42,534 nt of DNA. It comes from a virus. Its lineage: Duplodnaviria > Caudoviricetes. Below the pieces are notes generated by a model. The model did not search any database, had not been told where the DNA came from, and saw only the letters and a program-made list of their open reading frames with translations. Both the position numbers and the translations under genes were made by a program. The DNA lies in the IMG/VR virus record IMGVR_UViG_3300024246_000045, positions 1 to 42,534 of that record. One strand, 5' to 3'. This document shows, piece after piece, positions 1-42,534 of this stretch. Numbering within the stretch: the first letter of the stretch is position 1; the number at the start of each line of letters is the position of its first letter.

Positions 1-447
1 TCACGCGCTTGTCGTGTACACTCCGTCGACATCGTAGGTGTCGGTGTTCGCGGCGTTTGCCGTCGCCTCCATACGGAAACCGGTGACGAATACTGCTGGT
101 ACCGTAACCGCGCTGATGTTGCTCGTGAACCCGAAGCCGCTGAGTGACACGGTCGGAACCGAAACACGGCGATGCCGGAAGTTATAGTTCGCCGCGTGAA
201 TTTCGCTCGCCGCAGTTGATCGCCATCGAAGGCCGACCGAGCCAGCTTCGGCGCCGATCCTGAAGGTTTCGCCGTAGAACGTTGCGAGCTGCCCTGTGAC
301 GGCCGCGCCACCAATTCCGAGCACGCCGTTCGTGAAGTCCATGCGGAGAAGGTCCTGCACGATTGCTCGGATATTCTCGCGGATCTCTGCGTCGTACAGC
401 GGCCAGGTTGCCTCGTTGCCATCAGGTTTCGTCAGATCAAAAGCCAT
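1..447 (-). CDS. Tail-associated/hypothetical virion protein
   Basis: 148-aa ORF directly downstream of the tail tip gene; beta-rich composition. Confidence 0.55.
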   Translation of the reverse strand: MAFDLTKPDGNEATWPLYDAEIRENIRAIVQDLLRMDFTNGVLGIGGAAVTGQLATFYGETFRIGAEAGSVGLRWRSTAASEIHAANYNFRHRRVSVPTVSLSGFGFTSNISAVTVPAVFVTGFRMEATANAANTDTYDVDGVYTTSA

Positions 448-468
448 ACGCCACCCCCGTCAAAAAAA

Positions 469-3336
469 CTACCAAAAGAACGCCGCGACCGTGCCAGCGT
501 TGTCGATGAGCTTGTAATTAAATGTGACGGCTGCGACAGCCGCACCCGCCACGTCGTAGGATTTGAAGCGGACCGCCATCCCTCCGACGTCGATGTTGTC
601 GACGATCACCACACGGTTGCTCGATCCGGCGACGATAACCGTCGCCGAGAGCCAGCGCGTTCCGGTCACGGCACCGAATGGTTTGTATCCATGGCTGATG
701 GTCACCAGCCCGCTTCCGTCTGTCGTCGCTGTTCCTTCGGCAAACGTGAACGTCTTCTTCTCGACAGAGTCGCCGAAGAGGTTGCCGAAACCATCATCAG
801 AAACGATCTGCTGGTAGAAGGGGCTGTTTGTGGACAGGCGCAGACCACCGAAGTACACAGCGGAGTCGGGCGGTGTGAGGATGACGTTTCCATAGTTCTT
901 CGAAGTGAGGGTAAGGCCGAACCAAGGCTGCGCGATCGCGACGTTTTGCGGGGTGTCGAGACCAGCATGCATTACCGAAAGCAGCCGAACCCGATGCTCC
1001 GCGAGTCTCTGGAATCCCACGAACCCGTAGATCTCGCCCTGGGCGTTCGTCGGTAGTGGGGCCCACAAAGGTGCTCCTCCACGGCGAGGATCGTCAATCA
1101 GGGTTCTCCACTGCGCGAGGGTGTAGCTGTGTGCGGCTCTCTCGGTCTCGGCTGCAACTCGTCCGACGTCGGTTCGACAGAGCCAGGCGCGCACTGCTGC
1201 CAACCCGTTCGCCCTCGCCCCCAGCGTCTCCGATACGAAGAGATTGCCGGAACCACGCCAGAGGCCTCCCTGACTGCCAGCGCCGAGGAGGCGCGTGAAA
1301 TCAGCCGAGGACCATCCGATGCGGTTGCTGACCTCGGCCGCCTTGGCGCCTACGGCGTTCATAACGATGTCGAAGGTAGCGGGATTGGCCGAGTAGCCAC
1401 CACTCGCGTCGATGGCCTTGACGAAGTAGCGGTACTGCGTCCCAAAGGGCGGTGAATCCGGCCAGTGCAGAACCTTGGTCTGTCCGGCGTAGACCGCCGT
1501 CGACCATGTGTCGGTTGGAAGCCCTCGGCGAATTTCGTAGGAGGTGATGTCCGTGTCGGCCGACGCCTGCCACCACAAAAAGACCTGCGCGCCGTTTGCT
1601 CCGCCTGTCAGCCCGACGACGTCGGACGGCAGCGTCGTCTTGCCGACGAACGTCGTCGCCGGCGTCTTCACGGCGCCGGCGCTCTTCGGACCGAACTTCG
1701 ATCGCGTGATGAACTTGAACGAGTATGGAACGTTCAGATCGTTGATGGAGTCGAAGGTCAACGGGACCACCGAACCGCTCCCGCCCGGGAAATCGCTGTA
1801 GTAGCGATACGCCCCGCCGTTGATGGAAAACCACAGCTCGACGGCGTCAAGAAAGTAGAAGTTCGGATTCGTGATCTGAATGCGCGCACGGGTCTTTACC
1901 GTACCGGCATTGAGATACGGCTCCTCGACGATCGTCACGCTCGCGAGGCTGACATCCGGCGGCACGTCGCCAGGCTGCGGGAGCGTCGAAGGCGTCTTCG
2001 CGACCGCGGCGACGACGTCGTTCGAGTAGCGCGCGGCGTTGTACTCGAGGAGTACGACATCGAAGAGCGTCTTGCGCGTGCTCTTGGTCTTGCTGAGTAG
2101 TCTGCCGGTGAACGAGAGCCCTCGCGCATTGAGAGCCTGAGTCACCAGGTCGCCGAGCAGGCTGGCCGAGGTCGTAGCGTTCCAGCGGACGCGCACCTGC
2201 ATGTCGAAGGCGTAGCTGTTGGCGATGTAGACGGCGCGCGACTGCCCCATCCCCTCGTCATGAATCCACGGCATCTTGTAGGTGATCGGCGAGTCGTCCT
2301 CGGTGCCTGCCGGCGTGCCCGCGGGGATTGCAAAGACCTGTTTGGGCTTCCAGTCGTTCGTCACGTCCGTGATCTCGACGATGACCTTCGTCGGCCGCTC
2401 CAGATCGTCCTCACGAAAGCCCTGCGGCTTGAACGAACGCGAAAGGGCGCTGTCTCCGTAGCTCGCGACCGCGGAGCCAGGGCGATCGCACACGACCTTC
2501 CACTTGCCGTTCTCGAAAAAGAAGTATGAATCGGTCATCAGCCGGAACGACTTGATCACGTCGTCAGGATTGACCGCTTCCAGCATGAGCATGTGGCCGG
2601 TGAAACGAATCCTCGAGCCAACCGCCTGGTCGGCGATATTCGCGGCGTCGATGAACGACTGTTTGTTGACCCGCGCCGCCGGAAGATTCTTGCCTTCAGG
2701 ATCGAGGAGAAAGTCGTACCACTGCACGATCAGGTTCTCAGAGTAGGCGCGCGCGTCGGTCCTGGGATCGATCGGCTTGTACATCCGCATCTCCCAAAGG
2801 AGATTCGGAATCTGCGGCCAGTTGACGTCGAGCCTGAAGAGATGGACGACCGCGTGAATCGTTCCTGGGAATGCCTCGTTCCAGCTCGGATCGACAGCGG
2901 CAAGGTGCGTGTCGACGGTGCCGGTGGGTGTGCCGGGATACCACCAGAACTCGATGCCATTCAGCGCCGTGGCATCGACGCCGTCCTTGGTGCATTGGAT
3001 GAGGGCATCGGCCTCACCTTTTCCGAGCTCGATGACGAGCCAGACGTCGTTCGTTCCCTGTTTGAACGTGTATTGCAGTTTGCCCGCAACGCGCTGGCGG
3101 GCGTAGCCCCAAGCTCGGACCCCGTCCACTCCCGGCAGCATTACTTCGCGCGTTCCCTGGGCGACGCGCTCGGTGACGTCTGGATGTGTGATCTCGATCG
3201 TCGGAGGGATATAGACGTCAGGAGGCAGCCCAGGAGGAGCAGCGGCATGCCTCCGGCCTCCGCTGGGCGCAGGCGCCCCCGTGTTGATCGGGTCGACAGG
3301 GTCGTGCGGCGTCAGCGTGGAAGGGGTGAACGCCAT
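469..3336 (-). CDS. Tail tip / central fibre (host-specificity J-like) protein with a fibronectin type III domain
   Basis: Large ORF after tape measure and hub genes; FN3 pattern (PSDV..VFLWW..YEIRRG..YRYFVKAID); start at ATG 3336 from the TGATG overlap with the upstream stop. Confidence 0.8.
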   Translation of the reverse strand: MAFTPSTLTPHDPVDPINTGAPAPSGGRRHAAAPPGLPPDVYIPPTIEITHPDVTERVAQGTREVMLPGVDGVRAWGYARQRVAGKLQYTFKQGTNDVWLVIELGKGEADALIQCTKDGVDATALNGIEFWWYPGTPTGTVDTHLAAVDPSWNEAFPGTIHAVVHLFRLDVNWPQIPNLLWEMRMYKPIDPRTDARAYSENLIVQWYDFLLDPEGKNLPAARVNKQSFIDAANIADQAVGSRIRFTGHMLMLEAVNPDDVIKSFRLMTDSYFFFENGKWKVVCDRPGSAVASYGDSALSRSFKPQGFREDDLERPTKVIVEITDVTNDWKPKQVFAIPAGTPAGTEDDSPITYKMPWIHDEGMGQSRAVYIANSYAFDMQVRVRWNATTSASLLGDLVTQALNARGLSFTGRLLSKTKSTRKTLFDVVLLEYNAARYSNDVVAAVAKTPSTLPQPGDVPPDVSLASVTIVEEPYLNAGTVKTRARIQITNPNFYFLDAVELWFSINGGAYRYYSDFPGGSGSVVPLTFDSINDLNVPYSFKFITRSKFGPKSAGAVKTPATTFVGKTTLPSDVVGLTGGANGAQVFLWWQASADTDITSYEIRRGLPTDTWSTAVYAGQTKVLHWPDSPPFGTQYRYFVKAIDASGGYSANPATFDIVMNAVGAKAAEVSNRIGWSSADFTRLLGAGSQGGLWRGSGNLFVSETLGARANGLAAVRAWLCRTDVGRVAAETERAAHSYTLAQWRTLIDDPRRGGAPLWAPLPTNAQGEIYGFVGFQRLAEHRVRLLSVMHAGLDTPQNVAIAQPWFGLTLTSKNYGNVILTPPDSAVYFGGLRLSTNSPFYQQIVSDDGFGNLFGDSVEKKTFTFAEGTATTDGSGLVTISHGYKPFGAVTGTRWLSATVIVAGSSNRVVIVDNIDVGGMAVRFKSYDVAGAAVAAVTFNYKLIDNAGTVAAFFW

Positions 3337-3911
3337 CAGGCCACCTTCTCGTAGAACTCCAGATCCAGAATCCAGAGGTTCGCTTCGTTGTGCCGGGGCG
3401 ACCACTTGCGGGTGATGTAGATGACCGTGTAGCGGCGCCGCGCCGAGGCCGCATCCAGCGTGATCAGGTGTGCGTTCGCCCGCGCGGATGTGAACGAGAT
3501 CTGATCCTCGCCATCAGCTCCGGTACCGGTGAGGATCGTGTAAGCGGAACCCGACACTGCGGCGCCGTTATCTTTGACCGTTGCGCCGCTTACCTCCTTC
3601 GCGGGGATCGTGAAGACCGTTTGAACGCCATTCCCGGTTCCGCAGGCCAGCGCCGTAGCCGCGTGCGGATCGAAGTCGAAGATCGAGAAACCGACGTTCG
3701 AATCCTTCTGCGCGAGGTAGTGCGGCCGCACGAGCGTGTCCAGATCAGCGCCCTGTAGCAACTTCCAGTGCGCGATCCCGTGAAACGGCTCGGCCGGATC
3801 GTAGATGTCGATCTGCGGGATGCCGTCCGCGCTCATATCAATGTCGCCAAGCGACTCGAGCGTGATCTCCCATCCGGCGTCCGGGTAGATGTCAGGAAAG
3901 GGGTTTGCCAT
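3336..3911 (-). CDS. Distal-tail-like protein (DUF2460/GTA-type)
   Basis: GTGNGVQTVFTI motif typical of DUF2460-like proteins; synteny. Confidence 0.6.
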   Translation of the reverse strand: MANPFPDIYPDAGWEITLESLGDIDMSADGIPQIDIYDPAEPFHGIAHWKLLQGADLDTLVRPHYLAQKDSNVGFSIFDFDPHAATALACGTGNGVQTVFTIPAKEVSGATVKDNGAAVSGSAYTILTGTGADGEDQISFTSARANAHLITLDAASARRRYTVIYITRKWSPRHNEANLWILDLEFYEKVA

Positions 3912-3914
3912 CGC

Positions 3915-4406
3915 TCAGTTGCCTCCCGTGAACCATGGCTGTTTGGTGCCGGCGGCCGGCGGAGTGTGCGAGGTCATGAGCGTCTTCGATTGCTTCGATG
4001 GCGAGGGACCGCGGCGGCCCATGTCGGCGTGGCATTGGATGACGACGAGCGGTCCATCAAACGCCGGCCGGCCGAGAAGGCCGGTGAACCAGACCTCGGT
4101 CGTAGTGATGTTCCAGCTCGCGTCGAACTTGACCTTGGTGATGGTGATGACGGCGCGGCGATTGGCCGCGTCGGAAACCAGGTCGGTCGCGAGGTTGTCG
4201 GCGTTGCCGATCGTCAGAGACAGCGACACCGGCGAGGGCGAGTCCTCTTCGGTGAGGTCGGGGATCTCGAGGTGTCGCGTCGAGTAGAAGACGCTCGCGA
4301 CGATGAGTCCGTGCAGGCCATTCGAAGCGACAGCCCGATAGGACGTCCAACGCCTCGGCGTCGGCGTCAGAATCTCAACGATGACGTTGTGCGCGAGGAC
4401 GTTCAT
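3915..4406 (-). CDS. Minor tail / baseplate hub-like protein
   Basis: Follows tape measure with ATGA overlap; LSLTIGNAD...WFTG pattern of siphovirus minor tail proteins. Confidence 0.6.
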   Translation of the reverse strand: MNVLAHNVIVEILTPTPRRWTSYRAVASNGLHGLIVASVFYSTRHLEIPDLTEEDSPSPVSLSLTIGNADNLATDLVSDAANRRAVITITKVKFDASWNITTTEVWFTGLLGRPAFDGPLVVIQCHADMGRRGPSPSKQSKTLMTSHTPPAAGTKQPWFTGGN

Positions 4407-7400
4407 CTCCGACCTCCCGTCCTCGATCTGAAGCTGTCCGGGTTGCGCTGAAACTGAATCTTCACGGTCTGCACGGCCTGCCTTGCAGCGGCGTCGACCA
4501 GGCCATCAGCATTCACGTCGACGGCGACCTGCATCGACCCGCCGATCTCGAAACCATCGAGCGCGTCCCGGATCGCCCTGGCAGCACTCTGCCAGGACTC
4601 CTCATCCGCTCCGCCGCCGGTGCGCGATGGGCCAGTCTGCGGCACGTAAGCGACCATTTGACCGTCGCCGCCAGCGGTTGCCCAGTCGTGCAGATGGCGC
4701 AGATCCTCGGTCGCCGCTCTCAGAGCGCTGCCGAATGCGTTGACGTCCGCGGTGGCGTAAAGCGGCGGTAGCGGTTCTGGATCGTTAGGGCCGGGGTTTT
4801 TGTCGCCGCCGTCACCTCCGCCCGGATTGGGGTTGGTCGACGGCGGCTTGAGCGCATCGGCCGCGCCGAGCAGGGCCGTGGCGGCCTGCTGGAGCATCGT
4901 GGCAGCCTTCTGATTCTGGTCGACGATCTCCTGCTGGGCGACGGCGATCCGCGAGTCGCGCACCGCTTCGATGTCTTTGAGGATGCCGAGCAGCTTGTCG
5001 CGGTTTTCCTTGTTGTCGGGCGCCAGGCCGAGCGCGGACTGAACGTAGGAGTTCATCTTCTGCTCGATCGCGGCGATGTCCTTCGGATCGGTGGCCCGCT
5101 TCAGATCCTCGCGGAGGTTCGTGAGCTGCCCGTAGTAGTAGTCCATCTTCTGCTGGTCACCCATGCCGGCAAGCTGGACCTGTTCCTGGAGGGACTGGTT
5201 GGCGTCGTGAAGTTGCTTCTGCTCGGCGATGAGCTGCTCGGTGGCAGCGAGCGACTCGTCGTAGTACTGGCGCGAGAGCTCGTTGAGATGCTCCTGGGCG
5301 GCGATGATGTCGTCGACGTCGGTGAGCTTGGACATCGACGCCACGCCCAGACCGATCTGGGCGTTGATGTCACGCAGCTTGCCGGCCTCGGTCTGATTGA
5401 GAGCCTTGTTCGCGTCCTCGACGAGCGAGCCGCCGATCTTTCCCTTCCAGTCGTTCGCCTCGAGGACGGCCTTGAAGAATCGCTGCACGGCGTCGTGCAG
5501 CTCCTGCCCGGTGAGCGTTCCCCACTCGGCGAACATCTCCTGAGCGCGGCCGTATTGGACGCCCATGAGCGACATCGCCTTGGCGATCGCCTCATGGTAG
5601 GCGCCGTAAACCGCCTTCGGCATCTTCTCGCCAAGGAAGTCCTGAAGCGATGTGAGGGCGTTCTCGTCGCGGATGTCGCCCTCTTCCACGCCGCCCGAGA
5701 GGTTGAACTTCGGCGGCGGCATCGAGGCCATCTGGTCTTTGAGATCCTGCGGGAGCAGGTCGATGATGTCCTGCCAGGACTTGAGCGTTTCCTTGGTCTT
5801 GCGGCGAATCTGAACAAGCAGGTCCTCGCGCGCCTGCGGCGAGATGCCCTTCTCGGTGACGTCAATGCTTCCGCCGCCGGCGAACAGATCCGTCGACTCG
5901 TTTGGCAGGTAGACGTGATTGGACTTGCCTCGCAGGGAGTCGATCGAGACGCCGGACATCGCCACCTTGATGGAGTCGGTGCCCTTCTGAATCACTGACC
6001 CGATCGCCGTGCCGAGCGCGGCGCCTACCACCGTGCCTACGACAGTTCCGATTCCGGGGAAAATTGACCCTATGATCGCGCCAATCGCGCCACCTGCTGT
6101 GCCACCCAAAGCCGCCTGATTGTTCGGTCCCCCGAAAGCCCCGCCGATGAAAGAACCGAAGCCGGCACCTTGAACGCCAGCATCAAGCAAACTGCCGCTG
6201 TCGGTCATCGGGTTCCCGCCAGCCTTCCTGAGCCCGTCGAACATCGTCTTGAGCTGCCCGGTGACCGATCCGCCGTTGGTGAGGATCTGCGCGAAGATGT
6301 GTGCCCAACTCTTGCCGAGTGTCTGGCTCAGATCTCCAAGTTCCTTGGCCAGATCCACGTTGTGGCTCATGAGGTCCGTGAAGAAGGTCTCGGTCTCGCC
6401 GGTCAGCGCCTGGCGCGAGGCAAGTGCGGCATCGCGCACGAGCTGCGGGACCTTCTCGTAGGAGTCCGCGATCATCTCGGCGGTCTTCTTCGCCCAGGCG
6501 GTCGTTGCCTTGAGGTCCTCGTCGCGGGCCTTGTTGGCGTGATCGAGCGCGAGCTGATCGAGCGCGTTCTTCTTCACGGCGAGCGCCGTGTATTCGAGAC
6601 CCGAGGCGGAGAGATACTTGCTGGCATCCTCGAATTCGCGCTGGTTCTTGGCGAGCGCCATCTGCAGCTCGCGCTCGATCGCGTCGTGAATGACGTCGAG
6701 TCGTGCGTCTTCGATCGTCCGCTGCACGTCGGTGCCGATGTCGCGGACCTTGTCACCACGCTGTAGCTGCGCGCGGTCGGCCGCCACCTTGTCGAGCGCG
6801 GCTTTCTTGTCGGCGAGCGCCTGGTATTCCTTGCTCGACGCGTCCAGGCCTTTTTTCGCGTCTTCGAATTCGCGCTGGTCTTTGGCGAGCGTCATCTGCA
6901 GCTCGCGCTCGATCGAGTCGCGGATCACGTCGAGCCGCGCATCCTCGATCGCACGCTGGGTGTCGATCTTCGTCTGTTTGGTTTTCTGAGGATTGTCCCT
7001 GGCGATGGCCGAGGCCTCACCCGTTGCTCCCCACACCGACTCGATGTCCTTCTCGCGCTTGGTGAATTCGTCCGCGGACATGAACTTCCCGAGCGCCGCC
7101 TTCTGCTTTGCCAGCTCGTCGAGCTTCTGCTGCCGGACGTCGGCGATCTTGGCCAGCTCGGTCGCCACCGGATCACCCGCAGCGTCAAGATCGCGGTGAA
7201 AGGTCGAGATGTCCCGCTTCCACGAACGCCGCAGCTCGTCGATCGAGCGCTGCTGCTCTTCGGTCGGCTGGGGCTTGATAGGCTTGCCTTTCAGCTTCGG
7301 ACCGGTGTTCTTGGCGATGGCCGCGGCTTCCTCGTCGAACTTGCGCTCAGCCTCCCGCATCTCCTGAATCGTCAGCTTCCCGTCCGTGACATAGGCAGCG

Positions 7401-8893
7401 AGGATGTCGTGCATTCGCTGGTTCGCGCCGCGGTCGGTCGTGAAGTGGTTTTTCTCGGAGAAGTAGCCGAGCTCCTGTTCGACCCCACCCCGGTCCATAG
7501 TCGTCGTGAACTGCGGGAACGTCAGCCCTTTACGTTTGTCCTCGAGGAAGCTCTTCCCTTCGTTGCGGGCTGCGATGTCGAGCACTTCTTTGCCCGGACC
7601 GACTGACTCCCGCTTGACCTTGTCTAGGATCTCTTCGATGTCGGTACCGGTGACCACTTGCCCCGTGGCGGACTGCCACGCGGCACGCAGCAGCGCCTTG
7701 CCGGACAAGTTCTGAAGTGCTTCCACCGTGGCGGGAATGTCCTCGGCGATCATCACGGCCGCCTCGGCCAGGAAGACGAATGCTTTGGCGAGCTCGGTGA
7801 CGCCCTTGATGAAGTCCGGGTTGAACACGGCCTTCCCGGCGTCGTCGAAGCTCACGATCTCGTTGGTGAGGGCGAGGATTGCCTTTGTGACTCCTTCGAC
7901 CTCTCCACTGGTTCCCTCGCCGAGCGCCTGGTCGATGGCATCCTGAAGGTTGGAGAGCGAGCCGGCCAGAGTATTCGACGCTTCCTCTCCCGCCTTCTGG
8001 AAGGAGGACATCTTCTTCATGAGGAAGTCGTAGTAGGTCAGCTGCTGTTTCATCTGCTCGACTTGCTGCTTCGTCGTGTCGCCGAGCAGAGCGTTGGCGA
8101 GCTGGTTATCCGGACCTTTCTCGCCCTGGATGAGAGCGCGGATCTCCTGGCCGAGACGATCACCAGGAATGCCGAGCGCGCCGCCGGTCTGCGCGATCGC
8201 CTGGACGAAGTTGACGATCTTCGTCGGATCGGCAATGCCGGCTCCCAGCATCGGCCCCAAGCCCTCCTGCATCACCTGCACGAGATCTTTGTAATTGGCC
8301 GACGTGGCGAGGGCGGCGATCTTGAGACGCTCCTGCAGCTTCTCGGAGATCTGGAGCGAAGCGTTCCACCGATCCTGCCCCTGGAGCACCTTGTCGTTCT
8401 GGTCGGTGATCTCACCGAGACCCGACACCAGTGCGGCCATGCCGAGCCTCGACTGCTGCATGATCGAGTTCTGCTCGAGGCCGCGCTTGACCAGGTAGAG
8501 ACCGAGTGCGGAGCCCGCGGCCGCGGCGGCAGAGGCGTAGGTAGTGAGCCAGCCGACGTTCGTCTGAAGGGCCTTGCCGAAGTCGGAAGTTGCCGCGCTG
8601 GCGTCCGTGGTCGAATGCTTGAAGAATCCGAAGAGGGAGTTGGTCCGCTGCATCGCGGTCGCGCGCGCGGCTTCCGCCGCGTTGACTCGGTCGATCGCGT
8701 CCTTGAGCTTGTCGGTCTCGCTCCAGTAGACGGCGTGCGAGCTCGCGGCACCACGCGCGGCCGAACCGGCGCGCGTCGATGCGGCCGCGAACTTGTCGAC
8801 CTTCCCTGTCGCGCGGTCAAGAACGACGCTGCCGTCGTCCTGCACGCGAAGGGTGACTGTCATCACCTTTCCGGTCTCGCCCATCACGCCCAC
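4403..8893 (-). CDS. Tape measure protein
   Basis: 1496 aa, helical/Ala-rich, with a Gly-rich hydrophobic segment (GGAIGAIIGSIFPGIG); lies downstream of the tail chaperones. Confidence 0.92.
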   Translation of the reverse strand: MGVMGETGKVMTVTLRVQDDGSVVLDRATGKVDKFAAASTRAGSAARGAASSHAVYWSETDKLKDAIDRVNAAEAARATAMQRTNSLFGFFKHSTTDASAATSDFGKALQTNVGWLTTYASAAAAAGSALGLYLVKRGLEQNSIMQQSRLGMAALVSGLGEITDQNDKVLQGQDRWNASLQISEKLQERLKIAALATSANYKDLVQVMQEGLGPMLGAGIADPTKIVNFVQAIAQTGGALGIPGDRLGQEIRALIQGEKGPDNQLANALLGDTTKQQVEQMKQQLTYYDFLMKKMSSFQKAGEEASNTLAGSLSNLQDAIDQALGEGTSGEVEGVTKAILALTNEIVSFDDAGKAVFNPDFIKGVTELAKAFVFLAEAAVMIAEDIPATVEALQNLSGKALLRAAWQSATGQVVTGTDIEEILDKVKRESVGPGKEVLDIAARNEGKSFLEDKRKGLTFPQFTTTMDRGGVEQELGYFSEKNHFTTDRGANQRMHDILAAYVTDGKLTIQEMREAERKFDEEAAAIAKNTGPKLKGKPIKPQPTEEQQRSIDELRRSWKRDISTFHRDLDAAGDPVATELAKIADVRQQKLDELAKQKAALGKFMSADEFTKREKDIESVWGATGEASAIARDNPQKTKQTKIDTQRAIEDARLDVIRDSIERELQMTLAKDQREFEDAKKGLDASSKEYQALADKKAALDKVAADRAQLQRGDKVRDIGTDVQRTIEDARLDVIHDAIERELQMALAKNQREFEDASKYLSASGLEYTALAVKKNALDQLALDHANKARDEDLKATTAWAKKTAEMIADSYEKVPQLVRDAALASRQALTGETETFFTDLMSHNVDLAKELGDLSQTLGKSWAHIFAQILTNGGSVTGQLKTMFDGLRKAGGNPMTDSGSLLDAGVQGAGFGSFIGGAFGGPNNQAALGGTAGGAIGAIIGSIFPGIGTVVGTVVGAALGTAIGSVIQKGTDSIKVAMSGVSIDSLRGKSNHVYLPNESTDLFAGGGSIDVTEKGISPQAREDLLVQIRRKTKETLKSWQDIIDLLPQDLKDQMASMPPPKFNLSGGVEEGDIRDENALTSLQDFLGEKMPKAVYGAYHEAIAKAMSLMGVQYGRAQEMFAEWGTLTGQELHDAVQRFFKAVLEANDWKGKIGGSLVEDANKALNQTEAGKLRDINAQIGLGVASMSKLTDVDDIIAAQEHLNELSRQYYDESLAATEQLIAEQKQLHDANQSLQEQVQLAGMGDQQKMDYYYGQLTNLREDLKRATDPKDIAAIEQKMNSYVQSALGLAPDNKENRDKLLGILKDIEAVRDSRIAVAQQEIVDQNQKAATMLQQAATALLGAADALKPPSTNPNPGGGDGGDKNPGPNDPEPLPPLYATADVNAFGSALRAATEDLRHLHDWATAGGDGQMVAYVPQTGPSRTGGGADEESWQSAARAIRDALDGFEIGGSMQVAVDVNADGLVDAAARQAVQTVKIQFQRNPDSFRSRTGGRR

Positions 8894-9269
8894 TCATTGC
8901 CCGGATAGCAAACGGTTTGAGAATCAGAAACTGTTCGAACACTTCACGCCGGCGCCGCTCCGGAACGATCGTTCGCAACACAAAATCGAGCGACTGATAC
9001 TTGAAGGCATAGACCCCGCCCAACGGCACGATGTCGACCTGGTCGGCCATCGCCTCCATCACGTCCCACACGAGCCACGTTTCCGCTTCCATCGGCGGCA
9101 ACGCGGCTGCCGTGCTACTCGTACCCAGCGCCGACCGCGGCGCCGGCTTGCCCATCGCCGCAGCCCGCTTTGCCGAGGCGGCGAAGCGTTCCCGCGGCGA
9201 GGCCGATGCTTCCGGCCCCGCCGCGGGCAACTTGCCGTATCGCGCCTCGGCGCGGGCTACTAGTTTTTT
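8817..9269 (-). CDS. Tail assembly chaperone GT extension (-1 frameshift product)
   Basis: Open -1 frame starting at the slippery heptamer A AAA AAC at the end of the upstream gene (KLVARAEARYGKLPAAGP...). Confidence 0.75.
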   Translation of the reverse strand, partial: KKLVARAEARYGKLPAAGPEASASPRERFAASAKRAAAMGKPAPRSALGTSSTAAALPPMEAETWLVWDVMEAMADQVDIVPLGGVYAFKYQSLDFVLRTIVPERRRREVFEQFLILKPFAIRAMSGRDGRDRKGDDSHPSRAGRRQRRS

Positions 9270-9856
9270 CGGATCAACTCGTTGTGCTCACGCCTGATGC
9301 GCGAGGACTCGCGAATGACCCATTTCCAGATAGGCTCCTGGACGACGCTCACAGCGAATCCGTCAGCGCCGACCTTTGTGTTCGCCAGCGGCTTCTTCTT
9401 GTCGTCCTCACCGACCATCGGAATCACCGTAGCCCGCACCTGGCCAGGCGCGCCGATGAACTCGCGGCCTTCCGAGTCGATGGGGATCTCGCTCGTTCCG
9501 ACGAGCTTCAAGAACCCGATCAGCCGTTTGTCGACGAGCTCGTCGGCCACGCCATTGCCGCCCGGCAGGGTCGCCGGTTTCCCGTTGACTTCGAGGTTCT
9601 TGACGTAAGCCACTCGCCCGGCGGCGACCAGAATCTCCGCCTTAGTGTCGGTCACAAAGCGCCTGACGGGATCGCCACCCCGATTGAAGATCAGAGCCCC
9701 GCGAGCGTCGCGCTCAAACTCGGTCTTGGAAACCGCCGCGGAATACGCCTCAGCCGAGTCGTACTCCATCTCGATGATGCCGATCGTTCCGCCGTCGAGG
9801 TGGTCCATGTCCACCGGGTCCGGCGCGTCGAATGAAACCTGTCGTGTCTTGCTCAA
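9260..9856 (-). CDS. Tail assembly chaperone G
   Basis: Between tail tube and tape measure; ends CGA AAA AAC TAG. Confidence 0.78.
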   Translation of the reverse strand: MSKTRQVSFDAPDPVDMDHLDGGTIGIIEMEYDSAEAYSAAVSKTEFERDARGALIFNRGGDPVRRFVTDTKAEILVAAGRVAYVKNLEVNGKPATLPGGNGVADELVDKRLIGFLKLVGTSEIPIDSEGREFIGAPGQVRATVIPMVGEDDKKKPLANTKVGADGFAVSVVQEPIWKWVIRESSRIRREHNELIRKN

Positions 9857-9875
9857 AGGTCACTCCTCTCTCTTC

Positions 9876-11042
9876 TTAGTAGGACGACGTGTGATTGATG
9901 AGCTGCAGCGTCGCCGGCGCGGAGCTCGAGGTCTTCTTGAAGCTGTGCGCGATAAAGGGGAGGATCGCGCCCATGTCCTGGCGCTCGAAGTCCTCGACCT
10001 CCATCTTCGCCTCCGGATAGATCTGGTTGAAGATGCCGTCCGGAGACGTCGTAGCCGAGCGGAAGTCGGTGATCGTGCCGGTATCCATCTTGCCGGCGAA
10101 CGTCTCATCCTCGAAGTAGGCCTGGCCATCCAGCTTGACGAGCGTCCCGCCCTTGCGCAGCTCGCCGGCCTTGCCGCCATAGTTCGGCGGACGCTTCTCT
10201 TTGAGCGTGGTCTCGATCGACGCCGTGAAGTGGTCGACGATCCCGACAGTCGTGCCGCCTTCAATGACGTTGAGGTTGGCGTATTCACCCGGCGTTCCGG
10301 TCACCTCCACGGGAGAAGCGTCAAAGGGCGTCGACGCCTTTTTCATATGGCCCGACCCGCTCCAGTCCGTGGCGATGTTGCAGATCCCCTCGGCCGTGTT
10401 CACGAGCTGAATCTTGTTGAGCACCATGTTGAAGTAGCGCCGGTAGAAGCCGCCGGCGAACTTCTCGATCGTCCACAGCACAGGCGAGGCGTTGCCGGGG
10501 ATGCCGGTGTGGAGGAACGCGGCGAGGTCGATCGCCGCCGTGCCGGTCGTGCCGGTCCCCGTTCCGGCCGCGAAGCTCGGCACAGGAGCGGTGGCGTAAC
10601 CGGAACCGTGATTGATCATCACGACACAGATGACCGTGCCGCCGAGAACGATCGCCAGGCCCGACGCGCCGGACCCGCCGCCTCCGGTGTAGGTGACAAG
10701 GAATGAGCCCGTGTGCCCGGTCCCGCCATTGGTCACCGCCGTCGAGTAGACGCCGGTGAAGGCCACGGAGCTGAACGTCTTCGAGATGCCCTTGATCAGG
10801 TACCCGAGAAAGTTGAAGTTGCAGACGAGCGTGCCCGTTGCCTTCGAGATGTGATTGCCGAGCGCGAACTCCCGCTCGACGCCGTCCGCCTGCACCTGAT
10901 CGTTGGAAAGCGTGTTGCGGGTTCTCTTGCATTGAAAGTCTTTGCCGGCCGGCAGAATCTTCGCGCTCGCCGACGCCGGATCGTCAACAAGGAATCCGGT
11001 CTGCGGATAGATCCGAAACCCAACTTCTTCCTCAGTAAACAT
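9876..11042 (-). CDS. Major tail tube protein with an inserted Gly/Thr-rich domain
   Basis: Synteny (after terminator gene, before chaperones); strong SD; no sheath gene present. Confidence 0.8.
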   Translation of the reverse strand: MFTEEEVGFRIYPQTGFLVDDPASASAKILPAGKDFQCKRTRNTLSNDQVQADGVEREFALGNHISKATGTLVCNFNFLGYLIKGISKTFSSVAFTGVYSTAVTNGGTGHTGSFLVTYTGGGGSGASGLAIVLGGTVICVVMINHGSGYATAPVPSFAAGTGTGTTGTAAIDLAAFLHTGIPGNASPVLWTIEKFAGGFYRRYFNMVLNKIQLVNTAEGICNIATDWSGSGHMKKASTPFDASPVEVTGTPGEYANLNVIEGGTTVGIVDHFTASIETTLKEKRPPNYGGKAGELRKGGTLVKLDGQAYFEDETFAGKMDTGTITDFRSATTSPDGIFNQIYPEAKMEVEDFERQDMGAILPFIAHSFKKTSSSAPATLQLINHTSSY

Positions 11043-11101
11043 CGCCTAGCCTCCCCCTCGCTCCCTCCCCGCCGACGCCTCCGCGCCGCCAGGCTTGAAA
11101 T

Positions 11102-11140
11102 TGCAGTGAATCGCTGCAGTTTGGGCAGCGATTCACTGCA
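11102..11140 (-). terminator. Perfect 16-bp hairpin (terminator or mRNA processing element)
   Basis: TGCAGTGAATCGCTGC-N7-GCAGCGATTCACTGCA in the intergenic gap before the tail tube gene; only a weak U-tract. Confidence 0.55.
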
Positions 11141-11147
11141 GATTGAA

Positions 11148-11378
11148 TTACTCGCCCGTGCCGCCGCCGCTGGTGTCGGGAGCCTTTTGCGGCGTGGACG
11201 CCACGCATGCGACGAACTCCTTGTCCTTGACGCAGAGCCTTGCGATCGTCTCGGCATCGAGCGGCCCCTTCGCTTCGTCGCGAATGAACTCACCGTCAAT
11301 GTCCGGGACCGCCACTGACGGATGCGGGCCGATGTACATCACATAGTTCTTGTCTTGCGGTTTGTCTGTCTTGGCCAC
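11148..11378 (-). CDS. Small hypothetical phage protein
   Basis: GAGGAGG SD before GTG; position typical of the small gene preceding a tail tube gene. Confidence 0.7.
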   Translation of the reverse strand: MAKTDKPQDKNYVMYIGPHPSVAVPDIDGEFIRDEAKGPLDAETIARLCVKDKEFVACVASTPQKAPDTSGGGTGE

Positions 11379-11394
11379 AGCAGTTTCCCTCCTC

Positions 11395-11835
11395 TTACGT
11401 GTATGTTTCCTGGACTTTGGTCTCGAACTTGATCGGCGAGAGCAGCACCGAGCCCACGACTACAGGCTCGTCGACTTCGCCGCGAAACTTGCAAAGCGTT
11501 CGTGCCCATGAAGGCTTCCACCAGTGGATCGCCTTATGGATCTTGGGTAGCAGCACATCCGATCCGCGCGCGCCCTTCGTAGCCGCGGCGCCGCCGGCGC
11601 CGACGCTCTGCGTCACCAGGCCCACGAGGACCTCGACAACAATCTCTTGCGTCCTCATGCCCGGAACCATCTCCGCGGCTTCCAGCCAGCGCAGATGAAC
11701 AAAGACGGCAGGCTTGGCACACGTCTGAACAACGGACTCGTTGAGGTTCGCCGCCGAGTCGTCGAAGGCAAGCTCCGTCACTTGCGCGCGAAGGCGCTGC
11801 CTCACCTCGAGCACAGCCGCGGCGCGATCGATCAC
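11395..11835 (-). CDS. Tail terminator (Mu gp37-like)
   Basis: GTG start overlaps the upstream TGA; PAVFV...VLVGLV...GA..LL..I..AIHWWKP pattern. Confidence 0.7.
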   Translation of the reverse strand: MIDRAAAVLEVRQRLRAQVTELAFDDSAANLNESVVQTCAKPAVFVHLRWLEAAEMVPGMRTQEIVVEVLVGLVTQSVGAGGAAATKGARGSDVLLPKIHKAIHWWKPSWARTLCKFRGEVDEPVVVGSVLLSPIKFETKVQETYT

Positions 11836-12425
11836 TGAGCGGCTCCTCCAAACGGCTGCTCGATCAGATGCTGGTCGGCCATGCGGCGCAGGAGCGCGGC
11901 CACGCCCACCTGATCGGAGACGGCATCCGGATCGAACACGCCGTCGCGGACGAACTTGCCGCTCGTGTAGTGCTGCGACGCTCCCCACAGGTACGGCGAG
12001 GAAACTCCCTTCTTCTGATATCCCCAGCCGTTGTAGACCTCGATCTTGAAGAGCGTGCCGGAGACGGTGTTCCATTCCGGCCATGTATCGAAGGCGTCGA
12101 GGTGCAGCGCGTCGACGGCGCTGTCTTCCCAACCGAACGGCGGGGAACCCGTGGCCGGCCGGCCCGCCGGCACGTTGACCGTGCGCGCGGTGAGCTTGTC
12201 GCCATTGTGGAGATGCCGCGTGAAGTTGCCGTCGCTCTCCATGTTGTGAATCACAGCGATCACAAACCACGGGACGCCCGTGCGCGCGGAGACACTCTCG
12301 TAGCGCCCGCGGTTCTTCATGATCCGGGTGATGATGTCCTCGACTTCCTTCGTGCGGGCCGGATCGACCTGGCACGTGCTATAGCGTTTCTCGTACTGCT
12401 CGCGTAGCTCTTTCGTTAACGGCAC
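11832..12425 (-). CDS. Lysozyme-family protein (putative endolysin)
   Basis: VPWFVIAVIHNMES, LHNGD, YNGWGY, SPYLW, GKFVRDG and SDQVG motifs of the COG5526-type lysozyme family; GGAGG SD before GTG 12425. Confidence 0.82.
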   Translation of the reverse strand: MPLTKELREQYEKRYSTCQVDPARTKEVEDIITRIMKNRGRYESVSARTGVPWFVIAVIHNMESDGNFTRHLHNGDKLTARTVNVPAGRPATGSPPFGWEDSAVDALHLDAFDTWPEWNTVSGTLFKIEVYNGWGYQKKGVSSPYLWGASQHYTSGKFVRDGVFDPDAVSDQVGVAALLRRMADQHLIEQPFGGAAQ

Positions 12426-12528
12426 GTTCTCCCCCTCCCAACAGCACTCCCACCGCGTTACCGGCGGGACGGCTCCCACTGTTGCGGCCAGCGCCGCAAC
12501 TCCATGAACGATTGCGAGAGACACCGGG

Positions 12529-13047
12529 TCACCGGCTCCCCTCTGCAGGCTGCGCCGGCAGCAGGCCTCCGAATGTCCCCATGACCTGGTCCATCAGTGG
12601 ACAGAGCACCGTGAAGTTGACGCTCTGACGCTGGTGGTGCCTGCCGTGATAGCGAAGGACGAACCGGAAGTAGGCGGTCCCTGCAAACCAGCGCCCGCGG
12701 GGATAGTGAATCTCGCGGTGAAACCAGCTCCATAGCTCGCCGTGAACCGTGAAGAACGCTGCCAGGACGATCGCCCCTGTGTGCGAGTAAAACCACACGG
12801 GAGCCCAGAAGATGGCCGTGGCGGCGAACATCATCGGGCCGCCCAAGTCGATGCCAACCCACTCACCAGCGGGGTCCTCGCCCGTCCGATATTTTGCGAA
12901 GGGCGCGAACCGGCCGTGGTGCAGGAGATGCTTTTCGAAATACTCGAGCAGGCCGACGATGCGCCCATGCATCATGTACCTGTGACCGAAGTGCTCGTAG
13001 GCGCTCGTGAGCACGTAAGCGAGCGCGAGCCATCCAAGGATCTTCAT
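12529..13047 (-). CDS. Fatty acid hydroxylase / sterol desaturase superfamily membrane protein
   Basis: Histidine boxes EHFGHRYMMH, HLLHH, FHREIH and YHGRHH, plus an NF..L.P..D...GT tail and hydrophobic helices. Confidence 0.82.
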   Translation of the reverse strand: MKILGWLALAYVLTSAYEHFGHRYMMHGRIVGLLEYFEKHLLHHGRFAPFAKYRTGEDPAGEWVGIDLGGPMMFAATAIFWAPVWFYSHTGAIVLAAFFTVHGELWSWFHREIHYPRGRWFAGTAYFRFVLRYHGRHHQRQSVNFTVLCPLMDQVMGTFGGLLPAQPAEGSR

Positions 13048-13793
13048 TGGGTTCCCCCTCCCTCACCGGCGACCCATCCGCCGAGCCGATCGGCGACCAT
13101 GTCGACGTCGGCGTTACCGAAGCCGAAGAATTTCCGCTGCGGAATCTTCACCTTCGTTACCAATAGAAACAGCGCGCGCAGGGTGTACTTCGATCCCGCC
13201 GGCGTGGAGCCCTTCCCGCGCTTGTGACCGCGGTACGAAACTCCGCCGTCGCCCGTGACCTTGGCGACGCGCTGCATGAGCAGTAGCGTCGACCCGCGCC
13301 GAAGAAAGAACGTCGAGCTCTTCGAGTAGTGACCCGCCAACGCGCCAGTGCGGTTGGCCAGAGGCGCGGCGCCTCCGGCGATGCTGTCAAACAGCCCGCC
13401 GCGGCCGCGCAGTGGGATCGTTAGAAACTTGTGGCCAGCCTTCGGCGTGATCTCCAGACCTTCCCAATGAACGCGCGCCCGTTTGTCGCTCGAGAACAGC
13501 TCGAGCGAGCTCCCCGGCGTGTCGTAATTGATCGACGCGGCGAGCGCTCCGGTATTGAAGAGCGTCTGCCCACCGGATTGCGCTGACCGGCCTGAAGTCT
13601 TGAACGGCTTGCCGTCGATGTCGACGCCGGCGCGCATCCGGCGCTGGTTGCGCAGGAGCATCTCCTCGCCAAGGTTCTTGAGCACAGCACCCCGCGAGAC
13701 CCACCGGCCGCTCTGACCACGCAGACGTTTCGCCGCGCCGGCGACGTACTCTTTCACTTCTTCAACGCCTGACGATCGAAAGAGGAGTGCCAT
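13044..13793 (-). CDS. Phage virion morphogenesis protein (Mu gpG-like tail completion)
   Basis: TLFNTGALAASI, ARVH.G..I.PK and VKIPQRKFFG motifs. Confidence 0.85.
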   Translation of the reverse strand: MALLFRSSGVEEVKEYVAGAAKRLRGQSGRWVSRGAVLKNLGEEMLLRNQRRMRAGVDIDGKPFKTSGRSAQSGGQTLFNTGALAASINYDTPGSSLELFSSDKRARVHWEGLEITPKAGHKFLTIPLRGRGGLFDSIAGGAAPLANRTGALAGHYSKSSTFFLRRGSTLLLMQRVAKVTGDGGVSYRGHKRGKGSTPAGSKYTLRALFLLVTKVKIPQRKFFGFGNADVDMVADRLGGWVAGEGGGTQ

Positions 13794-14263
13794 CAGTGAA
13801 ACCCCACCATGCGGTCAGCAGAGAATCGCGGTGCGTCGGAGATGACGGTGGCCGTGCCGAGCTTCGACCCGCCAGGAGCGGTGAGCTTGACCGCGCCTGG
13901 CAGCGACGTCGGGCCGATGCCCTCCATCCAAGTCAGCAGCTCCTCGCGGCGGCCCTTCCAGAGATCGCCCTCGTCGTTGCTGTTCTTGAGCAGCTCGGCG
14001 CGGCGCATCATTAAGTACCAGCACACCAACTCGATGAGCTTGCGGCGCAAGCCGGCCGGAACCGCATCGCTCGCGTCGCGAACTGGAGTGACGAAGTACA
14101 CCCCGGCGTAGAGATCAAACTCATCCTCCGCCCCGGCGATCGCCTCGTCGAGATTGTCCGTGTCGATCGTGTCGCCGCCGGCGTCGTTCGTCAGTTGAAC
14201 GACGCGGTCGAACGTCAATCGCTTGACGATCGTCTCCTGGTCGATGCCGTACCTGGATGCCAT
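13793..14263 (-). CDS. Head-tail adaptor (Mu gp36/DUF1320-like)
   Basis: VVQLTND..LDEAIAGAEDEFDLY pattern; AAGGAG SD before ATG 14263. Confidence 0.82.
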   Translation of the reverse strand: MASRYGIDQETIVKRLTFDRVVQLTNDAGGDTIDTDNLDEAIAGAEDEFDLYAGVYFVTPVRDASDAVPAGLRRKLIELVCWYLMMRRAELLKNSNDEGDLWKGRREELLTWMEGIGPTSLPGAVKLTAPGGSKLGTATVISDAPRFSADRMVGFH

Positions 14264-14270
14264 CTCGCCG

Positions 14271-14483
14271 TTACTCCTTCGGGTCGGCCGCCGGCGCCGC
14301 TTCCTTGACCTTGATCGTGCCGTGGTCCAGAAGTGACTGCACCTGGCCACCGAGCTCGGACTCGAAAACGCTGTCGCCAACAACGCGCTTGTCGTTCACG
14401 TCGAGGCACACCGCGCCGTGCTTTACGACGTACTCCGTGCCTGTGGGACCTTGATCCGCTGCATCCTTTTTCTTCGCTGCCAT
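14271..14483 (-). CDS. Small head-associated hypothetical protein
   Basis: GGAGG SD before ATG 14483; lies between capsid and adaptor genes. Confidence 0.65.
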   Translation of the reverse strand: MAAKKKDAADQGPTGTEYVVKHGAVCLDVNDKRVVGDSVFESELGGQVQSLLDHGTIKVKEAAPAADPKE

Positions 14484-14529
14484 CACATCCTCCGTGTTCG
14501 TTTTCGTTGGGAGCCTGGTCACTCGATGA

Positions 14530-14568
14530 AACGCAGCGGCGTCGGGGTAGCTCCAGCGCCGCTGCGTT
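14530..14568 (-). terminator. Hairpin after the major capsid gene
   Basis: 12-bp perfect inverted repeat AACGCAGCGGCG/CGCCGCTGCGTT, with a short U-run on the minus strand. Confidence 0.6.
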
Positions 14569-14588
14569 CGGATCGAATGACCCGGATC

Positions 14589-15557
14589 TCAGAAGAGCGC
14601 CGGCAGACCGGAGACGCTCTTGGCCAGGAAGATCCGGCGGTTGGCCGGCTTCCAGAAGACGCCCCAGTTGTCGTCGTTCGCCGAGATGTCGGCCGACTTG
14701 GTCTCGTCGCGGTAGCGCGTCACGATCGGATGACCTTCGAGCCGCGCGATGCCGCCGGCGAGCGGGTCAACCGCGGTCGGATTGGTGATCGGGATATAGA
14801 CGATGACCTCGTCGTCGTACATCGTCGTGAAGCTCACCGCGGTCGGATCTTCAGGATTGAAGTCGGACGCGTACATTCCGTTCAGCAGAACGACCTCTTT
14901 GCACTCGAGCCATCCGCGCAGCGCATCGAGCGTGACCTCTTTGCCAACGTACTTGACGCGATCGCGGCCCTCGGCGCTGTCGATCAGGGCGCGCGCCGGC
15001 TTCGGCGCGATGCCGATACCGAGCTCCGCAAGCGGCACACCGTTCATCAGCGCGACCGTCCAAAGCCAGTCGCGCAGGTTCTTGATGATCGTCGCCGTGC
15101 TGTTCTGCCACTGCTGCGCGCCGGCCAGCGTCACGGTGTTGTTGGTTCCGTAGTTCCCCGTCGTCAGGAGAACCTGCGAGACGTTGTATTCCATGAGCAG
15201 GAGCTGGGTGTCCTGCGCCAGAAAATCCTTTTTCGACTGATAGTTGTCGTGCTGCGACACCGGAACGTTCTTCATCTCGCGGTCGTAGGTCGGAACCTCG
15301 ATCGACACCTCACCCGTCGAATACGCACCGGCGCCGACGTGAATGTCAATTCGCTTACGCGAGTCGCCGAGCGCGCGATTGAGGTTCTGCCGGATGACCG
15401 ATGCGTCAGCCGCGAAGTCCATGAACTTGCCGGCCTCCGTTGCCACGTCGACGATCGGCAGAATGTGATTCACCGCCGTCGCGTCCGGCCGGCGGTAGCC
15501 GCTCATGATGTTTGAAACGAACGGGTCCACGACCCGCGTGCTTGCCAATTTCCCCAT
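14589..15557 (-). CDS. Major capsid protein
   Basis: About 320 aa after protease and decoration genes; RVVDP..SNI..GYR N-terminus; GGAGG SD. Confidence 0.88.
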   Translation of the reverse strand: MGKLASTRVVDPFVSNIMSGYRRPDATAVNHILPIVDVATEAGKFMDFAADASVIRQNLNRALGDSRKRIDIHVGAGAYSTGEVSIEVPTYDREMKNVPVSQHDNYQSKKDFLAQDTQLLLMEYNVSQVLLTTGNYGTNNTVTLAGAQQWQNSTATIIKNLRDWLWTVALMNGVPLAELGIGIAPKPARALIDSAEGRDRVKYVGKEVTLDALRGWLECKEVVLLNGMYASDFNPEDPTAVSFTTMYDDEVIVYIPITNPTAVDPLAGGIARLEGHPIVTRYRDETKSADISANDDNWGVFWKPANRRIFLAKSVSGLPALF

Positions 15558-15629
15558 GTCCACACCCTCCCACCGCACCCTTCCAAGGGGATTGCGGAAA
15601 ATATGTTTCGGTCAGTCCCTCGCGAGGCT

Positions 15630-16037
15630 TTACGGCTTCACGTAGGGGTCACACTTGAGGACCGTGACGCGATCACCAGCGGCGCTCGATGCGCTGTAAA
15701 GGATCGCGTTGACGGTTTGCGTGCTGACGGCCTGCGTGCCGCGGCCGTCGTTGGTCGAGGTCAGCTCGAGCCCGATCGTTGCGTAAGCGGCGTCGACTTC
15801 CAGCTCCTCGAAACCGAGAATCGTTCCCGTCATGCCGGCATAGTTACCGGACAGATCGGAGGCCGAGCGTGCGATGTCGTCCGCGGTCCACGAGTCCTGC
15901 GAGATCGCGCGCGCTTTGGCGCCAGCGACAGCGATCTGATTGCCGTTGTCGCCGATGAACCGCGCACGCGTCACCGCGGCCGTCGGCTTGTACGTCCAGG
16001 TGAGAACTGCATTCTTGATGAGTGCAACCTTAGCCAT
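15630..16037 (-). CDS. Capsid decoration/cement protein (DUF2190-like)
   Basis: AVTRARFIG, G..LTSTNDGRG and A.AAGD.V.V motifs; SD before ATG 16037. Confidence 0.72.
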   Translation of the reverse strand: MAKVALIKNAVLTWTYKPTAAVTRARFIGDNGNQIAVAGAKARAISQDSWTADDIARSASDLSGNYAGMTGTILGFEELEVDAAYATIGLELTSTNDGRGTQAVSTQTVNAILYSASSAAGDRVTVLKCDPYVKP

Positions 16038-16113
16038 GTGTTTTGCCTCCCCGCCCTTTCCCTTTCGAAATGAATGAAGCGTCCCGACACCCAAGCCGGG
16101 AGCGCCGGTTCGT

Positions 16114-16842
16114 TTACTTCTTCCGCGCCTCGCGCCGCACCAGTTCCTTGGCCGCCTCGGCGAAGGTGCGGAACTTGTCAGGGTCTTCCGCCTGAATGGC
16201 TTTCACGCGCTCCACGCGGCGCGCGCTCTCCTGGTCGACCGGAACGTCTTTGGACCCGATGCGCATCGTCTGGGCGACGGTGACCGGCACGTCTTCGTTC
16301 GCAGCGGCGTCAGACCCGCGCTCCGAATTCGCAGGCAACGCCTCCGCCATGCTCTTGACGACTTCGGTCGCGTGCTCGATCCCATGCCTCTTGGCGATCG
16401 AGCGAACCCACGCTTCCTTGGCCGGCGTCACCCGCGTGCGGTACGTCTGAATGAGAAGGGCGATCTTGTCGTCGTCGGTCTTCGCCGAGGACGTCGCCAG
16501 TTTCTCTTTGAGCGTCTTGTTCTCGTCTCGGAGCTGTACGACTTCAGCGGCGCTGGTCTTCAGATCTCCGACTTTCGCGTGCGCCTGCGCGAGCGTGGCC
16601 GTCTCCGGCAGCTCGAGCTCGTCGAGAATCGCCTTCTGTGCGACCTGAACAACTGCCGGCTTTGATACGCCGAGCGCCTCGCCGATCGTCTTAGCCGTGC
16701 CGCGCTTCTCGGCGACCAGGAGCATCTGATCGTCCGCCGGCACTGCGTCGAGGATCTTCTGCAGCGAAGCTCGCGCGTCGTTGTGCGTTGCCGTGATCGG
16801 CAGCCCCAGGAACCACATCAACCTCTCCATCAATTCGTCCAT
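16114..16842 (-). CDS. Nested in-frame scaffold protein (Mu gpZ-like)
   Basis: Internal AGGGAGG SD just before ATG (MDELMERL...) at the protease/scaffold boundary. Confidence 0.6.
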   Translation of the reverse strand: MDELMERLMWFLGLPITATHNDARASLQKILDAVPADDQMLLVAEKRGTAKTIGEALGVSKPAVVQVAQKAILDELELPETATLAQAHAKVGDLKTSAAEVVQLRDENKTLKEKLATSSAKTDDDKIALLIQTYRTRVTPAKEAWVRSIAKRHGIEHATEVVKSMAEALPANSERGSDAAANEDVPVTVAQTMRIGSKDVPVDQESARRVERVKAIQAEDPDKFRTFAEAAKELVRREARKK

Positions 16843-17367
16843 GCACCCTCCCTGTTTTTCTCGCTTCGTTTTTCCAGCGCGCGCCGACGCGGCGACGCGC
16901 TCGGTGAGCGGCGCCTGGCCCTTCTCGCCAGGCCAATTTGTGAGCGCTACGTGATGCAACTTGATGATCTCGTTGGTGCGCGTGTCGACGTCGAAGACGC
17001 ACGAGAAGTAGCGGTACGCGCCGGTGCGGAGATCCTTCGCTCCGTCGTCGGTCCAATCCACACCCGACCACAGCCCGTCATCAAGACCATCGAGTGACGT
17101 GATCCATCCGGCGGCCGGCGCGCGATCGCCCAGGAGCGTCTGGTGTTCCCAATCCCACACGGGATCGGTGCCCTTGTCCTTGTAGTAGCTGAGGACTTCC
17201 TTCTTCGAACGATCGGTGTACAGAAACGTGCCGTCGTCGTAACGGTTCTCGCCGGTTTGGAACAGGCGCACTTTCGCCGGCGGCTCGCCGCCGACCTTCT
17301 CGCGGCGCGTTGACGAGAGGATCACCTCGCCATATCCGCGCGCGGTTCGAATGAACTGCTCGGCCAT
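16114..17367 (-). CDS. Prohead protease/scaffold (Mu gpI-like)
   Basis: WDWEHQT, APAAGWI, W..V.WT..G, YRYFS..F and HVALTN.P motifs. Confidence 0.92.
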   Translation of the reverse strand: MAEQFIRTARGYGEVILSSTRREKVGGEPPAKVRLFQTGENRYDDGTFLYTDRSKKEVLSYYKDKGTDPVWDWEHQTLLGDRAPAAGWITSLDGLDDGLWSGVDWTDDGAKDLRTGAYRYFSCVFDVDTRTNEIIKLHHVALTNWPGEKGQAPLTERVAASARAGKTKREKQGGCMDELMERLMWFLGLPITATHNDARASLQKILDAVPADDQMLLVAEKRGTAKTIGEALGVSKPAVVQVAQKAILDELELPETATLAQAHAKVGDLKTSAAEVVQLRDENKTLKEKLATSSAKTDDDKIALLIQTYRTRVTPAKEAWVRSIAKRHGIEHATEVVKSMAEALPANSERGSDAAANEDVPVTVAQTMRIGSKDVPVDQESARRVERVKAIQAEDPDKFRTFAEAAKELVRREARKK

Positions 17368-18623
17368 CAGTTGGCCCTCCGTGGAACCTTCGTCTGCACT
17401 AAGCGGCCGCGGCGCAGCCCCTCGATCGCCGCGGCGTCGTCCGAGAAAGCGGCATCCATGAGGAGGCCATCCGGCGAGACGTCAGCGACCATCAGCAGCG
17501 CTTTGCCGCCGTCCCCATAGAGAGCGATGAACCGCTTCGAGAGACTGACCGCGCCGGATGCATCACGCCGCGTCACCATCCACGTCTCGAGCGGATCTTC
17601 GAGCGTTGGGCGGATCGCACCGAACCATTGAGGGACGTCCTTCTTCGCTTCGCGCGCGAGATCGCCGGCGTCCAGACCAACCATCTGTTCAAAGGAGCTG
17701 CGCGTGATGACGACGCCGTCACCGAAACCGTCAACGAGAACCGTCTGCGTCGCTCCTTCCGCGATTCCGGCCGCTTCCTGGAAGGATGTCCACGCTTCGT
17801 CGTACTGCGCGAGGTCGGTGACGTCGGCGATCGCGGCGGTGGCATCCGCGGCTACCTCGGGCAACGTTGACGTATCAACGTCGGCCAGCGCCTCGAGGCT
17901 GTAGTCGGCGGCGCTCTTGCCGGGCAGCTCGATCCCGAGCGCCTCGGCGCGATCGGCGAGCCACTTCTCGTCGACCGAAAGAAGGCCCGGTTGGCGATCC
18001 CACCCCGGATCGGGGAGGATGGTCTGTCCCTCGATCACCGGATACTCCATGTCGCCGGCGCTCTCGTAGATCCCGATCGCGCGCGCCTCTTCTTCGGTGA
18101 GCGTGGCCACCTGCAGGTGCCGCTCGGCGTGATGGTTTTCGGGCATCACGTGCTTCTCGATCGGGTCTCCAGCGCGCCAGACCAAACCTCCGAGCTTGCG
18201 GCAGATCGCGCTCGTGCGGGCATCGAGCGGATCGATCGGATACTGGCGGTACGGCCGCTCGGCCAGGATGTCCGGATCGTTGATCTGTTCCCACCGGCCG
18301 GCCGCATACGCGGCGGCGGTGTTGTTGCGCGCGATCAGCTCGAGCCGCTGCGGCGAGAAAAAGAGGCCGCCCTGCTGATCGAGCGTCTTGCCGACCCGGT
18401 CGAGGAACTCCTGATGGGTGAGGCCTTCCGCGATCGCCGCGGTGGCCGCGCTGTAGGCCTCATCGACCAGCGACTGACGGGTCAGCCCGGCGATCCAGAA
18501 GCCGCGCCGCTCGGCCGCGTCCTCGATCGCCGACAGGTCCGGCTGCGTCCCAGGAATCCGGGCCAGTTGGGCGTCCACGGCATACCGAAAAGGCTTGAGC
18601 ATCGGCAACGCGGTGGGGGTCAT
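17367..18623 (-). CDS. MuF (gpF) minor head protein with a C-terminal PBECR-like extension
   Basis: RLELIARNNTAAAYAAGRW, RPYRQY, D.RT and PDPGW motifs, followed by an extra ~170-aa domain. Confidence 0.85.
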   Translation of the reverse strand: MTPTALPMLKPFRYAVDAQLARIPGTQPDLSAIEDAAERRGFWIAGLTRQSLVDEAYSAATAAIAEGLTHQEFLDRVGKTLDQQGGLFFSPQRLELIARNNTAAAYAAGRWEQINDPDILAERPYRQYPIDPLDARTSAICRKLGGLVWRAGDPIEKHVMPENHHAERHLQVATLTEEEARAIGIYESAGDMEYPVIEGQTILPDPGWDRQPGLLSVDEKWLADRAEALGIELPGKSAADYSLEALADVDTSTLPEVAADATAAIADVTDLAQYDEAWTSFQEAAGIAEGATQTVLVDGFGDGVVITRSSFEQMVGLDAGDLAREAKKDVPQWFGAIRPTLEDPLETWMVTRRDASGAVSLSKRFIALYGDGGKALLMVADVSPDGLLMDAAFSDDAAAIEGLRRGRLVQTKVPRRAN

Positions 18624-18754
18624 GCGACACCTCCGGCGCAGACCCTTTTGAATACCTTTTGAAATTCACGCAGGACGCGCGAACGGGCATTCCCGCTCGC
18701 CCACCAGCGGCAATTCCCCCAGGGGGATTTCTGTGCGTTTTGGAGGGTATTCAT
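18620..18754 (-). CDS. 44-aa small ORF coupled to portal and MuF
   Basis: ATGA overlaps at both ends (MNTLQNAQKSPW...GGVA*); not in the ORF track. Confidence 0.4.
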   Translation of the reverse strand: MNTLQNAQKSPWGNCRWWASGNARSRVLREFQKVFKRVCAGGVA

Positions 18755-20295
18755 TGGTGCGCGTCCCCCCGGCCTGTGACCTCGGCCAAGACGGCTGCAT
18801 CCCGGAGCCCGGAAGCCAGGGCGATCGTCTGGAGCTGGGCGTAGCTTTCCACCAACGCGTCCGCCCCTTCTTCGATCGACGGGGCCGCGGCAAAGATCTC
18901 GCTGATGCGCTGGCTGAAATCCTCGGCTGCGCGCTTGACGAGTTTCTGCGAGAACGTGTTGACGTCGTCGAGCGTGGCGATGCGCGTCCCGGCCGCCTGC
19001 GCGACGCGTCGCGAACGGCGCTGTTGCTGTTGCGGATCGACCGGTGCCGGCTGGCGCACGAGCGGCACGGTGCGCACTCCGCCCTCATGGCGGATCTGCT
19101 CGGGATCGATCGTCTCACCAGCGGGAGCGAGCGCCGTGTTGAGGTTGATAAAGACCGTCGAGCGCTGCAGCTGGTCGGTCGGCGGAGTGGAGTCGATCTT
19201 GAAGACGCCGAACTCATTGCGCGCAACGACGTCCTCGCCGTAGTGCCAGGTGGCGAAGGGCGTCCCGATATCCTCCTGGATCGTCTCCTCGAGGTTGTCG
19301 GCAACGCCTTCCTTGTTCTCCTGGCTGACGTCCGCCGCGGCCTTGCCGGCAAGCGTTCCAGTGCCCGACTTGGCGTCCGTGTTGAGCTGATGGCCGAGAA
19401 TGACCTTGGTGATGCCGGCCTGCGCCGCGTCGATGATGGCGTTGTAAAGCGCGTTGGTGCTGTAGCGCGATGCCTCCTGGAGCTTGATGTCCGTCCCCTC
19501 GGGGAACACGCCGCGCGCGTTGGCGTCCAGAGCCAGCACTCCTTCGAGCACCGACTCTTTGTCCTCCGGCCTCGAGAAGAAGGCCCAGATGTAGGGGTTG
19601 CCGTAGGCTTCGGCGAACCTCACCCAGGCCGCCCAGGAGAAGTTCATGAACATCCAGAGCCAGAGCACCTTGCGCCACAGGCCGCGTTCGCGAACGCCGC
19701 CCGGCTCGAGCTCAGCCTCATAGATGATGTAGCCGCGGCGATTGATCGGCTGCAGCGTGAGCCCGCCACCCTGACTCTGCACCTCGAGGCGCAGCGAGTT
19801 TGACTGAATGTCCCACCGCCACCGCACGGGGTTGATACGGACATAGCCGTCCAGCATGTAGTCGCGGTTCCACTGAAGGCCCGCGGCACTGAACGGATAG
19901 AACTCGCCGAAGATCAGGTACCGGAACAGCTTCTTGAACCAGCGCAGCCCGGCATAGAACGAGCGCATCTCCTCGGCCTGCTTTTTCGAAGCGGCCGACT
20001 TCTCGTCGAAGGGGTTCACCGTCCACGGCAACCGCGAGACGCCGTAAGCCAGGTTGCGCATGCACGTGAAGATGTGCGGGTCGTTGAGGAGCCGCTTTGC
20101 AACGGCCATCTGCAGCCAGAGCTCCGCATCCGGACGCATCACGCGCGCCGCGAGCTCCGGGGTGATCTCGCCGGAAACTCGCGAGGCCCAATAGTCACGG
20201 ACGCGGCCGACTTCGGCCTGATGATCCGCCGGCGGCGGCGTCTCGATCCGGATCTCGTTGCCGAGCGCGTCGAAGAGAATCGGCGTCTTACCCAT
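18751..20295 (-). CDS. Portal protein (DUF935, Mu gp29/H-like)
   Basis: DPHIF, RGL.R, W..FAE.YG.P and ITKVILGHQL motifs. Confidence 0.93.
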   Translation of the reverse strand: MGKTPILFDALGNEIRIETPPPADHQAEVGRVRDYWASRVSGEITPELAARVMRPDAELWLQMAVAKRLLNDPHIFTCMRNLAYGVSRLPWTVNPFDEKSAASKKQAEEMRSFYAGLRWFKKLFRYLIFGEFYPFSAAGLQWNRDYMLDGYVRINPVRWRWDIQSNSLRLEVQSQGGGLTLQPINRRGYIIYEAELEPGGVRERGLWRKVLWLWMFMNFSWAAWVRFAEAYGNPYIWAFFSRPEDKESVLEGVLALDANARGVFPEGTDIKLQEASRYSTNALYNAIIDAAQAGITKVILGHQLNTDAKSGTGTLAGKAAADVSQENKEGVADNLEETIQEDIGTPFATWHYGEDVVARNEFGVFKIDSTPPTDQLQRSTVFINLNTALAPAGETIDPEQIRHEGGVRTVPLVRQPAPVDPQQQQRRSRRVAQAAGTRIATLDDVNTFSQKLVKRAAEDFSQRISEIFAAAPSIEEGADALVESYAQLQTIALASGLRDAAVLAEVTGRGDAHQ

Positions 20296-22060
20296 GCATC
20301 AGACTCCCTTTGACTCTCCGCATCGATCCACGAGGGATCTGCGTTCCGACAAGCGGCCGGCTGTTCTTCGCGATCGGCGTATAGGAGAACGGCATCGCCG
20401 AGCCGCCGATCTCCTCCGCGATGCGAGCGGAGTTGAGAGCCATCCCGCAGTGGTTCGCCACGCCGCCCAGGTACGTGTCGATGACCCGGAACTTTTTATC
20501 GAGCGACCGTTCCTTGCGGAGGTTTTTGAGGTGCTCGGCGAAGATCACCATTACAGGCGCCGTCTCCAGATCCGGGATGCGCAGGAAGTACTCGCTCGTG
20601 AAGCCGCTCGTCGTCTCCTCGAGTGATTCGTCGCGATCGACTTTCACGCAGCGATACTTCTTCTTCTCGTGCTCCTCGTCGGCGACCTTGAGCACGCTGC
20701 CATTCAGAAAGTCCTGCAGCGCGACGATCCGCGGGAACCGGTAGGCGAGCGCGCGGGCGATGGTCGTATGCGGCTTCTTGTCGATGACGAGCTGCACGAT
20801 GCCGAGCTTGCCGATGAGTGTGGAGATTCGATCGAGGGCGACGTCGCTGTCGATCTCCTCGACCCACACCAGGTACGGATCACCGTTCGGCCTCCGCTCG
20901 TAGCAGACGAAGTGATAGAGATCGCCGGCGTCGACACCGGCGAAGCGAGGCAGCGAGCCGCGGCCGTAGCGCAACAACGCGCACTCGCCCGATTGCATGC
21001 GGTTGATCTCGACGTCGGAAAATGGCTGCATCGCGCCGGCGTCGGGAATGGCCAGCACCGAGCAGCGGAACTTGGCCTTCTGCGACTTGGTCCGGCACTT
21101 GGACCAGCGACTCATCATGTAGTCGGCGCTCATCGCGCCCATGGCCAGCGCCGAGAGGCGGTACGAGAACTTCCGCTGCTTTTCCCGCTGCGGGAACGAG
21201 GCAACCCACCGGCCGTTCTTCACGATGTCGAGCGGCGTTTTGCACTTCGGGCAGATGCGCACATACGTGTCTCCGCTACGCGCTGGATTCGGGCCGATGC
21301 AGTCGGGGAAGACTTCCTCGAGGCAGATGCGCTTGAGGCAACTCCGCCGCGAGCAGTCGACGAGCCACTTGTGTTGCGAGCCGTCCTGAAAACGCAGATC
21401 GATTCCGGCGCCAGGCGCGTAGCCGGCCGAGAAGTAGATCGAGGCGCGGAGATCCGAGTGCGCGATACGGCCTTGCGCCCACTCGAGGTTCTCGGCCGGC
21501 AGCAGGTCGACCTCGTCGTTGAGCAGCACGTCGAGCGGCGTCGAGATCGCCCCCATCATCGACTCGAGGCCCAGCACGTAGAGGAACTTGCCGTCGAACT
21601 CTTTGACCGTGGCCTGGTTCACGGGGAGCCCGTCGCCGTCGCTTGCGTCGCGCTCGGCCTTCATGATCGCGGAGAGGCGTGGCGATTTGCGCAGGATGTT
21701 CTTCAGACGCGTCCGCCCGATCTTCCGCGCGAAGAGATCCGTTGGCAGAAAGTAACCAACGTTGCGCCCGAGATCCGCGGCCAGGTTCAGCGCAGGCCCG
21801 AGGCCGAGCGACGTCGTCGCTCCGATCTGCTCGGCCTTGAGGAGCGAGAGCTCGGTGTCACGAAGCGGCCGGCGGAAGATCGAATCCATCAGGCCGAGGA
21901 TCTCGGCGAAGGGTTCGTGCCCGTCGAGCGACCAGAGGCCGACGTCAGTGACGACGTCCTTTTCCATGAACTCGCGCAGCGAGCTCGGACGCAGATCCGC
22001 CGGCGTGCCTTTCGGCGCGTGCTTCTCGAGCGACGCCTGCAGGTCGTCCGCGAAGCTCAC
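20288..22060 (-). CDS. Terminase large subunit (GpA-like ATPase plus nuclease)
   Basis: KAEQIGAT Walker A-like motif, LLNDEVD Walker B, CxxC motifs, AGVDAG and VID nuclease motifs; GTG 22060 overlaps the TerS stop. Confidence 0.85.
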   Translation of the reverse strand: MSFADDLQASLEKHAPKGTPADLRPSSLREFMEKDVVTDVGLWSLDGHEPFAEILGLMDSIFRRPLRDTELSLLKAEQIGATTSLGLGPALNLAADLGRNVGYFLPTDLFARKIGRTRLKNILRKSPRLSAIMKAERDASDGDGLPVNQATVKEFDGKFLYVLGLESMMGAISTPLDVLLNDEVDLLPAENLEWAQGRIAHSDLRASIYFSAGYAPGAGIDLRFQDGSQHKWLVDCSRRSCLKRICLEEVFPDCIGPNPARSGDTYVRICPKCKTPLDIVKNGRWVASFPQREKQRKFSYRLSALAMGAMSADYMMSRWSKCRTKSQKAKFRCSVLAIPDAGAMQPFSDVEINRMQSGECALLRYGRGSLPRFAGVDAGDLYHFVCYERRPNGDPYLVWVEEIDSDVALDRISTLIGKLGIVQLVIDKKPHTTIARALAYRFPRIVALQDFLNGSVLKVADEEHEKKKYRCVKVDRDESLEETTSGFTSEYFLRIPDLETAPVMVIFAEHLKNLRKERSLDKKFRVIDTYLGGVANHCGMALNSARIAEEIGGSAMPFSYTPIAKNSRPLVGTQIPRGSMRRVKGSLMHG

Positions 22061-22654
22061 GCCTTCAGCTCCTTCCGCGCGGCGTCGCGCATTGCGGCCA
22101 GGACGATCCTCATCGCCGCCGGCTCGCGCGTGAGAAGCGTTTCCATCTCCAGGCGCATGCGGTTCATCGCCCGGCGAACACCACGATCGATCTGGTTGTT
22201 GGTGCGCTCGCGCTGCGCGGCCGAGCTCTGCATGCGCGCGGCGAGATTGCAGCTCCTGAATCGGGCCGGTGACGCTCCCACCGCTTTCGACCAGGCGCGC
22301 GCGGACGTCGTTCCAGATGGCGCGATTCCCCATGGTGGCAATCGCCCGCTCAAGAGTGAGTGGCTGTTCGTCGTCGAGCGCGGCATACTCCTGCGCCTCG
22401 CGCAGCGCCAGGTCGCGCTCGGCGAGCTGCAGCTCCCACGTCACACGAAACTGCCACACGGCAGTTCGGCCAATCGAGAAGCCCGTGCCCTTCAGCTCTT
22501 CGAGGATCTCGTTCAGCGTCGGCCGTGGCGTGCGCTGAATGCGCTCGATGAGCCACTCGCGCAGGCCGGGCTGCTCGTCGACGGCCTTGTGACCGCGGCG
22601 GCCGCGGGGCTCGACCGGCTTGGGCTTGCCGGCGGGTTTGTTACGCGAGGCCAC
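22057..22654 (-). pseudogene. Terminase small subunit (DUF3486/Mu gp27-like), frameshifted near 22250
   Basis: N-terminal half (TLNEILEEL..GFSIGRTAV..F) is in one frame; the helical C-terminal half (NLAARMQSS...RKELKA*) is in another frame and ends on the TerL start. Confidence 0.65.
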
Positions 22655-23498
22655 TGAGAGTCATCTCCTTCCAGTGACGGATGCGCGCTTCCGCAACGCG
22701 AAAGTAACTCGGCTCACGCTCCACACCGACGAATGCCCGCCGCTCCATGACCGCGGCGCAGCCGGTCGTGCCGGAGCCGGCGAATGGATCGAGGACGACG
22801 CCGTCCGCGGGCGTGGCCAGGCGAATCAGCCGCCGCATCAGATCGATCGGTTTGACGGTCGGGTGCGCGTTGTAGCGCGCCTTCGTCTTCTCTTTTTTGA
22901 GCCCGGAGAGAAGATTGATCTGACGCCGGCGAAATCCACCTTTCGCGCTCAGACCTCGATCCTTCTCTTCGGACGTTGCTCTGGCAACGTAGAACATCCG
23001 CGAGAGCGGCTCACGCCTGGCGGTCTCCTGGTCGAGGACCGCCGCGGCGTGTTCGTCGAACATCACGTTCGCGGGCCAGCGGCCGTTGTCGCGGCAATCG
23101 TCGACGTTGAGCAACGTCGGGGTGGACGCGCTCTTCCGCGCGAGCACTACCGGCTCCCATGCTGGCTTGAGCTTGGAGCGATGCTTGGGAAAGCCATTGC
23201 CGTAGAGCCACGCCAGGCAATCGTCGATTACAAAGCCCGCGTCCTCGATCGCGACCGTCATCCGGTGAAAGGTTCGTGTGCCGCCGAACGCCAGCAGGTA
23301 ACTGCCCGGCTTGGCCACGCGGAGCACCTCGCTCCACATTGCGACGTCGTAAGCCACACCTGTGGAGTCCCACTTCGCGCCGTGGAACCCGATCTCGTAA
23401 GGAGGATCGGTCACGACCACGTCGACAGAAGCATCGCCAACGAGCGGGAGCATCTTCCGGCAGTCGCCGTTGAGCAGCCTGATATCGCTCGTCATCAT
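22641..23498 (-). CDS. DNA methyltransferase, N6-A/N4-C, beta class
   Basis: TDPPY motif IV near the N-terminus; HPTVKP and LDPFAGSGTT motif I near the C-terminus. Confidence 0.93.
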   Translation of the reverse strand: MMTSDIRLLNGDCRKMLPLVGDASVDVVVTDPPYEIGFHGAKWDSTGVAYDVAMWSEVLRVAKPGSYLLAFGGTRTFHRMTVAIEDAGFVIDDCLAWLYGNGFPKHRSKLKPAWEPVVLARKSASTPTLLNVDDCRDNGRWPANVMFDEHAAAVLDQETARREPLSRMFYVARATSEEKDRGLSAKGGFRRRQINLLSGLKKEKTKARYNAHPTVKPIDLMRRLIRLATPADGVVLDPFAGSGTTGCAAVMERRAFVGVEREPSYFRVAEARIRHWKEMTLSGLA

Positions 23499-23773
23499 CG
23501 CGGCACGCTCCGAGGACGCGTCTCAACAACGGGCGTCGACGTCGAGCTCCCGGCGATCAGGCTCCGCACGCTGGCAAACCCGTTATCGATCCTGCCGACG
23601 ACGTCGATCTGCTGATCGACATATTCCTTGGTCGCGTACTTGCCGGAGATGAACTCCTTCAGTTCGAGGATCGCGATGCGGATCGTCGAGCGAAGCGAAA
23701 AGATGATCAGCGCCAGGACGGCATTCGCCAGCAGCGAGATCAGCATCGGCCAGAGGTTCGGTGTTGGTGTCAT
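23495..23773 (-). CDS. Single-TM membrane protein (holin-like or DUF2730-like)
   Basis: N-terminal TM helix then YATKEYV coiled coil; position upstream of terminase; ATGA overlap with the methylase. Confidence 0.6.
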   Translation of the reverse strand: MTPTPNLWPMLISLLANAVLALIIFSLRSTIRIAILELKEFISGKYATKEYVDQQIDVVGRIDNGFASVRSLIAGSSTSTPVVETRPRSVPR

Positions 23774-23782
23774 TGAAAGTCG

Positions 23783-23994
23783 CTCTCTCCACATTCGCGT
23801 GTTGCCGCGAAAGCCGAGAGAAGGCGGCGCACGAAATAGAAACGGTGGACGGGAACCCGCGTCGCGGTATGTGTCGGCGCCTGGCCGAAGCACTGGTGTC
23901 CTTTGTCCGTTTCCCTCGCTGGCGCGCTGGCGCACGTTTCCGCGGCGCTATTGGCATTCGCGGTGTGTCGCTCGTTGGGGCGCCGCCTTCTCTC
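23783..23994 (-). promoter_or_regulatory. Putative structured RNA translational switch (anti-SD / anti-anti-SD)
   Basis: 15-bp perfect inverted repeat 23816-23830/23980-23994, mutually exclusive with a local hairpin 23783-23822 that covers the SD of the 23773 gene. Confidence 0.45.
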
Positions 23995-24019
23995 CACTCA
24001 CGCGGGGCTCGCTGCTGGG

Positions 24020-24220
24020 CTAGTCCGGCCCCAAAGGATTCAGCATCGGCGTCGTCAATCTGCCGTTCTGATTCCCCTCGCCACCTCTATTCAAGAGGTC
24101 GCATAACCGCCGGGCTCGCGCGACTGCGTATTCTTCCGAATCGATCGCGCCGCTCTCATGTGCCGCTTGCAGCCTCAATCCATCCCGGTCGAATTCACTC
24201 TCCCAGCTCACGCCGCGCAT
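24020..24220 (-). CDS. Hypothetical protein
   Basis: Purine-rich SD before ATG 24220. Confidence 0.5.
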   Translation of the reverse strand: MRGVSWESEFDRDGLRLQAAHESGAIDSEEYAVARARRLCDLLNRGGEGNQNGRLTTPMLNPLGPD

Positions 24221-24238
24221 CCCCTTCCTCTCCTTCAA

Positions 24239-24466
24239 TCACGCGGTTGCGGCTCGCAACAGCCGGCGCCGATTCCGCGCTCTTCGCCTCGCACTCTTCT
24301 GGCGGCCGCCGACAACTGGCACCGCCGTGACAGTTCGGTCCTCTGCTGCGAAAATCTGCCGCTTGACGCTCCCCGGTCGCCTAATCGCTGGAACAGGGCC
24401 GAACGCGCACCAGAGAAGGACCGCTACGAACACCGCGATCACGAACAGCAGAAACAGTTGACTCAC
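24239..24466 (-). CDS. Small membrane protein with a basic C-terminus
   Basis: GGAGGAG SD before GTG; TM segment LFLLFVIAVFVAVLLW. Confidence 0.55.
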   Translation of the reverse strand: MSQLFLLFVIAVFVAVLLWCAFGPVPAIRRPGSVKRQIFAAEDRTVTAVPVVGGRQKSARRRARNRRRLLRAATA

Positions 24467-24626
24467 TGCGCTCCTCCCCCTCTTCAACGAACACCGGTGC
24501 CGTGCTGCCACTCGCGCGCTTCGACGCCACACGCCGCGCTCCCTCCCGACCTGCCGTCCGCTGAGCAGTTCAGCGACGCGGCGAAAAGGCGGAACAGCGC
24601 AGCGGCAGCAACGGCACCGATGACTT

Positions 24627-24905
24627 TCATTCGTTGTTGCTGCCCGCGGCCGAGGGCGTACCGATCGGCGTCGTCGTCGTTAACCGCAGGTAGATCCCGG
24701 CCAGCCCGTCAAGCGTCGCTGCAACGCCGGCGATGACCGCGCCCACCTTCGTGCTGGGCGGGACGATCGCGGCAAGCGTCGTTGCCAAGAGAGCGAGTCC
24801 GAGGACGAACTTCCCGGCGTTGTAAAGAATGGTGCGCGACTGCGTCGGCAACTTGGCGACGATGCCGGTGACCGCGACTGCCAGGCCGTCGGCGTCATCT
24901 GCCAT
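24627..24905 (-). CDS. Putative holin (two TM helices)
   Basis: 92 aa; SRTILYN, two hydrophobic helices and LRLTTTTPI, a pattern seen in small phage holins. Confidence 0.65.
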   Translation of the reverse strand: MADDADGLAVAVTGIVAKLPTQSRTILYNAGKFVLGLALLATTLAAIVPPSTKVGAVIAGVAATLDGLAGIYLRLTTTTPIGTPSAAGSNNE

Positions 24906-25407
24906 TGGCCGTCTCCGCCGTGGTGGTGACAGCAGGCGTCGCCGCCGGCGTCATCGCTTTGACCTGAGCGGCGATCCCGTCGATGAGTGGCGCGACCAGA
25001 GCCTTGGCGCTGGCGTCGTCGATCGCATAGCCCTTCGACGTCACATACTTCGCCACCCACGCCCCGGAGCGGCTCACCAGGTCATCGCGGACCGGCTTCC
25101 AGGCCTCGGCGTTCGTGGCCAATTGAAATTGGCCGCCGTTGAGTGCGGGGTCGATGATCGAAGCATCGAGCTCGGCCAGCGCCAGCCCGGTGGCATCGGC
25201 GGGAATCTTGTACTTGGCCTGGAGTGCAGCCTCGAGCCCGACACGCAGGAACGTGCGCGTCGCCTCGATCCCGGCGCGGCCTTCCGGCGTGATCACCGGA
25301 GCCTGATGTGAGTTACTACCACCCGTGCTGCCGGGCGAGCTCGCGCAGCTCATCAGGCTGAGGGTTACGAGAACCGCGATCGCGCAAAGAGAAAGAAGTC
25401 GTTTCAT
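24895..25407 (-). CDS. Lipoprotein
   Basis: MKRLL signal, LMS-C lipobox and Ser/Gly linker; GGAGG SD. Confidence 0.75.
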   Translation of the reverse strand: MKRLLSLCAIAVLVTLSLMSCASSPGSTGGSNSHQAPVITPEGRAGIEATRTFLRVGLEAALQAKYKIPADATGLALAELDASIIDPALNGGQFQLATNAEAWKPVRDDLVSRSGAWVAKYVTSKGYAIDDASAKALVAPLIDGIAAQVKAMTPAATPAVTTTAETANGR

Positions 25408-25469
25408 GTGTTGCCTCCCACTCATCCGGCCGACACGGGCCTCTCGTCCGCCGGATGTGGGCGAGGCAA

Positions 25470-26228
25470 CTACCGGAACGGATCGATCCGCGCGTTGCCG
25501 TTGGTCGCGCTCGAGTTCACGATCGCGCCGTAGATGGTCTGGCCCCAGCCCGGAAGGCCAGAGCTCGAATTCGCCACGACAACATGACCGCTCTGGAACT
25601 GCGTCTTGAGTGGCCTCAACGTGATTGGGGCAGAACAGTCGATGCGTTCCGGCGTCGTGGTCAACTTGTGCGCGTCCAGCCCGTCGTACACGTCGACGTC
25701 GAGCGTCCCCTCGTAATCGGGGAACCCGCAAAGAACGTAGACCTGGTAGCGAGCGGTGTTCGTCAGGGCTTTGTCGAGCCCGAAAGTCTGCGGGGCGCCT
25801 GGCACGACGGCGCCGATCGCGGGCATCTCGAAGCTCGAGCGGTTCGCGCCGTCGTGAAACGAGAGCATCGTGAACGCATTCGCGCCCGCTGGCTTGTCGA
25901 TGAGGTAGTAGGTAGGCTGCCCGCCACAGAAGAGCGAGCTGGTCACCTGCTCGAAGTAGAACGACCCGCTCGGGACCAGGTGAATCGATCCCTGCTGGCA
26001 CGAGCTCAAAAACACGTCTACCGGTTCCACGGCATCAGGCAGAGCGTTGAGGCCGAGGTCCGTCGACCAGTGATCACCGCCGGCAATGGCCAGCTTCAGC
26101 GGCGCCGGCGCGGAGGCGTTGGCCACCGCGGTCAGATGCGGCTGCGCAAACACGGCCGTGCACAAAAGAAGAGAGCAGAGCGTTGCACACACTCTGCTCA
26201 AGGAACCTCTCTCGAATCCTCGCATCAC
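25470..26228 (-). CDS. Secreted beta-rich protein; first gene of the late operon
   Basis: Signal peptide ending AVFA-Q; GGGAGGG SD. Confidence 0.7.
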   Translation of the reverse strand: MMRGFERGSLSRVCATLCSLLLCTAVFAQPHLTAVANASAPAPLKLAIAGGDHWSTDLGLNALPDAVEPVDVFLSSCQQGSIHLVPSGSFYFEQVTSSLFCGGQPTYYLIDKPAGANAFTMLSFHDGANRSSFEMPAIGAVVPGAPQTFGLDKALTNTARYQVYVLCGFPDYEGTLDVDVYDGLDAHKLTTTPERIDCSAPITLRPLKTQFQSGHVVVANSSSGLPGWGQTIYGAIVNSSATNGNARIDPFR

Positions 26229-26404
26229 ACCCTCCCGCCCCGACTACAGATTCAAGACCCGCTCGGCGGCGGCGTTCGGTCGTGCGGGGCTTCTGCCTAC
26301 AAACCGCACGAACGAACGTCACCGCGTCATCGATGTGGATAGCGGCGTTGGACGCGCCGCCTCAGCAGTACGGAAGGTAAGGCTTCGAGGTGGGAAGTTC
26401 CAGC

Positions 26405-26463
26405 GACTACGGAGACTACGGTGAATAAAGTGACTACGGTGACTACGGTGACTACGGTGACTA
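26405..26463. repeat. 9-bp tandem direct-repeat array (GACTACGGT), about 6.5 units
   Basis: GACTACGGA GACTACGGT GAATAAAGT GACTACGGT GACTACGGT GACTACGGT GACTA. Confidence 0.92.
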
Positions 26464-26775
26464 ATTCTCGCGTTCCTGGCGGAGCCGCTCGCGCAGCTTC
26501 TTGACCTCTTCCACCGAGAACTTCAGCGTTCGCTTGCGCCAGCCGATCCGTAGCCTCGGCGGGAGCGCGTTTCGCGGATGAAGATCACCCGAGTCGACGT
26601 AGCGGTAGACCGACGAGACCGATACGTCGAGCATCCGCGCTACCTGGCCGGTGCCAATCTCGCGCGACGATGCTTCGACTGCGTTCCTCTTTTCCGGGGT
26701 TCCCGACACTGGTGAAAGTGTAACGCGGAGTGACGCGAGTTCAATTCTTTCGCACCTAACCCCTTCACTGGTCAA
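26461..26775 (-). CDS. Xis/BldC/MerR-like (HTH_17) DNA-binding protein; candidate late-gene activator
   Basis: IGTGQVARMLDVSVSSVYRYVDSGDL...F...EV..L winged-HTH pattern; exact start uncertain. Confidence 0.78.
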   Translation of the reverse strand: MTSEGVRCERIELASLRVTLSPVSGTPEKRNAVEASSREIGTGQVARMLDVSVSSVYRYVDSGDLHPRNALPPRLRIGWRKRTLKFSVEEVKKLRERLRQEREN

Positions 26776-27202
26776 CGTACTTCGTTAGCTGTTGGCGCGC
26801 CGCATCGGAGAGTCTACCTCCCGCCTCGGCATCGGTAGAGTGAATCACGATCACGGCGTCCGCCGCGTTCGGTGCTTCGTTCTTGGATGACAAGATGCGC
26901 ACGGTCGCCGAGTTGTCGCGAAATGTGGTCCCCCACGTTGGAGATTGGCCGCGTTGATCTCCGACGACGAAGTAGCGATGCCCCGTCTCAAGAGTAAGCT
27001 CCGCAGCTCGGCGCAGAAGGAACTGGCCGACTCGATCCGCCGACGTGTATCCGTTGCCCTGAAAGCGAACCTCGTAGACGTACTCGGAGAGCTGGGTTTG
27101 CGAGAACCCACCGGTTAATCCCTTCGCTTGATACGCCGTGCAATCGACAAACACAACCAACCCTATGAGCAGCGCGCTTTGGAGAGTTCTCTTCGTCAAC
27201 AT
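26765..27202 (-). CDS. Lipoprotein (CC0125/CC1285-like family)
   Basis: Signal plus Cys; T.YQ..G..GGFSQTQL..YEVRFQGNGYT..LLRRAAELTL..G..YF motif. Confidence 0.75.
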   Translation of the reverse strand: MLTKRTLQSALLIGLVVFVDCTAYQAKGLTGGFSQTQLSEYVYEVRFQGNGYTSADRVGQFLLRRAAELTLETGHRYFVVGDQRGQSPTWGTTFRDNSATVRILSSKNEAPNAADAVIVIHSTDAEAGGRLSDAARQQLTKYVDQ

Positions 27203-27220
27203 CTTTCCCCCTCGAATGAA

Positions 27221-27259
27221 GAAGCAGCCCACCCCCCGGAAAAGGGAGCGGGCTACTTC
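27221..27259 (-). terminator. Intrinsic terminator closing the repressor-TPR-peptide operon
   Basis: 16-bp stem whose three non-Watson-Crick positions are G-U pairs only on the minus strand, followed by UUCAUU. Confidence 0.75.
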
Positions 27260-27281
27260 CCCGTTTGGAACTCGCAACAGG

Positions 27282-27464
27282 TTACGGCTTCGGGAATGAC
27301 GGATCGTCGGCCGGCTTCGGCATGAGCCCGATTGCCCGGATGATGTGAACTATCCGATCGAGCCAGGACGGATCGTTCACGTCTCGCCGCGGCGCGGCAT
27401 ATACCGGGAAACTGCTGATGAGAATGACGACTAACAGAACCGCAGGCACCAAACGTCGAAACAT
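27282..27464 (-). CDS. Small secreted propeptide (candidate signalling peptide precursor)
   Basis: AAGGAGG SD; Sec signal MFRR-h-region-PVYA; amphipathic pro-helix; C-terminal LMPKP..SFPKP repeats. Confidence 0.8.
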   Translation of the reverse strand: MFRRLVPAVLLVVILISSFPVYAAPRRDVNDPSWLDRIVHIIRAIGLMPKPADDPSFPKP

Positions 27465-27514
27465 TGTTCCTCCTTGCGGTCGGCACTATGCCGATCGACA
27501 GGAGGAAGGCTACG

Positions 27515-28693
27515 TCAGTTTGCTGGAGTGGTGGCATCATGGGTCAATTGCGAATCAACACACCCAGAGACCTCACGAACGAACTCCGGCGTCGCAAGGC
27601 CCTGCCGAGCCAAGTCAACCAAGAGCCCGAGAGCCGTCGCCGCCACGGTGTCCATTCCGACCGCGAGCGCGCGCTCGAACACGTCGCGACAAATGCCGGC
27701 GACATCAACTGACGGATCGTGATCGAGCAACTCCTCGACAAGCGCTAGCCGCGTGAGCACCGCCTCACCAACCATTCCGAGGTCGTCGAAGGTTTCCCAA
27801 GCTGCACGCATCTCAGATTCCGCGTCAACTCCACGTTCTCGAATCGCCAGACGACCCAGAGACCGGAGCATCCTCGCGCGCGGAACGATCAGTCCTAGAG
27901 ACTCATACATCTCTGCAGCCACACCAAAGTATCCTCGCGCAGCAATCGCTTCACCCATCCTTGCGCAGCAATGAGCCATGTTTCCGATTTCACACGCGGT
28001 TGCCTCTTCGTCGTTCGCCGCGATCGCGTCGGCCAGAGACGCGTTGTACAGATCGAGCGCTTCGTCGAAACGCGCAAGGGAGTAAAGGACCGAGGCTTCG
28101 AGTGTCCGCGTTGCTTTTGCCCGCTGAGCCTCGCCGCAGTTTTCAAACTTGGATCGGGCCGCAGCTAGCAACCTCAGAGCGTCGTAGGGCCGCCTGCTCT
28201 CGCACGCCACCGCTGCCATTGCATGCTCAACGATGGCTGTCTGAAGCTCAGTTGCTTCGGTAGCCTTTGCTGCTTGCATGGCCAGATCGAGAACGGCGTT
28301 AGCCTCGTCGAAGTGGCCCAACAATCGGAGCGCGTTGCCCTTCTCCTTCAGCGCTCTACACGTGAGCGCCGGGATCGGGTTAGCCACGCCAGCGCTCACC
28401 GTCGCCGCAGCCTCTACCACGGCTAGCGAAAACTGGGGCTTCCATCGGTAGGAATTCACGTCGTAAGCGTCGAGCAGAGCCATCGCGACGGCCGCACGGT
28501 GGTAACAGGGATTTTCAACCGCCTTCGTGATTTCTTGCGGCGGCATCGCGAGGAGACGATCAGTTACGAGTCGGGCAAATGCGCTCTCACTTGCAGCATA
28601 GCTTGCGATCGTTGGCGCATCGCCGGCCGCGAGCTCGCGCCGCGACTCGAGGACTGCGGCGATTACTACATCAATCGTCTGTCTCGTTAGCAT
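27515..28693 (-). CDS. Tetratricopeptide-repeat-like protein (candidate RRNPP-like peptide receptor)
   Basis: Repeated helical motifs KGNALRLLGHFDEA, ASVLYSLARFDEALDLY, GNMAHCCARMGE..AA..YF..A and ARMLRSLGRL; alternative start at 28792. Confidence 0.85.
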   Translation of the reverse strand: MLTRQTIDVVIAAVLESRRELAAGDAPTIASYAASESAFARLVTDRLLAMPPQEITKAVENPCYHRAAVAMALLDAYDVNSYRWKPQFSLAVVEAAATVSAGVANPIPALTCRALKEKGNALRLLGHFDEANAVLDLAMQAAKATEATELQTAIVEHAMAAVACESRRPYDALRLLAAARSKFENCGEAQRAKATRTLEASVLYSLARFDEALDLYNASLADAIAANDEEATACEIGNMAHCCARMGEAIAARGYFGVAAEMYESLGLIVPRARMLRSLGRLAIRERGVDAESEMRAAWETFDDLGMVGEAVLTRLALVEELLDHDPSVDVAGICRDVFERALAVGMDTVAATALGLLVDLARQGLATPEFVREVSGCVDSQLTHDATTPAN

Positions 28694-29093
28694 GTGTTGT
28701 CGAATCGCCAGGTCCAGGTGATAGGTCTGCTGCGATGCCACCCATCGCTCTAACGCCGAGAGCGAACGCGTGAAGCGCGGTCTTCTGTTCATTGGCTGGA
28801 AGCGTCTCCAGAGTCGCGAGGAACTCCCGAACCATCACCGAGGGCGGTTCACCAGAAGCCTCGACGGCGCGGAGAACTATGCCGTTCGCCCGTCCCTGCT
28901 CGGCCTCTTCGAGAGCAGCGGCAATCCGAGCGAAGTTGTGGCCACCGCCTCTTTTTTCGGTTCGTTTGACCGTGCTCTCGGCGACCCCTGCAAGAACTGC
29001 AACTTCCCTCTGCGAAAGACCGAGCCTCTCCCGAAGCACGCGGATTCCCGAATCGGCGGTCGCGCGCGGGGCTGTCATGTGAGGTGTCAGCAT
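28671..29093 (-). CDS. XRE-family HTH repressor (CI-like immunity repressor)
   Basis: IRVLRERLGLSQREVAVLAGVAESTVKRTE; divergent from the Cro-like/early operon. Confidence 0.85.
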   Translation of the reverse strand: MLTPHMTAPRATADSGIRVLRERLGLSQREVAVLAGVAESTVKRTEKRGGGHNFARIAAALEEAEQGRANGIVLRAVEASGEPPSVMVREFLATLETLPANEQKTALHAFALGVRAMGGIAADLSPGPGDSTTHANETDD

Positions 29094-29114
29094 ATATCAG
29101 CTTACAGCCCCGCG

Positions 29115-29143
29115 AATATAGGTCGCACATCACGCCGGCGCAA
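29115..29143 (-). promoter_or_regulatory. Leftward sigma70-type promoter (repressor operon)
   Basis: TTGCGC-N17-TATATT on the minus strand. Confidence 0.6.
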
Positions 29144-29167
29144 GGGGCAAGTGCCCTTACATGCACC

Positions 29168-29196
29168 TTGACACGCGGTCACTGTCGCCTTACATT
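29168..29196 (+). promoter_or_regulatory. Rightward early sigma70-type promoter
   Basis: TTGACA-N17-TACATT, with the ATG 7 nt downstream of the -10 box. Confidence 0.8.
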
Positions 29197-29203
29197 AGCT
29201 GAC

Positions 29204-29500
29204 ATGCTACGTTTGCTAGGAGCACTTGATCCTAAATGCTACCCGCTCGCATGCGCCCTCAGGTCACTTCGGCTGAAAACGAAGCTGAGCGTGCGGCAGG
29301 CTGCTGCCAAAGCCAGGATCTCGGCGGCATACCTTTCTGATCTGGAGCGAGCGAAGCGCCCCGGTGCCAGCACTCACGTTCTTGATTCTCTCTCGAGAGT
29401 GTTCTCCGTGGACAGGGGCGTGCTGCGGAGGCTGGACAAGCAACAACGGCTAGCGCTGGCTTGGTCGGCAGTTTCGGAGCTTGAGCGGGAGCTCGCATGA
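29204..29500 (+). CDS. Cro/Ner-equivalent XRE HTH regulator
   Basis: LRSLRLKTKLSVRQAAAKARISAAYLSDLERAKR. Confidence 0.85.
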   Translation: MLRLLGALDPKCYPLACALRSLRLKTKLSVRQAAAKARISAAYLSDLERAKRPGASTHVLDSLSRVFSVDRGVLRRLDKQQRLALAWSAVSELERELA

Positions 29501-29943
29501 AAACCTTCCGCTACCTCACCGGTTCGAAGTTCTGCCAGGTGACGGAGGAAGTGGTCGCCGCGTCGATCGAGATGCTGCCGTCCGACTCACCTCTGCGGGC
29601 GAACGGCGCCAAGGTCCTCGCGTTAGCGATCGGCGAGACGGTCACCTTCGAGAGCGGCGTGGAGTGGACGCGCATCGAAGACGACGCGCCGACGATATCC
29701 GCGATTTTCTGCCACCGTGGAAGATCACGCAAGTGCGGGTTCTGCCACCGCATGGTCAGCTCCGGCGACGGGTTGCTGTGCGATGGCCCGTCGAAAACGA
29801 AGAAGGGCAAGAAGGCGACCTGCGACGCGTTCATGTGCCGCGCCTGCGCCAAACACGTCGGCCCTGATCGCGATCTCTGCCCGACCTGCAGATGCCTTCC
29901 TGATCAGGTGACCCTGCCGGCCTATCCAAGGAGGCAAGCATGA
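29497..29943 (+). CDS. Hypothetical protein with a Cys-rich zinc-finger C-terminus
   Basis: CGFC..LLCD..TCD..MCRAC..DLCPTC; ATGA coupling. Confidence 0.7.
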   Translation: MKTFRYLTGSKFCQVTEEVVAASIEMLPSDSPLRANGAKVLALAIGETVTFESGVEWTRIEDDAPTISAIFCHRGRSRKCGFCHRMVSSGDGLLCDGPSKTKKGKKATCDAFMCRACAKHVGPDRDLCPTCRCLPDQVTLPAYPRRQA

Positions 29944-30062
29944 GCGCGTTCACGCCTCTCGAAACGTTCCTGACCGCCCTCGTTTTCTTTTTCCTTGGCA
30001 TCTTCGTCGGCTTCGCGATGTGCGTGATCGCGAACGTTCACGAAGCCCGGAGGAAGCCATGA
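29940..30062 (+). CDS. 40-aa single-TM protein
   Basis: GGAGG SD and ATGA overlaps at both ends; MSAFTPLETFLTALVFFFLGIFVGFAMCVIANVHEARRKP; not in the ORF track. Confidence 0.6.
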   Translation: MSAFTPLETFLTALVFFFLGIFVGFAMCVIANVHEARRKP

Positions 30063-30409
30063 AGCGTCGCAACAATCAGCCCGCGGACCTCCTTCATGAG
30101 CCTCAGAAGTACGCCCCGGACAGCAGCCGTCCGTGTCTCGCTTGCGGCCACGCCGTTCCTCACAACAGCAGCGACGGCGACGGCCCTGGCGGCGGTTGCT
30201 CGAGCGTGACGTTCACCAAGGAGTGCTGCGAAAACCCGCACACACGCTACAGCGCGAAGTGCGCGAAGCGTGGCGCAATCGACAGTTGCTGGATTTCGCA
30301 GACGCCCTGCGAATGCACCGAAGACGACCGCGTGATGGCCGACCTGTACGCGCACGTCGCAACCCTCAATAGCGCGATCGCGAAGGCGGCGTTGGTGTTC
30401 ATCCTATGA
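30059..30409 (+). CDS. Cys-rich hypothetical protein
   Basis: CLACGH..H and further Cys residues; GGAGG SD; ATGA coupling to the transposase. Confidence 0.6.
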   Translation: MKRRNNQPADLLHEPQKYAPDSSRPCLACGHAVPHNSSDGDGPGGGCSSVTFTKECCENPHTRYSAKCAKRGAIDSCWISQTPCECTEDDRVMADLYAHVATLNSAIAKAALVFIL

Positions 30410-32631
30410 CCGGACTCGCCAAAGTGATCTGGCTTCCGACCTCCGTCGTTGCCGAGCTGCAGCGTCCCCGCCCGACGAGCGACCGCGCGATCCGGATGCG
30501 CGTCGAGCGCGGCGTGTACGGCCAGGAGGGGAAGGGCTGGCGCCGCGGCGCGATCGGCCGTAATTCGAACGGCATCGAGATCGCGCTCACGGCGCTATCC
30601 GCCGAAGAGCAGCTCGCCTTCTACGACTGCGACAGCGCCCCCGAGCATCAGGTTGCGGTGCAATCGGCCGGCCTCAAGGTTGTCGATGACGCGCTGGCGC
30701 GGCGCGCTCTGGCCTGGGCGAACGCCAACGACAACCAGCGGGCACGAGCGACGCGAAAGAAAGCCGCGGTAAAGGATCTGGAGCTGGCTCTTGCCGATCC
30801 TTCGCTCTCGCGGGGCAGTGTGACGGCGACGAAGGAGCGCATCGCCAAGGCTCACTGCACCTCGATCGACTCGCTGCAGCGCTGGTACGACGCCTACCTC
30901 GAGTACGGCATCGACGGCCTGGTCGACTTCAACGACGGCTCGGCGAGACGCGGGAAGACGGTGCTGCCGAAGGCGGTCCGCACGTTCTTCCGCGAGACCT
31001 GGAAGAGCGCCCCGTCGACCTCGGCCGCGATCACGGACGCGCGCCTCTACGCGTTTGACGCCGACATCAACCTGGCCGGGGTGGCCGACGACGCCTTCTA
31101 CCGCTACGCCGAGACGTTCCCTGAGCTCGAGCGCCGCGCGAACGGCGACGAACAAGACGAGCCCACGTGGATGCCCTCGACGCGGCGCGACTACACGGGT
31201 CTGGCCGCGATGAAGATCGTGCAGTCGGATCACCACATCTCCGACGTCTTCGTTCACTGCGGCGATCCGGAGTGCCGCAAGGGTCATCGGGTATGGATCA
31301 CGGTCTTCATCGACGTGCGCTCGCGCATGGTGCTGTCGTGGACGGCATCGCTCGACTATCCGAACTCGCGGACGATCCTCAAGACCTTCCGCGCGTTGGT
31401 CGACGAGTTCGGGTTGCCGGAAGGCGTCTACATCGACAACGGCAAGGACTATCGGAAGGCGTTCGGGAAGGCCACGCGCCAGTGGGGCGCGCCGGCGATC
31501 AACGAAGGGCACTTCAACAACCTGCTCGCCGCGCTGAGTCTGAAGGCCATCTTCGCGACGCCTTACCGCGCGCAGTCGAAGACGATCGAGCGCCTGTTCG
31601 GAACGTGGGTGCGGCGGATCTGGTCGACGTCACCGGCCTACGTCGGCAAGCTCGGCAAGCGCAGCGACCGGGTGACGAAGATGTTCAAGAGCCCCGAGCT
31701 GCTGCCAACGATCGAGCGGTTCCACGAAGAGCTGGCCACCGAGATCTCGCTCTACAACACCGACCGCCGTCACCGCGGGCAGGGGATGGGTGGCCGCTCA
31801 CCGCAGGAAGTCTTCCACGCCACAAGGCCCGCCGAGCCGCGCATGCCGGAGTCCACCGGGTTCGCGCTCGTCTTCTGGCAGCACTACGTGCGCATGATCC
31901 GCGGCTGCGCGGTGACGATCGGGCCGGACCGGTACCGGATCGAAGCCGAGAGCGTCGGGTTCGACTTCGAGGGCAAGTACGTCCAGATCCTCGTCAACCC
32001 CGAGGACGTGCGGCGGGCTATCGTGCTCACTGGCTGCGTCCATTGCAGCGAGAAGGCCCGCCGCGAGCAGATCCTCGGCTGTGGGTGCGCCGGCAAAGGG
32101 AGCTACCTGTGCGAGGCGGTGTTGTGGGCGCCTTCGACGCACAGCTTCGACGACCCGATCACGGCGGAGAACAACCGCGAGATCAAGCGGCTCGAGAAGT
32201 TCTGGAAGGCGCGCGCGTATAGCGGAGATCCGCGTGCGAAACAGATCGTCGAGGCGTTCCGCGGGCGCCGGCATGAGATCCAGCGGCGCATTGCCGCGGT
32301 GCGTGAGAGCGAGCAGCAACCGATGGTCGCCACCGGGGGCGGGGCGACGCTGATCCTGCCGCACTCGCACGTCGTGCGCGAAGTCGAACGGACGCGCGCG
32401 CTACTCGCCAACCCGCTGGGACTCACATCCGCGGAGCGGCTGACGATCGCCACCGTGGAGCGGCCATCGATCGCGAAGCTCGAAGCGATGGTGCCCTCAC
32501 CGCGGCTCAGGCCGGCCGCGATGCTCATCGACGTCGAGGGGATCGACGCGGCGCTCGCGGAGCTGACTCAGGAGAACAAAGGATTCGGCGGCGATCACGC
32601 CGCCGATGTAACGAAAGGAGAAACCCCATGA
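30406..32631 (+). CDS. Mu-type DDE transposase (MuA)
   Basis: N-terminal DNA-binding and HTH region (SLQRWY..Y...GIDGLVD); catalytic QSDHH, YIDNGKDY and KTIERLF; YN...H.G..G.SP. Confidence 0.95.
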   Translation: MTGLAKVIWLPTSVVAELQRPRPTSDRAIRMRVERGVYGQEGKGWRRGAIGRNSNGIEIALTALSAEEQLAFYDCDSAPEHQVAVQSAGLKVVDDALARRALAWANANDNQRARATRKKAAVKDLELALADPSLSRGSVTATKERIAKAHCTSIDSLQRWYDAYLEYGIDGLVDFNDGSARRGKTVLPKAVRTFFRETWKSAPSTSAAITDARLYAFDADINLAGVADDAFYRYAETFPELERRANGDEQDEPTWMPSTRRDYTGLAAMKIVQSDHHISDVFVHCGDPECRKGHRVWITVFIDVRSRMVLSWTASLDYPNSRTILKTFRALVDEFGLPEGVYIDNGKDYRKAFGKATRQWGAPAINEGHFNNLLAALSLKAIFATPYRAQSKTIERLFGTWVRRIWSTSPAYVGKLGKRSDRVTKMFKSPELLPTIERFHEELATEISLYNTDRRHRGQGMGGRSPQEVFHATRPAEPRMPESTGFALVFWQHYVRMIRGCAVTIGPDRYRIEAESVGFDFEGKYVQILVNPEDVRRAIVLTGCVHCSEKARREQILGCGCAGKGSYLCEAVLWAPSTHSFDDPITAENNREIKRLEKFWKARAYSGDPRAKQIVEAFRGRRHEIQRRIAAVRESEQQPMVATGGGATLILPHSHVVREVERTRALLANPLGLTSAERLTIATVERPSIAKLEAMVPSPRLRPAAMLIDVEGIDAALAELTQENKGFGGDHAADVTKGETP

Positions 32632-33668
32632 CCGTTGTGCAGTTGTTAACCCAAAGAAGTAGCGGCTCGTCTGATCACGAGCCGCCCGCTTCAAAAACCT
32701 ACTCAGTTCACGCAGAACAGGTACGCCGTAGAGCCTTGAAGCATCACGAGGATAACCCGTCCAGCACCCAGACGGAAGTATCCAAGAAGATCAACAAGTC
32801 AGTTTCGACCTACTCCTACTTCCTGAGCGGGGCCTACACCGGCGACATCGAGAAGGTCGCCAACGCCGTCGAGCGCTACCTCAACCTCAACGATCAGCAG
32901 TACCTGGCCGGAGCGCAGCCGCTCTTCGTCGAGACCTCGATCGCCTCGAACATCGAGAAGGCCCTACTGGCCGGCCGGGTGACACGGAAGATCGTGGTCA
33001 TCTCCACCGACAGCGGCGTCGGCGCTTCGATGACGCTCGAGCGGTACGCCAAGACGCACGAGGGGGCGACGCACCTCTTCTCATGCACGCCGGCGATGAA
33101 CACGAAGTGGGGGCTGCTCGGCGCGGTGCTGCGCACGCTCATCACCCGCGACTCGAGCCGGCGTGTGAGCCCGCAGAGCGCTTTCGACGAGCTGGTCTCG
33201 GCGCTCAAAGGGAGCGACCGGCTGCTCATCTTCGACGAGTCGCACTTCCTTACCCAGGACAACATCGACGTCCTGCGGTGCCTTCACGATCAGACCGGCT
33301 GCGCTCTGGCTCTGGTCGGCAACGATTCCACGCATCAGGGCCGCTTCCGCGACTTCTCAGGCGGGCGCGGCATGAAGTCGATCGCCTACACGCAGTTCAA
33401 GCGCCGGATCATCAAGGCGCTGCGCATCCGGGCCACCGACATCACCCCCGAGGATCTCGCGCTCGTGGTCGGCCAGCTCCTGCCGGCGAAGGTGCTTAAA
33501 GAGACGATCGCGCGTCTCGTGATCGAGGCAACGACAAACGGCGGGATCGGCCGCGTCGTGGCGATCGTGCAGCTCGCCCGGATGTACGCCGACGATCCAC
33601 AGACAACGTCAACCGCCAACGTCCTGGCCGCGCTCGAAGACGCGCAGCTCGAAGTAGGTGCCCAATGA
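32628..33668 (+). CDS. MuB-like AAA transposition protein
   Basis: N-terminal HTH (TQTEVSKKI..S.ST.S..L.G.Y.GD), FVETS, Walker B LLIFDESH, LR.LHD, LVGN; Walker A is degenerate. Confidence 0.9.
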   Translation: MTVVQLLTQRSSGSSDHEPPASKTYSVHAEQVRRRALKHHEDNPSSTQTEVSKKINKSVSTYSYFLSGAYTGDIEKVANAVERYLNLNDQQYLAGAQPLFVETSIASNIEKALLAGRVTRKIVVISTDSGVGASMTLERYAKTHEGATHLFSCTPAMNTKWGLLGAVLRTLITRDSSRRVSPQSAFDELVSALKGSDRLLIFDESHFLTQDNIDVLRCLHDQTGCALALVGNDSTHQGRFRDFSGGRGMKSIAYTQFKRRIIKALRIRATDITPEDLALVVGQLLPAKVLKETIARLVIEATTNGGIGRVVAIVQLARMYADDPQTTSTANVLAALEDAQLEVGAQ

Positions 33669-34009
33669 TCCCGCGCCCAGGAGTGCGACTGCTGTTCGCC
33701 ACGGTGGAAGACTTCGCCGGCGCGCTCACTGAGGCGATGACTCTCGCGTCTCAGCCATCTAAGTCTCAGACGCTCCATTACCTAGTTCGTGAGGCCACCG
33801 GCATCAATAAGGAGTTGTCGCGCCTGAACGACAACCTCGAGTCGCTCATGGTCTTCGGCCTCAACGTCCGCTCGCACGACGTCAAGTGCGTCTCGCCGAG
33901 CGAATTTCACGATGCTATCGACAACGATGAGGACCGGACGGCCTGCGAGCTGTTTCTGCGCGAGGCCATCACGTCCGGCGCGTTGAAGTTGAAGGGCGGT
34001 GCCAAATGA
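33665..34009 (+). CDS. Hypothetical early protein
   Basis: ATGA-coupled ORF in the early operon. Confidence 0.6.
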   Translation: MIPRPGVRLLFATVEDFAGALTEAMTLASQPSKSQTLHYLVREATGINKELSRLNDNLESLMVFGLNVRSHDVKCVSPSEFHDAIDNDEDRTACELFLREAITSGALKLKGGAK

Positions 34010-34209
34010 TGCGCCCGCTCCGTGACGCCGTCGAATCCGCACGCCGCGCGCTTGCCGCATATATCGACGACATGAGGGCGCATCTCCGGGAATGCTCCAC
34101 GTGCGCTCCTGACCAGTACTTCTTCTGCAGCGCCGCGCTTGAGATCATCAAGGAGATCGGCCTGGAGAAGGCTTTCATCGACTCCTCCAAAGAGGAGTTC
34201 CCGTCATGA
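34006..34209 (+). CDS. Hypothetical protein (HxxxCxxC..C)
   Basis: ATGA-coupled ORF. Confidence 0.55.
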   Translation: MMRPLRDAVESARRALAAYIDDMRAHLRECSTCAPDQYFFCSAALEIIKEIGLEKAFIDSSKEEFPS

Positions 34210-34454
34210 AACGCACTCCCACTGTCGTCCTTAATCCACTCCAGATCCAGTCGATCGAGATCTCGTTCGATCCAACGGACCACCTTCCGAACGAGATGGT
34301 CGCCACCGATTCTCGCGGCCGGCAATTCCCAACCGGCAATATCGAGCACCACGACGTGAAGACAACGCCGTTCGGCGAGATGAACGCGATGACCGGTCAC
34401 TTCGGCGAGAAGCTGAAGGTGGTCGTCCTGATGGCAAAGGAGGTCAGCTCATGA
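34206..34454 (+). CDS. Hypothetical early protein
   Basis: GAGGAG SD; ATGA coupling. Confidence 0.55.
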   Translation: MKRTPTVVLNPLQIQSIEISFDPTDHLPNEMVATDSRGRQFPTGNIEHHDVKTTPFGEMNAMTGHFGEKLKVVVLMAKEVSS

Positions 34455-34933
34455 GCTCCTCCACGCCAACCAACACGGCTGTATCTCTGCCGCCTCACTT
34501 CCCGGATCTTCCACCTCCACTGTCCCGGCACATCGAGCCCGATCCGCTCCTGGCGAACGACCCGGTTCTGATGCTCCGCGAATCGCGACGCCGCAAGCAC
34601 CTGACTCAGAAGATGGTGGCCGCTCTCTGCGGGGTCGGTGAGAAGACGATCTCCTCGTTCGAAACCGGCGAACGCATCGAGAGAATGAAGGTCAGTCAGC
34701 TCCGCAAGCTGCTCCGGGTCTATGGCCTCACGCTGGCGCAGTTCTTCACCGGCGACATCAACGCGATCGACACGGCGCCGCCGCCCCACCGCCGGGCCGA
34801 GCACTGCGGTCCTCTCTTCTACGCGCAGTTCATCTCCTGCGTGCTCCTTGACGCCGAGCGCGATGGCGTATCGCTTGGTGAAGTCATCGACGCCGTCCGC
34901 TCCCTGCGAGCAAAGAAGGAGGGCCACCGATGA
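34451..34933 (+). CDS. XRE-family HTH protein
   Basis: LRESRRRKHLTQKMVAALCGVGEKTISSFETG. Confidence 0.82.
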   Translation: MSSSTPTNTAVSLPPHFPDLPPPLSRHIEPDPLLANDPVLMLRESRRRKHLTQKMVAALCGVGEKTISSFETGERIERMKVSQLRKLLRVYGLTLAQFFTGDINAIDTAPPPHRRAEHCGPLFYAQFISCVLLDAERDGVSLGEVIDAVRSLRAKKEGHR

Positions 34934-35706
34934 ACTTCGCCCGCGCCCTCTCGGCTGTAGGTCTGGCCCCGGCCTCGGAGCTTGCCACCGTCACTCAGCA
35001 ACTCGCTGCCTCCACAAAGAGCCTCAGCGAGATGACCGCTGCCCGCGACGAGCTGGCCCGGCGCCTGGCTGACGCCCGCGACGAGGTCACATCCAGCAAC
35101 ACACACAACGGGGTTCTGCACGGGCAGCTCGAGCTGGCGGTAGCTCAACACCGCCAGCTCAGTGAGTCGTTTGATGCGCTCGTCATCGAGAGCCGTCGCA
35201 AAGACGACCGCATTGCTGAACAGGCCGAGATCATCAGCATGCAGAACGGCGATCTTGAGGAGGCAAACGCTCTGATCGCCGAGCTGCAGCGCCCTCCACA
35301 ACTCAAACTCCTTACGCTTCCCGAGCGGAAGACGCCCGCCGTGCCGGCCGGCGTCGACGAGCTGCTCGACAAGCCCACCGAGGTCGTCCTCGTCTGCCGT
35401 CTCATCGCCATCGTCTTCGAGGGCGACCGGAAGCACTGGACGCTCCGTCGTGACGACGTGCAGTTCACGGTACCGGTGCATGACAAGGCGTTCCTCGAGC
35501 GCGTCCACACCGGCCAGCAGCAGTTCGCCGCCGACTACCTGATTCGCGGGCGATTCAGCGAGGTAACGCTGCTGCGCGCCAGCGACGGCGAGCCCATCAC
35601 CAAGCGGAGTCTCGAGGAAGTCCTCGAGGTCATCACACCCGCCGTTCAAACAACCTTCAACGCTGCCTCGCCGGCGACGGCTGAGGCTCATGGAGCCACA
35701 TCATGA
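34930..35706 (+). CDS. Coiled-coil protein with a conserved-looking beta C-terminal domain
   Basis: N-terminal heptads; KHWTL..F.V.V.D..FL..V..G...F motif. Confidence 0.7.
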   Translation: MNFARALSAVGLAPASELATVTQQLAASTKSLSEMTAARDELARRLADARDEVTSSNTHNGVLHGQLELAVAQHRQLSESFDALVIESRRKDDRIAEQAEIISMQNGDLEEANALIAELQRPPQLKLLTLPERKTPAVPAGVDELLDKPTEVVLVCRLIAIVFEGDRKHWTLRRDDVQFTVPVHDKAFLERVHTGQQQFAADYLIRGRFSEVTLLRASDGEPITKRSLEEVLEVITPAVQTTFNAASPATAEAHGATS

Positions 35707-36209
35707 AACGCCTTCTGTTTGCCGCGATCGCGGCGCTGGTTTTCTCCACATCCGCATCCGCGCAAACGTCAAACTGTTTTGTCCCTTTTGAATGGTGCCA
35801 AACCGGCTGTCCAACGATAGCCGGCTACTCGATCCAGACCTTCGCGACGATGCCCGACGCGCTGGCGTTCGTCGCCTCGCTCGACAACGTCCAGCAGCAA
35901 ACCGTTCGCGTCACGACGTTCCAAGCCTTCAGCAGACACGTTGCCGTGCTGTACCGCGTTCTCGTCGGTGACACACAGCAAGTTTCGGCGCCGGTTGGAA
36001 TGTGCCCAACGTACACCGCCCTGGTGACCGGCTACGCCGCGATCGAGACGGCCGAGGCCGAGCTCAATCGCCTCCCTCTCGATCAGCGCTTCACGGCGTC
36101 GGTAATCGCCGTTCCGCCCGTACCTCTCAACGATTCGAACACACGCGCGCTTCTGATCGTGCTGCGGGGACCGCTCGGTGGAGTGACCGACGATGGGAGC
36201 GCGCGATGA
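35703..36209 (+). CDS. Secreted protein
   Basis: Signal peptide MKRLLFAAIAALVFSTSASA-Q. Confidence 0.7.
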   Translation: MKRLLFAAIAALVFSTSASAQTSNCFVPFEWCQTGCPTIAGYSIQTFATMPDALAFVASLDNVQQQTVRVTTFQAFSRHVAVLYRVLVGDTQQVSAPVGMCPTYTALVTGYAAIETAEAELNRLPLDQRFTASVIAVPPVPLNDSNTRALLIVLRGPLGGVTDDGSAR

Positions 36210-36613
36210 GCGCCGCCCTGGCGCCGGTCGCTGCCGGCAAACCGTCGATCAAGATCCTCGGTAACCCGAGGTTCCTCATGAACCTGCTGCACCCCGATGA
36301 CATCTTGCCGTTCATCGAGGTCGGGTTCACGGTCGACGGGATGTATCCCACGGTGATCATCCAGAACGTTCGCACCAATGGCGGCCAGGGCGGCTGGACA
36401 CAGACGCCGCTGGACATCGCGGCCCGCATCAGCGCGGCAACCCTGTGCGCCATCGTCGCCGCAATCGGTGAGGAAGAGACCGAAACGAAGGTCGGCCAAG
36501 TGATGGAGCGCGCGGTCGCCGCGATCCCGATGCATCTCTTGCCACAACTCAGCGAGGCCGCAAGTCATATCGCAATCGCGGCCATGAAGCGCACGGAGAA
36601 CGGACACCTGTAA
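36206..36613 (+). CDS. Hypothetical protein
   Basis: ATG 36206 overlaps the upstream TGA; GGGAG SD. Confidence 0.6.
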   Translation: MSAALAPVAAGKPSIKILGNPRFLMNLLHPDDILPFIEVGFTVDGMYPTVIIQNVRTNGGQGGWTQTPLDIAARISAATLCAIVAAIGEEETETKVGQVMERAVAAIPMHLLPQLSEAASHIAIAAMKRTENGHL

Positions 36614-36711
36614 CCGCCTGCGTCTGCGCCGCGGGCCGGGAAGGCTCGCGGCGCAGAGCGGAGGTTGTTCGCCAAAGGAACGACCCGAAATCAAAGAAGG
36701 AGGAAAGGCTC

Positions 36712-37263
36712 ATGTCCACCAAAGCAACCGCCAAGAACGCCGCCACACCAGCCGGCCTCACCGTCGTTGCCAAACTCACGGAAGCCTACGCCGACGCGCA
36801 CCACGCCCTCGCTGCGCGCGTTCGGATTCTCGACGATGAGATGCGCGCCTCGAAGAACAAGCACCTGCGCGCGATCATCGTTCTCGCCGCCGCCGCGAAG
36901 ACGGCGCACTCTCGCCTGGAGGCTTCGCTCGAGGAGAACAAGGCGGAGTTCGCCAAGCCGAAAACACGGACGTTCTTCGGCATCCAGGTCGGCTTCCGCA
37001 AGCGCGTCGGAACGCTGGAGTGGGACGACGATGAGAGCGTCGTCGCGCTCATCAAGAAGCACTTCGCGAACCTCACCCGTGTGCTGATCAAGACGACCGA
37101 GAAGCCGGTTGCTGATGCGATCGGAAAGCTCCCTGCTACCGACGTCAAGAAACTCGGGATCACGGTCGGTGAAGACACCGACATCGTCGTGATCAAGAGC
37201 ACCGACAGCGACGTCGACAAGATGGTCGACGCGCTGATGAAAGAAACGGGAGGGGCCGAGTGA
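36712..37263 (+). CDS. gam: Mu Gam-like host-nuclease inhibitor (DNA end protection)
   Basis: Coiled coil then [26 protein letters not shown]...A and LGI.V..D; strong AAGGAGG SD. Confidence 0.85.
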
Positions 37264-37481
37264 TGGACTCCAGAACTGGCGAGATCATGGAGCACACCGA
37301 GCTACTGCGAAAGCTCGGACCTGACTTCGATCGCTTCGCAAAGAAGACCGACGTGCGTGCGCTGTCGGCGCGGCATCGCCGCATTCTCAACGACACAGGC
37401 CGGGTGAAGATCGGGCGCAACGATCCATGCGCATGCGGTAGCGGCAAGAAGTTCAAGAAGTGCTGCTACACGCGAGGGTGA
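37260..37481 (+). CDS. Standalone SEC-C zinc-binding motif protein
   Basis: [20 protein letters not shown]. Confidence 0.88.
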
Positions 37482-37488
37482 AGCGGGC

Positions 37489-37743
37489 ATGGCACACACC
37501 GTTCCATTCAGTCCGCTCGAGCGGGATCTCTTCGGCGCGATCGTGGCGTGCGAGACGGTCGCGTACCACACGCTCGCCGCTCGCTTCGAGGAGCAAATCG
37601 CTAAGGAGCTGCTCGAGCGGACGTTGGAACGGTGGCAGCGCTCCGGCCTTGTCGTCGTATTCAAGTCGTCAACCTGCTCGCATGTCTCGATCACGCGCGA
37701 AGGCGTGAAGGTGTGGGAGGTCGCCGATGGCGATCGACGTTAA
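37489..37743 (+). CDS. Small winged-helix-like hypothetical protein
   Basis: L..W.RSGLV...VSITREG pattern. Confidence 0.5.
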   Translation: MAHTVPFSPLERDLFGAIVACETVAYHTLAARFEEQIAKELLERTLERWQRSGLVVVFKSSTCSHVSITREGVKVWEVADGDRR

Positions 37744-38014
37744 CCTTTCGGCGCACGTCCTCGCCATCCTGGCCGTCGTGGTGGACCGGAACGGCGATGC
37801 CACACTCCAGACCCTGCGTGAGTCGATCGACCCGTGCACGTTTAGCGTTGAGGCTTCCGACCTCGTCGACGGCCTGCAACTGTTGCTCGATCGCGATCTG
37901 GTTTTCAGGCGCGGCGACAAGAAACGCTACGTCTACGTGCCCAGCCCGGCCGGCACCGCGGTTCTCCGCGCATGGATTCACCCGGCAGGCAACACGTTGG
38001 AGAGCTTGGCGTGA
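37727..38014 (+). CDS. Small winged-helix-like hypothetical protein
   Basis: LQLLLDRDLV.R..KRYVY..S.AG pattern; GGAGG SD. Confidence 0.55.
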   Translation: MAIDVNLSAHVLAILAVVVDRNGDATLQTLRESIDPCTFSVEASDLVDGLQLLLDRDLVFRRGDKKRYVYVPSPAGTAVLRAWIHPAGNTLESLA

Positions 38015-38391
38015 CCGGGCCGCTCGCGACTCCCGTCGCCGTCACGCCGCAGGATCGCTCGAAGATCGATCGCGTGCTCGAGGTGATCTCAGAGCATCGA
38101 GGCAGCGAGAACCCGATCCGCGGCTGCCAGGTCGCGAAATTGACGGGCGTATCCGAGCGCGACGTTCAGGCGATCGTTAAATACCTCGGCGAAGAGCGCG
38201 GCGTTCCGATCGGATCGAAGACCTCGGCGCCGTGGGGCTACTACATCGTCGTCGATGAGGCCGAGCTCACCGCCAACTTCCAACAGCTAAAGCGCCGCGC
38301 GGCGTCGACCTGGCGCCACGCCCGCGCATTCCTGCGCCCCTCGATCGTAGGACCGATCGTCGGGCAACGGGAGATTGAGGACAAGCGATGA
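38011..38391 (+). CDS. Winged-helix DNA-binding protein
   Basis: H.G.ENPI....VA..TGVSERDVQAIV..L...G.PIGS....GYY motif of phage wHTH proteins. Confidence 0.72.
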   Translation: MTGPLATPVAVTPQDRSKIDRVLEVISEHRGSENPIRGCQVAKLTGVSERDVQAIVKYLGEERGVPIGSKTSAPWGYYIVVDEAELTANFQQLKRRAASTWRHARAFLRPSIVGPIVGQREIEDKR

Positions 38392-38582
38392 CCTGGCCTT
38401 CCTCAACCAGCCAGCATCCCGACATGGTTTCAATCGAAACCATGGACGACGATCGGCTCGCTGCTGAACTGCGGCGCTGCCGCGACAGGTACCAGACGTC
38501 GTTCGTTCGCACCCGCGTCAGATCGATCACGACGGAGATTCTTCGCCGGCAAAAGGCAAACCGAGGAGGTGAGAACCTATGA
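38388..38582 (+). CDS. Hypothetical protein
   Basis: ATGA coupling; GAGG SD. Confidence 0.45.
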   Translation: MTWPSSTSQHPDMVSIETMDDDRLAAELRRCRDRYQTSFVRTRVRSITTEILRRQKANRGGENL

Positions 38583-38727
38583 AGAAGTGATGCGAAATCT
38601 GCCGTCTACCGCACTCTTGAGTCATCGCACCGGGGAAGGGGATCTCAAAACAGGCGGATCGCGGCAGATCGACCGGCGGTGGCGCGCCGATCCTGATGAG
38701 CAGCCACAAAAAAGACGAACAAAACCC

Positions 38728-39489
38728 ATGTCCACCGATCGCGTTATCAACCAGTTGCGCAAGCTGATTGCACATCAACGGAGCGCAGAGAAGATTGGCA
38801 GCCTGGCCGAGGCCGCGGCGTTCGCCACGACGATCCAACGGTTACTTGAGAAACATCATCTCGAGCTATCTGACGTCGATGTTGCCGCCACGGATGAAGT
38901 AGGTGAGGAGCGTTGGGAAGCCGCTCCGTTTGGGCTCCCTCGCCGGCGCACAGGTTGGTTAGAGCGCATCGCATTGGCTGTAGCTCATACGCACTTTTGC
39001 CGACTGATTGTGATTCCTGGCTTGAGTTCGTTCTACCTCGTCGGGCGCGCCGCGGATCGCGAGGTGGCATCCTTTATGGTCGTCTACCTCTCACGTGCCG
39101 GGCGTTCGCTATGTGATGCCGAGTTGGCGATCTCGAAACGGGCAAACCGGAAACTTCGAACGGCCGCGTGGCGTAACTCGTTTCTCTTTTCGTTCGCAAC
39201 TGAGATCGCACTGCGTCTGTTTGCCCTAAAGAACAGTCGGCTTTCGACCTACGGAGAGACTGGACTCGTTGTGCTCAACCGCGCGGACTCTGACGCTGCT
39301 GCTTTTGTCTCGAATCGACCTGGGACGAAGCAGTGCAAAGCGCTCGATCGAGCCAACAACTTCTCCCGCACTGGCGCCGCACTCGGTCGTTTTCACGGAC
39401 GTCGCCTGAACCTCGGCGTGCGGCCTGTTGGTACCGGCCGCACGCCGCTGGCACTTCCCGCTGCACCTACCGATGGAGATGGACGATGA
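38728..39489 (+). CDS. DUF2786-domain protein
   Basis: I..LRKL.......EAAA...IQRLLEKH.L and R.SF..F...I..RL motifs; start may instead be 38590. Confidence 0.8.
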   Translation: MSTDRVINQLRKLIAHQRSAEKIGSLAEAAAFATTIQRLLEKHHLELSDVDVAATDEVGEERWEAAPFGLPRRRTGWLERIALAVAHTHFCRLIVIPGLSSFYLVGRAADREVASFMVVYLSRAGRSLCDAELAISKRANRKLRTAAWRNSFLFSFATEIALRLFALKNSRLSTYGETGLVVLNRADSDAAAFVSNRPGTKQCKALDRANNFSRTGAALGRFHGRRLNLGVRPVGTGRTPLALPAAPTDGDGR

Positions 39490-39920
39490 TCACCGACCGG
39501 CAGAAGGCGATGTTGCACGTCGCAAAGGCGAAGCTCGGCCTCGACGACGACAGCTATCGCGCTCTCCTCACCGCGGAAGCCGGCGTTTCCTCTTCAAACG
39601 ATCTCGACAACCAGGGCCTCAATCGCGTCCTGAAACGCCTGGGTAAGATGGGCTTCACGAATACGGCGCACAAGCCCCTTCGGCGACAACCAAAAGGGCT
39701 CGTCACTCCTGAACAGCAGGCCACGATCGCGGCCAACTATCGTGAGCTGACACGCCTGACGAACGGATACGACACGTTCGCCAAACAGACCGGTTTCAAT
39801 CATCGCTGCTGCGGCAAAGCGATCCCTCAAACCCGCGCCGACGCCATCAAGGTGATCGAAGGTCAAAAGGCGATCATCGCGCGCGAGAGTTCACAGGCTT
39901 CCGATCTGTTATTCGCATGA
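39486..39920 (+). CDS. gemA: Regulatory protein GemA (Mu gp16/DUF1018)
   Basis: LHVAKAKLGLDDDSYRALL...G..SS.DL...L..L...GF and A.KVIEG.K motifs. Confidence 0.9.
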   Translation: MITDRQKAMLHVAKAKLGLDDDSYRALLTAEAGVSSSNDLDNQGLNRVLKRLGKMGFTNTAHKPLRRQPKGLVTPEQQATIAANYRELTRLTNGYDTFAKQTGFNHRCCGKAIPQTRADAIKVIEGQKAIIARESSQASDLLFA

Positions 39921-39929
39921 CGAGCACGC

Positions 39930-40158
39930 CACGCCGCTTCCGCTGATCAGATGGTGAACCCGGTGCCGTTCCGCGCGAGAACTTCCCGCAACCCACGCTG
40001 CGGTCACGACTTCGCCGATCAGCGGAAGCGGCGTGCACTACTTCCGCTGACTCTGCCGGTAGAAGCGACGCTTCAACGGCCCCGGAATGTGCCTTCAACG
40101 GCCGTTACAGGCGGGTCTGCGGCCCATTTGGTCGAGTGCCCGCTACTTCCGCTGATCG
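39930..40158. repeat. Candidate transposase-binding sites at the phage end
   Basis: CTTCCGCTGA at 39937, 40041 and 40146 (+) and 40019-40028 (-); 19-bp perfect inverted repeat 39930-39948/40017-40035; CTTCAACGGCC at 40071 and 40093. Confidence 0.65.
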
Positions 40159-40188
40159 CCTCAGCGCGGCCCGTTTTGCCGCAAAGCA

Positions 40189-40237
40189 TGCCCGATGTGC
40201 CCGATGTGCCCGATGTGCCCGATGTGCCCGATGTGCC
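40189..40237. repeat. 9-bp tandem repeat (TGCCCGATG) x5 plus a partial unit
   Basis: Five exact copies at 40189-40233 followed by TGCC. Confidence 0.93.
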
Positions 40238-40374
40238 ATACACTTAGCTCGCCCGTCCGTCCATGTCCGTCATTGTTCGTCATTCCGCAGGGGTTTCGCG
40301 TCCTCACAGCCGCGCGGCCGGTTCTTGCTAAACAACCGATAACCGATAACCCGCGACCGCGATACCCTTTCCCC

Positions 40375-42534
40375 GTGCCCGAGAAGATCCGCCGCTACAC
40401 GCTCAAGAAGGAACCCAAGCCGCAGAAGCAGTATCGCGTCCGATACGAAGACGAGCTGAATCAGGAACAGCTCGACGTGGTCATGGCCGGCGAGGGGCCG
40501 ATGCTGGTCATCGCCGGCGCGGGCAGCGGCAAGACGCGCGCGCTGACCTATCGCGTCTCGCGCCTCATCGAAGACGGCGTCGACCCCTCGGACATCCTCC
40601 TCCTCACCTTCACGAACAAGGCGGCGCGCGAGATGCTCAGCCGCGTCGAGCAGCTAGTCACCATCGACACGCGGCGCATCTGGGGCGGCACGTTTCACTC
40701 CATCGGAAACCGCCTGCTGCGCCAGCATGCGGCCACGATCGGCTACCGATCCAGCTTCACCATCCTCGACGCCGAGGACGCCAAGGAGATGATGGAATCG
40801 GCCATTTCCTCTCTCGGGATCAACACCCTGGAGAAGCGTTTTCCGAAGGGCGACGTCCTCATCGACATCTACTCCTACCTGATCAACACCCGCACGCCGC
40901 TGGAGCTGCACCTCGAGAACAACTATCCGCACTTCGGCATCTATCGCGACGAGATGATCAACGTCTTCCGCCGCTACAAAGAGCGGAAGCGCGAAGCGAA
41001 TGCAATGGATTTCGACGACCTGCTGGTCAACTGGAAGCTGCTGCTGGACGACTATCCGGACGCCGGCGCGGCGCTGCAGCGGCGCTATCGATACATCCTC
41101 GTCGACGAATACCAGGACACGAACAAACTGCAGGCCGAGGTCGTCGACGCCATGGCCGCGGTGCGGCGCAACGTCATGGTCGTCGGCGACGACGCCCAAT
41201 CGATCTACTCCTTTCGCGGCGCGTCGTTCGAAAACATCATCACCTTTCCGCTCCGATTCCCCGAGGCGAAGATCTACAAGCTGGAGACTAACTACCGTTC
41301 CACGCGCCAGATCCTCAGCCTCGCCAACGCCTCGATCGCGCAGAACCGCTTCCAGTTCCGCAAGGAATTGCAGGCCGTACGCGGCGACGGGCCCGACCCG
41401 GCGGTGGTCGGCGTCGACGACGTGTTCGAACAAGCCTCCTTCATCGCCCAGCGCATCCTGGAGCTGCGCGACGAGGGCGAGAGCCTCGGCGAGATCGCCG
41501 TGCTCTATCGCTCGCACTACCAGTCGCTCGAGCTGCAGATGGAGCTCTCCCGCCGCCTGATCCCCTACGAGATCCGCTCGGGGGTCCGTTTCTTCGAGCA
41601 GGCGCACATCAAGGATGTGATCGCCTATCTGAAGATCGTCACCAACTCGCGCGACGAGCTCTCGTGGAAACGCGTGATGAAGCTTTACCCGAAGGTGGGC
41701 GAAAAGACGGCGGCGGAGGTGTGGGGAAGGATCGGGACGGCGCAGGATCCGTTGCAGGCGTTCCTGAACAGTGCCGGGACAGTCGCTTCCGCGTCCGGCG
41801 GACGCCCGCGCACCCCGGTCCTGAAGGGTCTTCGCGACGTTCTCTCCATCATCGGCAGCGAGTCGATGCAGCACAACCCGTCGGAATCGATCCGGCTCGT
41901 CGTCGAGCGCGGCTACGCCGACTACGCGCGCTCGAAATTCGCCAACGTCCAGGCGCGGCTCGACGATCTGGAGCAACTGTCCCAATACGCCTTGCGCTAC
42001 GACGATACCAACGCCTTCCTTGACGAGGTCGCGCTGGCCAATCCGATCGCCGGCGAGGACGTCGCCGTGGTCGGCCCCGAGGACGAGAAGATCGTGCTGT
42101 CGTCCGTGCACCAGGCCAAAGGGCTGGAGTGGCGCATCGTCTTCGTCATCTGGCTCGCCGACGGCCGCTTCCCGTCGCAACGTGCCCTGCGTGTCCCCGG
42201 CGGCATCGTGCGCGTGAAGCCGAAGGAGCTGCACGCCGCCTTCGAGCTGACGGACGCGCTGGTCCGCGGAACCACCGAGTTGGCCATAGAGGAAATGCCG
42301 GCCGAGATCGTCGACGATGCCGCGCCGGCCGAGCACGAGATCGTCATCCCGGGCGAAGAAGAAGAGCGCCGCCTTTTCTACGTCGCCGTCACCCGCGCCA
42401 AACAGGAGCTCTATCTCGTCTCCCCGGTGATGGCCCGCGACCGCGGCGGGCTCGACGTGCTCATGGAACCGTCGCGCTTCATCCGCGAGCTGCCCGGCGA
42501 TTCGTACGAGAAGTGGGTGATCGGGACCGAGTGA
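40375..42534 (+). CDS. UvrD/PcrA/Rep-family ATP-dependent DNA helicase (host gene)
   Basis: IAGAGSGKT, LLTFTNKAA, GTFH, VDEYQD, VGDDAQSIYSFRGA, NYRS, HQAKGLEW and EERRLFYVAVTRAK; start at GTG 40375 chosen because the upstream in-frame extension is repeat-derived. Confidence 0.96.
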   Translation: MPEKIRRYTLKKEPKPQKQYRVRYEDELNQEQLDVVMAGEGPMLVIAGAGSGKTRALTYRVSRLIEDGVDPSDILLLTFTNKAAREMLSRVEQLVTIDTRRIWGGTFHSIGNRLLRQHAATIGYRSSFTILDAEDAKEMMESAISSLGINTLEKRFPKGDVLIDIYSYLINTRTPLELHLENNYPHFGIYRDEMINVFRRYKERKREANAMDFDDLLVNWKLLLDDYPDAGAALQRRYRYILVDEYQDTNKLQAEVVDAMAAVRRNVMVVGDDAQSIYSFRGASFENIITFPLRFPEAKIYKLETNYRSTRQILSLANASIAQNRFQFRKELQAVRGDGPDPAVVGVDDVFEQASFIAQRILELRDEGESLGEIAVLYRSHYQSLELQMELSRRLIPYEIRSGVRFFEQAHIKDVIAYLKIVTNSRDELSWKRVMKLYPKVGEKTAAEVWGRIGTAQDPLQAFLNSAGTVASASGGRPRTPVLKGLRDVLSIIGSESMQHNPSESIRLVVERGYADYARSKFANVQARLDDLEQLSQYALRYDDTNAFLDEVALANPIAGEDVAVVGPEDEKIVLSSVHQAKGLEWRIVFVIWLADGRFPSQRALRVPGGIVRVKPKELHAAFELTDALVRGTTELAIEEMPAEIVDDAAPAEHEIVIPGEEEERRLFYVAVTRAKQELYLVSPVMARDRGGLDVLMEPSRFIRELPGDSYEKWVIGTE

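Follow-up and report, generated by a model that had tools for sequence, protein, structure and literature searches.

We found that a Mu-like transposable prophage of a soil acidobacterium likely carries, judging from its sequence, a lysogeny switch under the control of a peptide. The window, i.e. the whole stretch of 42,534 nt that we analysed, contains a minus-strand unit made of the genes for an XRE repressor, a TPR protein (the candidate receptor) and a small putative propeptide, lying back-to-back with cro and the transposase A/B genes (cro ATG at 29204; Table 1). The reading that we prefer, and in which we have moderate confidence, is that this trio is a Rap-Phr-like switch acting on the XRE repressor. 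The original prediction had described here the repressor, an overlapping TPR protein, a 60-aa ORF with a signal peptide and a hairpin, back-to-back with cro and the transposase, and all of these were found in their places.

The element is a Mu-like transposable prophage, with a DDE transposase A (PHROG 310, E = 2e-67), a B protein, Gam, terminase, portal, Mu-type head genes and repeated end sites. The UvrD protein encoded in its flank is 93% identical to that of a Thermoanaerobaculia MAG (locus L001), and one receptor relative bears the same class label; by these homologies the host is a member of Thermoanaerobaculia, Acidobacteriota, the phylum that had been guessed for it.

Table 1. Features of the putative switch and of related parts of the prophage, in window coordinates.
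Feature	Position	Strand	Remarks
CC0125-family lipoprotein gene, 3' of the terminator-like hairpin	26765..27202	-	NCBIfam NF047637, 67 bits (cut-off 40)
Strong hairpin, likely terminator	27215..27260	-	z = -4.43
Propeptide ORF	27282..27464	-	60 aa; predicted signal peptide (residues 1-23), then an amphipathic-looking helix and DDPSFPKP as an acidic Pro-rich tail
Predicted leader hairpin, candidate translational coupler	27468..27509	-	Pairs CCTTCCTCCT with the propeptide SD; z = -3.95
TPR protein	27515..28693	-	392 aa; soluble; candidate peptide receptor
XRE repressor	28671..29093	-	140 aa; HTH plus helical tail; Pfam HTH_31, E = 3e-6
Switch region	29094..29205		Conserved in alignment with L223
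Candidate operator sites, inverted 9-nt arms	29094-29102 and 29197-29205		Same arm pair in L223
Candidate leftward promoter TTGCGC-17-TATATT	29115..29143	-	By eye; equivalents in L223 and L266
Rightward sigma-70-like promoter TTGACA-17-TACATT	29168..29196	+	7 nt before the cro ATG
Cro/Ner-like XRE protein, early operon gene 1	29204..29500	+	HTH_31, E = 1e-9; 80% identity to L223 Cro
Mu-like transposase A and AAA+ B protein	30406..33668	+	PHROG 310 and 296
Four exact 10-nt repeats CTTCCGCTGA, near the right end of the prophage, likely transposase sites	39937..40155		4 against 0.14 expected

Within the unit, the TPR gene, read from its ATG at 28693, overlaps the 3' end of the XRE gene by 23 nt, and 50 nt separate the TPR and propeptide genes. 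The terminator-like hairpin (27260-27221) had a folding energy of -39.2 kcal/mol over the 76 nt folded, a value equalled by none of 200 shuffled sequences; its T-tail is modest and it was absent from the list that the terminator scanner gave for the window. The lipoprotein gene beyond it has a counterpart, with 47% identity, in a second Mu-like prophage (locus L223, described below). On the opposite side, the promoter scan found one rightward promoter against 0.7 expected by chance, and for this reason we considered as its support the conservation in L223; the cro transcript is likely leaderless. The leftward promoter was below the threshold of the same scanner. A leaderless repressor transcript was also considered and then dropped, the conserved TTGCGC-17-TATATT element 21 nt upstream giving a better fit. 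Two DNA runs that we examined gave fragments only, and these have no bearing on expression. In the XRE repressor, Pfam detected neither a match to the S24 peptidase nor an S24 autocleavage domain; hence, the input to the repressor would have to be something else than self-cleavage driven by RecA.

The candidate receptor matched TPR_12 with E = 1e-6 and 29.3 bits, just under the Pfam cut-off of 30.1, and, as had been stated at the outset, no HTH was found in it among the Pfam families; likewise, it was assigned to no family of NCBIfam or PHROG. Its AlphaFold model is all-helical (pLDDT 93.5) and has the shape of a TPR superhelix, without the HxxxCxxC head that is found in chromosomal relatives. 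In Foldseek the first rank was taken by LGN, followed by RapJ, a phage Rap and RapF with TM values of 0.50-0.57 (RapF 0.57, 8rtc 0.56), RapI being also among the top Rap-fold matches. With VIA-align the best match was APPBP2 (Z 24.1, rmsd 4.9, 333 residues aligned) and LGN reached Z 22.5, the others being Rap-phi105 (8rte; Z 20.6, rmsd 4.8, 312 aligned), NprR (Z 19.8, rmsd 5.2, 293 aligned), the pLS20 Rap 6t3h (Z 18.9, rmsd 5.6, 300 aligned) and the AimR fold (Z 16.7, rmsd 4.8, 275 aligned). Most of the top fold matches were solved with a bound peptide or degron. The identity to Rap chains is 13-14%, and the profile of the receptor family matches RapJ at 3e-16 but LGN at 2e-26. Since APPBP2 and LGN outrank Rap, we consider the fold a generic TPR one, whose ranking does not single out RRNPP proteins. 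Of the RRNPP-like receptor in the original prediction, therefore, the resemblance to Rap and NprR holds, but TPR proteins outside this group, LGN among them, reach scores that are just as good.

At the level of single residues, N238 is kept in 113 of the 129 receptor relatives aligned and corresponds, in a weak alignment (E = 0.85), to N225 of RapJ, a residue that PMC3601965 describes as essential and as binding the PhrC backbone. The same source reports that Asp192 of Rap pairs with an Arg of Phr; this Asp is not kept in the window receptor, in which the position of RapJ D192 is a Ser. We also predicted the complex of the receptor with the 37-residue mature region of the propeptide, together with three controls. 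The ipSAE was 0.48 against 0.02 for the best control, with contacts agreeing for at least 76% and a partner pLDDT of at least 53. In the benchmark of this score 116 of 157 solved pairs attained the mark, as did 2 of 215 mismatched pairs, and the range up to 0.60 holds only 18 of the solved pairs and both mismatches. The complex that had been envisaged thus came out above its controls at a grade that stays weak, and we consider that the model weakly supports a pairing of receptor and peptide.

The window propeptide has a AAGGAGGAA SD, a basic N-terminus, a hydrophobic core and, by eye, a signal-peptidase-like site VYA/A. It was assigned to no family of NCBIfam, PHROG or Pfam. Our profile of the peptide family comes from 51 ORFs that had been chosen for their position next to receptors, and any count including these ORFs is circular. 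The family peptides are of about 57-75 aa and consist of a predicted signal peptide with the n/h/c layout, an amphipathic-looking helix of basic character and a tail that is acidic and rich in Pro (P-x-P or PPG); they are encoded just 3' of receptors, in co-oriented or convergent position. An AxA-like site is present in 46 of the 51. With a lipobox in 0/51, we discarded the idea that the peptide is a lipoprotein. Hits of the profile came only from the host order (71 of 401 genomes of the class and 6 of 301 of the phylum, all from the order set).

In five genomes, 53 of the 60 profile hits were within 1 kb of the 3' end of a receptor gene, against 0.2 expected, and by coordinates 50 of the 102 receptors had a peptide neighbour; this count left out four weak rows and one fragment row. 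Among the loci fetched by the peptide alone 24/26 hold a receptor, or 22/24 if the two training loci are removed, and one of the loci without a receptor is cut by a contig end. The conserved adjacent small ORF, with a predicted signal peptide, that had been foreseen for the homologues was therefore found. Considered from the side of the receptor, 64 of the 118 full-length proteins lie next to a peptide-like ORF that scores at least 15 bits, in some cases weakly, and about half have none; no peptide gene was seen, for example, at the XRE-TPR pair L105/L224. The pairing counts include L106 and L297 (from the unpublished genomes G094 and G038), and no conclusion rests on these two alone.

Paralogues are numerous in a single genome, 13 peptide hits in G001 for example, and their tails differ. 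P58 is invariant in the peptide alignment (A3). Among close variants of the window peptide, P0157 has 10 changes, none of which in the last 12 residues, and P0158 has a change of the penultimate Lys of the tail. In a quick version of the receptor tree, with long branches near the row of the window, like tails form groups, and whether a tandem paralogue has a WPKP or a WPHP tail depends on its receptor clade across genomes. The Mantel rho between the receptor and each part of the peptide was 0.29 for the signal peptide, 0.21 for the middle and 0.25 for the tail, some tails being mis-parsed. Since the tail tracks the receptor no better than the signal peptide does, co-inheritance and linkage can explain the covariation, which the original prediction had suggested to look for.

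Upstream of the peptide genes there is a further shared element. A palindrome of the GAGGGCGCCCTC type precedes 36 of the 51 genes, against 6 of 1072 background windows, and the SD has its pairing partner in the 3' half of this palindrome. In 48/51 family leaders and in 21/51 control genes the SD was predicted to be paired. When each anti-SD was folded with its own SD the energy was better than for shuffled pairs (-14.55 vs -13.44 kcal/mol, with 0 of 5000 permutations as good, a result inflated by kinship). A comparison of the leaders of 5 loci with Rfam gave no match. The anti-SD of the window begins 5 nt past the stop codon of the receptor gene, and therefore a terminating ribosome would open the leader hairpin.

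We also weighed a reading in which the small ORF encodes no ligand for the TPR protein, but a protein that acts on membranes or in exclusion, or else a regulated output, the TPR protein then acting as a plain co- or anti-repressor with some other input. The occluded SD, a common trait in the leaders of small toxic genes, the amphipathic-looking basic helix of the mature part and the receptors without an adjacent peptide would fit such a role, but a peptide almost never occurs without a receptor (22/24), its tail is clade-specific with an invariant Pro, and the complex model, if weakly, lies above all three controls. We consider this reading improbable, and we continue with the peptide as a candidate ligand of the receptor.

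The receptors were collected by an exhaustive search and an Atlas search; a word-based protein search returned only 2 close receptors. At E < = 0.001 the family comprised 729 representatives. The best 150 of these were taken up, and 129 roughly full-length receptors, that of the window included, formed the alignment A2; the alignment of close relatives (A1) was too divergent for a pattern scan. All 10 of the Atlas clusters among those shown were mostly from Acidobacteriota. In the host order, receptors were present in 118 of 127 genomes (E < = 1e-25), with 11-38 matches in each of the large genomes. By homology, the TPR-peptide pair belongs to a large family of this one acidobacterial order. 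Most of the chromosomal receptors are of about 450 aa, start with HxxxCxxC and follow the gene of an ECF sigma factor (the sigma factor family was checked at one such locus); a smaller number come after an XRE gene, which is the arrangement of the window. We take the HxxxCxxC head to be of the zinc anti-sigma type; Pfam did not call a zinc anti-sigma head. The receptor P0001 has 85% identity to that of the window. P0001 and the peptide variant P0157 both lie on a contig of 2242 nt, probably the same one. Close relatives of the receptor were not found in the viral contigs or annotated phages searched, nor did a transposase scan of the viral contigs reveal any.

Likely, the phage took the pair from a host family that has the zinc anti-sigma-type head and an ECF sigma factor. 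The chromosomal cassettes of Thermoanaerobaculia (ECF sigma factor, zinc-head TPR protein and a peptide with predicted secretion) share with the window the receptor domain and the peptide family, whereas in the phage copy the HxxxCxxC head is missing and the partner is an XRE repressor, not a sigma factor. This likely origin, from a host family of such size and with an ECF sigma factor as the usual partner, had been missed in the original prediction. The passages of the ECF re-classification PMC7826278 that we covered name no ECF group with such a TPR-peptide cassette.

The trio was also found in other elements. The Mu-like prophage L223 has the same XRE-TPR-peptide trio, with the peptide gene inverted; it has 80% (Cro), 55% (XRE) and 41% (receptor) identity to the window, its peptide ends in DDPQYPHP and its switch region aligns closely with that of the window. 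The layout supposed for a transposable phage is thus kept in a second Mu-like prophage. Of further loci, L263 and L265 proved identical to L223, and L264 to the window, and a short contig, L266, has a third related switch; consequently, only two independent Mu-like prophages were seen with the full trio. An integrase-bearing element, L226, holds an independent copy (a divergent cro-like gene, XRE, receptor and peptide). In these three phage-like elements the receptor gene overlaps the repressor gene and the repressors are short (126-140 aa). Further trios are present in L227, L228, L229, L230 and L232, in which no phage genes were detected, and these speak against a role confined to phages.

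A related transposase occurs in 6 of 401 genomes. In the five besides G001, no receptor or peptide was found in the regions fetched, at least one of which is cut by a contig end. The closest of these, a Mu-like phage, has at the place of the trio an XRE-S24 repressor and no TPR-peptide pair, which, with the trios of L223 and L226, speaks for a link of the pair to the phage switch. The lack of the pair in the five loci would be expected, instead, if it were cargo, which manipulates or eavesdrops on the ECF-sigma/peptide circuits of the host without acting directly on the phage repressor. The same would hold for two resemblances to the chromosome: the tail DPSFPHP of an ECF-linked locus (L149, genome G065) is one residue off the DPSFPKP of the window, and the L223 peptide gene has an upstream GGGTAG element in common with a chromosomal clade. 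We consider cargo unlikely, since the window receptor lost the zinc anti-sigma-type head, the receptor overlaps the repressor gene in the three phage-like elements, and the repressors of these elements are short, that of the window having no S24 match, unlike the S24 repressor of the related phage.

The preferred reading, a Rap-Phr-like switch, can be compared with known systems. Rap folds are among the top receptor matches, which is the likeness to RapI-PhrI/ImmR of ICEBs1 and to the phage Rap-Phr pairs (phi3T, phi105). The action of ICEBs1 depends on the ImmA protease, unlike that of the window operon, within which there is no protease gene. RapI regulates the excision of ICEBs1, according to PMC9765709. 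For pLS20, PMC7430634 reports a direct binding of Rap to Rco, which the peptide undoes. The likeness to RappLS20/Phr*pLS20/RcopLS20 consists in an HTH-less TPR protein, a propeptide, secreted there and with predicted export here, and the repressor of a mobile element; the system described here differs in being in a transposable prophage of a two-membrane acidobacterium, with a Pro-rich acidic tail and an SD-occluding leader. The arbitrium of SPbeta-like phages has a TPR receptor and a secreted propeptide at the lysis-lysogeny decision (PMC11945551), as here a phage encodes a TPR receptor and a propeptide with predicted export at such a switch. AimR, in contrast, has its own HTH, binds DNA and drives aimX, whereas the window receptor has no HTH match and the regulator is a separate, co-encoded gene of an XRE repressor.

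We also compared the module with the five RRNPP(A) screening criteria of PMC10075063. Four of them agree (a propeptide of 60 aa, the range being 10-100; a receptor of 392 aa, the range being about 250-500; TPRs; direct gene neighbours), and for Sec export the family peptides show the n/h/c layout, the AxA-like site and the lack of a lipobox given above. The range described for RRNPP(A) systems in PMC10075063 and PMC12700828 is Bacillota hosts or their mobile elements, and a Thermoanaerobaculia host lies outside it. Because of this host range, and with common descent from RRNPP no more than a possibility, we classed the module as working like Rap-Phr and not as a member of RRNPP. More generally, the passages covered of PMC10075063, PMC9765709 and PMC12700828 describe cytoplasmic peptide-receptor quorum sensing and phage peptide communication for Bacillota and their elements only. 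Our literature search, of freely accessible papers, found nothing on the receptor-peptide family, the chromosomal ECF cassettes, RRNPP-like systems in Acidobacteria or peptide signalling by transposable phages.

In the mechanism that we propose, the propeptide would be exported by Sec and cut after VYA, and the mature peptide would be trimmed near acidic residues to about 5-8 residues ending in SFPKP (575-902 Da). The peptide would then pass the outer membrane and be re-imported by an oligopeptide ABC transporter; binding proteins of the peptide/nickel type (PF00496) were found in 5/5 relatives, so that an import route may exist. Inside the cell it would bind the groove of the TPR protein through N120/N238 and change the action of this protein on the repressor. 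With a polarity of the pLS20 type, which we take as the more probable one, the receptor, when free of peptide, would neutralise the repressor and so permit the phage to transpose and lyse the cell; a peptide produced by lysogens, be they resident or neighbouring, would turn the receptor off, so that lysogeny would be favoured. Purely by inference, the density of cells might in this way be sensed between cells of a two-membrane host.

Acidobacteriota are diderm, and because of this a peptide must cross the outer membrane twice to be a cell-to-cell signal. The limit of porins is roughly 600 Da, and the candidate tails of 672-902 Da are above it. These points would fit a reading in which the same receptor-ligand pair is cell-autonomous, periplasmic cycling or, on failed export, the build-up of unexported precursor making it a timer or a sensor of envelope state for the repressor. 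That chromosomal copies follow ECF sigma factors, which are typical envelope-state sensors, and that the SD-occluding leader suggests a tight coupling to receptor translation, would also agree with it; the many paralogues per genome with different tails, instead, fit separate signal channels better, and a 5-residue tail of 575 Da could pass porins. We consider a cell-autonomous pair rather unlikely.

As for the origin of the Rap-Phr-like switch, a fuller scenario, which we put forward tentatively and with somewhat less than even confidence, is that the pair was captured from the acidobacterial ECF-sigma family, its head being swapped for contact with the repressor, and that control by a peptide replaced SOS autocleavage. 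This would be an arbitrium-like decision separate from RRNPP and working across an outer membrane, in which cross-talk with the host may occur. The module consists of three short genes and one promoter, and therefore binding and regulation are testable in E. coli with synthetic peptides. If true, a two-membrane host and a transposable phage would widen the range of peptide quorum sensing and of phage communication, the question would be raised of how a peptide crosses the outer membrane twice, and the many paralogues of the host would represent a ready specificity code.

The conserved leader preceding the peptide gene of the prophage (see table) has counterparts of the same type 5′ of other peptide genes of the family, for example at loci L081, L087, L090 and L182. 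In these leaders the Shine-Dalgarno sequence is predicted to be occluded, and changes on one side are matched on the other. The leaders of five loci were compared with Rfam, without any match, and we consider the leader a possible undescribed translational control element.

Features of the window inside and outside the module
Feature	Position (nt)	Location	Remarks
N6/N4 DNA methylase gene	22641-23498	immediately upstream of the terminase gene	
Excisionase-like HTH gene	26461-26775	after the module	
CC0125-family lipoprotein gene	26765-27202	after the module	also kept in L223, a second Mu-like prophage
Conserved leader	27468-27509	5′ of the peptide gene	palindrome, inner hairpin and Shine-Dalgarno sequence
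Short tandem run of the 9-nt unit GATGTGCCC	40190-40235	where the end of the prophage meets the helicase gene of the host	

Of the six related prophage loci, five also have an N6/N4 DNA methylase gene close to that of the terminase or the transposase. In the neighbourhood of three further XRE-receptor-peptide loci (L228, L229 and L230) there are genes for protealysin-like M4 peptidases, whose products are candidates for either a processing enzyme or a regulated target.

The ECF-linked chromosomal peptide of L149 (genome G065) ends in DPSFPHP, a tail that differs by one residue from that of the phage; judging from this likeness, cross-talk between host and phage is possible. At six loci (L143, L284, L287, L289, L290 and L293) a single receptor has two or three peptide genes in tandem beside it, and the tails they encode differ slightly. 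For the widespread group of ECF-linked receptors L106-L129 we looked for an adjacent peptide gene and detected none; these are possibly orphan receptors. The integrase-bearing, prophage-like element L226 (G001:C57) carries its own XRE-receptor-peptide trio, whose receptor keeps the HxxxCxxC motif and is not preceded by a sigma gene.

Elements of the form GGGTAG...CAC recur about 60-95 nt 5′ of chromosomal peptide genes, and one is present at a similar distance 5′ of the L223 peptide gene. By their sequence they look like ECF promoters and, if they are, peptide production would be under positive feedback.

Follow-up and report, generated by a model that had tools for sequence, protein, structure and literature searches.

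Between the two arms of a Mu-like prophage lies a short gene that appears to encode a secreted peptide, next to the gene for a TPR protein. Which part of this peptide might act as a signal, which protein might receive it, and what could the phage gain from the exchange? An initial annotation had read the product as a propeptide with a signal peptide, an amphipathic helix and a Pro-rich C-terminal signal, possibly in two variants. We followed up this reading across the window, by which we mean the whole 42,534-nucleotide stretch analysed (positions 1 to 42,534 of IMG/VR record IMGVR_UViG_3300024246_000045), and among related loci of phages and bacteria. The 60-aa sequence quoted in that annotation is encoded exactly at 27282-27464, but on the minus strand; the plus strand is closed there.

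Domain and phage-family profiles identify the window as a Mu-like prophage with a host UvrD gene at its right end. The rightward arm carries transposase, MuB, Gam and GemA genes from a Cro-like XRE gene onwards, which is itself preceded by a sigma-70-like site (29168-29196), and the leftward arm carries the head and tail genes. Between the arms, on the minus strand, follow in order genes for an XRE-HTH protein, the TPR protein, the peptide, a lipoprotein-like product and an HTH_17 protein (Table 1). The XRE-HTH gene overlaps the TPR start by 23 nt, and a gap of 50 nt separates the TPR gene from the peptide gene. In calling these products repressor, Cro-like or late activator we rely on general knowledge and gene position, and the lipoprotein label is likewise a putative one; the HTH_17 product may be a late activator, with the adjoining 9-bp repeats as its candidate sites. 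Such arrays stand directly 3' of the HTH_17 gene both in the window (26402-26464) and in locus L002 (10832-10867), with units that differ between the phages. Elsewhere in the window, a gene among the tail genes (12529-13047) resembles a fatty-acid hydroxylase, slightly below the Pfam cut-off, and the product of 17367-18623 is a minor head protein of the Mu gpF type whose C-terminus carries a PBECR2 nuclease-like domain. Of three soil DNA runs with matches, one is probably the source of the window; their other contigs gave no useful coverage of the peptide gene. Soil run X1 also contains a second phage, with about 80% likeness across the TPR, HTH and Cro region.

Which bacterium harbours this prophage? 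The flanking UvrD is 96, 93, 91, 89 and 79% identical to its counterparts in five of five Thermoanaerobaculia-type genomes, the 96% belonging to genome G002, and a profile of the TPR family recovers 708 representatives at E 0.001, with look-alike clusters from Acidobacteriota. On these two grounds the host is likely a soil bacterium of the Thermoanaerobaculia (Acidobacteriota). Acidobacteriota are diderm bacteria, that is, they have two membranes.

Table 1. Coordinates of the features discussed, in the numbering of the window.
Feature	Position	Strand	Basis
Late-gene side: HTH_17 gene (26461-26775) with 9-bp tandem repeats (26402-26464), ahead of late genes	26402..26775	-	
Small lipoprotein-like gene 3' of peptide gene, start uncertain	26765..27277	-	homologues 47% identical, same place, in 3 related phages
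Propeptide gene, 60 aa	27282..27464	-	Shine-Dalgarno AAGGAGG; relatives 83% and 82% identical
Putative mature core DDPSFPKP, N-terminal boundary approximate	27285..27308	-	conservation; same octamer in three chromosomal cassettes
Linker LMPKPA, putative processing region (second copy of the initial annotation)	27309..27326	-	alignment with relatives
Predicted amphipathic pro-helix, W34-G46	27327..27365	-	family-level signal
Predicted Sec/SPI signal peptide, residues 1-23	27396..27464	-	inspection and hydropathy
Leader hairpin pairing the peptide-gene Shine-Dalgarno	27467..27507	-	predicted fold
Cytoplasmic TPR protein, 392 aa, putative receptor	27515..28693	-	Pfam TPR_12; AF2 model; start from relative P0005
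XRE-type HTH gene, putative prophage repressor and TPR target	28671..29093	-	profiles; same place in 7 other phage records
Divergent Cro/Ner-like XRE gene, first of early operon	29204..29500	+	profile matches
Mu-type transposase, then MuB, Gam, GemA	30406..32631	+	profile matches

The peptide gene is preceded by AAGGAGGAA, which holds a full Shine-Dalgarno sequence. A word-based protein search returned two close relatives of the peptide and one of the TPR protein; no Pfam or PHROG family matched the peptide, and its Atlas model is of low confidence (pLDDT 0.56), with structure matches that name no family. Both the signal peptide and the Pro-rich tail of the initial annotation are borne out, the former as a predicted feature: by inspection it comprises a basic n-region, a hydrophobic core with a Kyte-Doolittle value of 3.9 over nine residues and a cleavage site between the two alanines of V-Y-A-A, and the cleavage-site alanine is invariant in 41 family peptides. 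In the same 41 peptides P58 is invariant and P60 nearly so. For the amphipathic helix the picture is mixed, since its hydrophobic moment of 0.74 is reached by 525 of 5000 shuffles and hence is not significant in the window peptide alone, but amphipathicity exceeds that of the peptide's own shuffle in 37 of the 41, so that the helix stands at the level of the family. Upstream, a predicted hairpin begins 7 nt past the TPR stop (z -2.4, matched by 2 of 200 shuffles) and might couple translation of the peptide to that of the TPR protein; predicted folds pair the peptide ribosome site also in L042, L123 and L161, but not in G001, G432, G433 and G434. No intrinsic-terminator match was found 3' of the peptide gene.

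Across the family the precursor follows a constant plan of signal peptide, charged spacer, amphipathic helix, linker, acidic pair and Pro-rich tail, in which the helix sequence varies freely and the last prolines are fixed. A check proposed with the initial annotation was whether small ORFs downstream of TPR homologues end in a conserved PxP; 60 of the 107 distinct family tails do (K at x in 40, H in 10, R in 7), 37 are of PPG type and 10 are others. Receptors of one clade tend to go with similar tails, although such grouping is also expected from kinship and is not by itself a sign of co-evolution. The claim that the locus encodes a propeptide beside a TPR gene, with the C-terminal PxP tail as its conserved and receptor-tracking part, is supported.

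What became of the two signal variants? The repeated 3-mers DPS and PKP are indeed present, underlain by DNA repeats of 10 and 9 nt, and exceed chance by a narrow margin (20000 shuffles, p about 0.02, the repeats having been chosen post hoc). As a conserved duplication they do not hold up: the 83% and 82% identical relatives retain one and none of the repeated 3-mers, respectively, and at least two occur in just 3 of 59 family peptides. NDPSW has become NEPSW in both close relatives, one of which has LMPTP and FPNP. LMPKP, for its part, aligns with the linker, which reads LLPSP, FLPTP, LHPVP or LMPTP in relatives; a linker PxP accompanies 8 of the 60 PxP tails, with S, T, V or K at x and K solely in the window peptide. 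Most cores open with an acidic pair, which LMPKP does not have, nor does it have a free C-terminus. The family does contain true multi-core precursors (L006, L015, L016, L018, L058), in which whole xRIxxPPG-type units are repeated; these define a repeat unit of about eight residues, against which LMPKP counts as linker. Phage Rap-Phr systems with duplicated pheromones are on record (PMC11343458), and a duplicated precursor that releases LMPKP-type and SFPKP-type peptides, as Phr3T/Phr105, could draw on that precedent, on the multi-core relatives and on the DNA repeats. The decay of the repeats at 82-83% identity and the variable linker position make it highly improbable, however, and the homologues largely refute it. 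We consider it likely, from the alignments, that the signal is one C-terminal core, approximately DDPSFPKP.

The TPR protein beside it is the candidate receptor. Its longest ORF runs to 28792 (425 aa), with the likely start placed further in by comparison with P0005. It matches Pfam TPR_12 (E 1e-6; 29.3 bits, slightly below the 30.1 cut-off), gives no HTH profile match, contains no zinc finger (HxxxCxxC is absent) and is without signal peptide or membrane segment. The AF2 model is an all-helical repeat (pLDDT 91). Its top fold matches are eukaryotic, namely APPBP2 (Z 24.1) and Pins/LGN (Z 23.6), and Foldseek puts LGN first; bacterial matches comprise Rap phi105-peptide (Z 21.2; rmsd 4.0, 288 aligned), RapLS20 (Z 19.3; PDB 6t3h), NprR (Z 18.8), PlcR (Z 18.1) and AimR (Z 15.0). 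Structural alignments give 8-14% identity to RRNPP receptors, and sequence matches are to generic TPR profiles only. Because the best matches are eukaryotic, the modelled fold is to be read as of a peptide-binding type that is not specific to RRNPP.

If the three genes form a unit, we would like to see them together elsewhere. The trio of XRE-HTH, TPR and peptide recurs in eight phage records: the window, G001 (identical with locus L002, which also lies inside the MAG G045), L042, G430, G431, G432, G433 and G434. In all eight the XRE-HTH gene lies directly upstream of the TPR gene, and the phages themselves vary: six carry a Mu transposase, G431 an integrase, and L042, which is non-syntenic, a terminase. 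The TPR of G431 is split into two ORFs. Peptide genes are tandem in four records and convergent in four. L002 and L042 were found by receptor alignments and five of the eight records by an upstream DNA motif (described below), a scan for which in viral contigs gave 120 loci, 40 of them with little flank. Family peptide and TPR occurred together at five of these loci, among them G001 for a second time, and also at G434. Scanned singly against viral contigs, neither the window TPR nor the peptide brought up relatives, and alignment searches A4 and A7 brought up none either; a metagenome scan returned the window locus alone and a Cro scan G001 alone.

The eight phage tails are all different and all end in P-[KHR]-P (DDPSFPKP, DDPQYPHP, IFPSIPKP, IDYTPPKP, EGVVIPRP, IDPVLPKP, DEPTFPRP, DEPSWPRP). 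Two contrasts suggest that the core follows the receptor rather than the rest of the precursor. G001 and G433 have precursors 69% identical outside the core and receptors 18% identical, and their cores (DDPQYPHP and DEPTFPRP) differ at all four variable places; G433 and G434 have receptors 56% and precursors 37% identical, and their cores share six of eight residues. Precursor and HTH-TPR have been reshuffled between phages, as might equally be seen if the peptide had the host as its target. The phage receptors fall into three groups forced by starred branches, of which that of G432-434 shifts between trees. Multiple independent receptor captures were considered and not established, as the AU test does not reject a common clade (p 0.12).

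Where might such a cassette have come from? Most TPR proteins of the family carry an N-terminal HxxxCxxC finger (zf-HC2) and follow an ECF-type sigma gene: among 100 upstream ORFs scanned (of 138 extracted), 69 have sigma-70 domains, 7 are XRE-HTH, 1 is RHH and 23 match nothing. The window TPR sits in a well-supported clade mostly without the finger, which is present in relative P0008 and in the phage receptors of G430 and G431. A near-clade TPR profile is matched at 1e-40 in 81 of the 401 genomes of a class sample (a tally that takes in unpublished G175 and G179), and profile matches to the family number 44 in G002 and 103 in G003. A small ORF with Shine-Dalgarno and signal peptide lies within 400 nt of the TPR 3' end at 81 of 128 distinct genes (131 minus 3 dropped for short flank) versus 6 of 296 control windows, under a crude filter that misses some peptide genes and admits a few spurious ORFs. 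No candidate peptide emerged at 47 of the 128; L073, an HTH-TPR locus, is one of these, and so is most of one large ECF clade.

Chromosomal cassettes come in several arrangements. At L089, L092, L106, L125, L127, L121 and L114, two family TPR genes surround an ECF gene with no filter-passing peptide. Among L006, L015, L016, L018, L058 and L022 are chromosomal precursors with 2-6 repeated cores and one locus at which three tandem peptide genes follow a single receptor. At L074 (5083-10192), XRE-HTH, TPR and TPR genes face a single peptide gene, which at the same time follows an ECF/zinc-finger TPR pair, and two receptor types may there share one peptide. An apparent convergent peptide-gene remnant stands behind the ECF-like/zinc-finger TPR pair of L077 (about 2640-2740), with a tail that, read by hand, ends like the G001 core; the zinc-finger TPR of L077 is 61% identical to the phage receptor of G001.

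How might these parts work together? At a probability of roughly 0.55, we favour the reading that the XRE-HTH, TPR and peptide cassette is an arbitrium-like density switch in which a single exported signal favours lysogeny. The precursor would be exported by Sec to the periplasm, where proteolysis between the helix/linker and the acidic pair would free the core; an Opp/Dpp-type transporter would then re-import it, and its free C-terminus would bind the TPR groove. SBP_bac_5 proteins are near-universal: all five host-type genomes have them, as do 11 of 14 controls. Since the TPR protein shows no recognisable DNA-binding domain, it would act on the overlapping XRE repressor: empty, it would anti-repress, as RapLS20 acts on Rco, and accumulated peptide would keep or restore repression and so favour lysogeny. 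The cassette would likely have been built from the host ECF sigma/zinc-finger-TPR/peptide cassettes, the sigma factor being swapped for a repressor. More tentatively, phages may have rewired these peptide-controlled anti-sigma cassettes onto a repressor, probably more than once, and this phage may use a peptide identical to a host-lineage signal both to gauge kin numbers and to send signals to, or eavesdrop on, the host's ECF network.

Imagine instead that the peptide mainly targets the host, mimicking a chromosomal ECF/zinc-finger-TPR peptide, and that the phage TPR may hear the host's. One chromosomal ECF cassette lineage, with cores of D[DE]Px[FWL]P[KH]P type, is present at 1e-120 in 32 of 124 family genomes (unpublished G175 included), and exact DDPSFPKP, together with a PxP linker, ends its peptide in G006, G199 and G049 (3 of 30 loci), an identity with a rough probability of 1.3e-5 per peptide under a profile of 39 other PxP tails. 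G002, the closest sampled relative of the host, has EDPSFPHP (six of eight), and the Pro at -6 of this clade is found in six of eight phage cores versus 6 of 39 background tails. The receptors of the three cassettes share 23% identity with the phage TPR, and AU tests reject a joint clade (p 2e-12; with the whole zinc-finger-less clade, p 0.03). The same octamer despite such receptors makes capture or cross-talk possible: a peptide gene captured from the host lineage is likely on this sequence evidence, and cross-talk between phage and host peptides is possible. Yet the three genomes are close relatives, their identical cores count as one event, and a recent functionless capture would explain the identity equally well. 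Moreover, in G045, the one lysogen sampled with both, the prophage core DDPQYPHP matches none of the 12 other family peptides seen there, the orthologous cassette ending DDLTWPKP. We therefore think a mainly host-directed peptide unlikely, while noting that it is compatible with the density switch as an added layer. G045 also holds an orphan family peptide ending DDPSLPKP, seven of eight with the window core (L148; G045:C79:8145-8300), which lies among chemotaxis-like genes with no family TPR within 1.5 kb.

A DNA motif bears on the same question. GGTAGGGR-N15-19-CWCTCCT, with a bipartite form GGTAGGGA-N15/16-CWCTCCT, has its first half in 35 of 102 peptide leaders versus 62 of 5000 control windows, and stands 25-51 times per genome in G002, G006, G045, G088 and G199 versus 0-1 for the reversed pattern. 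This host motif is kept upstream of six of eight phage peptide genes, in keeping with a host target, and is absent from the window, where the best profile score is 8.5 and shuffles reach 16. Besides TPR/ECF cassettes and peptide genes, short genes with no relation to them also have it upstream; these genome-wide copies rule out a cassette-specific ECF promoter, and the motif reads as either a global promoter or a quasi-palindromic operator.

Might the signal never reach another cell? A peptide exported from a diderm cell may never leave the periplasm, and could cycle between periplasm and cytoplasm to report envelope integrity, protease state or elapsed time, its loss inducing the prophage. 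The diderm host, the ECF-type sigma partners of the chromosomal cassettes (69 of 100 upstream ORFs) and a cationic helix that could keep the precursor on the membrane all speak for such a cell-autonomous loop. Eight different tails in eight phages, with receptor-tracking diversification, are what kin-specific communication predicts instead, and leave the loop rather improbable; tail diversity would also be forced, though, by insulation among the dozens of paralogues per genome (44 in G002, 103 in G003). If the peptide were unprocessed and active on the membrane or in the periplasm (as superinfection exclusion factor or toxin), with the TPR protein as chaperone, immunity factor or bystander, then the conserved amphipathic helix (37/41) and a lipoprotein-like neighbour, at the accessory-gene position of Mu-like phages, would fall into place. 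We would not expect the helix sequence to be free and the last prolines fixed, however, nor several precursors to repeat the tail unit alone, and a TPR protein with neither signal peptide nor membrane segment would encounter only peptide that has come back into the cytoplasm; this makes such activity very unlikely. Finally, the trio might be passive cargo, a fragment of one of the dozens of cassettes per host, acquired by transposable phages with no role in the phage cycle, of which degraded versions are known (L073, L077, the split TPR in G431). Its fixed place behind the XRE gene in 8/8 records, including an integrase phage and a terminase-bearing record, and its intactness in seven of the eight render this barely credible.

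How does the proposed density switch compare with known systems? As set out in PMC10075063, the RRNPP signature combines a propeptide of 10-100 aa, Sec secretion, a receptor of 250-500 aa, TPRs and adjacent genes. Four of these five are found here (60-aa propeptide, 392-aa receptor, TPRs, adjacency), and Sec secretion corresponds to a signal-peptide pattern seen by inspection and hydropathy; RRNPP(A) further presumes a Bacillota host, and ours belongs to the Acidobacteriota. The same source notes that the AimR HTH escapes public profiles. Nor does the window TPR qualify as a ZAS (zf-HC2) anti-sigma factor, having no HxxxCxxC and an XRE gene upstream. In the passages covered, PMC7826278 mentions, among Acidobacterial ECF groups, none whose anti-sigma is a soluble TPR protein, and a 2026 review (PMC13389391) describes peptide communication in phages of Gram-positive hosts, the only hosts for which the literature searched reports it. 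The phage-form cassette is undescribed in the literature searched, although the viral tables of PMC10075063 could hold related pairs. It shows no demonstrable descent from RRNPP receptors. If it works, phage peptide communication would extend across the membrane divide to transposable phages of a diderm soil phylum, and the cassette would show how such switches arise from anti-sigma factors. The eight phage cores and about 100 host cores would provide short defined peptides, usable in E. coli without host culture, and the system offers a way into the unexplained large-scale spread of TPR-peptide cassettes in Thermoanaerobaculia.

The arbitrium system of Bacillus phages (AimR-AimP-AimX; PMC13389391, PMC13220667, PMC6458997) likewise places a TPR protein and a small propeptide with phage-specific tails at the switch of a temperate phage. 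In the window, however, the receptor has no HTH profile match, the XRE-HTH is encoded separately, the fold match is weaker (AimR Z 15.0), the phage is transposable with an Acidobacteriota host, and no aimX was identified: downstream of the peptide, where aimX would be expected, stand the lipoprotein-like and HTH_17 genes. Phage Rap-Phr (phi3T, phi105) offers the best bacterial fold match (Z 21.2) and a phage peptide that may touch host circuits (PMC11343458), but the duplication in the window peptide is not conserved and the targets would be an XRE repressor or ECF circuit rather than Spo0F/ComA. RapLS20 of plasmid pLS20, a peptide-inactivated anti-repressor of Rco (PMC7641744), belongs to a system (RapLS20-Phr*LS20-RcoLS20; fold Z 19.3) that resembles the window in combining, on a mobile element, a TPR protein apparently without HTH, a propeptide that in the window is predicted to be exported, and a repressor encoded by a gene of its own. 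It differs in that the window has a diderm host, a phage rather than a plasmid, about 10% identity, a TPR from a zinc-finger anti-sigma family and a precursor with an amphipathic helix and a Pro-rich acidic tail. The chromosomal ECF sigma/zf-HC2-TPR/peptide cassettes share the TPR family and the precursor plan, and one lineage has the exact core; in the phage form, by contrast, an XRE-HTH replaces the sigma factor, and the TPR of the window is without zinc finger.
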